NCBI GenBank assembly: GCA_030390025.1 | Contig: CM059432.1 | Coordinates: 18,912,001 to 18,976,000, forward strand | Source: Squalus acanthias | Lineage: Eukaryota | Direction of reading: 5' to 3' | Length of the DNA stretch: 64,000 nt | Part shown: in pieces, positions 1 through 64,000 of the stretch | How the letters are laid out: every line of letters starts with the position of its first letter | Position numbering within the stretch: position 1 is the first letter of the stretch | Position numbers and translations under genes: made by a program | Notes under the pieces: generated by a model | Told to the model about the DNA's origin: nothing | Database searches by the model: none | Seen by the model: only the letters and a program-made list of their open reading frames with translations

Positions 1-10
1 CCATTCTCAC

Positions 11-149
11 CTGCCAGGAACACACATTAGACATTCTGGCACACGTTGCAAGATTTTCACACCATCACTTTCAAAGTTTAGAATAATCGCAGGCTCTCAG
101 CAGATGAGGCTGCCCACTGGGAGTGCGAGGTTGGTAAATTAAATCCGTA
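11..149 (-). other. possible host-gene exon (5'UTR plus a short start MSNVCSWQ, or non-coding)
   Basis: On the minus strand there is an acceptor attttattcaacag| and a donor CAG|gtgaga. All three frames contain stops, but gccagaATG opens MSNVCSWQ up to the donor. No family recognised. Confidence 0.3.
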
Positions 150-231
150 CTGTTGAATAAAATAGTGCATTTATGTTAAAAATGGAAATCTAAAATATGT
201 GCATTTTCAGTACTTACTTGGTATATAGTAT

Positions 232-344
232 TACAAAAGGAAAATACTGCTGATGCTTGAAATCTGAAACAAAAATAAAAACAGAAAATGCCTGAAATAC
301 TCAGCAGGTCGGGCAGCATCTGTGGAGAGCAAAACAAAGTTAAT
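232..344 (-). mobile_element. half copy of the Penelope-type palindromic short element, cut at the Harbinger insertion
   Basis: aaaacagaaaatgcctgaaatactcagcaggtcgggcagcatctgtggagag...gttaat matches an arm of 14974-15206. Confidence 0.75.
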
Positions 345-676
345 GGGAGTGAAATTGGGTATCGCCCTGTTTGGGCCGCTAACCTTTGAAATTTTGAAAA
401 TTTAGTGCCAGGCGCTAAGGATTCTGAACTTCTGCTAAATTGAGTGTTAACGCCCCAGGAAGGAAGTGGGGCGCTAAATCAAGCGCTAATGACCTCAGTG
501 GGGCGCTACAGGGGCACTACCAGCAGAACGCTAATGAATTTCAGGTGCAATGCATTCAGCAATGATCCTTCACACTGGTTCCTTCCAGCTCTTAAAGGGA
601 AGGCTGCATCATCGTCCAAATGCTCATTTTCAGCATTGCTGGCTTTGAGACGACCTGCGAGCAAGTGAATCCCCTG

Positions 677-3236
677 ATGGCTATGGCTGTTCCCACTCCC
701 AGGGAGAGAACTCGTTGGTTCCCAGACATTGCATTGGAGGCATTGATGGCTGGAGTGGAGCGAAGGAGGGCAATGCTTGTCCCGGCCACTGGAAGGAGGC
801 CATCACCTCAGGTGTTCAGGGCAATGTGGAGGGAAGTGGCCCAGGAAGTCTCAGCCAGTAGTCATAGAATCATAGAATGGTTACAGCACGGAAGAAGACC
901 ATTTGGCCCATCGATCCCGTGCCAGCTCTCTGCAAGAGCACTTCAGCTAGTCCCACTCCCCCGCCCCTTCCCCGTAGTCCTGCAAATTTCTTTCCTTCAG
1001 GTACTTATCCAATTCCCTTTTGAAAGCCGTGATTGAATCTGCCTCCACCACCCTTTCAGGCAGTGCATTCCAGATCCTAACCATTCGCTGCGTAAAAAGT
1101 TTCTTTTGCCAATCACCTTAAATCTGTTTCCTCTGGTTCTCGACCCTTCTGCCAATGGGAACAGTTTCTCTCTATCTTCTCTGTCTAGACCCCTCATGAT
1201 TTTGAACACCTCTATCAAATTTTCTCTCAATCTTCTCTGTTCCGAGGAGAACAACCCCGGCTTCTCCAGTCTATCAACGTAACTGAAGTCCCTCATTCCT
1301 GGAATCATTCTCGTAAATCTTTTCTGCATCCTCTCTAAGACCTTCACATCCTTCCTAAAGTGTGGTACCCAGAATTGGACACAGTACTCCAGTTGGGGCC
1401 GAACCAGTGTTTTATACAGGTTCATCATAATTTCCACACTTTTGTACTCTATACCTCTATTTATGAAGCCCAAGATCACTTAAGTCTTTTTAACTGCTTT
1501 CTCAACCTGCCCTGCCACCTTCAATGATTTGTGTACACATACCCCCAGTTCTCTCTGTTCGTGCACCCCTTTCAGGGTTGTACCATTTAGTTTATATGTC
1601 CTCTCCTCATTCTTTCTACCAAAATGTATCACTTCTCACTTTTCTGCATTAAATTTCATCTGCCACATGTCTGCCCATTTCGGCAGCCTGTCTATGTCAA
1701 CCTAAAGTCTAACACTCTCCTCCTCATTGTTCACTATACTTCCAAGTTTTGTGTCATCTGCAAATTTTGAAATTGTGCCCTGTACACCCACGTCCAAGTC
1801 ATTAATATATATCAAGAAAAGCAGTGGTCCTAGAACCGACCCCTAGGGAACACCACTGTATACCTTCCTCCAATCTGAAAAACAATCGTTCACCACTACT
1901 CTCTGTTTCCTATCACTTAGCCAATTTCGTATCCATGCAGCCACTGTCCCTTTTATTCCACGGGCTTCAACTTTGCTGGCGAGCCTATTATGTCGAAAGC
2001 CTTTTGGAAATCCATGTACACCACGGCAACTGCATTACCCTCATCAACCCTCTCTGTTACCTCATCAAAGAACTCAATCAAGTTAGTTAAACACGATTTC
2101 TCTTTTACAAATCCGTGCTGGCTTTCCTTAATTAATCCACACTTGTCCAAGTGACTGTTAATTTTGTCCCTGATTATTGTTTCTTAAAGCTTCCTCACTA
2201 CCGAGGTCAAACTGACTGGCCTGTAGTTGCTGGGTTTATGTTTACACCCTTTTTTTGAACAATGGTGTAACATTTGCAATTCTCCAATCCTCTGGCACCA
2301 CCCCTGTATCTAAGGAGGATTGGAATATTATGGCCAGTACCTTCACGATTTCCTCCCTCAATTCCCTCAGCATCCTAGGATGCATTCCATCCGTTCCTGG
2401 TGATTTATCTACTTTAAGTACAGCCAGCCTTTCTCTCCTCTTTATCAATTTTTATCCTATCAAGTATCTCCACTACCTCCTCCTTTACTATGTCTATGGC
2501 AGCATCCTCTTCCTTGGTGAAGACAGATGCAAAGTACTCATTTAGTACCTCAGCAATGCCCTCTGCCTCCATGCATAGGTCTCCTTTTTGGTCCCTAATC
2601 GGCCCCACCCCTCCTCTTACTACCCATTACTATTTATATGCCTATAGATGACTTTTGGATTACCTTTTATGTTGGCTGCCATTCTATTCTCATACCCCCT
2701 CTTTGCCCCACTTATTTACTCTTTAACTTCTCCTCTGACCTTTCTATATATAGCCTGATTCTCAGATGTATTTGCAACCTGACATCTGTCATAGTGTGGT
2801 GGAACGCAGCCTGACACAGTGCCGCAAGAAATTCAACAACCTCAGTCGGGTGGTCAAGGTGAGTACATGCTTCAACAGCTCCTACATACCAGCATTTGAA
2901 CCTCAGTCTGCGCACACTGCGCCACCACTCACCCACCAAACATCTTCACCTACTCAAACTCACATCCACATTTCACGCCCTGCCTACAATCACAGCTATT
3001 CAACAACGACGGCAGGCGTATCTCCCAAACACATAGCTGGACTCTGACTCAAACACATTTGTTTCTCTTGCAGACCAAGATGGCCCACAATAGGAGGGAG
3101 CAGCTGAGAACAGGCGGGGGTGATGCGCAGCTCCAGCAACTCTCAGACCTTGAGGAGCGAGTGCTGTGACTCATTGGGCAGCAGGTGGTGGGCGCCATGG
3201 CCGTCATTGACGTCGACCCCGTTGGGGGCAAAAACA
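677..3236 (+). pseudogene. Harbinger Myb/SANT-like (NAIF1-type) DNA-binding protein gene, exons 1-2
   Basis: Exon 1 (677-862 + ~2793-2858) reads RERTRWFPDIALEALMAGVERRRAML...WREVAQEVSASS/VVERSLTQCRKKFNNLSRVVK|gtgagt. Exon 2 (3074-3236) reads ttgcag|TKMAHNRREQLRTGGG...EERVL*LIG...|gtatgt. The next acceptor is tttcag| at 3389. Disabled by a CR1 insertion and a stop codon. Confidence 0.8.
863..2792 (-). mobile_element. CR1 LINE, 5'-truncated ORF2 (reverse transcriptase) remnant
   Basis: ORF pieces LVRPQLEYCVQFW, QHGF...SCLTNLIEFF...VVYMDFQKAFD, KSPGTDGMHPR...DWRIANVTPLFKK; (TTCTATGA)n tail at 863. Confidence 0.95.
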
Positions 3237-3459
3237 GTATGTTCAGCCCCTCTCCTTATCTCATCCCACTTCCCCCTCACACCACAAACCTTTCTCACTT
3301 TCCACCTTCTGAGAATGTCTACATTCCTTGCTCCATTCCTGCACCCCTGCCCTCACCTTAACACGAGTGTTGTGCCTTTATGCTTTCAGATAATCACAGT
3401 GGAATCACAAAGTGATGGAATGATGGCGACGTGCTCAGCAACCGGAATGAGGACTCAAA

Positions 3460-3801
3460 GTCACTGCAAACGAAGTCTGATGAGGCGGTCACGGACCGAC
3501 TTGCAGAACGCCAATTGAGTGGCTGCCTCCTCCATCGCTGCTGTTTGTCCTCCTGTTCCTCCTGCTCCTCCTCTTCCTCCTCCTCATTCTCGTCCTCTTC
3601 CTCCTGAGGTGGTGGAGTTATGCCTGGTGGCAATGGCTGCGCCCTCATAATGGCCAAGTTGTGCAGCATGCAGCAGACAATGACAAAAATTGACACCCAC
3701 TCAGACGAGTACTGGAGGGCTCCTCCCGAACGGTCAAGGCAGCGGAACCGTTGCTTGAGCACTCCGATGGTCTGCTCAATGATGTTCCTGGTGGCAGCAT
3801 G
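3460..3801 (-). pseudogene. Harbinger DDE transposase (HARBI1-like) C-terminal fragment
   Basis: HAATRNIIEQTIGVLKQRFRCLDRSGGALQYS...VCCMLHNLA followed by an acidic tail. Confidence 0.85.
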
Positions 3802-4825
3802 ACTTGACGCTGCACACCCTGGCTGCCATATGATGCACCAAGTTGGCATCACCCCACACGAACACCATAAAGCATCCCTACAATGCCCAAGCCATTCCTT
3901 TCACACTCATCAGCATTGCGGGGGGGGGGGCAACCTTATGTCTCACCATTCACTGAAACTCACTAAGCCACTTCCAAAGGTGCACACAAATCTGTCCAAG
4001 AACGCAAAGTGTTGAAAATAAAGGTTTCAATGTTTGACAGCACATTAACAGAAATTTAACATGAATATTGGCTAAAACACCCAAGTGCCTACCCTTGTGT
4101 GTTATTAGTTGGTATGATTGGATGAGGATGAGGGTGAGTGTGAGGGGTGGCTAGTGAGATGGGGATGTGATAATGTAGATAGAGAGAAAATGGGCGGAGG
4201 GGCAAGGTAAGTTGGTGTGAGTAAGGATGTGCAGGAGTAGGGTAGGGAAGGCAGAGTGATGGGGATGTGATGAGTGGCACAGCAGGATGAGTTTGAGTGT
4301 GGCTTTGCAGTAACGTTTCCTGATCTACTGAGATCATTGAAAGGTTTGCGCAACTGCAGCCACGTCCTCCTGATGACATCCCTGCTTGTGCCCTCCTGTG
4401 CAATGTGCAACCAGGCTGCGTTGGTCTCCTGGGGAGGTCTCTTCCGCCCATTGGAAGGGAAGAGAACCTCCCTGTATGCTGTGACTCCCTCCATAAGCAT
4501 ATGGAAGGAGTCATGGGAGAGGCTGGGTGCAGCCGTGCACCTCTGTGCAGTCATTGTCAGTGTTTGCAACACCTCAATGCTGTAGAACTTTGGCAGCACA
4601 ACTGTCAAAGTAAATTTAGACATGGCCCCTTTAAGGAAACCGGCTGATGACGCATCATCAAATGACATCATCAGACCCGCTTCCTTTTAATTAGCCGGGA
4701 ACCTCGCTGGGCGGGCTTCACAAGCCCAATCAACGTAAAATCACTTCAACAGAGCAGGATGGAGCAGGCAGCGGACTGGGACCACGCGACTGACCCCGGC
4801 CGCCCCGGTAAGTGAAATCACGGCC
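3802..4825 (-). mobile_element. non-autonomous Harbinger family 1, copy A (partial, Myb side)
   Basis: Colinear with 29245-30973, 52845-54563 and 56768-58348. Terminus GGCCGTGATTT at 4825; Myb-like ORF 4105-4671. Confidence 0.85.
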
Positions 4826-6264
4826 TTGATAGCGATCACGTATGTGTAACCCTGATTGAATTGTTTGCCTACCAAGCCCATGGATGTTGAAGCCAATTAT
4901 CACGCATCTACCGCCATCCCAGCTGAGATTACCAAAAACTAGGGATCTAACCTGGGACCTCTCTGTGTGGCTGAATCCCACACTGGATGTCTCCAAAAGC
5001 CACGATGTTTGTTGCACAAGGATCAGCAAGCAGGAGTGCACTTACTTACTTGGCCAACAGGAGGTGCTAGCAATACTCTCCTCTGGTGTCTCATCAATGC
5101 AAAACGCTTTGATCATCATTGGAAAGGAAAATATGGCGGGGTATATAACAGGCGGCTGATCCGCTACCACTGGTTTTCCACCTTAGTTTTATACCTTAGA
5201 CAAATGCCTTTTGTAAGCCAAATATTTGTTGAAAGCTGTACACAAATTTGCAGTCAAACACCTGTTCTTCTAGCTAGATAGAAAGTATGGAAGTAACTAA
5301 TTATGAAAGAAGAGGCAGATTAAAGAGAAACATTAAGGAAGACTATTGAAAAGACTAATACATTTAATAAATTAATAAATTAATAAGATTAATAAATTTC
5401 ATCCTGCAGTTAAACTAGCAAACCAACAACATGGAAAAATTAGCTGAATTAAAAACTGAAAACACTGGAAGTGGGGCTTGAACCCGCAACCTACTGACTC
5501 ACGCAAGAGAGTACGGCCACAGAGCCAAGTTTACTAGCTGATTTTGGCTCAAGTACAAATTGATGTCAGTGGCAGTACAGCACATGCTTTATTTAGTTAG
5601 TTGGTGAAAGTAATGAGCATGCAGAACTAATGCTGAAATATAAATTTGATAAATGGGTAACATAAATTAATATATTAAGATTTATTTGAATGTTCTGCGG
5701 CGAGCAGAATATTCCCTATTACAGTTATTTAGTTATTATTTTTCTTATAGGACAAATAAACACTATTTATTTTAATCATCATATTGATTGCAAGTTAATT
5801 TTTTTGTTGTTTTAAATTTATTAACTGTCTTGAATTTAAAAATAACGATCTGCTACACAGCAATATGTAGGTTCTAAATTAAACCAAACTTATTTAACTC
5901 AATGCCTTCACAAAGGTTTCTAATACCATAACCTCACAAACCAGGTTATGTGAGGCTGGTGGTCGACAATTGGTGTCACATATTGGCCTGCTCAGTCATT
6001 AATGCACCCACCGACCATAAACTTATGCTCCCTTGTTTGTTGGCACTCTCATCCTTGAGTACGAGGACACACTACTAGTACTATACTACCATACCATCAC
6101 TTCCATTTTGTCTGGTTTCTAATTAACTTCCATAGAATAATATAGTTTATGTCACCAATCTAAATATATTACTTCAGATTTTTCTAATATGGAACTGCTG
6201 TCTTCCTCCACCCTTATTTCCTTCCTGTTTTAGACCCTGCAACTATCCGGGGCAGTTTCAGCTG

Positions 6265-6620
6265 ACTCATCAGTGCAGTGCTGAGGGAAGTGCTGCATTG
6301 TTGGAGGTGCCTTCTTTTGGATGTGACGTTAAACCGAAAACCCGTTTGTCTGCTCAGGTGGAAATTTAAGATCCCATGGCACTAGTTGTCGAAGATCTGG
6401 GGTATTCTCCTCGTGCCCTAGGCAACACTTATGCCTCAACCAACACCACCAAGGCAGATTATCTGGCCGTTTATCTCATTGCTGCTTGTGAGAACCTGCT
6501 GTGTGGCGTTTGGCTGCTGCGTTTGCCTACAAAACAAGTGACTTCACTTCAAAAGACTTGGTTGACTGTGAAGCACTTTAGGGTGCCCGGATGATGTGAA
6601 AGATGCTATATTCAAGTTCT
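6265..6620 (+). mobile_element. Deu-domain SINE (SacSINE1-like), 5'-truncated
   Basis: gtgctgagggaagtgctgcattgttggaggtgcc...gacgttaaaccga...gatcccatggcact...acttcaaaag...gctatat; matches the copy at 18025-18455. Confidence 0.75.
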
Positions 6621-9163
6621 ATTCTTAAGTGTCCTGGACCTAGCTCTTTTCTCCATCGTGCTACAGACCCAACTCCTATCTAGGATAGGTTTCCTGGTAC
6701 TCAGCTCATGTCTGCACCTTATTGCATCCCAGCTCCTGTCCATGGCAAGTGTCATAGTCCCCATCTTACATCTCCAACCTGTTCCAGGCTTGTCTCCCAA
6801 GCTCTTAAACACATGAGTTTCCAGGTTAGCTCCTATCTGTGCCAGTTTAATTTTAACATGGGTGAGCGGGTGGGAGTGGGTGCAGGTTGGGGGTTAAATG
6901 GGCAAAAAATCGAAGCATGTCGGGAAGCTGGCTCCAACCCGCTGACTTCCGGGTTTTACTGAGGCGGGACAAGAGGCGGGCAGCCAGCCCGCTCCCAGGA
7001 AGCATGCGGGGAAAGCCAGATTTCCGGGATTCACACGCACTACCAGACCCCCTCCCCCCCGGCTCCCAGCGCATTGGGAAGTAAACATTCCCCCCAATGT
7101 GTCTGGGCAATGGACAGTCTCAGACCCCAAACTCTATCTAAATTTTCCACTCGTTAACCTATTTCTCCTGGGCCCCTACTAAATATTAGTTGCACCCTAT
7201 TTAAGTATCAACCATCAGTTTCTAACTGAACTATGGCAATTCCAATCTCTCTGTCTCTTTTTTTCCATAGACACTCATCCCTGACTGTAAACAATCATCA
7301 ATCTCAATCCTTTGATGTCTTGATAGTCAGTCATAATCTCAACTCAGGGCTATACTTTGTTAATGTTAATACCGTGCTTAATCCCCAATTTTAGAAAACA
7401 TTTAAACTTATCAAGAATGCGGAAGCATAAAGTGGCTTTGTTTCTTAAGTGCTCAGGTTCAGTCTAAATCCTGTCATCATTCGGCAATCAATTACCGACT
7501 GTGTACTGAACAACTAATTTAAATACAGTCATATCAATCAATGATTTACATATTTATTTCTACCCAATGACTAATGCTGCTGTTTGCCAAATTCAGATGG
7601 TTGCAGATGATCTATTGCCATCACAGTAACCAGCATCTTTTAGAAGCAACATTCTGGGACAGGAGTTAGCATAGAACACAACAATCCACCACCATTCCTA
7701 TTTTATTAAAGGCTGACCTTCATAAGGGTCTCGGCCAACACGTATGCACAAAGATTATAAAGCAATATGCAAAAGCTGCATGAAGAGAGAGTTAAAAACA
7801 ACACCAGCAGCTTTCTGTGAGGCAGTAGTTCTGAAAGTCTTATAATCTCTGTGCAGTAAAATGAGAATGTGCAGAAATGACCTTTTTGCTAATGAAGAAT
7901 CTGCGATTCAAAAACACAAATGCATTTTTCATGTCCTCTTGAACAAACACTTTAGTGACAGTGTTAATTTTCCTTTCTACACCTTCTTCACTCTGTGTTA
8001 TTCATATTGGACTAATTTTATATTTATTGCCTATGTGTCCCTGTCTTACAATGCTAATGCTTTCTCAGGCAGGTTTTGTACTGCTTTCGTACCCTGTTTG
8101 TCTAATGTGTCTCCATTATTCAGCTGAGAGGGGAGGGAGTGACTTTCTGCCAGCCTTCCTGCTTAACGAAAAAGGACAGGAAAAGACCCTCCGGTCCATT
8201 GAGCCTATCCTGTCCCAGCACGGTGCAACTTACACGCCCTGTCCCAACCATCCCTCTGGCCCCCATAGTCAGGCAGTCTACTGGGAGAAGCACTTCTCTC
8301 ACCTTTCCTGTGAGAAAGTATTTGGTATTCACCATCCCCAGCTGAACAGCTGAGATCGGGAAGTCAGCATGTGTGGAGTTGTGTTTGTGAACGAGCATCC
8401 TACCAGATTGTGAGGCCGCATATTAAGTGCGCCAATGAATCATGCGATTGAACTGGCAGGGAAAGTGAAACTAAACATCATAGTCTGCAATCGAATCAAA
8501 GCTATCTTTGAGGCAAATCAAGTGAGGCCTTGGCTGGAAACATAAGATCAATAAAATAACACTAATCTGAGGAAAGTTGAACAAGAACTTTTCTGGTTAG
8601 GCCTCATCTAGATTCCTATCTCTAGTTTTGGTCCCTTCACATGGTGAGTGATATGGATTATTCTTTTTGCAGAGGACCATTGACCTTTGGCATCATTTGC
8701 CAGTTTGTGCAGTGGGTGCGAACATTCAAAACAGAGCTAGATGCGTTCCGGCCTGTGACTGATATCACAGCGTCCAAATGATGGGTGGGGTATTGGCTGA
8801 TGTGCCTCATGGTCACTGTGGTCTTCTGGAACATGTTTTCATCACCTTAGCGGTCAGATCTTTTTTTTCTCCTTGAATTGGTCTGGAGTTTATTTTTTAC
8901 ACCCGTTCTTTTGCCTTTCCCAAGACATTACGCAACTGCTGATGGGTATGGAGCGGTGGGGATCATGATGCTCCATTGCAAAATGACTGTATGGGACAGG
9001 CTCGATGGACCAGCTGATCTTTATCCATCTGTCATTTTTGTTTTTTTTCCATATATAGATAGGTAACTATCAGGAAATACTGAACAGGCTGGAGCTCTTA
9101 TCTCTAGAAAAGAGAAGGCTGAGGTGTGACCTAGTGAAGGTCTTTAAAATTATGAAGAGGTTT

Positions 9164-9677
9164 ACATAAGAAAATAAGAAATAGGAGCAGGAGTCGGCCA
9201 TTTGGCCCCTCGAGCCTGCTCCGCCATTCAATAAGATCATGGCTGATCTTCTACCTCATCTCCTGCACTATCCCCACATCCCTTGATTCCCTTAATATTC
9301 AAAAATCTAACGATCTCGGTCCTGAATATACTCAATGACTGAGCCTCCACAGCCCTCTGGGGTAGAGAATTCCAAAGATTCACCACCCTCTGAGTGAAGA
9401 AATTTCTCCTTATCTCAGTCCTAAATGGCCGACCCCTTATTCTGAGACTGTGACCCCTGGTTCTAGCCTCCCCAGCCAGGGGAAACAACCTCCCTGCATC
9501 TACCCTGTCAAGCCCTGTATGTTTCAATGAGAATTTTGTATGTTTCAATGAGAATTTTGTATGTTTCAATGAGAATTTTGTATGTTTCAATGAGAATTTT
9601 GTATGTTTCAATGAGGATTTTGTATGTTTCAATGAGGATTTTGTATGTTTCAATGAGGATTTTGTATGTTTCAATGA
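9164..9677 (-). mobile_element. CR1 3' fragment (nested)
   Basis: GLDRVDAGRLFPLAGEARTRGHSLRIRGRPFRTEIRRNFFTQRVVNLWNSLP; tail acataagaaaataagaa. Confidence 0.9.
9517..9677. repeat. 21-bp tandem repeat, about 7.7 copies
   Basis: 4 x GTATGTTTCAATGAGAATTTT, then 3 x GTATGTTTCAATGAGGATTTT, then a partial unit. Confidence 0.95.
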
Positions 9678-11087
9678 TAGGGTAGATGTAGAATAGATCT
9701 TTCTACTCGTGGGGGAGACCAAGACTAGAGGGCATAAATATAAGACAGTCACTAATAAATCCAATAAGGAATTCAGGAGCAACGTCTTTACCCAGAGAGT
9801 GGTTAGAATGTGCAACTCGATACCACAAGGAGTAGTTGAGGCGAATAGCATGGATGCATTTAAGAGGAAGCTGGATAAGTGCAGAAGGGTTAAATGGAAC
9901 AGAATGTCAGGAGGCTTGTGTGGAGCATAAACACTGACGTAGACCAGTTGGGCCGAATGGCCTGATTCTGTGCTGTAAATTCTCTGTCATTGATTTGATG
10001 TCTGTTAGCGTAGCTACTTCTACAGGTCTGATTATGGATCTGCACGCATTCCATTCCCCAGCCGATAGTTCCACAGCACCATGGGCAGAGACGCCCCTCA
10101 TGCCTTGAGAATGGTGTAAACACGGGGAAAGGGGCCATAAAGAGTTCGAAAGACAAACACTAAAAATGAAAGGTGGTAGGAAACTGCTGTCTGAGCCCAA
10201 ATTGCAGGCTGTTTAGATTGTACGACATGCCACATCTTAACACTGGAAATCACTTTACAGTGTGCACCATGTTGCAAGGAATAAATATGCATGTCATCCA
10301 CAAATCTGAAGTGAATGGCTAGGTTCTCCATGTGCACATTCGCAGAGGTTGTTGAGATGGCGTTTATTCAGGGTATTGTTACATCAGCCACATAATCATT
10401 AATTCATTCAATTCCTCTCCATTATTTGCTCGACACTAGAGACCAAACTAAAGTAGACTGAAGAACATTAATATTCTCTAGTGTTTCTCAGCTTTGCAGC
10501 TGTTCTCACAGTGAGAAGCTTAGATATTAGATAAATTAGTTCATTAAAACGTAATTCTTACAGAAAGAATCTTTAAGCTCATAGCATCTATTTTGATAAT
10601 AAGACTAATAAATCATTTACAAAAGCACTTATACAGCACAAGGTGCATGTTTAACCCTAACGCCCCCATCTCAGTTTGACAATTAATGTCATTGAAATCA
10701 ACAAGCACTTGTGGAGATGAAGGGGAAAAATGTTTACTGCCAGACATGTCCTTGTAGGTCAATGCGACGGGATTTTCCATTTTCCCAGTACACTCAATGC
10801 TTTTCCTCACATCCTGTACTTAGTGACAGGTAGAACATTCTGATTTGTAGCAGTGTGATTGCTGCCGGAATTCTCATTGGGTCTGTTCCGATGGCGTACA
10901 CGTTCCGGATACAGGTTTGATGGTGAGACTGTCAAAGTCCTGCCCTGTAAATCTTGGTTCTTGCACATGAATATGAGAAAACGATAACGAGAAAATACTT
11001 TAGCTGTCAGTGCAGCTCCAGCTCACAGCTACTGAATTGGAAAATGGACAAATTTTACATTCTTATTTGCTGCTGTAATGTGGTGTT

Positions 11088-11545
11088 GCTGAGTCGTATG
11101 AGGAGAGATTGGGTCGACTAGACCTGTATTCACTAGAGTTTAGAAGAATGAGAGTGGATCTCATTGAAATGTATAAAATTCTGACAGGGCTAGACAGACT
11201 GGATGCAGGGAGGATGTTTCCCCTGGCTGGGGGGTCTAGAACGAGGGGTCACAGTCTCAGGATACGGGGTAGGACATTTAGGACTGAGATGAGGAGAAAT
11301 TTCTTCACTCAGAGGGTGGTGAACCTGTGGAATTCTCTGCCGCAGAAGGCTGCGGAGGCCAAGTCACTGATTATATTTAAGAAGGAGATAGATAGATTTC
11401 TAGACACAAAAGGCATCAAGGGATATGGGGAGAGAGTGGGAATATGGTATTGAGATAGAGGATCAGCCATATTCATATTGAAATGGCAGAACAGGCTCGA
11501 GGGGCCGAATGGCCTACTCCTGCTCCTATTTTTCTATGTTTCTAT
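11088..11545 (+). mobile_element. CR1 3' fragment
   Basis: ORF 11109-11453 LYSLEFRRMRVDLIE...FFTQRVVNLWNSLP; ttctatgt tail. Confidence 0.9.
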
Positions 11546-11701
11546 GTGGGGCGCTTTCCATTTTATGTATATTGAGAGAATCAGCTTAGGCATCGTGAGC
11601 CAGAGCTTTTTGTGAGTGTGTGTGTATGAGGGGGACAAAGTGGTAGGGACAGGCTCTTCCATCCAACAGAGAAGGAGGAAAGTTCGATAGGCAAATAATC
11701 T

Positions 11702-11895
11702 TACATAGAATTTTACAGCACTGAAACAAGCAATTCGGCCCAACAGGTCCATGCCAGTGTTTACGCTCCACAGGAGCCTCCTCCCACCTTACTTCAACTC
11801 ACTCTATCAACTTATCCTTCTATTCCTTTCTCCCTCATGTACTTATCTAGCTTCCCCTTAAATGCATCTATGCTATTCACCTTTACCACTTCTTA
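11702..11895 (-). mobile_element. CR1 3' terminal fragment
   Basis: catagaattttacagcactgaaacaagc...cttcccttaaatgcatctatgct is the reverse complement of the CR1 end type at ~9850-9985. Confidence 0.7.
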
Positions 11896-12442
11896 TATTA
11901 TTTCCTATTTATTATTTTACTTTGCAATGTTTCACAGAGTTTCATAATTTTACAGCAGAAATGTAAATATTAATTTAAATTCTCCTTTTCTTAAGGTTGT
12001 TGTTGGGCACATACTCCCATATTCTGCCATGAAGGTTGGACAATAATAGATCTTGGGCCACTTTGTTCCACCTCCTAGCTGCTACTTCCAGGGCAAACAT
12101 TTCCAGAGGCCGAGGACACCTGCTCGCCTTCTCAATGTCATGGTGTAAAGTGGAGGAGTGTGGCGAGCACAGTAAAATTGCTAAATTAATGAGAGAATAC
12201 AAAGAGAAATGCATCAGTGATACAACAAAAAATTTAACACCACAGGTGGAAACCCAATTTTTTCCTATCGCCTGCAGGTCCAGCTATATGAAGGTTAACT
12301 TGCTCCTTTATAGTGGGATAAGTCAGAAGTTACTTATTTGATGAGTTTGTCGCATTTCTAATAAAAAAACACAGTAAATTGAATTAAAGGGAGTAAGAGG
12401 TAAAAAAAATCAGAAGGCAGGTCCAGAAAGAGACCTCAATGT

Positions 12443-13320
12443 CTTCTCTTTTTCTTAGGCAATCCCTCGGAACCGAGTATAACTTGCTTCCACACTAAAA
12501 ATGAATTCTCAGGTGACTGATGAGTCCAATGCGGGACCTACAGTCTCTGTCACAGGTGGGGCAGACGGTGGTTGAAGGGGTGGGTGGGTGGGGTGCTTGG
12601 GTTGATGTGCGCTCCTTGCGCTTGGCTTCCGCTTGCTCCCGGCGAAGAGACTCGAGGTGTTCGGCACCTTCCCGGATGGTTCTCCTCCACTTTGTGCGGT
12701 CTTGGGCCAGGGATTCCCAGGTGTCGGTGGGGATGTTGCACTTTTTTAAGGAGGCTTTGAAGGTCCTCTACCAACCTGCCACCGCCACACAGTGCTGCTC
12801 CCCGATTATCAAAATCCATGACAAGGCCTTGGACAACGTAGACCACTTTCCATACCTCGGGAGCCTACTGTCAACAAGGGCAGATGTCGATGACGAAGCC
12901 CAAAACCGCCTTCAGTGTGCCAGTGCAGCCTTCGGTCACCTGAGGAAGAGAGCGTTTGAAGACCAGGACCTCAAACCCGGCACTAAGCTCATGGTCTACA
13001 GAGCAGCAGTGATACCCGCCCTCCTGTATGCCTCAGAGACATGGACCATGTACAGCAGGCACCTCAAAGCACTGGAGAGGTACCACCAACGCTGCCTCCG
13101 CAAGATCCTGCAAATCCATTGGCAGGATAGGCGCACCAATGTCAGTGTTCTCGCTAGGGCCAACATCCCCAGCATCGAAGCTTTGACCACGCTCAATCAG
13201 CTCCGATGGACGGGCCAGATCGTCCGCATGCCCGATACGAGACTCCCAAAACAAGCGCTCTACTCGGAGCGCCAACACGACAAGAGAGCCCCAGGTGGGT
13301 AGAGGAAACGCTTCAAGGAC
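12443..13320 (-). mobile_element. RTE (BovB-type) LINE fragment with inverted 5' part; 10-bp TSD ACCTCAATGT
   Basis: TSD at 12433-12442 and 13321-13330. The + part encodes FPYLGS...YRAAVIPALLYASETW...RWTGQIVRMPDTRLPKQALY...RKRFKD. The - part encodes LKASLKKCNIPTDTWESLA plus the 3' tail. Confidence 0.9.
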
Positions 13321-14973
13321 ACCTCAATGTATCAGCTGGCTAAAGGGGTGTCACGGTGTCTAGGAGCAGTTGCAAAGGTAAATGGCATGTTAGGGTACAC
13401 AGCTTGATCCGTAGTATATAAACCCGAGGAACTGTACTGACACTTTTGCAAGCACAGGTGAGACCACAAGAAGAATATTGCATCAGGTGTGGTCAGTATA
13501 TTTAAGAAAAGATACAGAAAGTGGAAGATATTCACAAGATAGGGCTTGGACGTAGAAGGCCCATCGGCTCACAATCTCATCTTTATCAACACTAGTGCCT
13601 TCCCATTAGAGCATTTACCAATTTCTTAAAAGGTTTCAGTGTTCTGGTCTAAACCACCAACCTGTTCTAGCTGTTGATCACCCTCTTTGAGAGGCAACAC
13701 TTCCTGGCATCTATCCCAAACTTATCCTTCACAACCCTGCACCTTTGCCTTTTTATCCTGCTTGTCTTGCCAAAGAAGGGGGACCAAAGATGATTCCAGT
13801 TTGTAGATCATTGAATTATGAAGAGGAACTAAGGGAGCTGACTTTACTTTGGGCAGAATAATGACTATGGGAGATATAAATCATGTCATGATACAGAAAA
13901 GCATCAAACCAGGATAGAAGAACTAGTTTATTAAATGAGGAAACTGTAAGCTACGTGCAGCACGAGGGATAACTCCCTCAGCTGGGAGTCACCCATTTAT
14001 GGAATAGACTGCCACCTGGTGTAGTAAATAATCGCATTGTTGAATCATTCAAAAGGGAATTGAATCAGTTCCTGATTCACCAGGAACAAGTGTTTTGGGG
14101 TAGGATAATGATAAGAAATGGAGAGATTTGGTTCTGAAAAAGGACTTGAGTGAGTCAGATTAACTGTGCAGACTTTCCTTTATCTCGTGTTTTTTGGTTG
14201 CGATAGCTATGTAATATATTTAGGATAATAAAAGCCAAATGGTTCAACTGGAGAACTACTATGCCAGGCAATTGACCAACCGTAATACAGGATTTATTCA
14301 ACTGCGTATTAGAGGAGAATATTTTATTTTGCATGTCTTTCACAATTGTAATTCAATCATGCAGTTATGATACACCAGAATGAGACTCAAAATGAATCTG
14401 GAAGCTGGTTAAACCTGAAGGTATAGAGCATCATACAACAGGCATTGGAGGTTTTATTTCCCTCATCATTGAATAAACTGTTCAGCCGACAGGATCATAA
14501 TTTTACTGCATCTGTTTGTACAGTCTCATTGTATTTCAATAATGTGCATTTTAGTCATCACTATAGCAGGATATAAGCCGAGTGCTAAAATATTATTGCT
14601 TTAAAATTGGTACTAAATTGTGTAAGAGCAAATTAACAGGCACTGGGTAATGCTCTATTTATCAGAAATCTCAGTTGGCTTTCATTAGAATGGTTCCAAT
14701 ATTTCCTAGTCCCTAATCATAAATATCATCTGGAACTAACTGTACTTCCACATTTCTCTCTTTTGGGGGCAGCATTAACTAAACATTTCACCTCAATATT
14801 GTACTAATCTCTCAGCTAGTCAAGTTAAACACGAGGAAACCCTTTACAGTGGAGCAAGTTTTATTTTAATTTCGATTTTACACACTTTTCAGAAAGAATA
14901 TTGCGGTAGCTAGCAACAAGAGATTAAATACATTATTTATTTCGACATTGCTTAACTACTTAGTGTAGGTGTG

Positions 14974-15206
14974 AAATAAAAACAGAAAATGCTGGAAATA
15001 CTCAGCAGGTCAGGCAGCATCTGTGGCGAGAGAAACAGAGTTAACGTTTCAGGTCGATGACCCTTCGTCAGTTCTGACGAAAGGACATCGACCTGAAACG
15101 TTAACTCTGCTTCTCTCTCCACAGATGCCGCCTGACCTGCTGAGTATTTCCAGCATTTACTGTTTTTATTTCAGATTTCCAGCATCCGCAGTATTTTGCT
15201 TTTGTA
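14974..15206 (+). mobile_element. Penelope-type palindromic short retroelement with 14-bp TSD
   Basis: Inverted arms 14974-15071 and 15074-15171 (6 mismatches counted by eye) with a 2-nt loop. TSD TTAGTGTAGGTGTG at 14960-14973 and 15207-15220. Confidence 0.8.
15070..15106 (+). ncRNA. minimal type I hammerhead ribozyme motif (Penelope-like)
   Basis: AGTT-CTGACGA-A-AGGAC-ATC-GACCT-GAAA-CG-TT-AACT: stem I AGTT/AACT, core CUGANGA...GAAA, stem II, a palindromic ACGU stem III with no loop, and a GUU cleavage triplet. A mirror core lies on the - strand at 15039-15071. Confidence 0.6.
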
Positions 15207-15399
15207 TTAGTGTAGGTGTGGTCTTCCTTGTTCTCTGAAGGAAGTTCCACCTCTGTTTATAAATAGGAATTATTGTCATCTCACAGGCAGGGCTGGGTGG
15301 GTAGAGGGGAGTGGGGGAGAGATTGTCCTTGGCAGGAACTTACACTGTTACAATGCTTTGGTGAGCTGATTTGTCCCATTTTGTTCTGCATAGCATCTC

Positions 15400-15840
15400 A
15401 TGATGAACTGCATCCAACAGATGGGGTCAAACTTTTTCTGTCAATCAGAATTGCAACTGGTGCTGACTCTAAATTGAACAGATTAGATAATGCCAATAAC
15501 CAGTTGAAAACTGTAAAGCTGCATTTTCCAATTGGACACAAGGCTGGCCATATGGAGAGTGCAGTGCAGTAATTTCTAGGGTCAGCCTTCTCATAATATT
15601 TTGGGTGAGACATCAGAAACATCCATTGCAAATGTGGGAAATAGCGTGTTACTGCAAGATTTAAATGCCTTACTGGGGCAGTCATCATTTTGACACCTGG
15701 CAGGTCTGAGAAAGAACCAGATTGGCAGATACATCACTGAAATTACTGTTGTCGGAAGAAAGCAGAAGAAGGTGATCCTCTTCTGCACAAAACATCGCAG
15801 ATGCTCTCCTTGCCAGTCTTGCATCCACCACAATCTATAT
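15400..15840 (-). mobile_element. old CR1-group LINE RT fragment
   Basis: Degenerate EKADPRNY resembles the K.DP.NYRP motif. Confidence 0.45.
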
Positions 15841-15914
15841 GAACATAAGAAGAAGAAAGATCTATAAACTATAAAGACCTATAAACCAGAATGATCTATA
15901 AATTATAAATCTAT

Positions 15915-16403
15915 AAACTCCAGTTCATCCAAAGCCCTGTTGCCTGTATCCCACTCACCCATCACTCCTGTCCTCATTGACCTACATTGCCTACTGGCGA
16001 CCAATGCCTCCAATTTAAAATTCTCATCCTCATGTTTAAATCCTTTCATGTCCTCAGTCCTCCTTATCTCTGTAACCTCTTCCGGGCCTACAACCCTTCC
16101 CCAGAACTTCACTCATCGAAATGCAGATAATGTTCAGTATGGTTTAATGTATAGTTTTGTCATCTCCTTTCTATGCTCAGGAAATCCCTCTTTACACCCC
16201 TCCACCTCTCTACCTCCCTCTCCTCCTTTAAGGCCTTCTTTAAAACCTACCTTTTTGACTAAGCTTTTGGTCACCCCCTCCTAATATCTCGGTCTTTGGC
16301 TCAGCATCCATTCATGTCTGATGATATCTTTGTGGAACGCCTTGGGGTGTTTTTCTAGATTAAAGGCACTATATAAATGCAAGTTGTTGTTGTTGTTGTT
16401 ATT
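15915..16403 (+). mobile_element. L2 LINE 3' fragment
   Basis: HSPITPVLIDLH.L, then ggcactatataaatgcaagttgttgttgttg tail; homologous to 61388-63945. Confidence 0.8.
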
Positions 16404-16409
16404 GTTTTG

Positions 16410-16815
16410 GCTATGTAGTTCAACATTCTGTTAGCTTTGTTAATTGCTGCTGTGCATTGGTTGAACATATTGAGAGTTCAATCTCCCAAGACTCCTAGGT
16501 CTCGTTCAACTTTATCATTACTTATTTCAACACCATTCAAGGAATGCATGTATCGCACATTTTTCCTTCCAATGTGCAATACTTCACACTTTTCTGCATT
16601 AAATTTTATCTCAGCTTGTTCTTTGCATTACTATGTCTTGTCATATTGTCATATCTCTCATATTGTAAATTCTGGGCTGCTTTCTTTGACTCCACTGCCC
16701 CTGTTAGTTTGGTATCATTTAGAAATGTTAACAATTTGCATGAAGTTTCTGAATTCAATTCATTGTTTTAAATCAGAAACAATAGTGATCCCAACACCAA
16801 GCACTGGGGCACCCA
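16410..16815 (-). mobile_element. old CR1 fragment
   Basis: caatacttcacacttttctgcattaaatttt resembles 1625-1660 (FN.EKCEV.H on -). Confidence 0.55.
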
Positions 16816-16872
16816 CTCAATATTTCCCCCCCCCCCCACACCACCCCAACCCGATGACACAGAATGCAATGG

Positions 16873-17286
16873 TTAAATGTGAAAGTCCCGCAAAGTCTCC
16901 CTTTCGCATGAATGTCGCTTGCGGTTGGATTTCCCTCCAGGTCCTCTTTTGGGCTGTTGCTGCTGCTCTTTCTGATGCTCTTGCTGCCCACGCGGGACTT
17001 CCTCCTCCAGGACCTTCATGTTGAGGCCACTTTTGAAGGCAATGCTGTGTGGAATGCAGTACACAAGCATAATCCTTGAGACCATCGATGGGCTATACTT
17101 CAGGACAGCTGCAGACATGTCAGTGGTGTGCTCCATTATTACCCTGGTGCAGCAAACAATGCTGTCATGACTTGTTAAATGCATCTGTGCACAGTTGACT
17201 GGCACAACAGGTATTTTAGGGCAGAGAGTTCCAGATTTCCCTACCCTTTGATTTCCCCAAAAAGGCTGTGGAGGTTGGGCCATCAT
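16873..17286 (-). pseudogene. highly degenerate Harbinger transposase C-terminus
   Basis: TRVIMEHTT...VLKYSPSMVSRIMLVYCIPHSIA...GL aligns by eye with TRNIIEQTIG...LQYS...VCCMLHNLA at 3460-3801. Confidence 0.55.
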
Positions 17287-18024
17287 AGCCTAAGGACATC
17301 ACTGCAGTAGTTCCTCAGGGAAGTTCTCCTGTTGATATTAATAAGCGTGACTATTTCCATTGAATCTTAATCTACTGGGCTGAAAAACTCTTCCGCTAAT
17401 TAATATCCTTCAAGGTATTAGTCTGCTCGAGATGAAATGCTGAACATTTGCTGTATAACAGTTGCTGTAATTCTCTGCAGTATAAATTTTAATTATATAG
17501 GATTTAATATTAGTATTTAAAACAGTCCTTTTGATGATTTTTTTTTTTGCTCATCAAGGCAAGGGATCATACTTCTGGAAAATGAAAGGCTTTCCTACTT
17601 CAGGTAACTGGTGCCAGCATCAAGCAGTACAGTCTGGAATGTGCTGTAACGTCAGACTCAGGAGAACGCCTCATGCCACAGCACTGTGGCATTTGTTTCC
17701 CACACCAACTAACTGCACGCCTTCTCCCAGTGAGATTGCCATTTTAGGATCAAAGGAGGCATCATTTATTTTTCTCTGTGAACCTATGCCCATTCGGAAG
17801 CGGGTTGAGACTAGACAAGCTCTTTTCACATCGGACCCTTGCGATCAACAAGGAGGGGCTACCTCACAGGGAGCAAAGCTCTGGTGGATGGAGCCCTGAC
17901 TGTCCTAATAACCATTGTGAATTTAGACCATATTAATTGCACTTATTCCAAATTCCCTAAATGCAGACACTGGTGAGATGCATGGAAATATTTGGAGAGG
18001 AGATATAACATGAAAGCAGAAAAG

Positions 18025-18455
18025 AAAGACTTGTATTTATCTAGCTCCTTTCACAACCTCAGGACCTCCCAAAGCTCTTTACAGCCAATGAAATACTTTT
18101 GAAGTGTAATCACCGTTGCAATGTAGGAAATGCAGCAGCCAATTTGCACACAGCAAGCTCCCACAGAGAGCAATGAAATAAATGACCAGATCATTTGTTT
18201 TAGTGATATAGATTGAGGGATAAATGTCTTGCTCAAATAGTGCCATGAAATCTTTTACATCTACCTGAGAGGGCACTCAGAGCCTCGGTTTAACGTCTCA
18301 TCCAAAAGATGGCTCCTCTGACAGTGCAGCACCCCCTCATTACTGTACTGGATTGTCAGCCTAGACTTTCGTGCTCAAGTCTCTGGAGTGGGACTTGAAT
18401 CTACAACCTTCTGACTCAGAGGTGGGAGTGATACAACTAAGCCGCGACTGACACG
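18025..18455 (-). mobile_element. near full-length Deu-domain SINE (SacSINE1-like) with tRNA-derived head
   Basis: Head gtcgcggcttagttg...agaaggttgtagattcaagtcccactccagaga; Deu body; tail acttcaaaagtatttcattggctgtaaag...tagataaatacaagtctttctt. Confidence 0.85.
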
Positions 18456-18813
18456 TGGCCTCCACCTGCCTCATATATTGCTGCTCTTTACGTAATTCTA
18501 AAGATTTCAAAAGTATTTAAAAAAATAAAAATTGTGAAGACACAAACACCACACATGTTCAAACATTTGGCGTATGCAGTGTTTTTACAAAATGCTTTCT
18601 CCCACTTTCTTTTCAGCACTCTGAAAAGAGGTGCCATATATAATGCAAGTCCAATTGACCTACTTGAAGAGCAGCTGGGACATGAGTATAAGGCTGTGAG
18701 GCAGGCCGACGGGCAAGGGTCTTGTTTGCTCACTGCTTTCACATGGAGCAGTTGCACCAACAGGAGGCAAGGTCTTCAAATTCTATAAGCCTCATCCTGA
18801 ATATAGATACCAT

Positions 18814-19659
18814 GGGGGGTGATTTTGTGAATGGAGGCGCATTGGAGGTGGGACTGCTACTTGTTGGGTTTCAGTCCCCCCTCCATCGAGTTGTGGCCAA
18901 CCCACGCTATTTTCCCTTGATTGACCTTGTTAAGCCCGTCCAGAAGGCTTAGCAGGCCAATTAAGGGAAAGCCAGTTGCAGAGCACATCAACGTATGACG
19001 TGTCATCTGTCAAAAACTTTTGACAGATGAATTGTCATCGTTTGACAGCTCTGTGAAGCTGTCAAACAGTGGCAATCTCTGCAGTTTGATGAGGTCTTGC
19101 ATACAAGACCTCATCAACCTTCTTTCTTTTTCAAAATTGAGATGTTTGTTGCATCTGAGAATGCAACGGACATCTCTCATCTGCAACACGGAGGTGCGAG
19201 ACTCTCCGCATAGAAACTGACTGAAGCCTGCAGGAAGAAACAAAGGTAAGTACACTTTTAAAAACACTTTGCACTTACCTCAGATACTCACCTCTACACT
19301 CTTGCACCCATCACTTACCTTCACACCACACTTTTGCACCCCCCCGACCCCCGCAGACCCAGTACTCGCCTCGCTGAGTTGGCGTGTTTTGGAGCTGTCG
19401 GGAAGCCTGCACTTGTGAGGGCAAAAATGGGATAATCCTATTTTCTGCCTGTTAACTACCTGTTAACAGGCAGTTAATAGGCTTAAATCCCTTCCCACCC
19501 CCAAGGAGACAGGATTTGGTGCGGGATGACAACCCACCTTCTGGGAAGATGGCATGGAGGCGGGTTGGGGGCGGGTTTGCCACCCACCCCCAAATTCTGC
19601 CATTTTACCGGCAGTCCCGCCTCCATACCCGCCTCCCCATGGCTGGCAAAATCGCCCCC
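18814..19659 (+). mobile_element. Harbinger-type MITE family 2, copy A
   Basis: TIR GGGGG(T/C)GATTTTG with a 3-bp TSD (CAT, or ATG in the shifted register). Homologous to 43522-44276 and 48868-49717. Confidence 0.85.
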
Positions 19660-20169
19660 CATGTCTTTGATTTTACCCATTCGAACTGTACCAGGCAAAT
19701 TCAATAGAGAAGCAGAATAATATTCATTGCATTAGGTTTTATTTTTGATATGAAAAATGAATGGAATTCTATCCCCTGAATGCATTAAGTTATTGAATAA
19801 CCCTGCAAGCTCCTGGAAAGCTATTTGCCAATGAACATGAATATAGTCATTAACTAAATCTGTTTTAATTAGTCACTTTAAATGTATTTTTAATTGAATT
19901 TTTAAGTAGTAATTGTTTTTAAACTTGGCTTCATCTCATCATGAGACCCTATTGCAAATTAGTCACTGGGCTAATTCCGGTTCCTTTGGTCCACCCCTAA
20001 GTGGTGTTGTACAATTAAAGATCATATGCTCTGTAAATAACTCAATTATAAGTTCATTATAAGTATCTGTGAGATATAGTGGGCTGCACTGAAGGGATTT
20101 ATTGAAAAGTGATTTTTTTTAAATAAAAAAAGGTTTTTAAAAACTGATTCCTGGATACACTCACTCATA

Positions 20170-20440
20170 TTTGGGCCCAGTTCTACCAGTGCTGATTGCT
20201 CTATAGTGTTGGACCAAAGTCACCATTTCTCATGTGTGAGCCTGAATACTGAGTGTCAGCAGGCTAATCAACTTTAGGGGGCCGATCACAGCAAAACCCG
20301 ATGCTGTCCTTACCTGCTGTCCACATGCACACAATTGAATGCATCCACACACACAAACACACACACACATCCTTGCTTTCCAACTGTAGTCATTGGCTAG
20401 ATATCAGGGGGCATAAATATATTGGCACCCAGCAAATTGA
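20170..20440 (-). mobile_element. old tRNA-derived SINE fragment (second SINE family)
   Basis: Similar to 21600-21870 (+), 38600-38990 (-) and 54990-55320 (-). Confidence 0.5.
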
Positions 20441-21599
20441 GTGCACACTGGGGTTCCACAATGTGACATCCATATCTCTTCGCGTTCAGCTTCACATTAG
20501 AAATAGTGGGTTTTAAACAGTAGCTAATTTTAGACTGTACAGGGTATATCCTGATTTCTGTACCTATCACGATTAGGTTGGAAGTAGTTGCTCCTGTAAC
20601 TGCTCACAGTGCCACTTTTAAGGAGTCCCTTACTTGCCGTCGATCCAGCAAGGTCTCAAGTCCATGCTTGTTTATTGTCTAATGATCCGCTACTGCCTAT
20701 CCTTGGGTGAGAGGTAAGAGAGCTTTCTTAGGAGTTAAGGTGGCTCCAAAATGACACACCTGGATGGAAGATCAGAACTGAGTCAACCTTCTGCGATAGG
20801 CTTGGCAATCCAATATCTGAGCCAGACAGGTCCACAGTACTCCAGGGCACTTGATAATTAGCCAGTTAGTCTGGCTCATTAATGGGACCTAGAAGAATAG
20901 ATCTGTCAAACGGAGCTCAGAGTCTTTGCAGTTGGTTACAGATAACAATGCAAGTCAATGCCCTAAAGGGTAGGGAGGTCCCGGCTGGACAAGCAGCAGG
21001 AAGCTTACCAGTGCTTTGTGTTGGTGGCCAATGTACTTTTAGCTAGTTAAATCCCCTGGACAAATTGGAGGGTCCCTAAAGCGATTTGCGTCTAAGCTCT
21101 CTAGACTGAGGTACATGTGATATATTCCTGTGGGAAGAGAATGTGCGCTCCTTATGGAGCCAACAGAATCTCTGTGGATTTCTCAGCAGCTTAGTTTGGA
21201 GACTCTCAAGGATGACAATAGATTTTCATGTAGGTAAGACATCCAGCTGGCCAAATAAAAAAGGGATAAAAGAGAACAAAGAAAAGGCAAGAGTAAGTAA
21301 CTCTGAAAGTGAACAGTAAGTTAACGCTATTATCTCATTACCTCCCTCCGTCTCCTTTCCTCCCATAATGTCCAGGGTTTTAAAATCCCTCACTCGGCGT
21401 GACTTTTTTGATTTCCTTTTGTCTCCTCTTCCACTCTTTTCTACCCTAATCTTGTCCTGCGCCTTGCGTTCTTGTGACATCACCTGGCTTTCTCAATTAA
21501 AATAAAATGGAGTATACTGAACAAAAGAACACAAAGGATATGAAAGCATCGCAGCAACTATCAGAGAAAAGATACTTTATTGAGAACCTGTCGGACGTT

Positions 21600-21870
21600 T
21601 AAGGCTGGAGGAGAAACATTGGTTCATGATCTCTCACTCCTGATCACCATGCAGTGACTCTTACTGCAAAATGTGCACGCATGAAGTGAGGACAGAATCA
21701 AGTTTAGTGGTTATGGTCCCCAAGGTCAAATAGCCTGCTGGGACTCTTTATCCAGACTTATACAGGAAGAATGGCTACCTGAGCAAGTTACTGGAAGGCA
21801 GCTGGCACCCACAGAACCGTTTCTCAACATCAGGCAACATGGGCAAGGAAGGAAGAGAAGTGCAGGGGAA
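21600..21870 (+). mobile_element. old tRNA-derived SINE fragment (second SINE family)
   Basis: ctcctgatcaccatgcagtgactc...gaggacagaatc...aatagcctgctg...ggcagctggcaccc. Confidence 0.55.
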
Positions 21871-21949
21871 AGAGAAGCTACCTAAGTAAGTATACATATA
21901 CAGAGTAACTCACGCTGTCAAAAACAATAGATAGATAATGGCTCAGAAT

Positions 21950-22405
21950 TGTTGGGAAAATATCGTCGAGTTTAACCCGCACGCTGTTTTTAGTGTGTAA
22001 AGAGCCCAGCAATTTGTGGCGAGGAAGAGATACAGCGTCAGTTCCGAATCGCTGTAAGATTTGGATCACAGGTCACACACAGATTACCCAAAGGGTCTTG
22101 GGAGTTGTAAAGCATTTTATTTCGGAGCAGCAGTTTAAGTTAAGTACATCACGCAATCAAGATAGACACAGTCGACATACGACCGTGACAAGCAGCTGGT
22201 ATCGGTCCCGATCGGACAGACGGCTGGCGTGCGCGAACAGCTCTTCCCTTCCCTTCACCGTCTGTGCTAAAAGCTCTTTCAATATCTCTTTTACTCTCTT
22301 TTTAGGGGTGGGCCTAGGGTAGATTATCAAAGATACAGTCAACAACCTTTCTAGCACACGAACAGCAGACAGCTAGTCTGGAAACAAGATCACCGCCAGG
22401 GTGCA
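21950..22405 (-). mobile_element. solo LTR (456 bp), TSD GAAT
   Basis: TG...CA ends; GAAT at 21946-21949 and 22406-22409; AATAAA on - at 22116-22121; CpG-rich compared with its flanks. Confidence 0.6.
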
Positions 22406-22514
22406 GAATGTTATAACATCCGCAGGGAACCAAGAACATCAGTTATTCTAACACCAGGCTGAAGAGACTTTTTCATCTCAAGTTATTTCTTCCAATTCAC
22501 GATTTCTTACATCC

Positions 22515-23007
22515 TGCCACAAATTGCTGGATGATTTGCGCCACTCCGCCATTAGCCGGAAACGAGAGCTCGCCATCAACCTCCCCGTTAGTTTCAAGAA
22601 CTGCTGCATTTGCACTGTTAAAATGAATTAAACCCACTTCAAAAGTACTTCATTGGCTGTAAAGCGCTTTGAGACGTCCGGTGGTCGTGAAAGGCGCTAT
22701 AGAAATGCAAGTCTTTCTTCTTTATTTCTCTTCCTGCATCTAATTGGACTCTAATTCACCTTATTTCCTTCTCCGCCGTTCCTCTGCCTCTTTCTCTATC
22801 CTTAAATCTCATTGGTTAATGAGATACACTGTTGGTCCAGTCATTCACTAAGGTCCCAGATGCCCTGTTACCCTCGCTGCACGTTATCAAGTTGCACTTC
22901 CAGCAATTTACAGCGCAAACATTTTCCGAACTGAAGGGTGAGGAGAAAAATAAAATCACACAAACGGGGCCCGCTGTAAGATGCCCCACCCCAGCAAATT
23001 CTGGGCC
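22515..23007. mobile_element. Harbinger-type MITE remnant carrying a Deu-SINE tail (22635-22715)
   Basis: Terminus ccagcaaattctgggcc; partial left end aaattgctgg; inserted acttcaaaagtacttcattggctgtaaagcgc...gctatagaaatgcaagtc. Confidence 0.55.
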
Positions 23008-23073
23008 AATCTCTTCTACATTTTATATATAAGCCTAGAAATTAAACTTTCTGATCTTCGAATATAAACGCGT

Positions 23074-23319
23074 TGTTGAGGCTGCCGCGAAACACGAATG
23101 GAGGCTGAATCCATATGTGGGAAACAAGAAGCTTTTATTCACTGCATGGCAAAACAAAATGTCTGAGAAAGCTGCTCCCAGAATTCTCTGGGTAAACTCC
23201 CAGAATTCTCTGGGTGAAACCTGAGGCCCCGCCCCCTTCTGCCTTAAAGGGAAGGGGCTGGAAATTTGTCCACAGACGGAAGAGTGGATTATGCCCGTTT
23301 TAGGTGGCGATCCGCCACA
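23074..23319 (-). repeat. 3' LTR (246 bp)
   Basis: TGTGGCGG...CTCAACA; AATAAA on - at ~23134-23139; internal 19-bp direct repeat CTCCCAGAATTCTCTGGGT. Confidence 0.9.
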
Positions 23320-23339
23320 CAGCTCCCCCCAGAATCCGC

Positions 23340-25055
23340 TTAGGAGGTGTGGACGAGACGGTGCGGCAGTCTGATGGGCCGGCCGGAGCGGCTCTTGTAG
23401 GACGCCGGTGGACGTGGGACGGCCGGGCGTGGAGCAGCCAGGTGAACCGGCTTGAGGGCAGGTCGGCCGCGTGGAGGTGGACGAGCTACAGGGACCTGCT
23501 CCCCGGGCTCCGAGTGTGCTGGCTTGAGTCGGTCCACCGACACTTTTTCGGTCCTGTCGCCCACTTGCAGGATGAAAAATTTGTCCCCAGCCTGTAGCAC
23601 CTTGTAGGGTCCGTCGTACGGGGGTTGAAGGGGTCCGCGGTGGGCGTCGTGCCGGATGAAAACAAACCGTGCCTGGTGCAGGCTTAGTGGGACGTGTGAG
23701 GTGGATTCGCCGTGTCGGGCAATGGGCACCGGGGCGAACTGCAGCGCCGGTGAGGCGAAGTTGTGGCGTTGCTGGTCGGCTGACCAGGGTGTCGTGGCAG
23801 TGGGCAGGAACTCGCCGGGTACGCGCAGTGGCTGACCGTACACGAGCTCTGCTGCCGATGCGTGGAGGTCTTCTTTAACCGCGGTGCGCAGGCCAAGGAG
23901 GACCCACGGAAGTCGGTCAGTCCAGGCGCCATCTTGGAGGCTGGCTCGAAGAGATGCCTTCAAGGATCTGTGGAACCGCTCACACAGTCCGTTGGCTTGG
24001 GGGTGGTACGCTGTGGTGCGGTGGATGGTCACCCCGAGATTGCGTGCGACGGCGGTCCAGAGTTCAGAGGTAAATTGTGGACCTCTGTCCGACGTCATGT
24101 CGGAGGGGAGGCCGAACCGTGCAACCCAGGTGCTGACGAAGGCTCTGGCGATGTCGGCGGTGGTGGTAGAGGTCAGTGGAATTGCCTCAGGCCAGCGTGT
24201 GGTGCGGTCAACGATGGTCAGCAAGTGCGTGTGGCCTTGCGACGGCGGCAGGGGCCCGACGATGTCCACGTGGATGTGGTCGAATCTCCGCGAGGGGACG
24301 GTAAACTCCTCGAGGGGTGCTTTCGTGTGTTGCTGTACCTTGGCACGTTGGCAGGATAGGCAGGAGTTGGCCCAAGTACGCACATCCTTGCGAAGGCCGC
24401 GCCAGACAAAGCGGTTGACTACCAATTTGATGGATGCGCAGGCGCCGGGGTGGGAGAGGTTGTGGAGAATGTCGAATATGCGGCGGCGCCAGGACGCTGG
24501 GACGACGGGCCGAGGTTGACATAGGGATATGTCGCACTTGACCGTGACTGCGGTCGGGCCACAGGCGACGTCGGCCAGGCGTAGCCCTGGTAGGTTGGTG
24601 GGTGCGGAGAGCAGATCCGGGTCGGTGATCTGGTCTGCTGCAAGTTGAGCGTAGTCGACTGCTAGGTGTGCGGCGTGGATGGCGGGGCGGGAGAGGCAGT
24701 CGGCTACCACATTGTCTCGGCCGGAGACGTGTTGGATGTCCGTGGTGAACTCGGACACTGCCGCGAGCTAACGCTGCTGCCTGGCGGACCAGGGGTCGGT
24801 TGTCTTTGCCATTGCGAATGTCAGGGGCTTGTGGTCGACAAACGCAGTGAAGGGGTGGCCCTCAAGCAAAAACCGGAAATGGCGGACCGCCAGGAACAGC
24901 GCGAGGAGCTCGCGGTCGAAGGTGCTGTACTTGACCTCCGGGGGGCGTAGTTGGCGGCTGAAGAAGGCAAGTGGTTGCCAGGCGCCGTCGACCCACTGCT
25001 CATACACGGCGCCGACCGCGTGGTTGGAGGCGTCCGTGGTGAGCGCTACCCTGGC
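23340..25055 (-). pseudogene. pol 3' part: RNase H plus integrase (zinc finger, DDE core, GPY/F)
   Basis: ALTTDAS...PLAFFSRQL...YSTFDRELLA...DHKPL, one in-frame TAG at 24768-24770, then HNLSH...CLSC, HVDIVGP, SDRGPQF, NGLCERFH and PPYDGPY. Confidence 0.9.
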
Positions 25056-26261
25056 ATTTGTCCACAGACGGAAGAGTGGATTATGCCCGTTTTAGGTGGC
25101 GATCCGCCACAGCGTCATGCTTATTTTCAGCAGGTGAATTCTTCTGTTAAAATAACGGATAGAGGAATGTCATATGAACCCGACAAACGTTTATACCCTA
25201 ATATCACAAACAGTAATGGTAAAGCCATAATGCTGGCTAATATAATCATTTCTGAACACACTTGAAGCAGACAAGATTAAAAAAAAATCCCCTCCCTGGA
25301 TCACATCCCCTCCCCCTCGGCTCCAATCGCTGGCCAGCTCCGATGCAGAACCGACAGGTTTCCCACCTACCCCAACCGGAACTTCAACGGAGCACCGACT
25401 TGGCGCTGGCACCTTGCCGGCAGCATGCAAATGAGGCCCGGGCCTGAGAATGGCTTAGGCGCCTCATGGCGGTAACAACAGGCAAGGAGCAGGCAAGCCT
25501 GTTGTGTGGCTAAAACTAAAATGAAGGCCCCGGCGAGTGATGCCGTCGCAGACAATGCGAATGAAAGACTCACAGACAAATACGGCTTAGAGTGAGAACC
25601 ATTTCAGGCTTCATTTAATAAAACCGAAATGATTTGGCTAAAAGTGGCCACTTTGTTGAGGTCTGTAACACCCTGAGAGTGGAATCAATCTGGCAATCCA
25701 GCCTTTTTCAGGATTACAGTCACGTAATGGGATTAGTAACTAAAAACAGCCCATTTTCTTATTGCACGATGCACAAACACCATTCCCATCAAGCTTCTTT
25801 TAGAGCAGGGCTGTTAACACTGTTGCAGCTGATCTTATTTATTGAATCTGAGCCTGTCCAATCTGATCAAATTAGAGAGACTTCCACTGACATGTATGGA
25901 TTTTGACAGCACACAGAGTAAACAGCAACAACTAACCTCACTGTGTATGACAGACAATGGTGCAGTTATTTGCATGCACTTATCAGCCCCTTAATGATTC
26001 TGCACCGTTCAGTGGGAGCTATGTCAGTAGCATTTATGCAGAAATATATTTCCCGGCTTTTACTCAAACAAATAGGTCACAGCTATTAGTCACAAAGCAT
26101 CACCACTAGTTGTAGGCTTAGAGATAGGGTCTTAAAGGGCATTATCTTCATGCAAAATATTTTTGACAAACCATTTGTCGGTTTACCATGCACTGCAAAG
26201 TTTCACAGTTTGCAGTGAAACCTGGTATTATGTTGTGAAAACAGCATTGCTATCCACAGCG

Positions 26262-26960
26262 CCTCCCGTCCCCGCAACCCCCGCCCCCCGCCACCACAAC
26301 CCCCCGCCCCCGCACCCTCCGCCACCCCCCGCCCCTCGCTATCACCACTCCCGCCCCCGCACCCCGCACCCCGCCCCACGCACCACCCGCCACCACCACC
26401 CCCCGCCCCCGCACCCCCCGCCCCTCGCTACCACCACCCCCGCACCCCCCGCCCCTGCCACCACCACCCCCCGCCCCCGCACCCTCCGCCACCACCCCCC
26501 ACCCCTCGCTATCACCACTCCCGCCCCCGCACCCCGCACCCCGCACCCCACCCCACGCACCTCCCGCCACCACCACCCCCCGCCCCCGCACCCCGCACCC
26601 CCCGCCCATCGCTACCACCACCCCCGCCCCCCGCACCCTCCCTGCCACCACCACCCCCCGCCCCCGCACCCCGCACCCCCCGTCCCTCGCTACCACCACC
26701 CCCGCCCCCCGGACCCCCCCACCACCACCACCCCCCGCCCCTGCACCCCCCCACACCCCACACCCCACACCCCACACATCCCACCCTCCACCCCCCACCC
26801 CACACCCCCCAACCCCCCCACTCCACACCCCCCACCACACACCCCACCACACGCCCCACCCCCCCCCACTCCACACCCCCCACCACACACCCCACCACAC
26901 ACCCCACACCCCCCGCCTCCCACACGCCCCACCCCACACACCCCACCCCCCCGCCCCCCT
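26262..26960. repeat. C-rich (G-rich on -) compound minisatellite
   Basis: Recurrent CCCCGCACCC, CCACCACCCCC and CCCCACAC units with larger duplicated blocks. Confidence 0.9.
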
Positions 26961-26965
26961 CAGGT

Positions 26966-27035
26966 CGACATGCTGCCTGACCCACTGAGTATTTGCAGCA
27001 TCTTATGCTGTCATTTCACATTTACAGCATCCGCT
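26966..27035 (+). mobile_element. fragment of the Penelope-type short element
   Basis: atgctgcctgacccactgagtatttgcagcat...tttacagcatccgc matches 15125-15190. Confidence 0.6.
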
Positions 27036-28206
27036 TGCAGCAGGAAGAGGAAGACACAGAAGAGGAAGATGCAGAAGAGGAGGACTCAGAAGAGGAGGAA
27101 GCCAAAGAGGAGGAATCCGATAGAATGATGCATCCCAGACAGCCCCTTTGTGGCCGGGATATCCGGGATGGAATCATCCGCCTGCCTTCCCGTGGCTGGG
27201 CAGGCTACCTCTTCTTGTTGACCCACTGGCTGGGCTGGCTGCATTTCTTGGGTGTGTGAAATGAGGAAGACACAAGGGTGGAGTTGTGCTGACAGGAGGG
27301 CAGGAAACCTAAAGGTGCATGCCAGAAGGGAGCTATTGTACGAGGATACCAGCATCTTGTATCCTTTCAGCCCCGCTGCTGGCCAAGGGTTCAGCCATGC
27401 TCCTGCCGAGGATGGCCAGCACTATCTCCTCCAAGTGGGTGAGGTGAGGCTAGGAATGGGAGATGTGCCTCGTCATTGGTGCAGATTATTGGTAGGTGAG
27501 TGATTGGGGGTCGTGCATTGAGCAGTGTGTGAGGCTAGTGGTGCAGTTGGTAGGTGACGGCTTTTGAAGATGCATTCACTGACTTTGACCAGTGATCTGA
27601 GGTCATGAAGTTTCTTTGGGCACTGGAGCCACTGGGGGCAACACTGCTGGCAGGGAGGGCCTTGGTAATGTACTCCCACATCGTCCTTTCTGGAGGGCCT
27701 CCTGGCCCCTGTGGGTAGAGGGGCAGTCTTGCAATGTTTACCCCCCTGCACAAAACTGGAGTGCCGCATTCGAGACACTGGGTGCCCCTTCCCTGGCTTG
27801 CTGAGGCATTTGTGTTAATACTGAGGCAGTTTTCCCATTTGTTCAGTTTTGGAAGGTAATTCAGCTTTAAGAGCTGAATAATCACATTTGGAACTTGTTT
27901 TAAATATTGAATATTTGTAAAAAGTCAGAGGGCTGAAAAATGTATTGATTCAGTGCATTTTATTTTGTCTTGCTTCAATGTGCATGGCTCCTTTAAATTT
28001 CAGAGCTCCTCACTGCCCACAATGCATTGCAAGCTTCACAGCCTCGCACACAGACGCTCGGGGAAGCAGCACCGCCGCACCAGGACTACAAATTGGTCCC
28101 GGATCCCTCGTGCAACGCCACCAGGTGCTGCGGCCATTTCGGGCGGCCGTTAACAGCAGTTGGCGGTGACACCGACTGCTTTGCTGGTGATCACCAATTT
28201 TTCCCC
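27036..28206 (-). mobile_element. deleted Harbinger element (acidic transposase tail on +, Myb exon remnant on -)
   Basis: EEED...RQPLCGRDIRDGIIRL on +; WLQCPKKLHDLRSLVK|gtcagt on -; terminus GGGGAAAAATTGG. Confidence 0.65.
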
Positions 28207-28347
28207 TGGAATCTTTACTATGTTGTGCTTATTAACAGTTTCAAGCCAATTTGCATCTTTAAGTGTTGTTAGCTTATCTCAGTCAGCCCTCTAAATGTTG
28301 TAGCACTGACTTATTTTACGATCATATTTTTCCTCTGCACCTAAAAT

Positions 28348-29107
28348 GGGCCAGAAATTCGGCTTTCCGGCTTCCTGCGGGTGCAAGCATCGCGCGCGTA
28401 CTTGCCTACCGCGCCTGCAGTTGTGCTTTGGGCCCACGAGGACTTCGGGTCCTGGGCCTCCTCCAGCTGCCGGTGCGCAGTGCTTGCATATCCCAGGGGC
28501 GCAGTTAGTTCGAAGCGTCCCCTGGGATCACGTGGGCCATGGCGAGCCAATCCTAGCAGGGCATTTTCATTCATAGATTTGACAGGAAGACCTGTCAAAT
28601 CTATGAATAGAGATCGGCCCCAAAACCACACTTAAACTTCAAATAAATTGAAAAAAAAAAATCACATTTTTAAAATAAATATAAGTTAAATAAATTAACT
28701 ACCTTAAACAAAAATTTACATTTTTGAAAAAATTAATTATACTTTTTAACGGTGCTAAAAATAAACTTACCTTTCTTTAAAGTATCTAAAAAAGACAAAC
28801 CTGTTGAAAAAATGTTTAAATTGTAATTAATTAACCACTTACCTTGTTAAAAACAGGCCTTGCGCCTCCTTTTTAAAAGTGCAGCTTCTCCATACTTACC
28901 TTCCCGGAGAAACCTGAAAAAAAAACAATGTTCGCTGCGTGCGCGCAGCCTCTCCCGCATTCAACTTCTGAACCCCTCCCTTCAGGGGAACGGAAGTTCC
29001 GGTTTCCCGCGCATGCGCAGTGCATGCAGGAAACCGACACTTCAGGTGGCCTTACGGGTGAGTACACAGCGCGTACTCACCCGTGGAGACCCTGAATTTC
29101 TGGCCCC
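28348..29107. mobile_element. Harbinger-type MITE, TIR GGGCCAGAAATTC, TSD AAT
   Basis: aat|gggccagaaattc ... gaatttctggcccc|aat; GC-rich ends and an AT-rich centre. Confidence 0.85.
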
Positions 29108-29244
29108 AATTGAAGGTCTCTCTTCGCCCCTCTGATCACCCTTTTAACTTGTTCCTGCAGGATCTTGTATTTATCTCCAGGAGGCCCTTCTCTTTCTTCT
29201 GGCAGGATTTGTAAGGGTAATTTTTCTCTTTATTTCACTTCTCT

Positions 29245-30973
29245 GGCCGCGGTTTTCCCTAGCTCGGCTGGTCCATGGCGGGCGATGTCGGAGGCGGGTC
29301 CCGACCCCGCTGCTGGCTCCATCCTGGCCTCTGAACTGGCTTTCCCCTGATTGGGCTTGTTAAGCCCGCCCAGCGAGTTTCCCAGCCAATTGAAGGAAGT
29401 GGCCTATGGCATCCGTGCAATCAGCCGGTTTCCTTAAAGGGGCCATGCGCAAATTTACTTTGACATTTGTGCTGTCAGTGTTCTACAGCATTGAGGTGCT
29501 GCAAACACTGACAATCATTGCACAGAAGTGCACGGCTGTACCCAAGCTCTTCCATGTCTCCCTCCATATGCTTATGAAGGGAGTCACAGCACGCAGGGAG
29601 GTTCTCTTCCCTTCCAATGGGCGGAAGAGACCTCCCCAGGAGACCAACACAGCCTGGTTGCACATTGCACAGGAGGGCACAAGCAGGGATGTCGTCAGGA
29701 GGACCAGGCTGCAGTGGCGCAAACCTTTGAATGATCTCAGTAGATCACAAAACGTTACTGCAAAGCCACACTCAACCTCATCCTGCTGTGCCACTCATCA
29801 CATCCCCATCACTCTGCCTTTCCTACCCTACTCCTGCACATCCTTACTCACACCAACTTACCTTGCACCTCCATCCATCCCTCTCTATCTACATCATTAT
29901 CACTTCCCCATCTCACTAGCCACCCCTCACGCTCACCCTCATTCTAGTCCAATCATACCAACTAACAACACACAAGGGTAGGCACTTGTGTTTTTTAGCC
30001 AATGTTCATGTGAAGTTTCTGTTAATGTGCTGTCAAACATTGAAATCTTTATTTTCAACACTTTGCTTTCTTGGACAGATTTGTGTGCACCTTTGGAAGT
30101 GGCTTACTGAGTTGCAGTGAATGGTGAGACATAATGGTACCCCCTGCAATGCTGATGAGTGTGAACAAAATGGCTTGGGCATTGTACGGATGCTTTATGG
30201 TGTTGGTGTGGGGTGGTGCCAACCTAGTGCATCATGTGGCAGCCAGGGTGTACAGCGTCAAGTGAAGTAAATCTGGCCATGGTGAGGCCAACCCTGGCGT
30301 CCCAAGCAGCAATGTGGTCGGGTGCTGATGCCCTCTGTCCTGTGCAGCATCAAGTGATTTCGGAGAAGGTTGGTGTGGATTTTGGTGCTGCTGGTGTGCC
30401 TGGTGATGCTGGTGCTAGGGCTGATCGTGGTGGGATTCTGAGGACCAAGGTGAGAGATAATAAAGTGCACCGATGCTGATGGAATAGATGGCAGGTGAAG
30501 TAAAGATGACAGAAACGATCTGTCAATGATGGGAGAGGTAATGAGGTCAGACTGAATGGAGACTTGTGTAAAGACTTGCAGCATTCTGAATCTGGAGTGG
30601 AAATGCAGTTTAGAGAAGCTAGTGCTTAAGGGAGGATATCTGAATCAGCTGGGAACTTTGGTTGACATTTGAAGCTGTCAACTCATCAGCTGATTCAATG
30701 GCCAATGACCTCCTGCCTCACCTTCACTGACGAGGTCTAGGCACAGCGGGAAACCGGTGAAAGTTAAAAAGCTGTAAAAAAAAAGCATCGTTAAGTGGCT
30801 GTAAGCAAGCCACTAATGATTTGAATTGGGTCCCCCGCCGCTGCCTGTCGGGTCTGCTCAGCGCTGGCAGACCCGACATCGGGAAATGCAGGCGTGTGCG
30901 TTTTGACAGCGGGTTCCTGACCCGCTGTCAATCATTTTAAATTTCACCGCTGAGCGCCGGCAAAATCGTGGCC
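29245..30973 (+). mobile_element. non-autonomous Harbinger family 1, copy B (complete)
   Basis: Ends GGCCGCGGTTTT / GGCCACGATTTT; flanks TCT/TTT; contains Myb-like ORF 29406-29981. Confidence 0.85.
29406..29981 (+). CDS. TE-borne Myb/SANT-like ORF (191 aa); function and expression unknown
   Basis: AVPKLFHVSLHMLMKGVTARREVLFPSNGRKRPPQETNTAWLHIAQEGTSRDVVRRTRLQWRKPLNDL fits the NAIF1/Myb_DNA-bind_5 pattern; H/P/T/S-rich tail. Confidence 0.45.
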   Translation: MASVQSAGFLKGAMRKFTLTFVLSVFYSIEVLQTLTIIAQKCTAVPKLFHVSLHMLMKGVTARREVLFPSNGRKRPPQETNTAWLHIAQEGTSRDVVRRTRLQWRKPLNDLSRSQNVTAKPHSTSSCCATHHIPITLPFLPYSCTSLLTPTYLAPPSIPLYLHHYHFPISLATPHAHPHSSPIIPTNNTQG

Positions 30974-31599
30974 TTTGTCTTTGAATCAATTCATTTAGTC
31001 TGAGTTTGCTGATCTTAGGTAAGCTCTTACCCTATATGTTCAGTATTGTTCTTTTGTTGGGGTCGATTTTGACTTTTGGCAACTGACAGTGTATAACCGA
31101 TGGTATCCAACTGGGAGGCCTAAGGCTGGCCCGAAATTGGGCCTCGGTTCACTATTTTAACCAAGCTGCTGGCGGCTGTCGTGTCTCCAGAGGCAACTCG
31201 CCTGTTTGAATCAGCTGTATTTCAGGCCACTTACCTCACTAGCAGTTGCCCTCAGGTCAATGCTGCAGTGGACCGGGGGCAGGGGGGGGGAAGGACAACG
31301 GGAGAGGAGCCAATCGCGGATTGGGCGCGGCCCTCGGAATGCTGTGGAGCCTGCTCCAATCTTTGCTGCTATTTAACAGTTTACCTCAGTCGATTTCTTT
31401 TTGTTTATATCGCAAGACACCCTCCAAGAGTGGTGAAATATTTTACTTATTTTTTTGTCTTCTTACTGTCCCCTGTTCAAGTAATTCTGTTTAGCAGAAT
31501 TTTATAACTTAACTTTAATATCTTTCTTGAACAATCTAAAACCGTGTAGTCCTCTTAGTGGACAATTAGAGATTGGATGGCTGTGTATCCTATAAAAGT

Positions 31600-32220
31600 T
31601 CAGTTATGCATCATCCGACAAGACTGCTGTGGATTGAAGATGCAAGAACAAGAAGTATTAGATGTGCAGGAAATGAGCCCACTTGGGCATCTTACTCAAA
31701 ACGACCAGCTGTCTCCAAATGAAAACTGGGTCAAACTAACTCTCCTGAATTCATTCAGAATCTCAGGTTGGACGAGTTTGGATATAGGCTGTTTATTCAG
31801 TGCACATCATCAGCTAAAATTCCAATATGAGCCGTCAGGAGCAACTAAGCTCACCTACAGAGCCATCAAAAAAAAAACTGTGGGGAATGACTTGGAAATT
31901 TTAGGACTTGTCAGCCTCAAAAATGGGATATCTCAGATGGAATCTTGTAGAGACGTACAAGACAGAAAGTAAGACCAAAACATTCTTTTCTGGTGTGCCA
32001 GCAAATCAGAAAGGCAGAGGTTCGGGGTTGTGAAAGGCAAATTTAAACCAGGCATCAGGAAGTATTTCTTTACGCAGAGGACGATGGACAATTGGAATAG
32101 GTTGCTAAGGAGAGCAGTTGAACCCAGGACACTTCCTTTGAGAAACAGCTGGATGCTGTAATGGGAAGACCGTAGGATTGCTACTCTGGAAAGCTGAAAT
32201 CAAATGAGCTGCAGGCCATC
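31600..32220 (+). mobile_element. old CR1 3' fragment
   Basis: Degenerate RATKL...LGL.SL...LVETYK...aagtatttctttacgcagagg...tggaatagg. Confidence 0.6.
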
Positions 32221-34139
32221 TTGATCCGAATCCACCTGTGAAGAGATTTGCTGTTGGTGCGACCATGTTTGGTTTTAGTTTTGAAGATTCAACTGCGGGA
32301 ATCAATAGCTTTAGTCAACATCATGATTGGAGAAGAGAAATCAGGGCCAGGGGAAGTAATACCAGTCCTGGGTATGGGCTAAGATAATACCAAGAACAGG
32401 AGCAGCAGAAGTGGTCTGGTTAAGAAGATTAAAGAAGTTTTGTCGTTGCAAAAATCTGTAAAGAGACTTTATTATAGCCTTCATTTCCATTGCTGTAATT
32501 GCGATCAGGTTTTTATTTACTGCCTAGCCTAGGTACAGAGCATTCAGTTAAATTATTAGCCTCGAGTTTCACAACAGCTAATGAATAGTTGTGGTTTTTT
32601 TTTAGGCTAATGGTGGGATCTGACAAAATCAAATAACACATAAAAGCTCCGCTGCTAGAGCTGCAAATCAAGTCTCCAGCACTTGCCAGGTTATTGATGT
32701 GCTGGACTGCGCCTTTGTTGAAAGGGTAACATTGTAATTTAATGTGGGGCAGTCTAATGGCTTCTTTAATGACTCACCAAGGGATGGGATTTAGAAGGAT
32801 GAAAGCTTCTGCAGGCACAGTGTGGTTCTGCATTTAAGACAATTCCAGTCAAGCAATTAGGGTGAGATTCTCAAATAATGTTATTTTTTTTGCCTTGTAA
32901 TTTATGTTGCAGCTAGTATGCCAAAAACTGCCCTTTGACTCCTTGGCCCCAATATGTTAGCATCCTCTTGTAGCAAAGTGGCCTAATGACTAATAATACC
33001 CTTAAAATAGCTCTAGTTATTATTGTAATATGCATCAAAATTGACAAAATGTTCTCTATAAGGCTGTAGAAGAAGCATATTTTATTCAGTAATCTAGATA
33101 TTGGGGCCAAATTTCCTTGTTTGTCCTGCTGGATTTCTGCTGTACTTTCATGTGGGATTTCCAGCTTGGCATTGTAAGGACGGAGCCTTGGCCCACTTTC
33201 ACAAAGGTCAGCCATTTCAGAGGGGACCAGGACTGGGATTCCCTGCCCTGCGAGTTCCCAGTTCTCCTGGACCATAAGGTCAGACCCTGACTCCAAAACA
33301 TACACTGCCAGATATGAAGCTGAAATTCTGTCCTTAGTGGAAAATCTAATATTAGACCCCCTTTACAATGTTACTTTTCAGAAATATACAAAAAGCATAT
33401 CATTTTATTTAATGCAATGAATTGGTGCTTATTAAAGCGAGGAATCATTGGCGATCGGAAATGGAACACTTTCCCAGTTTTAGTACCAAAAGCTGGTATC
33501 AAACGTTCCCAGTTCTGGGACTGTTAGCTACGATTTAGCATATGATTTTCCTGGTAATATATTTTAATGCCAACTTTAGAACAACGCAGCTCGGGTTTAC
33601 TGCTTCTGCACTTGCCAGCCTGTGATTTTGCACCCACTCACTTCAATGGGCAGAAATCGAGAGCGGTGAGTGCAGAAACAGATAAGCCCCGGTCCATATT
33701 TCTATTTCTAATACTAGCAATGCAGTTAGAATATGAAGTGCTTTGGGGCTTTTTTTTTCTATGTTAAAGGTGCTATATAAATGCAAGTTGTTGTTATGTC
33801 AAATTCATTGCCAATTAGTTCAATATTTATGAACAGTTTTTAGCTGTCGGTAATTTTTTGTCATCAACTTGGCTCAGTAGTCGCATTCTTGTCTCTTGTG
33901 GGTTCAAAACCGTGCTTCAAAACATCAGCATCAAATATAGACAGTTCAGAGCAGCACTGTGGGAGTTTTACATCGCTGAAGTATCAAGGCTATAAAATAC
34001 ATTTTTCTCATTGTTAAGTATAAGCAAGGACACAAGCTTCTCCAAGAGAAAGCTATCAATTAACTATTCTTAACTACTCTTTCCTGTTCTTTGCTTGTAT
34101 GCATTTTGCCTTACCGTCATTGAATGAAGTCACCTAAAG

Positions 34140-35711
34140 CTAGCTAGCTATCATGCATGGAAGGCATTTGAACTTCCAGCAAAGCTGCAAAGGTTGTGAA
34201 GATTGACTCCGGTTGGGAGGGTCCGGCTGCAGTGTCTCTGGAGGTAGCCACACTCTCCAAGGTAGACTGCAGAGTGCTGATGCCTTGGGAGATGACCCTA
34301 CACTTTCAGCCACAGCGGTGAAACTCCTTGCCAGACCTTCCAAAGCTGATATAATAACTGCTTGTGTGAAACATGCAGCTTTCCTCTCATTGATGGACCC
34401 CTGAAGTTTGCATCTCTGTCCTTTTCAGCAGATCTGAGAAAGAACCTTGCCCTCCGGCGAGCAGTCTCCTAGCCTGTGCCTGTCACCAATAATTCCTGTC
34501 GCGCGCTAGTGCTGGGTATTTCACCACGTGCAGACCCTTCTGCCTCAGGCTCTAACTCAACTGGGGTGTCAATTGCCATGCTGATGCTTGGGAGTGATGG
34601 AACGTGATGTGTGCCTCCTTAGAAAGATTCTCTTTCTCCGAGGTGTCTTCTTCGTGGGGCTGTGGCTGTTGAGAAGGACCTAGAGGAAGAGAAAAGGGAC
34701 AAGATGGCACTGAAAGGCTGTACAGTAGCAGGTAACAGGTATTACATTGCAGTTTGATGTAGTCAAACTGCATGTTTATATGTTTCTCAGAGGTTCAAGA
34801 AAGGGTGCAATTAATAGTCAAAGATTCTTTTTACAGAAGCTTCCAATCTTGTCCTATCCTGAGAGTTCTTCCAGGGCCACTGATCTCCAGCGCTTGCTGC
34901 TCCAGCAACAACAGCATTATGTGGTTGGTTGGTCCATCCCCAGTCTTACTCCTCTCCCTGGTGTTGTGAGTTGTCCTGTCCTGCAGAGAAAGAGGGAAAA
35001 CACTAGTGAGTCTCTCGTACAAGTGAGGAAGGAGCCATGAGAAAAGTTGGTGATTGTGCAAAGAGCGAGCAAGCTTGAAGAGAATGCTGCTAGAGGCTGC
35101 TGTAGAAGGAAACAAGGAAGAGGTGAGTGTGCATTTGTAATGAGAATGAGAAGTGATCTAGTGTGCCCATATGCTGGGTGGTGAAGGACGGGATGGAAGG
35201 GAGAGAATTGTTAAGAGTGGTGGGGACTTTGCCATGTGTTATTGACAGAGCTGAAGAAATGAAGAGCTGTACTCACCCTTGCTGCTTTTGTGAGGTCATT
35301 GAAGTGCTTCCTGTACTGGATTTGGGTCCTGGGGTGATGCTCCTGGAGCTGACAACCTCTGCAGTCTTTCTCCATGCCCGGTGGACTTGGTTTTTCGGGA
35401 TCCTCCTGGCACTGGCTGGGAAGAGTACTTCCCTCCTCACTCTGACCTCTTCCAACAGGACCTCTAGGAAGGCCTCAGAGAACCTGAGACTTACGCGGAC
35501 TCAGTTTCTTGCTCCACCACTCCAACAGCAAAATCTTACAGAAGGGAGCACAATCTCACTCTAAGAGGTGCATTCCCGTTTTAAATAGGCCATTGGCTGT
35601 GTTGTTGGAAATTGAGCTCCGGAAATGGGTGGGTTTCCTGGCGGGTTCACGAATCGGGTGGGAACCCGCTGGTGAGATTATAATCATGCCCGAGAATTGA
35701 AATCCCCCCCC
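34140..35711 (-). mobile_element. decayed Harbinger element with three-exon Myb/SANT pseudogene
   Basis: Exon 1 EEVRVRREVLFPASARRIPK..HRAWRKTAEVVSSRS...|gtgagt (35276); exon 2 ctctgcag|DRTTHNTRERSKTGDG (34981); exon 3 acceptor near 34680; G-rich terminus ~35711. Confidence 0.7.
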
Positions 35712-35847
35712 CAGGTTTGTTTTTGGCCACAGTGGATGAGTTTTGAACGAACAAACACCAAAATTCACCAGCTGAAAACTGGACTGGATTTAAAATCAGG
35801 GCCTCGGCCCCAGAGCTGTTCAGAGCCTCTGCACCATATAATGTCCT

Positions 35848-36306
35848 TGCAGTTCCAACAACACTCAAGAAGCTCGACACCATCCAGGACAAAGCAGCCC
35901 GCTTGATTGGCACCCCATCCACCACCTTAAACATTCACTCCCTCCACCACCGGCGTACCGTGTGTACCATCTACAAGATGCACTGCAGCAACTCACCAAG
36001 GCTTCTTCGGCAGCACTTCCCAAACCGGTGACCTCTTCCACCTAGAAGGACAAGGGCAGCAGGCGCATGGGAACACCACCACCTCCAATTCCCCTCCAAG
36101 TCACACACCATCCTGACTTAGAAGTATATCGTCGATCCTTCATCGTCGCTGGGTCAAAATCCTGGACCTCCCTTCCTAGCAGCACTGTGGGAGTAACTTC
36201 ACCACACGGACTGCAGTGGTTCAAGAAGGCGGCTCACCACCACCTTCTCAAGGGCAATTAGGGATGGGCAATAATAAATGCCCACATCCCATAAACGAAT
36301 AAAAAA
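35848..36306 (+). mobile_element. second CR1/L2-group LINE family (family B), 3' fragment
   Basis: PTTLKKLDTIQDKAARLIGTP...AGSKSW.SLP...AHHHLLKGN; tail gaataaaaaa. Confidence 0.85.
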
Positions 36307-37089
36307 TAATAAAGGAAAGGGTCAGCATGGGTTTGCTATTAGTTGGCTATATGGGGGAAAAAAACATTTTGCTTTCTTGTGGAGAACACAAAATATACTA
36401 TTTATGTTTTTTTTCTGGAGAATCCTTCTATTTATCAAGCTTTAAAAATAGAATTACAAAAATAAACTGGACGTTGCCTGTTGAATCCCATTTATAGCGC
36501 ACTTTTACAATAACTACTTACTACACAAGTCAAAAGTTCCAGACGTGTCTGTCAATAATCCAGATGCTCTAATTGTATTGTACCCTTTGTTAATATTGGC
36601 CTGCTATTTGGCTCCATCTATCCACTACCCCCTGTGTATGCCAATTGAAACATGAATCACACAGCTAGGTTAAAGTCATCCCATAGAAAACAAGTCGATC
36701 TGATGCTTCATAGAAGTGCTGATGTTTTAATTAAAATAAAAACAGGTCTTCATTAATGCATCCTTGTGCTTTATTATTAGAAAACGTGTTTGTTTTGTGC
36801 AATTCTTATTGATGAGATTCCGACTGTAATATCCTGCAGATCTCATTTACGACTCCCTGTAGATTTTACCTAAATATTTCAGATTTTTATTACTCTCTCT
36901 ATTAGGATAAGAACTATAAATGATGTTTGTTATATTCTAGTTTATGAAAAAGCTTTGTAAATGGGAATCTAAAGATTTGTTGAATTATAGCAACCAATTT
37001 TGAGACTTTGCTCCAGGTCCCTCGTTTGACGGATTGGTGAGATTTGATGACAGAGGAGGGTAAATTGTCTGACAGATTCTGTCGGCGAT

Positions 37090-38320
37090 GCTGAGCTATG
37101 CAGGAAGTGGGAGGGGTTTGGGAAATCCTAGTTCATGCCTCATCACCTCAAGGCTTCACTTCTCCAATGCAATTCTTGCTGGCTTCCCAAATCGACCCTC
37201 CACAAAGGAAACATGACAGCCCACACGGTCATCTGTTCTAAGTCCCACTCTCCCGCTACCCCCTTCAACCTGGCAGACTCCCCAAGCCCCAGGGTGTCAT
37301 TTTGAAAATTCTGACCTTTGTTTTTAAATCTCTTTCTAGCCTCCCCTTAGTAGTACCTGATTGATCTCTTAACTTCCCTGCACGCATTTCCTCATAATTT
37401 GCAGCACAACAAAGGTGTAAAAGAGTCACGCTGTGCCAGGTTTTTCTGAGGAAAGTCGATCGCAAGTGGCTTACGCTGATTTCATACCAGAGCCTCGCTA
37501 CGTGCAAGTTTCCTCAATCATTTGCGCTGCTCCCAAGTTACGTCCGCCTAAACCACACTTAACTCATTAACATAGCTCTGCCCTCATGTAGCAGACCAGA
37601 GAATGAGAGTTTCCTGCATTTACACCCATTCGGAACAGGCATAAATTTACACCCAACATTTTTGATGCAGCAGGACCCAAAGAATATTTTTGATGTTCTA
37701 TAGAGATTTAAAACAGTTTTCTCCTTACTAAGACCTGCACTGTCTTTTTGATATCTTTGAATGCTTTATTGTGGCATTAGAATCTATTACATTAAAAGGG
37801 GAAAAGCTTTCATATTGCTTTTTCTTAAACATGCTGGGCTTAATGTGCATAAATGACAGTATGATGGCTTCAAACTATAATTTTCATAACATCCATAAGC
37901 TAAAGAGAAACTTAAAGCAGGAAGATAGTGTATGCTTTGCACTTTCCTCGGGCTCCAATTGTTTAGACTGGTTATAACGTGTATGCTCATGAGATTCTCA
38001 GGAAATTTCAGCGCAAGTTGCTGTCGGCAAGACGGTGTAGAAACCGTTATGAATTTAGCCATAAGTCAGATTGACGAAATTCCGGCCCTATTTTCCTGCC
38101 CTCTGGAATTCTCCACCCAGTTCCCTCTGTCTTGCCATCTCCCTCCCTGTTTTCAGAGCCCTCACCTTTGACCCTGCCTACGGATCACAATTTTACTAAT
38201 ATGTTTGCCTTTTCTTTCTCAATGCTCAGTGTGCGCTGTGTCCCCTTTCCTTCTTATTGTAAAGAACTTGGAGACATCTTACTGCACATGATCAGCAGGA
38301 AGCACAAATTGTTGTTGTGC
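37090..38320 (+). mobile_element. old L2 fragment interrupted by a MITE remnant (~37375-38097)
   Basis: LVHA.ITSRL..SNAILAG.P-like sequence at ~37128-37190; MITE terminus gaaattccggccc; L2-like 3' sequence resumes at ~38098. Confidence 0.5.
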
Positions 38321-38599
38321 TATTGTAATGCAGATACTAAGCCCTTAAAGGAATACAGAAAGGAAATTGTTATAATCCTGTTAACACATCACTGATCATA
38401 ATTCTTACCTTAGCAATGAAGGAAAGTTTCATCTTTTATTCATATAGAAGTTGCTGATAAATAACATTAAATATGAAGAAAGAGAATTAATTATGATATT
38501 TTAACGGTGGTGCATGAGGCCTTGAATTTGAAGCCAAAGGTCAAGTGCATGAGTTAGTTGAACTCTGGCAAATGAAAAAGAAGCAAAGTTCTGCTTTGC

Positions 38600-38990
38600 C
38601 TTTTCTCCACGCTTCAAGGCACTGACTATTATTGGGGTACAATTCCACTGGCATTGGCTGCCCTCAGGTCCCTCACCCAAGTGCCCGGTCTTTATTTGTG
38701 GGATGATAAAATGAGCATCAGCAGACAACCTGGACAGTGTTCAATCTTGCCCTCACCCGAAGTCTACACGCGCGCACTTTCCTGCCGGGATCACTGGATA
38801 GTGATCAGGAGCAGGAACCATGGTTAATTGTTTCCTCCTGATCCCAAGGGTGCTGGGACCAATTGTAGTTTCCCTGCTGCTGACCCAGTTGAAATAACAC
38901 AGGACAAAGCAGGGATCACACCATGGACACTCTGGTCTTTGTGGTTTAGTACCATTCCATGTGGTGTGTTTAGTCAGTAAGTCATTGAGG
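38600..38990 (-). mobile_element. old tRNA-derived SINE (second SINE family)
   Basis: gggatcactggatagtgatcaggagcaggaacc core and a degenerate head on -. Confidence 0.6.
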
Positions 38991-39473
38991 AAGCTCCAAA
39001 AGTACATTTTCAAATTCAACACAATGCAATAGAATTTGCTACTTCCCATACCAATGCAAATCCTCCCACTCAGCAACACTTAATAAAAATTGTGTCGCAG
39101 GGTGACAATATAATAAAGCAATGACAGTCCTTAAATTAGACATGCCAGCTTCTGTCGTACAACTAATTATTTTTCCCCTTTAGTAACAACAGGAAGAGTT
39201 TGTGGAAGTCATATATCAGGTTTTTTTATATAACAAGTGAAACTGTTCCCAAGAGGGAATTATTTTTCTTAGTTCATTCAACTGTGTTGCAGATTGAATG
39301 AGGGTGACATCAATGGGAATACCTCCCCCAGCACTAAACTTTTAATGTGAAGCTAATAGGCGAACCACCGAGAATTTATCTGCTCTCAATAATTACAGCT
39401 GGTTTTGGAAACAAGAGCTGGAGGCTCTGTGATTGAGGGATTGTGTATTGATGACCAAATAAAATTCTATAAT

Positions 39474-39978
39474 GGGCTGGAATTTGCGGTGGGTAATAAC
39501 GGTGAACTGACAGCGTTCGCCATTATTACCCCTTTGAAACTGACCGCAACTTCAGGATGTATAGCTTCTAAACGCAGAAATCCTGAAGTTGTGGTCAGTC
39601 ATTCACTGCTTCGACACTGGCTGCGCTGTGGCCACCCGCAAGAAACTTTTTCTTAAAAATTATTATTTTATATAAGTTAGTTCAAGATATTTCGGGTTCT
39701 ACCTTATCCCCATGTGAGAGCCCCAATCTTTGTTTTGCTCTCTGCAACATTTTTTAAAAGTCTGGATAAAAGCAGGTTCTCATTTCCTGGTTCCCTGTCT
39801 GTGAGAATTCTGCAACGTGATTGGCTGCTGAGACAGCTTGTTGACGTCACAGCAGATCGCACTAGGGAATTCCCACTACACGGCACTGAAATCGCTTACG
39901 CTTCGGAAAATCCCAACTTCTTTCTTCGGGGCCAGCCGCGAGCACTTTTGCTTCGCCGTTGACCACCAATTCCAGGCC
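39474..39978. mobile_element. Harbinger-type MITE
   Basis: GGGCTGGAATTTG ... CAATTCCAGGCC; flanks AAT/ATT. Confidence 0.7.
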
Positions 39979-40199
39979 ATTGTGCCACCTCCCCACAACT
40001 GTAACTTCAGATGGAAACAAATGTTTCTTGAGCTCAGAAAATGTTGCTTCTGATATCCACAGGGGTTACTGGTATCAGTTTGAGGCTGGTACCTGCTTAG
40101 GATGATGCTGAAATGAGATTCGGGGTATTTTATCACACTAAAGTTGAATTCACTTCACACTGTCACAAACTGAGATTGAGAATAAGAACTGACAGCACA

Positions 40200-42150
40200 A
40201 GTATACAAACATAGCAAAATAAGGGCAAGAAAAGACCATGAGGTCAATCGATGTTCACACCATCCATTGGGTAGTGCAGCTTTGTGCACCACCCTTCCCA
40301 ACCACTAGCACTGTTAGCCTAACAAATATCTATCGATTACAGTCTTGAATATTTCAATTGACGCAGCATTTACAGCTTTCGGGGTGGGGGGGCGGGGGGG
40401 CTGGGGGGAGAGAGTTACAGATTTCCACTACCCTTTATGTGAAGAAGTACTTCCAGATTACACTCCTAAATGGGCTAGGTCTAATTTTAAGATTGTGCCC
40501 CTTGTACTGGATTCGCCAGCAGAGGAAATCATTTCTCTGTATCTATCCTATCGAATCCTGTTTTTCATTTTAAACAGCTTCATCAGATCACTCCTTAACC
40601 ATCTAAACTCAAGGAATGAAACCAACTTTATGCAACTTGTCCTCATCGCTGCAGGAGTTCCTCAGGGCAGTGTCCTGAGCCAAACCATCTTCAGCTGTTT
40701 CATCAATGACCTTCCCTCCATCATAAGGTCAGAAGTGGGAATGTTGCTGATGATTGCACAGTGTTCAGTTCCATTTGCAACTCCCCAGATAATGAAGCAG
40801 TCCATGCCCGCATGCACCAAGACCTGGACAACATTCAGGCTTTGGCTGATAAGTGGCAAGAAACATTAGCACCACACAAGTGCCAGGCAATGACCATCTA
40901 CAACAAGCGAGAGTCTAACCACCTCCCCTTGACATTCAATGACATTACCATCACTGAATCCCTACCATCAACATCCTGGGGTCACCATTGACCGATACTT
41001 AACTGGACCATCCACATAAATACCATAGCTACAAGAGCAGGTCAGAGTCTGTGTATTCTGTGGCGAGTGACTCACCTCCTGACACCCAAAAGCCTTTCCA
41101 CCATCTACAAGGCACAACTCAGGAGTGTGATGGAATACTCTCCACTTGCCTGGATAAGTATAACTCCAACAACAGTCAAGAAGCTTGACACCATCAAGGA
41201 CAAAGCAGCCCGCTTGATCGGCACCCCATCCACCACCTTAAACATTCACTCCCTCCACCACTGGCGCACTGTGCCTGCAGTGTGTACCACCTACAAGATG
41301 CACTGCAGCAACTCGCCAAGGCTTCTTCGACAGCTCCTCCCAAACCCGCGACCTCTACCACCTAGAAGGACAAGGGCAGCAGGCGCATGGGAAACCCGTC
41401 ACCTCCAAGTTCCCCTCCAAGTTACACACCATCCTGACTTGGAAGTATATCGCTGTTCCTTCATCGTCGCTGGGTCAAAATCCTGGAACTCGCCTCCCTA
41501 ACAGCACTGTGGGAGTACCTTCACCACAAGGACTGCAGCGGTTCAAGAAGGCGGCTCACCACCACCTTCTCAAGTGCAATTAGGGACGGGCAATAAATGC
41601 TGGCCTTGCCAGCAATGCCCACATCCCAGGAACGAATAAAAAAATATATATTTTTAACCCTTTAAGCCCTGGTACTATTCTGGTACCCTCTCAAAGGCCA
41701 ATATATCCTTTCTGAGATAAATTGCCCAAAATTGAACACGGTACGACAGATGGGGTCTGACCAAGACTCTGTGTAACTGAAGGATGACTTTCTCACTGTT
41801 GAATTCCATCCTCATTGAGATAAAGGCCAGCCTTTTGATTACTTTTTGCACCTGTGCACTAGTTTTTAGTGAGTTGTGTACACAGACACCTCAATCCTAT
41901 TGTTCCTCCACAGCTCCTAGTTTCTCACCATTAAGAAAATATTCTGATTTTGTTTCTCGGATCCAATATGGATGACCTCACACGTCCCCACATTGAACTC
42001 CATCTGCCACAGTTTTGCCCACTCACTTGAATGTCTATGTCTCTTTATAACTTCCTGCTCAGTAAGCCTCCTATCGTACTGTGATTGCAAACTTGGATAT
42101 GCAACTCTCTATTCATTCATCCAATCATTGATATATATGGTGAAAAGTTT
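40200..42150 (-). mobile_element. old CR1 fragment split by a family B LINE
   Basis: CR1 3' sequence at 40200-40645 resumes at ~41650 (aaccctttaagccctggt...gggtctgaccaag). Confidence 0.7.
40646..41643 (+). mobile_element. family B LINE 3' fragment
   Basis: AGVPQGSVL..TIFSCFINDLP...MEYSPLAW...LDTI.DKAARLIG...AGSKSWNS; A tail. Confidence 0.9.
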
Positions 42151-42151
42151 A

Positions 42152-42283
42152 GGTTAACATTTCAGGTCATAGAACAGGTTCTATTGAAGGGTCATAGACC
42201 TGAAACATTTACACTATCTTCTTAACTCCGCAGATGCTGCCTGACCTGCTGAGTGTTTCCAGCATTTTCTGCTTTTATATTTT
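42152..42283 (+). mobile_element. degenerate Penelope-type short element
   Basis: gttaacatttcaggtc...gaagggtcatagacctgaaacatt...cagatgctgcctgacctgctgagtgtttccagcattttctg. Confidence 0.75.
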
Positions 42284-43360
42284 ATTAAGACTTTGCAACT
42301 ATCTTTAGGTTTTCAGTCTAACACACCCTTCACAAAATGCTTATCATGGTATCAGCTACAGTTGTGAATATAGAAAACAATAATGTGATGCACAGTACCT
42401 GCATTAGGCGCATGAAGTAGAGTCTGCTATATGCCCATTGTAGGGTGTCCTTCTTCTCCAAAAAGGACCAGCCTACTGTGCAGGACCTCCTGAAGAAGTG
42501 CCTCCAAAGCTGCTGTTTTGTATTATGCAGTTCTGCTTAATTGTGTATCTACAGGCATTTCCCGGCCCCCGCTCCCCTCAGTAGCCAGATGGCAACCAGC
42601 AACCCTTTAAGAGTTGCTGACACTGAGTAACTCACCTTTTCACTCTTGCGTGCTGCCAGAATGTTATGCCCTGCACCCCGGAAGTGCCACAATATCATGC
42701 ATATGAGCTGAGCTCGTATTATATTGTGAGATCAGCTCAAAGCACTGCAGACATGCACAGTGCCCAAAGTGGCCCCACAGTTTGTAACATATTAATGAAA
42801 CAGTAAGTTCATTCAGAAATTAGTTTAATTAGATGGAAAGAGAATAATGAAAATGATCTCAAGCCCAATAATCTAACACAATGTAAGAATTTTAACCTGT
42901 ATCCACAGTTTGTAACTAAAAAGAGGCAAAGTATTAAGGGTTCGACTAAAAGACAAATAAGTAATTATCAGTGATTTGTAATTAAAGGAAAATGTGATGG
43001 ATCGCCTGTTCTAATTATATGAAGGAAGTAATTTACTGTATCAATATATGCTGTGTCTAGACTTTAATGTTGGCGATTGGTGAAAGCAAAATTTTAATCA
43101 TTATTTTTGCTGTCTTGTGCATTTGCAAACCGTTCCTGGGGTCTGATGAGCTGAGGAGCAAATGGACAAGTCTTTTCTGTCTTTATACCAAACAATCCCA
43201 CTGCAGTGCAGTATTTGAGGTGACCATGGAGTGAGCCTGGCTATCATTGTTGGAGATGAGACCAATTTTTAGCTCATCTTTTCCCAGCCATTGTTAGCAA
43301 CACCAACAAAAGAACATTGCTTGCTGCGTCACTATTATTCTTTCCTACCTCCTCCTTCAG

Positions 43361-44420
43361 AACATAAGTACATAAGAATTAGGAGCAGGAGTCGGCCATA
43401 CGGCCCCTCGAGCCTGCTCTGCCATTCAATAAGATCATGGCTAATCTTCGACCTCAACTCCACTTTCCCGCCCGATCCCCATATCCCTTGATTCCCCTAG
43501 AGAGCCTTGAATACACTCATAGGGGGTGATTTTGCCAATGGTGACGTGATGGAGGCGGGATTGCTGCTTGTCGGGTTTTAGTCCCCCCTCCATCGACATC
43601 CGGCTAACCCGCGCTATTTTCCCTTGATTGACCTTGTTAAGCCCGCCTAGCGGGCTCAGCAGGCCAATTAAGGGAAAGCCGGTGACAGAGAACGTCAGCG
43701 TATGACGTTTCATCTGTCAAAAATTTTTGACAGATGAATTGTCATCGTTTGACAGCTTTGAGAAGCTGTCAAACACTGACATTCTCTGTTATTTGGTGAG
43801 TCCTTGTATTCAAGACTCACCAAACCTATTTCCTGAGAAGAAAGCAGATGGCTGTTGCATCGGAGAATGCAGCAGCCATTCTGCCATCTCTGCCGTGGAG
43901 ATGCCGGAGCCTCCGGATCCCCAACGATTGAAGCCTGCAGGAAGAAACAAAGGTGAGGAAACTTTTTCTAACACTTTTCACTCACCTCACATACTTACCT
44001 CTCCACATTTGCACCCATCACTCACCTCCACAGCGCACTTTTCGAACCCTCTGACCCCCACAGAGCCACTGCTCGCCTCTTAACTGCCTGTTAACTGCCT
44101 GTAATCCCCTTCCCGCCTCAAGGAGACGGATCCCAGCGCGAGTCGGGGACCCGCCTCCTGGGAAGATGGCACGGAGGCGGGTTGGGGGCGGGTTCAGTAC
44201 CCGCTCCCAGTTTCTGCCATTTTCCCGGCAGTCCCGCCTCCATATCCGCCTCCCCAGGGCTGGCAAAATCGCCCCCAATGATTCAGCATCCACAGCCGTT
44301 TGGGGTAGAAAATTCCAATTCTGAGTGAAGAAATTTCTCCTCATCTCAGTCTTAAATGGTCGATCCCTTATCCTGAGACTATGCCCCCTAGTTCTAGACT
44401 CTCAAGCCAGGGGAGTGACC
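43361..44420 (-). mobile_element. CR1 3' fragment hosting a family 2 MITE
   Basis: aacataagtacataagaatt tail; ttgaatacactc...aatgattcagcatccacagcc is continuous across the MITE. Confidence 0.8.
43522..44276 (+). mobile_element. Harbinger-type MITE family 2, copy B
   Basis: TIR GGGGG(T/C)GATTTTGCCA; interrupts CR1. Confidence 0.85.
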
Positions 44421-45366
44421 ACGTCACTCTCTTTTGTTCTTACTTGAGCAATCTAGGTGAAGGGCCGCAGCCCAGAATTCAGGACACCACTAAGTTTGAA
44501 AGAATACAAAAGGAGATGAGACAAGCCAAGAAATACTGGTCAGGTGACAGCAAGCTTGAAGTTTTTATCAGTTATAGGGAAAAGGGATGTTAAGAAAGTA
44601 AGGCACTCCATGGTTTTGAGATCTTGGAAAAGAATTAGTCAGAGTATGAGATAGAATTATAGCCCAGAAGAAGACTATTTGGCTCATCGCACTTATGATT
44701 GATCTCTGAAAGAGCTATCCACTTGTCCCACTCCCCTGCTCTTTCCCCATATCTTTCTCATTTTAATTTTTTCAAAAGTTGATTCACTTTCCTTTAAAAA
44801 GTTATTGAGGATTCTGCTTGCAGCATAGTTTCTGGTAGGACAGTCTATATCGTAACAACCCTCTGCGTAAAAAAAAACCTCCTAACCTCCCCCTTGGTTC
44901 TTTGTGACAATCTTAAATTTATGCCATTTAGTTACCAACTAGTGGGAATAATAAAAAAATAATAATTTGAAACATCTCCACCAGATTTCCTCTTAACTTT
45001 CTATATTCTAGTGAATAGAGTACCAGTTTCTCACATATCTCCTCATCACTAAAGTATTTCATTCCTGGTATCAACTCACTGAATATATTTAAGAAGGAGA
45101 TAGATAGATTTCTCGACACAAAAGGCATCAAGGGGTATGGGGAGAGAGCGGGAATATGGTATTGAGATAGAGGATCAGCCATGATCATATTGAATGGCGG
45201 AGCAGGCTCATAGAGCCGAATGACCTACTCCTGCTTCTATTTTTCTATGTTTCTATCCCTTCTGCACCCTCTCTAAGGCCGTGACATCCTTCCAAAGCTG
45301 AACACAGTATTCTAACTATGGCCTAAGGAATCATTTGTCTAGATTTAGTTCATCTCTTTGCTATTG

Positions 45367-45697
45367 GCCGAGGCTTCTCCGACAGCACCTCCCAAACCCG
45401 CGACCTCTACCACCTCAAAGGACAAGGGCAGCAGGCGCATGGGAACACCACCACCTCTAAGTTCCCCTCCAAGTCACACACCATCCTGACTTGGAAATAT
45501 ATCGCTGTTCCTTCATCATCGCTGGGTCAAAATCCTGGATTTCGCTCCCTAACAGCACTGTGGGAGTACCTTCACCGCATAGACTGCAGCGGTTCAAGAA
45601 GGCAGCTCACCACCACCTTCTCAAGGGCAATTAGGGATGGGCAATAAATGCTGGCCTTGCCAGCGACGCCCACATCCCAGAGACGAATAAAAAAAAG
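45367..45697 (+). mobile_element. family B LINE 3' end
   Basis: Closely matches 41315-41643. Confidence 0.85.
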
Positions 45698-46349
45698 ATA
45701 TACCTTAATTCATAAAACCTAGGATTGCAGCTTTATCAGATAGCCCTCCCAATTTTTAAAGATATACGTATCCAAACCCCTAAAACTCTATGCACTTCTA
45801 CTCATTTTAAAGTTTTACCATTTAGTGTTAATTTCCTTTCCTATTTTTCTGAAGAAAATCGATCATCTTGGATTTCTCCACATTAAATTTCATCTAACAT
45901 CTATGATAGGTCTATAGTTGGAGTTTTTTTTGCCTTTCCTCCTTATCAAACAGAGATGTTACATTGGCAATCCTCCAGTACTCTGCACAGCTACCATATC
46001 CCAGGAATTTTGAACTATTGCAGTCAGCGCCTCTACTATTTCCTCCATTACCCTCATCATTCTAGGATTCATGCCAATGAGGCCTGTTGCCTTCTTCATT
46101 TTGAGTTTCACCAACTTCATCTTTAATGCTACTTCATAATCTATAATTATCCTATCTAATTGCTCCATCTCCTCCTCTTGTACCCTTACATTCCCACTAT
46201 CATGCATTTCAGTGAAAATGGAGTCAAAGTGCTCATTTAGTATCTCTGCCATTTCGTCAACCTCCATAAGAGGATTGCCTTCTTCATCTCTAATCAGCTC
46301 TAGCTTTGCTTGAACTTTCTTATATGTTTATAAAATTCTTTACTGTACC

Positions 46350-46712
46350 CTGGGGTCTAGACAGAGTAGATAGAGAGAAACTGTTCCCACTGGTGCAAGG
46401 GTCGAGAACCAGAGGACACAGATTTAAGGTGATTGGCAGAAGAACCAAAGGCGACATGAGGAAAAACTTTTTTACGCAGCGAGTGGTTAGGATCTGGAAT
46501 GCACGGCCTGAAAGAGTGGTGGAGGCAGATTCAATCATGACTTTCAAAAGGGAATTGGATAAGTACCTGAAGGAAAAAAAAATTGCAGGGCTACGGGGAA
46601 AGGGCGGGGGAGTGGGACTAGCTGAAGTGCTCTTACAGAGAGCCGGCACGGGCTCGATGGGCTGAATGGCCTCCTTCTGTGCTGTAACCATTCTATGATT
46701 CTATGATTCTAT
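46350..46712 (+). mobile_element. young CR1 3' end
   Basis: GLDRVDREKLFPLV.GSRTRGHRFKVIGRRTKGDMRKNFFTQRVVRIWN; (TTCTATGA)n tail. Confidence 0.9.
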
Positions 46713-48619
46713 TAATGTTTCCTGTCAGGTTTTTTTCATATTCTCTCTTAGCCTCTCTAATTTCCTTGTTTTTTTCCTTCTATATTTTCTACAGTTGGCT
46801 AGATTTTCTTCAGAATTACAACATTAGATTACAACATTTCAACGTTTCCTACATTGAAGTGACTACGCTTCAAAAGTACTTCATTGGCTGTAAAGCGCTT
46901 TGGGACATCGAGGTCGTGAAAGGCGCTATATAAATGCAAGTCTTTCTTTTTAGATCTTGGTTTGTCATATGCCTCTTTTAAAGTCTTACTTTAATTTTAA
47001 TTTCTCTACTCATCCAAGGAAACCCAGATTTTTTTTGCAACCCCTTATGGGAATATATATAGCTTGTACCCTAATTATCTCCTGTTTGAAAGTTTCCCAT
47101 TGTTTGTCCATTGTCTTACCTGGCAGTTTTTCTTTCCGATTTATCTGGTCTAGTTCCCTTTTCATCTCATTCAAATTTGTTTTTCCAGTCAAGTACCTTT
47201 TATCTTTGATGGTTGCCTCTTTTTTCAATGTTTATATTGAATGTAATGATGTTATGGTTGCTGTTTCCTAGCTGTTTTCCTATCCTTATGTTATCTATTT
47301 TCTCCACTTCATTTCCGAGAACTAAATCCAACACTGCCTCCTTTCTTGTTGGACGAAAAATGAACTGCTCTAGTAAGCAGTCCTGGACACATTATAGAAA
47401 CTCTTCCCCCTTCTTTACATAATTTTTATCCCAGTCTATATATATATATAATTAAAGTCACTCATTATGATGCCTCTTTTATTTCTGCATATTTTTCTAA
47501 TTGATTGACATATCTCTGTCTCATTTCCTTCCCGGTCTATAAACTATAACCAATAGATTAGCAGTTCTTTTCTTATTCCTTAGCTCTAACCAAAATATTC
47601 AAGCTTTTTCATTGTCCCTTATATCATCTTTACATTCTGGTGCTGTAATGGATGTAATTAATACTGACACCTCTCCAAGTTTTTTTCCTACTGGCTCACT
47701 CCTGAATATATTGGAACATGCGATGTTTAGCTCTCAGTCATGTCTAGCCTAAGCTATATCCCTGTTAATGCTATTATATCATATCTGCCATAGCAATATG
47801 TGCCTCTAGCTCACCAATTTTATTCAGAATATTGTGTACAAACAACTTAAATCTCCCTCTGTCTGTTTGGCAGTCTTACTCTTTAATCCCTTCTCATTCT
47901 GATCTGTTCATTACTAAGTTCCCATTTTTTATTTCTTACACCCCTTGGCCCTTTTGCTTTCCTATCTGCCTCCTCATCTTGTTTCTTCCTCCCACTGTCC
48001 GATTCATTTAAACCCTCCCCCAAAACACTAATTACTCACCTAAAGAGAACATTCAAGCGAAGCCCATCGGCCTAGTCCTAGAACTGGTCCCAGATGTATC
48101 AGGAATATGAACCCTTCTCTGTGGCATGCATTTATCTTCCTTATATTACTATTCCTATACTTATTTTCTGTGGCACTGCAAGTAACCCTGAGGTTACTAC
48201 CATTGAGGTCAAGCTCTTTAATCTACCGCCTAGTTCTTGAAACTACATTCGCAGGACCTCAGTTCTATTCCTTCCTATGTTATTGTTTCCAACATGAAGC
48301 ATGGCTTCCTAAAAAAAAATCCATTAGGCCCCTTACCCTGGCACCTGGGAGACAAGCCCTGATTTTGATTCCAGGTCGATTTCCCGCTCAGGCCTGTGTT
48401 AAAATTACAGTCGGGTCTCAATGTTGTCATCGGGCCGCAACATGCATATGTAAAGAAGGGCCCTGTTGGCTCCGGGCGTGTGTCCTTGCTGCCTGCTCAG
48501 GAGAGCAGGTTAAAATTGCAGATGTTGCGATAATGGCGGCTTTCGGACAGGTAAGAGCCAGGGCGATTTTAACTGCCCACCTGCCAGGTTTCTGCTGAGC
48601 GAGTAGGGTTAAAATCGAC

Positions 48620-50030
48620 TCCACTCCAGCTGGGGCCTAACCAGCGATTTATAAAGGTTGATCATAACTTTCTTGCTTTTGTAGTCTATCCCTCTACTTA
48701 TAAAGCCAAGGATCAAGTATGCCTTTTTAACAGCCTTCTCAACTTGTATGTCTCTCTGTTCCAGCAGCCCCATTAAAATTGTTCCATTTAGTTTATATTG
48801 CCTCGCTTCATTTTTCCTACCAAAATGAATCACTTCACACTTCTCTGTGTTAAATTTCATCTACCATGGGCTGGATTTTGAAACTGGGGTCGGGTTGGGG
48901 TCGTGAATCACACATTCTGGCTTGTAAACCCACCTCCATCGAGATGTGGCCAACCCACTGTATTTTCCCTTGATTGACCTTGTTGAGCCCGCCCAGTGGG
49001 CTCAGCAGGCCAATTAAGGGCTACCCGGCAACAGGTGACGTCACAGATTGACATTTCATCTGTCAAGAGCTTTTGACAGATGAAATATCAGCGTTTGACA
49101 GCTCTGTGAAGCTGTCAAACACTCACAATATGATTTCTAACTTGAGTCCTTCCTCTCAGGCTGAGTTAGAAATCATTCCACCACAGAAAACAGAAGGCTG
49201 CAGTTTTTGACAGGACCACGGCTTTTCTGCTTTCTGTGCCGGTGAGATTTCTGACTCCCGAGAACTGAAGGGCTGACACCTGCAGGAGGAAGTTAAAGTA
49301 AGTAAAACTTTTTCCCACACTTAGCACTTACCTTACACACTTACCTCTGCACACATGCACCCATCACTCACCTGCCCACCGGACATATTGACCCCTCCAA
49401 CCCCTGCAGACCCACAGTCTGCCCCGATAACTTGGCGTGGTTGCCACCTGTCGGGAAGCCCACATTTCACCTGTCAAAATAGGGATTATGCAAAAAACTG
49501 CATGTTAACTACCTGTTAACAGGCAGTTAATTGTCACTAATCCCTTCCCGCCTCGGGGAGTCGGGTCTCAGCACAGGTTGGGTACCCGCCGCCAGCGAAA
49601 CTGGCATGGAGGCGGGTTGGAGGCGGGATGGGGTCGGGACCCCCGAATCTGCAACTTTAACCCCCCCCCCCCCCCCGCCTCCAAACCCGACTCCACGGGT
49701 CATTGAAAATCCAGCCCAAAGTGTCTGCCCATTTCACCAGTCTATTTATGTCCTCATGAAATCTGTTACTCTCCTCCTCATTGTTTACTTCATTTCCGAT
49801 TTTTGTGCAAACTTTGAAGTTAAGCCCTGTCATTAAGTCCAGGTCATTAATATATATCAAAAAGAGCAGTGGTTCCTACAGCGACCCCTGGGGGACACCA
49901 CTGCACACTTCCCTCCAGTCTGAAAAACAACCGTTCACCGCGATTCTCTGCTTTCTGTCCCTTTGCCAATTTTGTATTCACGCAGCCATTGCCCCATTAA
50001 TCCCATGAGCTTCAATTTTGCGAACAAGCT
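48620..50030 (-). mobile_element. CR1 RT fragment hosting a family 2 MITE
   Basis: MKFNTEKCEVIHFGRKN...LVRPQLE; IYINDLD...LVKWAD. Confidence 0.8.
48868..49717 (+). mobile_element. Harbinger-type MITE family 2, copy C (diverged subfamily)
   Basis: TIR GGGCTGGATTTT; shares its internal core with 18814 and 43522. Confidence 0.85.
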
Positions 50031-51149
50031 AAAATGATCATAATCACACAATCGCAACTTTTGCTGTAACACAACGTTTTTATCATTCTCAATTTAGCAT
50101 GATAAAGAAAGGTCCCTTTTACATGTTAATAAGTACACTAACTTTGCTTTATAGAGGTTGTTAATAATTTCACTGCTCAGTGACTTCGATAATTCACTGC
50201 AGTGAAATTTTCTATAAAAATATCTTACTGCAACGAACGTGAAAATTAGATTATTCAAAATGTAATTCATTTGCCCTCAATGTGCCACATTCTAGAATGC
50301 TTTCGAAAAAGTCTTGCATATTATACTTGGGGTTGAAGGTGGTTTTACTTACTGATGTAAATTGCTGTTCGGCTTACTTGCATGTAATGTTTCAATAGCT
50401 CATGTCCACTATACTTGTGAATCAAGAAGCAGTGATTAGATGATGTCAAGCTGGATTTTAAAAGCAGTTAGATTATTGGAGGAAGGGGATAGAAGTAACA
50501 GGAGAGAGGAAAAACAGTTGCAGGTCCCCTACGAATCCCAAGTCACCTTACAGATGTGGGGGTCCATTTTGAGTTTTGGACGACCAGCTGGCAGAGCGTG
50601 CCGGTCGATCAACCATAACCGTGGTGACGAGGCTGCCATGATTTTGAGGCAATAGATTTGGAGAGCACCGGAACCAGTTCAGGGCTGGGTGAAACTGTAG
50701 AGAGCAGATGATCCTTGTCTAAATGGAACTGGTACTAATATCCTCACAGAAAGAGTAAATAGAACAAGATTTAAGCCAGTAAGTGCAGGAGAGGCAAATT
50801 GACATTTTAAAATAGATAGCATTGTGGGAAAGGAAAATGTTGGGGAGGTGGGGCACGATCCTGTTTGCTTGTAAAAACGGGCCGACTTACTGCTGCGTTG
50901 CTGCCCATGCTAAATTTTGGGCAGATCTCGATCCAGGCAGCTAGAATTCCCACCAGGAGGAGGATAAATGCCCCTTGGGGTTAAATGAGATCGAACCCTC
51001 CCAATGGCACTTTCATTTTTGTCTGCATTGTTATCGCCACAGCCTGCTCTCACCCACAAACCACGGGTAGCAGCAAGTGTTGTTTCATTCAAATGCAAAT
51101 TAAATTGTTTGGGATTGATTGCCATGAATAGTCAACAACTCCATAATGT

Positions 51150-52250
51150 TGTATCATGCATCTACCAGGATGCTCTAAGGCGAACTAGATGCACCTTGGT
51201 CTTCTTTTGTCGAGCAATTCTTAAGTTCCTAATCAATTGCCTCCACTAGCACAGCATTGCCTATTGCAGCCAAGGTCAGTGCAGCTCTGAGGTTCTTTGC
51301 CTCCAGCCCCTTCCAGGCTGCCACAGGGGAAATCAGTAACATCAATCCGTCAGCAGTGCACGCTTGCATTAATCAGGTGACTGAAGCCTTGTTTGTTGGA
51401 GGAAACACTTTCATCACTTTCTCCATGGACAACTGGAAGCAGCAGGTTAGGTCTCTGATTGCAGGCTTCCCCCGAGCTCAAGGCCTCATTCACTCCACCC
51501 ACGTTGCACTGCAGGCTCCTTTACACGACCCCCATTGTCTTCAGGAAAGTCAAGGCTCCCATTCCATTAATGTGCAACTGGTGTGTGATCAGCAGCAGCA
51601 CCTTATACACCTTCCTGGCAGCTGTCATAATACTTTTAAATTGAATACTTGAGTACAGAAGATTAAGGGGTGATGCAAATGTGGTGTTTAAGATGATCAA
51701 AGGAGTTGATAGGATAGATAGAAAGAAACAAATTCCTCTGGTAGGGGGTCCAGAACAATGAGGAATAACCTCAAAATTAGAGCTGGACCATTCAGGAGTG
51801 ATGTCAGGAAGCCCTGCTTCACACAAAGTGTCGTGGAAATCGGGAACTCTTTCCCCCAAAAAGCTGTTGAGGCTCGGTCAATTGAAAATTTCAAAACTGA
51901 GATTGATAGATTTTTGTTAGGCAAGGGTATTAAGGGTTACGGAACCAAGGGGGATAGATGGGGTTAAGATACAGATCAGCCATGATCTAATTGAATGGAG
52001 GAACAAGCTTGAGGGGCTGAATGGTCTACTCCTGTTCCTATGCAGCAATCCTCCAACCTCCCCTGTACAGCAAGTGAGAGGCTGGCTGCTTGGGACAAGG
52101 GCTGTCCCCTGCAAACTCGGCCCAATGCTTAGCAGCCAAACTGCGCTACAATCAGATCCATGGGTCAACTAGAGCCCTCATCGAGCAGACCATTGAAGTT
52201 CTCAAGCAACGAATCTGTTGCTGGACAGGTCTGGCAGCTTTCTGCAATCC
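51150..52250 (+). pseudogene. Harbinger transposase (HARBI1-like) remnant split by CR1
   Basis: LPIAAKVSAALRFFAS..FQ...AGFPRAQGLI.STHVAL...SINVQLVCD...PGSCHN [CR1] ...GWLLG...YNQIHGSTRALIEQTI.VLKQR. Confidence 0.8.
51640..52043 (+). mobile_element. CR1 3' fragment
   Basis: NLKIRAGPFRSDVRK..FTQ.VVEI.NS.PQKAVEA. Confidence 0.85.
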
Positions 52251-52844
52251 AAGCGTTCCCAGGGGCCAACCACAGGAAAATGGGCCCATAGAATACAAAC
52301 ATGAGGAAGTTCTATTGCAATTCTACTCATCAGATCTCATTTAGAATATTAGCGGAATTTTTTGGGCACAAACTGGGGATGAATATCAGGCAATTGCACA
52401 CACCCAGCATATGTTTTTTCCATTCATTACTTTTTGATGGACAGAAAATCATGCGGCAGAGGTGCACAATTTCCTGATGTGTGCTCCAGGTGTGTGCGGG
52501 GAGCATTGAAGTGGAAAGTCGCCTTTACTGTGCTCAGTTTTGGGTGCCCCACCTGATGAATGATACTAGGCTTGAAGAAAGTCCAGCAGCAATTCACTAG
52601 AATGATGCCTGGGATGAAGGGACTAAGCTACGATGAAAGACAAAGTAAACTTGGGTTATAGTCTCTGGATCTGGGAAGGTTGAGGGGCAATCAGACCATG
52701 AGTTTAACATAATGTAGGGTATTGACAGGTTAAATAGGGAACAACCTTTCCCTCGGTCAGGAATCCAGTACAAGGGGGCACAGTTTTAGACCTAGAACCT
52801 AAACTAGGTAAAAACAAATCCAGGGAAATTCTTCTCCACACAAA

Positions 52845-54563
52845 GGGCTGGATTTTGCGGGGGGTCAGTGGGCTCGATCCATGGCGTGTCGGGTGGAAAA
52901 GTGTTTTTTTTCCGCAGCGGGTCAGGACCCCACTGTGAACCAGCCGCCACGCGCCTTTCCCCGATGTCAGGTCTGTCAATGCTGAGCAGACCCGACACGC
53001 AGCGGCGGGGGAGGCAATTAAAATCATTAGTGGCTTGTTTACAGCCACTTATCAATGTTTTTTCCCCAGCTTATTCATTTGACAGGTCGTCCACCGGTTT
53101 CCCGCTGTGCCTAGCTGAGGCGGGAGATTAGTGGCCATTGAATCAGCTGATGAGTTGACTGCTTCAAATGTCAAGTCAAAGCTCCCAGCTGATTGAGACA
53201 TGTTCCCTTAACCACTAGCTTCTCTAAACTGCATTTCCACTACAGATTCAGGATGCTGCAAGTCTTTACACAAGTCTCCATCCAGTCTGACCTCATTACC
53301 TCTCCCACCATTGAAGATCACTTCTGTCATCTCTACTTCACCTGCCATCTATTCCGTCAGCATGGGTGCTCTTGATGCACTCTCACCTTGGTCCTCAGCA
53401 TCCTGCCACAATCAGCCCCAACACCAGCAGCACCAGGCACACCAGCAGCACCAACAACAACACCAACCTTCTCCGCAATCACCTGATGCTGCACAGGACA
53501 CAGGGCATCAGCAGCCGACCACATTGCTGCCCGGGAGGCCAGGAATGGCCTCACCATGGCCACATTTACTTCACTTGATGCTGTACACCCTGGCTGCCAC
53601 ATGATGCGCCAGGTTGGCACCACCACACACCAACACCATAAAGCATCCCTACAATGCCCAAGCCATTCCTTTCACACTCATCAGCATTGCGGGGGGTACC
53701 GTTATGTCTCACCATTCACTGCAACTCACTAAGCCACTTCCAAAGGTGCACACAAATCTGTCCAAGAATGCAAAGTGTTGAAAATAAAGATTTCAATGTT
53801 TGACAGCACATGAACATTGGCTAAAACACACAAGTGCCTACCCTTGTGTGTTGTTAGTTGGTATGATTGGACTAGGATGAGGGTGAGTGTGAGGGGTGGC
53901 TAGTGAGATGGGGATGTGATAATGTAGATAGAGAGGGATGGGTGGAGGTGCAAGGTAAGCTGGAATGAGTAAGGATGTGCAGGAGTAGGGTAGGAAAGGC
54001 AGAGTGATAGGGATGTGATGAGAGGCACAACAGGATGAGGTTGAGTGTGGCTTTGCAGTAACGTTTCGTGATCTACTGAGATCATTGAAGTCAGGTCCTC
54101 CTGACGACATACCTGCTTGTGCCCTCCTGTGCAATGTGTAACCAGGCTGTGTTGGTCTCCTGGGGAGGCCTCTTCCGCCATGGGAAGGGAAGAGGACCTC
54201 CCTACGTGCTGTGACTCCCTCCATAAGCATATGGAGGGAGTCATGGGAGAACCTGGGTGCAGCCCTGCACCTCTGTGCAGTGCTTGTCAGTGTTTGCAGC
54301 ACCTCAATGCTGCAGAACACTGACAGCACAACTGTCAAAATAAATTTTGACATGGTCCCTTTAAGGAAACTGGCCGATGACGCATCATAAATGACATCAT
54401 CAGACCCGCTTCCTTCAATTGGCTGGGAAATGCCCTGAGCGGGCTTAACAAGCCCAATCATCGGAAAGTCATTTCCGAGGCCGGGATGGAGACAGCAACA
54501 GGGCCGAGACCTGCCACCGACGTTGCCCGCCACGGACCCGCCGAGGTAGGGTAAATCGCGGCC
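52845..54563 (-). mobile_element. non-autonomous Harbinger family 1, copy C; TSD AAA; inserted in a + strand CR1 (~52530-54740)
   Basis: ttcttctccacacaaa|GGGCTGGATTTT ... AAATCGCGGCC|aaaaagttttgagaatgtgg; CR1 sequence continues across the insertion. Confidence 0.9.
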
Positions 54564-54989
54564 AAAAAGTTTTGAGAATGTGGAGCACATGCAAATACAA
54601 TTGAGGTGTTTAAAAGGAAATAGATACCTATTTGGGAAATAAGGATGACAAGGGATAACAAAAAGGCAGGGAATTAAGATTTAAAAGATAAACCTGACAC
54701 AGCATGCTCGATGGCCCGAGTGACCTATTCTTTGTTTCCATGAAGTCTTGAGAAAGAAAGATATCTGGCCTTTTGTTACTGTGTTGCAGTATCAGAGATT
54801 GAAGATTTTACTAATTGCAAAGAATTGCCAATTGATCCCTCTTCTCTTTGCTTAGGACATTAATGAAAACAATAAGATTGCCTACACACAGTCATGATAC
54901 AGATTATCCATTTAGACATTTGTTACATTTCCCAATATTTTATGACCTTAGTTGATGAGTCTCTTGGATGGTTTGTGTATGGTTTTGCC

Positions 54990-55870
54990 AATTTTCTCCA
55001 TTCTTTCTTCACTCCTCTCCTGAAGGTATTAACTCCTTACTGGGTACTGTTCCACTGGTGCTAGTTGCCATCCAATTCCTCGCACAAGATCTATTATTCA
55101 AGTGTGAGCTTTGACAGGCTATTTCCCACGGGGCAATACAGCGGAGTCATATCCTGCTGTCAGCTGCCATCCATACACACTGACTTACAATAGGGGTCTC
55201 TATATCAGGATCAGGAGAGGAAACCTTGGCCAATTTCCCCCACCCTGATCCAAGGTCTGTGATTCCGAATTGAATTTTCCTACTACCGTCCTGGGCTATG
55301 ATCAGCTTACTCAATAACAAGTTACATTGAGATCATACCCTTTGCGTAAAGGACATGCCTAAGAGTCTCAGGAGAGAGAGAGGGACATCAAACTGAAAGG
55401 AGGGAAATTCTGGGAGAGAGGAGAAGATATCAATGACAAGGTGGTAATAACATAAGAACATAAGAAATAGGAGCAGGAGTAGGCCATTCGGCCCTTCGAG
55501 CCTGCTCCACCATTCAATAAGATCATGCTGATCTTCTACCTCAACTCCACCTTCCCGCACTATCCCCATATCGCTTGATTCCTTTAGTATCCAAAAATCT
55601 ATCAATCTCCGTCTTGAATATACTCCACAACTGAGCATCCACAGCCCTCCAAAGAATTCCAAAGATTCACAACCCTTTGAGTGAAGAAATTTCTCCTCAT
55701 CTCAGTCCTAAATGGCTGACCCCTTATTCTGAGACTGTGACCCCTAGGGGTTATTAGCAGCCTTTTGAAGGAAGGGAAAAGTTCGTCAATGGACTAGAGA
55801 TTGAAACTTGGGCCTTCCTAGTTGACATGATTTAGCTACTCATTGGTTAAACTCACTGAGCTGTATCCGA
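54990..55870 (-). mobile_element. old tRNA SINE split by an L2-like piece and a CR1 3' fragment (55448-55746)
   Basis: SINE body at 54990-55320 and head ttgaaacttgggccttcc...cactgagct at ~55790-55862; CR1 tail aacataagaacataagaaat. Confidence 0.6.
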
Positions 55871-56767
55871 TAAACTAGCTACATAAAAATCATCCAAAGT
55901 TCTTTTGCTCAGGAGATGTAATAGAAGGTTACCAACATGTACTGGTTCTGTCTCTTTTGGCTTGTTTTGCATTCAGTACCTGAGTAGCTAGTAAGTTCAA
56001 TAGATTCAATGATTGAAACCCTAGGAATAAAGGGAAAATTATTGCTGATGAACAATTGCAAAAAGCTACATTTAATTTTTTACTCCTTGCTTCATTTACA
56101 TAGAGATGTGACTATGTTCTTCTGGCAACACCTAGCGAACAATACAGAAAAGAAACCAATTGGCCATTAAGTCAGTGGGAGCTCACAAGAAGAAAACTAA
56201 GGCTGCAATCAATCTATTCTTTATGGTGATATTGACTTTTAGCCTGAATTATATTCCCTATCAATCAGCCTTGAAGCTCCGTGATTAAAGGCCTGAAGGT
56301 AATGTTATAAATGACAAAACAAAGCATCTGAATGTGAACAGGGAAAATATCTACAAGTAATTATTTACTCAATTAACAAAGCACAAAATGTTTGTCTTTG
56401 CTGTTGTTTCTTTTTGAAATTGCTCCCCAACTTGATTCCCCTGCATCCCTCTTTACTCTGGACGATTGATTGGTTCAATCCACTGACATCTTCAGAGGAG
56501 CTGACACTGCCTTGCAACGGTTGATTCTGTTACAATGTCACCTCACGTGGCATCAATTTGCAAGCTCCTTCTTCTGACTGAAATATATTTGATACTTGGA
56601 GCATTTGATAGTCACACTGAACAGTGGGAATCCTAAAACTAGTAATCCTCAATAATTGCGTCTTGACCCTCTAACACAGTCTGCCTCATATCTAGATTGG
56701 ATTGATAGCAAAGAATTTGAATGGAATGGCAGTAACATAGTATTCCATGTGACAAGTGCAACACTAG

Positions 56768-58348
56768 GGGCTGAATTTTGCCGGCGCTCAGAGTGTGGGT
56801 TTGGAGGCGGGTCCGCTGTCAAAATCACAAAGATTGACAGCGGGTTGGTATCCCGCTGTAAACCCGCCTTTTTGTCAGTTTCCCAAGTGTCGGAAAGCTT
56901 CTTAAAAGGTAGTTAAGAACCATTTTCCCAGGTTTTCAACGAGGTTCCCGTCAGGTAAGTATGTCGGGTTCTCAATGACTGTGGATTGCTGTGAATAGGT
57001 AAAAGCTGCAAAAGTGGTCTAAAACCTACCATTTCACAGCTGATCATTTCCCAATCTTAGAAGCTGAAGCATTACTGATTTGGAATCCACTTTTGTGCTT
57101 TATGCACTTTTGAAGTGTTCGGTGTAATCTCTCTATCCACTGTCACCTCCTTGGAACAACCTATCTCAACATTGACAAATTATTTCTGTCATCTCAACCT
57201 CACCTGGCATCTATTCCATCAGCATTGGTGCCCTTGAAAAAATCTCACCTTGGTCCTCAGAATCCCAACATGATCAGCCCCAACACCAGTGCCACCGGGC
57301 ACACCAGCAGCACCAACATCCACACCAACCTTCTCCGCAATCAACTGATGCTGCACTGGACAGCAATGGCCTCACCATGTCCAGATTTGCTTCACTTAAC
57401 ACTGTACACCCTGGCTGCCACATGATGCACCAGGTTGGCACCACCCCACACCAGCACCATAAAGTATCCCTAAAATGTCCAAGCCATTCCTTTCACACTC
57501 AGCACCATTGGGGGGGCATGGGGGGGAGTTTTGTTTCACCAGCGAACTTCCAAAGGTGCACACAAATCTGTCCAAGAAAGCAAAATGTTGAAAATAAAGA
57601 TTTCAATGCATGACAACACATTAACAGACACTTTACATGAACATTGGCTAAAGCACACAATGGCTACCCTTGTGTGTTGTTAGTTTGAATGATTGGACAA
57701 GGATAAGGATGAGTGTGAGGAGTGGTTAGTGAGATGGGGAAGTGATAACGTAGATAGAGAGGGATGGGTGGAGGTGCAAGGTAAGTTGGTGTGAGGAGTA
57801 GGGTAGGGTAGGGAAGGCAGAGTGATGGGGATGTGATGAGTGGCACAGCAGGATGAGGTTGAGTGTGGCTTTGCAGTAATGGTTTGTGATCTACTGAGAC
57901 CATTGAAAGGTTTGCGCCACTGAAGCCTGGTCCTCCTGACCACATCTCCGCTGTGACCTCCTCTGCAATGTGCAACCAGGCTGCGTTGGTCTCCTGGGGA
58001 GGTGTGTTCCACCCATTGGAGGGAGTAATGGGAGAACCTGGGTGCAGCCGTGCACCTTTGTGCAGTGCTTGTCAGTGTTTGCAGCACCTCAATGCTGCAG
58101 AACAGAGAGCACAACTGTCAAAATGAATGTGGACATGGTCCCTTTAAGGAAACCGGCTGATGATGCGTCATCAAATGGCGTCATCAGACCCGCTGCCTAG
58201 TAATTGGCCGGGAACCTCGCAGGGCGGGCTTCACAAGCCCAATCAACGGAAAATCTTATTGGAGGCTGGGATCGACACAGATGCGGGATCCCCACATGCC
58301 ACGGACGTCACCCGCCCCGGACCCGCCGAAGTTGGTAAAATCCAGCCC
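56768..58348 (-). mobile_element. non-autonomous Harbinger family 1, copy D; TSD TAG
   Basis: tag|GGGCTGAATTTT ... AAAATCCAGCCC|tag; Myb-like ORF 57680-58114 with an internal deletion. Confidence 0.9.
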
Positions 58349-58627
58349 TAGTATTCCACAGCCTGGAAATGACCGTGAGTACTGTTATTGTACGAGTGCT
58401 TTAATGTGTTTCTAGCAAACCTGCTATTTTAACGAAGGCAATTGCCTGATTAAAATAAACAGGTTAATCTCGCTGTTAAAATAATTGAGCGAGTAATTCA
58501 ATTCAAGTGCATTAAACATTTGTACAAATAAATTGCTAGCATTCATTTCCAGGCTCGAGTGACTTGATCAGTCAGCTCAGTTTGGCTATTCTAGCCATTG
58601 TAAAGCAATGGAATTGCGAAATTATCT

Positions 58628-59120
58628 TCATAGAAACATAGAAGATAGGAGCAGGAGTAGGCCATTCGGCCCCTCAAGCCTGCTCCGCCATTCAATGAGA
58701 TCATGGCTGATCATCCAAACTCAGTACCCTGTACCTGCCTTTTCCCATATCCCTTGATTCCTTTAGCTTTAAGAAATATATCTAACTCATTCTTGAATAT
58801 ATTTAATGACTTGGCCTCAACTACCTTCTGTGGTAGAGAATTCCACAGGTTCACCACTCTCTGGGTGAAGAAATTCTTCCTCATTTCTGTCCTAAATGGC
58901 TTACCCGTTATCCTTAGATTATGACCCCTGGTTCTGGACTCTCCAACCATCGGGAACATTCTTCCTGCATCTAGTTTGTCCAGACCTGTCAGAATTTTAT
59001 ATGTTTCGATGAGATCCCCTCTCATTCTTCTATACTCCAGCGAGTATAAGCCCAATCGACCCAATCTCTACTCATATGTCATTCCTGCCATCCCAGGTAT
59101 CAGCCTTGTGAATCTTCGGT
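58628..59120 (-). mobile_element. CR1 3' fragment
   Basis: ORF 58711-59064 LGLYSLEYRRMRGDLIETYKIL...FFTQRVVNLWNSLP. Confidence 0.9.
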
Positions 59121-61387
59121 CAGCATTGCTGAGTGGATGATCCTTCTTGGCCTCCTCCTGCAGTCCCCACCATCACAGATGCCAGTCTTCAGGATTCACT
59201 CCAAGTGACATCGAGAAATGGCTGAGTGCACTGGACACAACAAAAGGCTACGGGCCCCAAAAACATCTTGGCTGTAGTGCTGAAGTCTTGCGCTCCAAGA
59301 CTAGCCAGTACAGATACAATACTGGCATCCAATGTGAAAAATTGCCCGAATATGTCCTATTCAGAAAAAAGCAGGACAAATCCAGCCAATTATCGCCCTA
59401 TCAGCCTATATCCAATCATCAGCAAACTGATGGAAGAAGTCAGCAACAGTGTTATCAAGTGGGCACTTACTCACCAATAACCTGCTCACTGATGCTCAGT
59501 TTGAGTTCTACCAGGACCACTCAGCTTCAGATCTCATTACAGCATTCACACAGGGGCTGAATTCCTGAGATGAGGTGAGTGTGACTGTCCTTGACATCAA
59601 GGCAGCATTCGACCGAGAGTGGCACCAAGGAGTCCGAGTAAAACTGAAGTCAATGGAGATCAGGGGGATAACTCTCCTGTGGCTGTGGTCATACCTGACA
59701 CAAAGGAAGATGATTGTGGTTGTTGTAGGTCAATCATGCCAGCCCCAGGAGTTCCTAAGAGCAGCGTCCTAGGTCCAACTATCTTCAACTGCTTCATCAA
59801 TGACATTCTCATGATCATAAGGTCAGAAGTGGGGCTGTTCACTGATGATTTCAGTGCTCAGTTACATTCGCAATTCCTCAGATAATGAAGCAGTCCATGC
59901 CCACATGCAGCAAGACCTGGACAACATCCAGGCTTGGATGGATAAGTCACAAGTAACATTTGCACCACAAGTGTCAGGCAATGACCATCTCAAACAAGAG
60001 AGAGCCTAACCAACTCCCCTTGTCATTCAATGGCATTACCATCACCAAGTTCCTCAGCACTAACATCACCATTGACCAGAAACTCAACTGGACTAGCCAC
60101 ATTAATGCCGTGGCTACTGGAGCAGGTCAGAGGTTGAGTATTGTGCGGTGAGTGGCTTACCTCCTGATTCGCCAAATGCTCTCCACCACCTACAAGTCAG
60201 GAATGTGATGGAATAATCTCCACTTGCCTGGATGAGTGCAGCTGCAACAGCACTGAACATAAGAACATAAGAACATAAGAAATAGGAGCAGGAGTAGGCC
60301 AATCGGCCCCTCGAGCCTGCTCCGCCATTCAATAAGATCATGGCTGATCTGATCCTAACCGCCAATCTACTATCACAGAACCATCACCTGCATCTAACAG
60401 AATTGCACACACGAAATAGGAGCAGAATCAGGCTACACGGTCCCTGGGCCCGCTCCACTACCCACAGGGCCATGACCGATCCGAACCTAGACTCATGTCC
60501 AAATTCCTGCCCGCTCCCCGTAACCCTTAATGCCCTTTACTTCTAGGAAACTGTCTATTTCTGTTTTAAATTTATTTAATGATGTAGCTTCTACAGCTTT
60601 TTGTGGCAGCATATTCCATGGACCTACCACCCTCTGAGTGAAGTAGTTCCTCCTCATCTCAGTTTTGAAAGAGCAGCCCCTTATTCTAAGACTATGTCCC
60701 CTAGTTCTAGTCTCACCCGTCATCGGGAACATCCTCCCCGCATCCACCCGATCCAACCCCTTCACAATCTTATATGTTTCAATAAGATCGCCTCTCATTC
60801 TTCTGAACTCCAATGAGTAGAGTCCCAATCTACCCAACCTCTCCTCATATGACCACCCCCTCATCCCCGGGATTAACCGAGTGAACCTTTTTTGCACTGC
60901 CTCGAGAGCAAGGATGTCTTTCCTTAAGTAAGGACACCAAAACTGTATGCAGTATTCCAGGTGCGGTCTCACCAATACCTTGTACAACTGAAGCAATACC
61001 TCCCTATTTTTATATTCTATCCCCCTAGCAATGAAAGCCAACATTCCATTTGCCTTCTTAATCACTTGCTGCACCTGCATACTAACCTTTTGAGTTTCGT
61101 GCACCAGGACCCCCAGATCCCTTTGCACTTCAGTACTCTTCAGTTTCTTGCCATTAAGATAATAAATTGCTCTAGGATTTTTCCTGCCAAAGTGCATCAC
61201 CTCACACTTTCCAGTGTTGTATTCCATCTGCCAAATCTCTGCTAGACACCATCCAGGACAAAGCAATCTGCTTGATTGGCATTTCACCCACTAGCCTAAA
61301 CATTGACCCTCTCCAACACCTGTGTACCATGTGTACTATCTATAGGACTCACTGCAGCAACTCACCAAGGCTTCTTTGGCAGCACCT
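59120..61387 (+). mobile_element. family B LINE RT remnant, split by CR1 and truncated by L2
   Basis: KATGP...NPANYRPISL..IISKLME; LDIKAAFDR.WHQG; GVP.SSVLGPTIFNCFIND; resumes LDTIQDKA..LIG at ~61241. Confidence 0.85.
60255..61240 (-). mobile_element. young CR1 3' part with uninterrupted ORF2 C-terminus and doubled 3' UTR motif
   Basis: ORF 60493-61287 WQMEYNTGKCEVMHFG...LVRPHLEYCIQFW...; (TTCTTATG)n tail. Confidence 0.92.
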
Positions 61388-63945
61388 CAACAACAACAAC
61401 TTCTATTTATATAGCACCTTTAACGTAGTAAAACATCCCAAGGCGCTTCACAGGAGTATTAAAAGACAAAAAATTTGACACCAAGCCACATAAGGAGAAA
61501 TTAGGGCAGGTGACCAAAAGCTTTGTCAAAGAGGTAGGTTTTAAGGAGCATCTTAAAGGAGGAAAGAGAGGTAAAGAGGCGGAGAGGTTTAGGGAGGGAA
61601 TTCCAGAGCTTAGGGCCTAGGCAACAGAAGGCACGGCCACCAATGGTTGAGCGATTATAATCAGGGATGCTCAAGAGGGTAGAATTAGAGGAGCGCATCT
61701 CAGGTGGGGGGGGGGAGGGGGCGGTGGGGGGGTGCTGCTAAAGGAGATTACAGAGATAGGAAGGAGTGAGGCCATGGAGGGATTTGAAAACAAGGATGAG
61801 AATTTTGAAATTAAGGCATTGCTTAACCGGGAGCCAATGTAGGTCAACGAGCACAGGGGTGATGGGTGAACGGGACTTGGTGCGAGTTAGGACACGGGGC
61901 AGCCGATTTTTGTATGAGCTCAAGTTTACGTAGGGTGGAATGTGGGAGGCCAGCCAGGAGTGCATTGGAATAGTCGAGTCTAGAGGTAACAAAGGCATGG
62001 ATGAGGGTTTCAGCAGCGGATGAGCTGAGGCAAGGGCAGAGATGTTTGATGTTACGGAGGTGGAAATAGGCAGTCTTAGTTATGCTGTGGATATGTGGTT
62101 GGAAGCTCATTTCAGGGTCAAATATGACACCAAGGTTGCGAACAGTGTGGTTCAGCCTCAGACAGATGTTAGGGAGAGGGATGGAGTCAGTGGTTAGGGA
62201 ACGGAGTTTGTGGCGGGGTCCACAAACAATGGCTTCGGTCTTTCCAATATTTAAATGGAGAAAACTTTTGCTCATCCAGAACTGGATGTCGAACAAGCAG
62301 TCTGACAATTTAGAGAAGGTGGAGGTGTCGAGAGAAGTGGTGGTGAGGTAGAGCTGGGTGTCGTCAGCATACATGTGGAAACTGACACTGTGTTTTCGGA
62401 TGATGTCGCCCCTTGGTGACATATAGATGAGAAATAGGAGGGAGCCAAGGATGGATCCTTGGGGGACACCAGAGGTAACAATGCCGGAGCGGGAAGAGAA
62501 GCCATTGCAGGTGATTCTGTGGCTGCGATAAGATAGATAAGAATGGAACCAGGCGAGTGCAGTCTCACCCAGCTGGACGACGGTGGAGAGGCGTTGGAGA
62601 AGGATGGAGTGGTCAAACGTGTCAAAGGCTGCAGACAAGTCAAGAAGGACGAGGAGGGATAGTTTACCTTTGTCACAGTCACAAAGGATGTCATTTGTGA
62701 CTTTGCTGAGAGCCGTTTTGTTACTGTGGTAAGGGCAGAAACCTGATTGAAGGGATTCAAACATGGAATAGCGGGAAAGATGCGCATGGATATGGGAGGG
62801 CAACAACACGTTCAAGGACTTTGGAGAGGAAAGGGAGGTTAGAGATGGGGCGGTAGTTTGCAAGGACGGAGAGGTCAAGGGTAATTTTTTTGAGGAGAGG
62901 GGTGATGACGGCGATTTGAGGGAGAGGGGGACAGTACCTGAGGAGAGAGAACCGTTAACAATGTCAGCTAACGTGGGAGCCAGAAAAGGAAGTTGGGTGG
63001 TCAGCAGTTTGGTGAGAATAGAGTCGAGGGAGCAGGAGGTAGGTCTCATGGACAAGATAAGCGCAGAGAGATCATGAGGGGAGATTGGAGAGAACCTGGA
63101 GAAAGATGTGAGTTCAGTGCTAGGGCAGGGGGGAACCTTAGAGGAAGTTTGGCCCGGTGGGCTAGGGAATGAAGGGTGTAAGAATAAAAATATTTTGTCA
63201 AAATTATGTTGTGTGATGGACTCGAGACTATTAATATAAGATGTATGTAATAAAGATGAATTTAACGTGTAAGGATCTCCCCTGGGTGGGTGGAGCTCAA
63301 GGCAACGGAGTGAAACTTAACAAAAGAAATCTGCATAACAAGGTAACCCCCACAGAGACAGCAGGACTTTAAGGGTAAACAAACCCATCGAAAACCCATC
63401 AAAACTCACCATCGAAACTCAGAGCCATTAAAAGGTGTTAACAAAACGATTAACTTAATAAAGAAATGGCACCAGCCGCTGCCGACAGACACATGGGTGA
63501 GGAAAGCCAATCAAGAACTGCCATGAAACTAAGACCCAATACTGGGTTTTAGCAATTTATACTGGAGACAATGGAATTTAAAAGATACAAAAGAAGGAAC
63601 CCAAAGGCTCTCGCTCTCTCTCTCTCTTGATGACCACACGGAAAAGCAGGAAGACCCCCTCTACAGACCAGACAGAAGCATGGAAGAAGGCCGCGTGCAT
63701 TGCTTGACTCAAAGGAAAGTATAAGTCTGTTTGAATCTGTAACCCATTACCTTACCTGTTGTAATCAAGTAGAGTCCATAGGATACCAGTAGACTGATTG
63801 TTTGGATGTGCATGTGTGTGTGTGTTAAATAAACTTATTCCAAATTGTTTCAAAACAATTGGTCCTGCTGTCAATTTAATGCCAGTCAAAATAAAAAGCT
63901 TACAAGGGAAGTGGCAGAAGCAGCTGAATGGATGGTCTCAATCTC
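61388..63945 (-). mobile_element. L2 LINE, 5'-truncated, RT with YADD
   Basis: ORF 61844-63055 LQSGF...LLDLSAAFDT..H...GVPQGSILG..LF.IYM...HMYADDTQLY...LNIGKTE...AFVTSRLDYSNALL; (GTT)n tail. Confidence 0.95.
63177..63904 (+). mobile_element. solo LTR (728 bp) inserted in L2; TSD AGGG
   Basis: aggg|TGTAAG ... CTTACA|aggg; AATAAA at 63828-63833; L2 sequence continues on both sides. Confidence 0.88.
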
Positions 63946-64000
63946 AGAGACAAAGATTGGAGGATAGCAAATGTAACCCCGCTATTAAAGAAAGGAGGGA
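63946..64000 (+). mobile_element. start of a CR1 RT fragment running off the window
   Basis: gattggaggatagcaaatgtaaccccgctattaaagaaagga = DWRIANVTPL.KKG. Confidence 0.75.

Follow-up and report, generated by a model that had tools for sequence, protein, structure and literature searches.

A fold-back insertion with two incomplete hammerhead cores, very likely the 5'-truncated stump of a Penelope-like element in a shark-type genome

Architecture of the insertion

The window (the whole stretch of DNA analysed, 64 kb in length) carries at 14974-15206 an insert of 233 bp, flanked by exact copies of a 14-bp target site duplication (TSD), TTAGTGTAGGTGTG, at 14960-14973 and 15207-15220. Its principal features are given below, together with three related copies in the same window.

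14960..14973, no strand: left TSD, 14 bp; its last two bases (TG) also extend the left arm, a 2-nt junction overlap
14974..15071, minus: tail-less inverted arm; copy of the family end that spans hammerhead C3 through the arm/tail boundary
15039..15071, minus: minimal hammerhead core; 5-bp stem II intact (5 pairs, with G·U at 10.1-11.1), stem I with 0 pairs
15069..15076, no strand: fold-back centre CAG-TT-CTG; bases native to the family, contigs becoming loose only before 15069
15070..15106, plus: minimal type I hammerhead; stem I 15070-73/15103-06, CUGACGA 15074-80, extra A 15081
15074..15173, plus: direct arm, a 5'-truncated pseudo-LTR (pLTR) end; departs from the family majority at 15085, 15110, 15129 and 15159
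15077..15205, plus: 43-codon open frame from the hammerhead core; ACG at its start here, MKG read in four relatives
15174..15206, plus: 33-nt one-sided tail, its end being the terminus common to the family (loose ends 15203-15209)
15207..15220, no strand: right TSD, 14 bp, exact duplicate of the left TSD
232..344, minus: family copy with full tail and without hammerhead, its end coinciding to the base with that of the focal copy
26966..27034, plus: degenerate family fragment with similarity to the right arm, ending mid-tail
42153..42283, plus: second fold-back copy, without tail; inverted arm short and partly deleted, decayed core CTATTGA

The first-pass annotation of this DNA had described a 233-bp retro-insertion with a long TSD, and the duplication was found to be exact at both element edges, precisely where the match is positioned. 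Exact matches of at least 14 nt were encountered in 11 of 5000 random pairs of 30-nt stretches placed 233 nt apart. The inverted arms (14972-15071 and 15074-15173) are 100 nt long and 94% complementary with six mismatches, and the 98 bp originally given for them is likewise correct once the last two TSD bases are excluded. The inverted arm at 14974-15071 shows one listed difference from the family majority, at 15027. Absent from the earlier account was a 33-nt extension of the right arm (15174-15206) lacking a mirror on the left, which constitutes a one-sided tail. The flanks have an AT content of 62-66%, and the RNA of the insert was predicted to form one long hairpin (-162.0 kcal/mol, z = -22.9).

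A long inverted repeat with so stable a hairpin (z = -22.9) speaks for a MITE or fold-back DNA transposon in which a hammerhead-like sequence has arisen by chance, but the 33-nt tail keeps the inverted repeat from being terminal at both ends, the TSD measures 14 bp, some copies lack a full mirror arm, and the family extends 5'. The one-sided tail and the 14-bp TSD lie outside what defines that class, and this origin is largely refuted and scarcely credible.

By eye, the pyrimidine-rich stretches at 15106-15127 and 15158-15174, both ending in CAG, resemble 3' splice acceptors; the CAG of the former directly precedes an ATG, and that of the latter coincides with the arm/tail boundary.

Hammerhead cores

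Two hammerhead cores on opposite strands had been proposed at this locus, and the motifs are indeed present on both strands, but neither core is complete in the focal copy. On the plus strand, stem II (15082-86/15090-94) contains an A·A mismatch (15085·15091), unremarked in the first account, and is followed by GAAA (15095-98) and by CG-U-U, with the predicted cut lying 3' of 15102; stem I (AGTT/AACT, 4 bp) closes on this strand only, all four of its pairs forming as had been claimed. On the minus strand, stem I was destroyed by the fold-back junction. Since T occupies 15085 in ~95% of the family depth among aligned contigs, the A·A mismatch represents decay private to the focal copy, the ribozyme of which is probably inactive.

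The constituents of the published minimal hammerhead (min-HHR) were all found, namely CUGANGA, the extra nucleotide, stem II, GAAA, the palindromic 15.2/16.2, UH, and a short stem I, the plus strand having its one private stem II mismatch and the minus strand being devoid of stem I. This fit to the published consensus upholds the earlier assignment to the minimal hammerheads found in Penelope-like elements (PLEs). A structured descriptor built on that consensus, as given in the accessible part of the PMC4209133 supplement, matched only the two arms in the window, where 200 shuffles yielded a mean of 0.015 matches and in no case two (0/200); the two matches are mirror copies and non-independent, and the plus arm passes only with one stem II mismatch, a tolerance granted after the mismatch had been seen. 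The bare pattern CTGANGA-N6-30-GAAA is unenriched in the window (9 found against 5.85 expected). A search with hammerhead models had also been proposed, and an Rfam scan of the window gave six matches overall with no hammerhead match at E<=1; the two over the element were to miRNA hairpin models, far below gathering scores, and were rejected.

The fold-back competes with ribozyme folding, as had been anticipated, the hairpin reaching -162.0 kcal/mol against -114.2 kcal/mol for a forced hammerhead fold, such that the hammerhead pairs cost 48 kcal/mol. The 29-31 nt lying upstream of the predicted cut are still present in both arms; ribozyme processing is therefore not indicated, and the notion of ribozyme-defined ends was not sustained.

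In the excerpts available of Cervera and De la Pena (2014, PMC4209133), the min-HHRs of PLEs include paired motifs on opposite strands, as in the focal insert, which also has in common with them CUGANGA plus an extra nucleotide, a short stem I, the palindromic C-G at 15.2/16.2, a U-rich upstream flank and, with several of their rows, C-G-U-U. The focal motif differs in its 5-bp stem II with a 3-nt loop, in the spacing of its cores (2 nt apart as opposed to ~100-700 bp in the published pairs), and in having A-U or G·U at 10.1-11.1. According to the same excerpts, this last position is a highly conserved G-C, with A-U and G·U rows also in the alignment; the departure from G-C counts against the PLE interpretation preferred below.

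A longer and highly repeated family

The three further fragments reported earlier for the window were all recovered, matching the right arm at 81-84% identity over 232-343, 26970-27034, and 42153-42278. The last, initially placed at 42152, is likewise a fold-back, which had gone unnoticed; its centre, ATAGAAC-AG-GTTCTAT, is unlike that of the focal copy and lies ~3 nt further 5'. Four family copies with three hammerhead-bearing arms are hence present in the 64-kb window, and of their five arm ends, two fall at the tail end (focal right and 232), two at the arm/tail boundary (focal left and 42278), and one in mid-tail. None of the other three copies has a convincing TSD in the window, and a possible 8-bp TSD of the 42152 copy was dismissed as not above chance.

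The copy at 232-344 stops at TAA, with unrelated sequence abutting at 345 (344-362), which may have inserted later, displacing this copy's hammerhead half; the first 18 bases after 344 have no inverted partner in the window. The 26970 fragment adjoins a C-rich low-complexity tract, and directly 5' of the fragment (26958-26969) stands a 9-nt piece of inverted arm, TCAGGTCGA, a possible remnant of a third fold-back copy that has collapsed. In the window, the upstream family motif is matched once, with 3 mismatches, at 6768, where no further similarity was seen.

Contigs from 4 of 21 listed public runs, covering three organisms, were aligned to the window, numbering 48,393, 100,143, 91,447, and 3,179 per run, with nearly all of the depth over the element. 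The claim of an abundant family is supported by this very high-copy repeat in all four runs; the summed contig depth of ~1e6-8e6 over the element against ~5-12 in the flanks is not a copy number, and the four copies in 64 kb suggest, by extrapolation, 10^4-10^5 or more copies per genome. A common continuation 5' of the hammerhead was observed in all four runs on one or other strand, before 15069 in 227 (X5) and 14 (X14) contigs and behind 15071 in 379, 617, and 609 contigs. With hundreds of contigs continuing in this manner, the full element must be longer, and the focal copy is a 5'-truncated stump. At the opposite end, 424, 645, 549, and 641 contigs of the DNA-type runs enter AT-rich sequence at 15203-15209 with an agreement of 0.36-0.39, and this divergence without consensus points to a fixed 3' end of the family. 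The loose ends at 14972-14975 are a mixture, the consensus of which still includes the start of the tail, and a tail-less terminus is inseparable there. One further contig, over 15177-15343, stems from a run guessed to be RNA and was not counted as expression.

With regard to age, a single organism B contig crosses from the left flank into the element, covering 37 nt of it, and satisfies the bridging rule, with 14 other letters and 15 gap letters in ~500, while two further junction contigs (B right and C left) enter the element by 23 nt, below that rule. A filled site in a related organism indicates that the focal insertion is old, and the flank divergence of ~3-4% between organisms and the divergence of 6% between the focal arms are consistent with insertion before the organisms split. 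Outside these runs, a DNA pattern scan of viral contigs gave 0 matches, and one metagenome locus and one prokaryote genome locus, matching only a 22-23-nt pattern, were discarded as chance.

These data bear directly on the possibility that a discrete, non-autonomous palindromic element, i.e. a ~230-bp fold-back, constitutes a unit in its own right, its transcripts being processed by the ribozyme and copied whole by a PLE enzyme. The copy number is very high, two of the four window copies are fold-backs whose centres differ in position by no more than 3 nt, almost the same fold-back centre is bridged by one paralogous contig (X6 record 26), and non-autonomous PLE derivatives exist according to the excerpts of PMC8557442 and of 10.64898/2026.07.22.740005. 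Set against this, the family continues upstream in hundreds of contigs, the joints among those listed (15 of 997) fall at varied places, the ends are away from the cut site, the hairpin exceeds the ribozyme fold in stability by 48 kcal/mol, neither core is complete, and no tandem arrangement is present, all of which renders a discrete element improbable. The earlier proposal of a discrete, ribozyme-processed short element is not supported, given the upstream continuation.

The same proposal had likened the insert to retrozymes. As described in the portions at hand of PMC7229834 and 10.64898/2026.07.22.740005, animal non-LTR retrozymes are arranged as head-to-tail tandem repeats from which cleavage releases monomers and circles; the focal insert shares with them its short length, non-coding nature, type I hammerhead, PLE relationship, and longer TSD, but differs in being a head-to-head fold-back whose ends do not fall at the cut site (15102/15103). 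A non-LTR retrozyme was rejected since only an inverted pair was found where a tandem is expected, and the lack of a head-to-tail tandem, the differing fold-back centres, and the incomplete cores all tell against a retrozyme-like element.

Probable insertion by a Penelope-like element

The palindrome is better read as an inverted, 5'-truncated PLE copy with a tail than as a retrozyme-like short element. Three traits of endonuclease-positive (EN+) PLE insertions were observed, namely a head-to-head inverted 5'-truncated copy (with a second case at 42153-42283), a 33-nt tail on one side only, and the 5' truncation of a longer element. In the text available of PMC8557442, a 5'-truncated copy in inverted orientation often accompanies PLE insertions, together with a tail of 30-40 bp present on one side, and rotifer PLE copies are described in excerpts of PMC3846280 as having inverted pLTRs, a 31-bp tail, TSDs of 8-10 bp, and palindromic head-to-head junctions, which were ascribed to self-priming. 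As far as these two sources go, the focal insert resembles EN+ PLEs (Penelope/Poseidon and Neptune) in its inverted copy, one-sided tail, long TSD, junction palindrome, and a candidate coding frame beginning in the terminal repeat; it is unlike their examples in retaining only ~135 nt of the element end, and unlike the rotifer examples (PMC3846280) in its TSD of 14 bp rather than 8-10 bp. Very likely, the focal insert is what an EN+ PLE of very high copy number left long ago in a shark-type genome, dead on arrival and severely truncated at its 5' end, and the family itself, judging by this architecture, very probably belongs to the PLEs.

The closest analogue is PAc, a Poseidon element of Anolis, for which Frangieh et al. 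(2024, PMC11167929) report, in the sections available, that the protein cuts and extends both strands, that reverse transcription begins internally at two sites with the tail between them, and that the RNA used is unprocessed, with the hammerhead at the start of the ORF. Shared with PAc are the hammerhead at the start of the ORF (a candidate one here), the retention of an uncut hammerhead, AT-rich flanks, and the positions of the ends, one lying ~100-110 nt downstream and the second one tail further; the inverted arm is left unexplained in those sections of the PAc study. By analogy, the PLE protein would cut both target strands 14 bp apart, and reverse transcription would be primed internally at two sites ~33 nt apart, the tail end and the arm/tail boundary. 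Both cDNA copies would stop just past the 5' edge of the hammerhead and could then be joined via a 3-nt CAG/CTG microhomology. Alternatively, a single cDNA might snap back on the CAG-TT-CTG mini-hairpin, leaving an identical junction that is indistinguishable here. The family contigs agree with the window through 15069, which makes CAG-TT-CTG native sequence, and this suggests that the fold-back centre arose as a 3-nt microhomology join at insertion. An uncut hammerhead was retained by the template, and the ribozyme would in that case be cargo of the pseudo-LTR.

Several observations weigh against an EN+ PLE insertion. No empty site was seen among the joints listed (15 of 997), the tail-less end is inseparable in the contig loose ends at 14972-14975, the centre shared by X6 record 26 would also be expected from a propagating palindromic master, and an uncut hammerhead would also be compatible with a template in circular or concatemeric form. 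Among the 356 window ORFs and in the protein collections, nothing linked the family physically to an RT/GIY-YIG ORF, as detailed next.

Coding potential and the search for the PLE enzyme

Across the right arm and tail, one of the three frames stays open over 43 codons (15077-15205), a length that is not rare by chance. The MKG of the four relatives is as expected if ATG lies in CUGAUGA, the translated relatives reading MKG having been selected for similarity. The translated relatives as a whole carry the names of Scyliorhinus torazame, S. canicula, and Heterodontus francisci, which points to a shark-type genome as host, and they lose similarity to the query at or before the tail end. The frame at 15077-15205 is a candidate for the first codons of the PLE ORF. 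In the protein collections, neither a coding continuation of the frame nor a long RT protein beginning with the arm peptide was found; the arm peptide matched no Pfam family and had no Atlas match, and a peptide-alignment scan of viral contigs confirmed 0 of 601 pattern matches. Ten arm-peptide matches were considered, among which P0005 is a repetitive protein judged unrelated; the alignment of arm-peptide relatives (A1) excludes P0005 as well as P0008, and the others were taken to be reading frames that run by chance through copies of the repeat.

Residues 1-37 of P0014 (Heterodontus francisci RNF14 isoform X2, XP_067899923.1) are a translation of the repeat arm plus tail, and shorter isoforms of 478-479 aa occur in the same RNF14 cluster. 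The N-terminal extension of P0014 is possibly an exonisation or a gene-model artefact.

A domain search of the 356 window ORFs of at least 62 aa, which omitted a low-complexity stretch near 26.1-27.1 kb, returned no GIY-YIG or PLE-type domain, and a six-frame search of the window with PLE RT/GIY-YIG motifs gave nothing convincing. The clear matches were to RT, RNase H, integrase, DDE, and Myb domains that belong to other mobile elements, and all remaining matches were weak or isolated. Nor was a recognisable host-gene domain seen among these ORFs, a search which short exons would escape, and the supposed location within host pre-mRNA was not corroborated within the same limit. The association with Penelope RT/GIY-YIG ORFs that the first-pass annotation had put forward for checking was found neither in the window ORFs nor in the protein collections; its proposal of mobilisation by such an enzyme is likely on architectural grounds.

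This negative result favours a longer non-autonomous PLE derivative (pLTR-only or retrozyme-like RNA, possibly circular) that became inverted at insertion, as does the occurrence of pLTR-related retrozymes in one chondrichthyan according to the part available of 10.64898/2026.07.22.740005. No head-to-tail units are present here, however, and the insertion signature would be identical, leaving nothing positive in its favour; such a derivative is considered highly improbable.

A possible hotspot at the hammerhead edge

A more specific, albeit doubtful, proposition within the EN+ PLE interpretation is that the fold-back point is a hotspot at the 5' edge of the hammerhead, set by a splicing- or structure-defined boundary, rather than a random 5' truncation. 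Both window fold-back centres lie within 3 nt of this edge (n = 2 plus one contig). The CAG-TT-CTG mini-hairpin coincides with family sequence resembling a 3' splice site (CTAAC, pyrimidines, and CAG; unscored), and an acceptor-like CAG (15172-15174) also lies where the inverted arm has its opposite end. The intron of Drosophila virilis Penelope ends at the corresponding position in the excerpted PMC4209133. Under this proposition, two uncut templates, possibly held together by a palindromic hammerhead dimer, would be copied from both nicks until copying stops at the splicing- or structure-defined boundary. If true, the formation of PLE inverted repeats and tails, a step called undefined in the PLE papers, would be recorded at base resolution in many thousands of shark stumps.

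Significance and other features of the window

The focal insert is a real but ordinary dead insertion following a pattern already described for the PLE class, and as a single locus it matters little, being one of a great many such stumps, old and damaged in its ribozyme cores. The family, on the other hand, is a large natural sample of PLE insertion junctions and of modest value as such, tandem and inverted PLE structures being described as still mechanistically unexplained in the available part of PMC8557442. It may, moreover, be a source of long dsRNA hairpins and of new exon sequence in shark transcripts (cf. the horn shark RNF14 isoform). A literature search at the level of listings and abstract openings returned no paper describing the shark family, which Repbase or Dfam may already list, and neither the family motif nor a shark genus name occurs in the supplement files searched for PMC8557442 and PMC4209133. 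The retrozyme consensus tables in the supplements of bioRxiv 10.64898/2026.07.22.740005, which include one chondrichthyan, may bear on novelty.

Elsewhere in the window, the remnant of an LTR-retrotransposon pol, with domains for integrase (475-aa open frame) and RNase H, lies at 23343-25091 (minus), and a LINE-like 490-aa open frame with an RVT_1 domain (E 1.5e-19) at 61847-63316 (minus). Four related repeats of 1-1.7 kb (3397-4800, 29244-30927, 52915-54564, and 57130-58342; 76-88%) carry Myb/SANT-like and DDE_Tnp_4 remnants and are presumably Harbinger-like. A GC-rich hairpin at 49606-49696, which a miRNA model matches on both strands far below its gathering score, is probably a repeat-internal inverted repeat.
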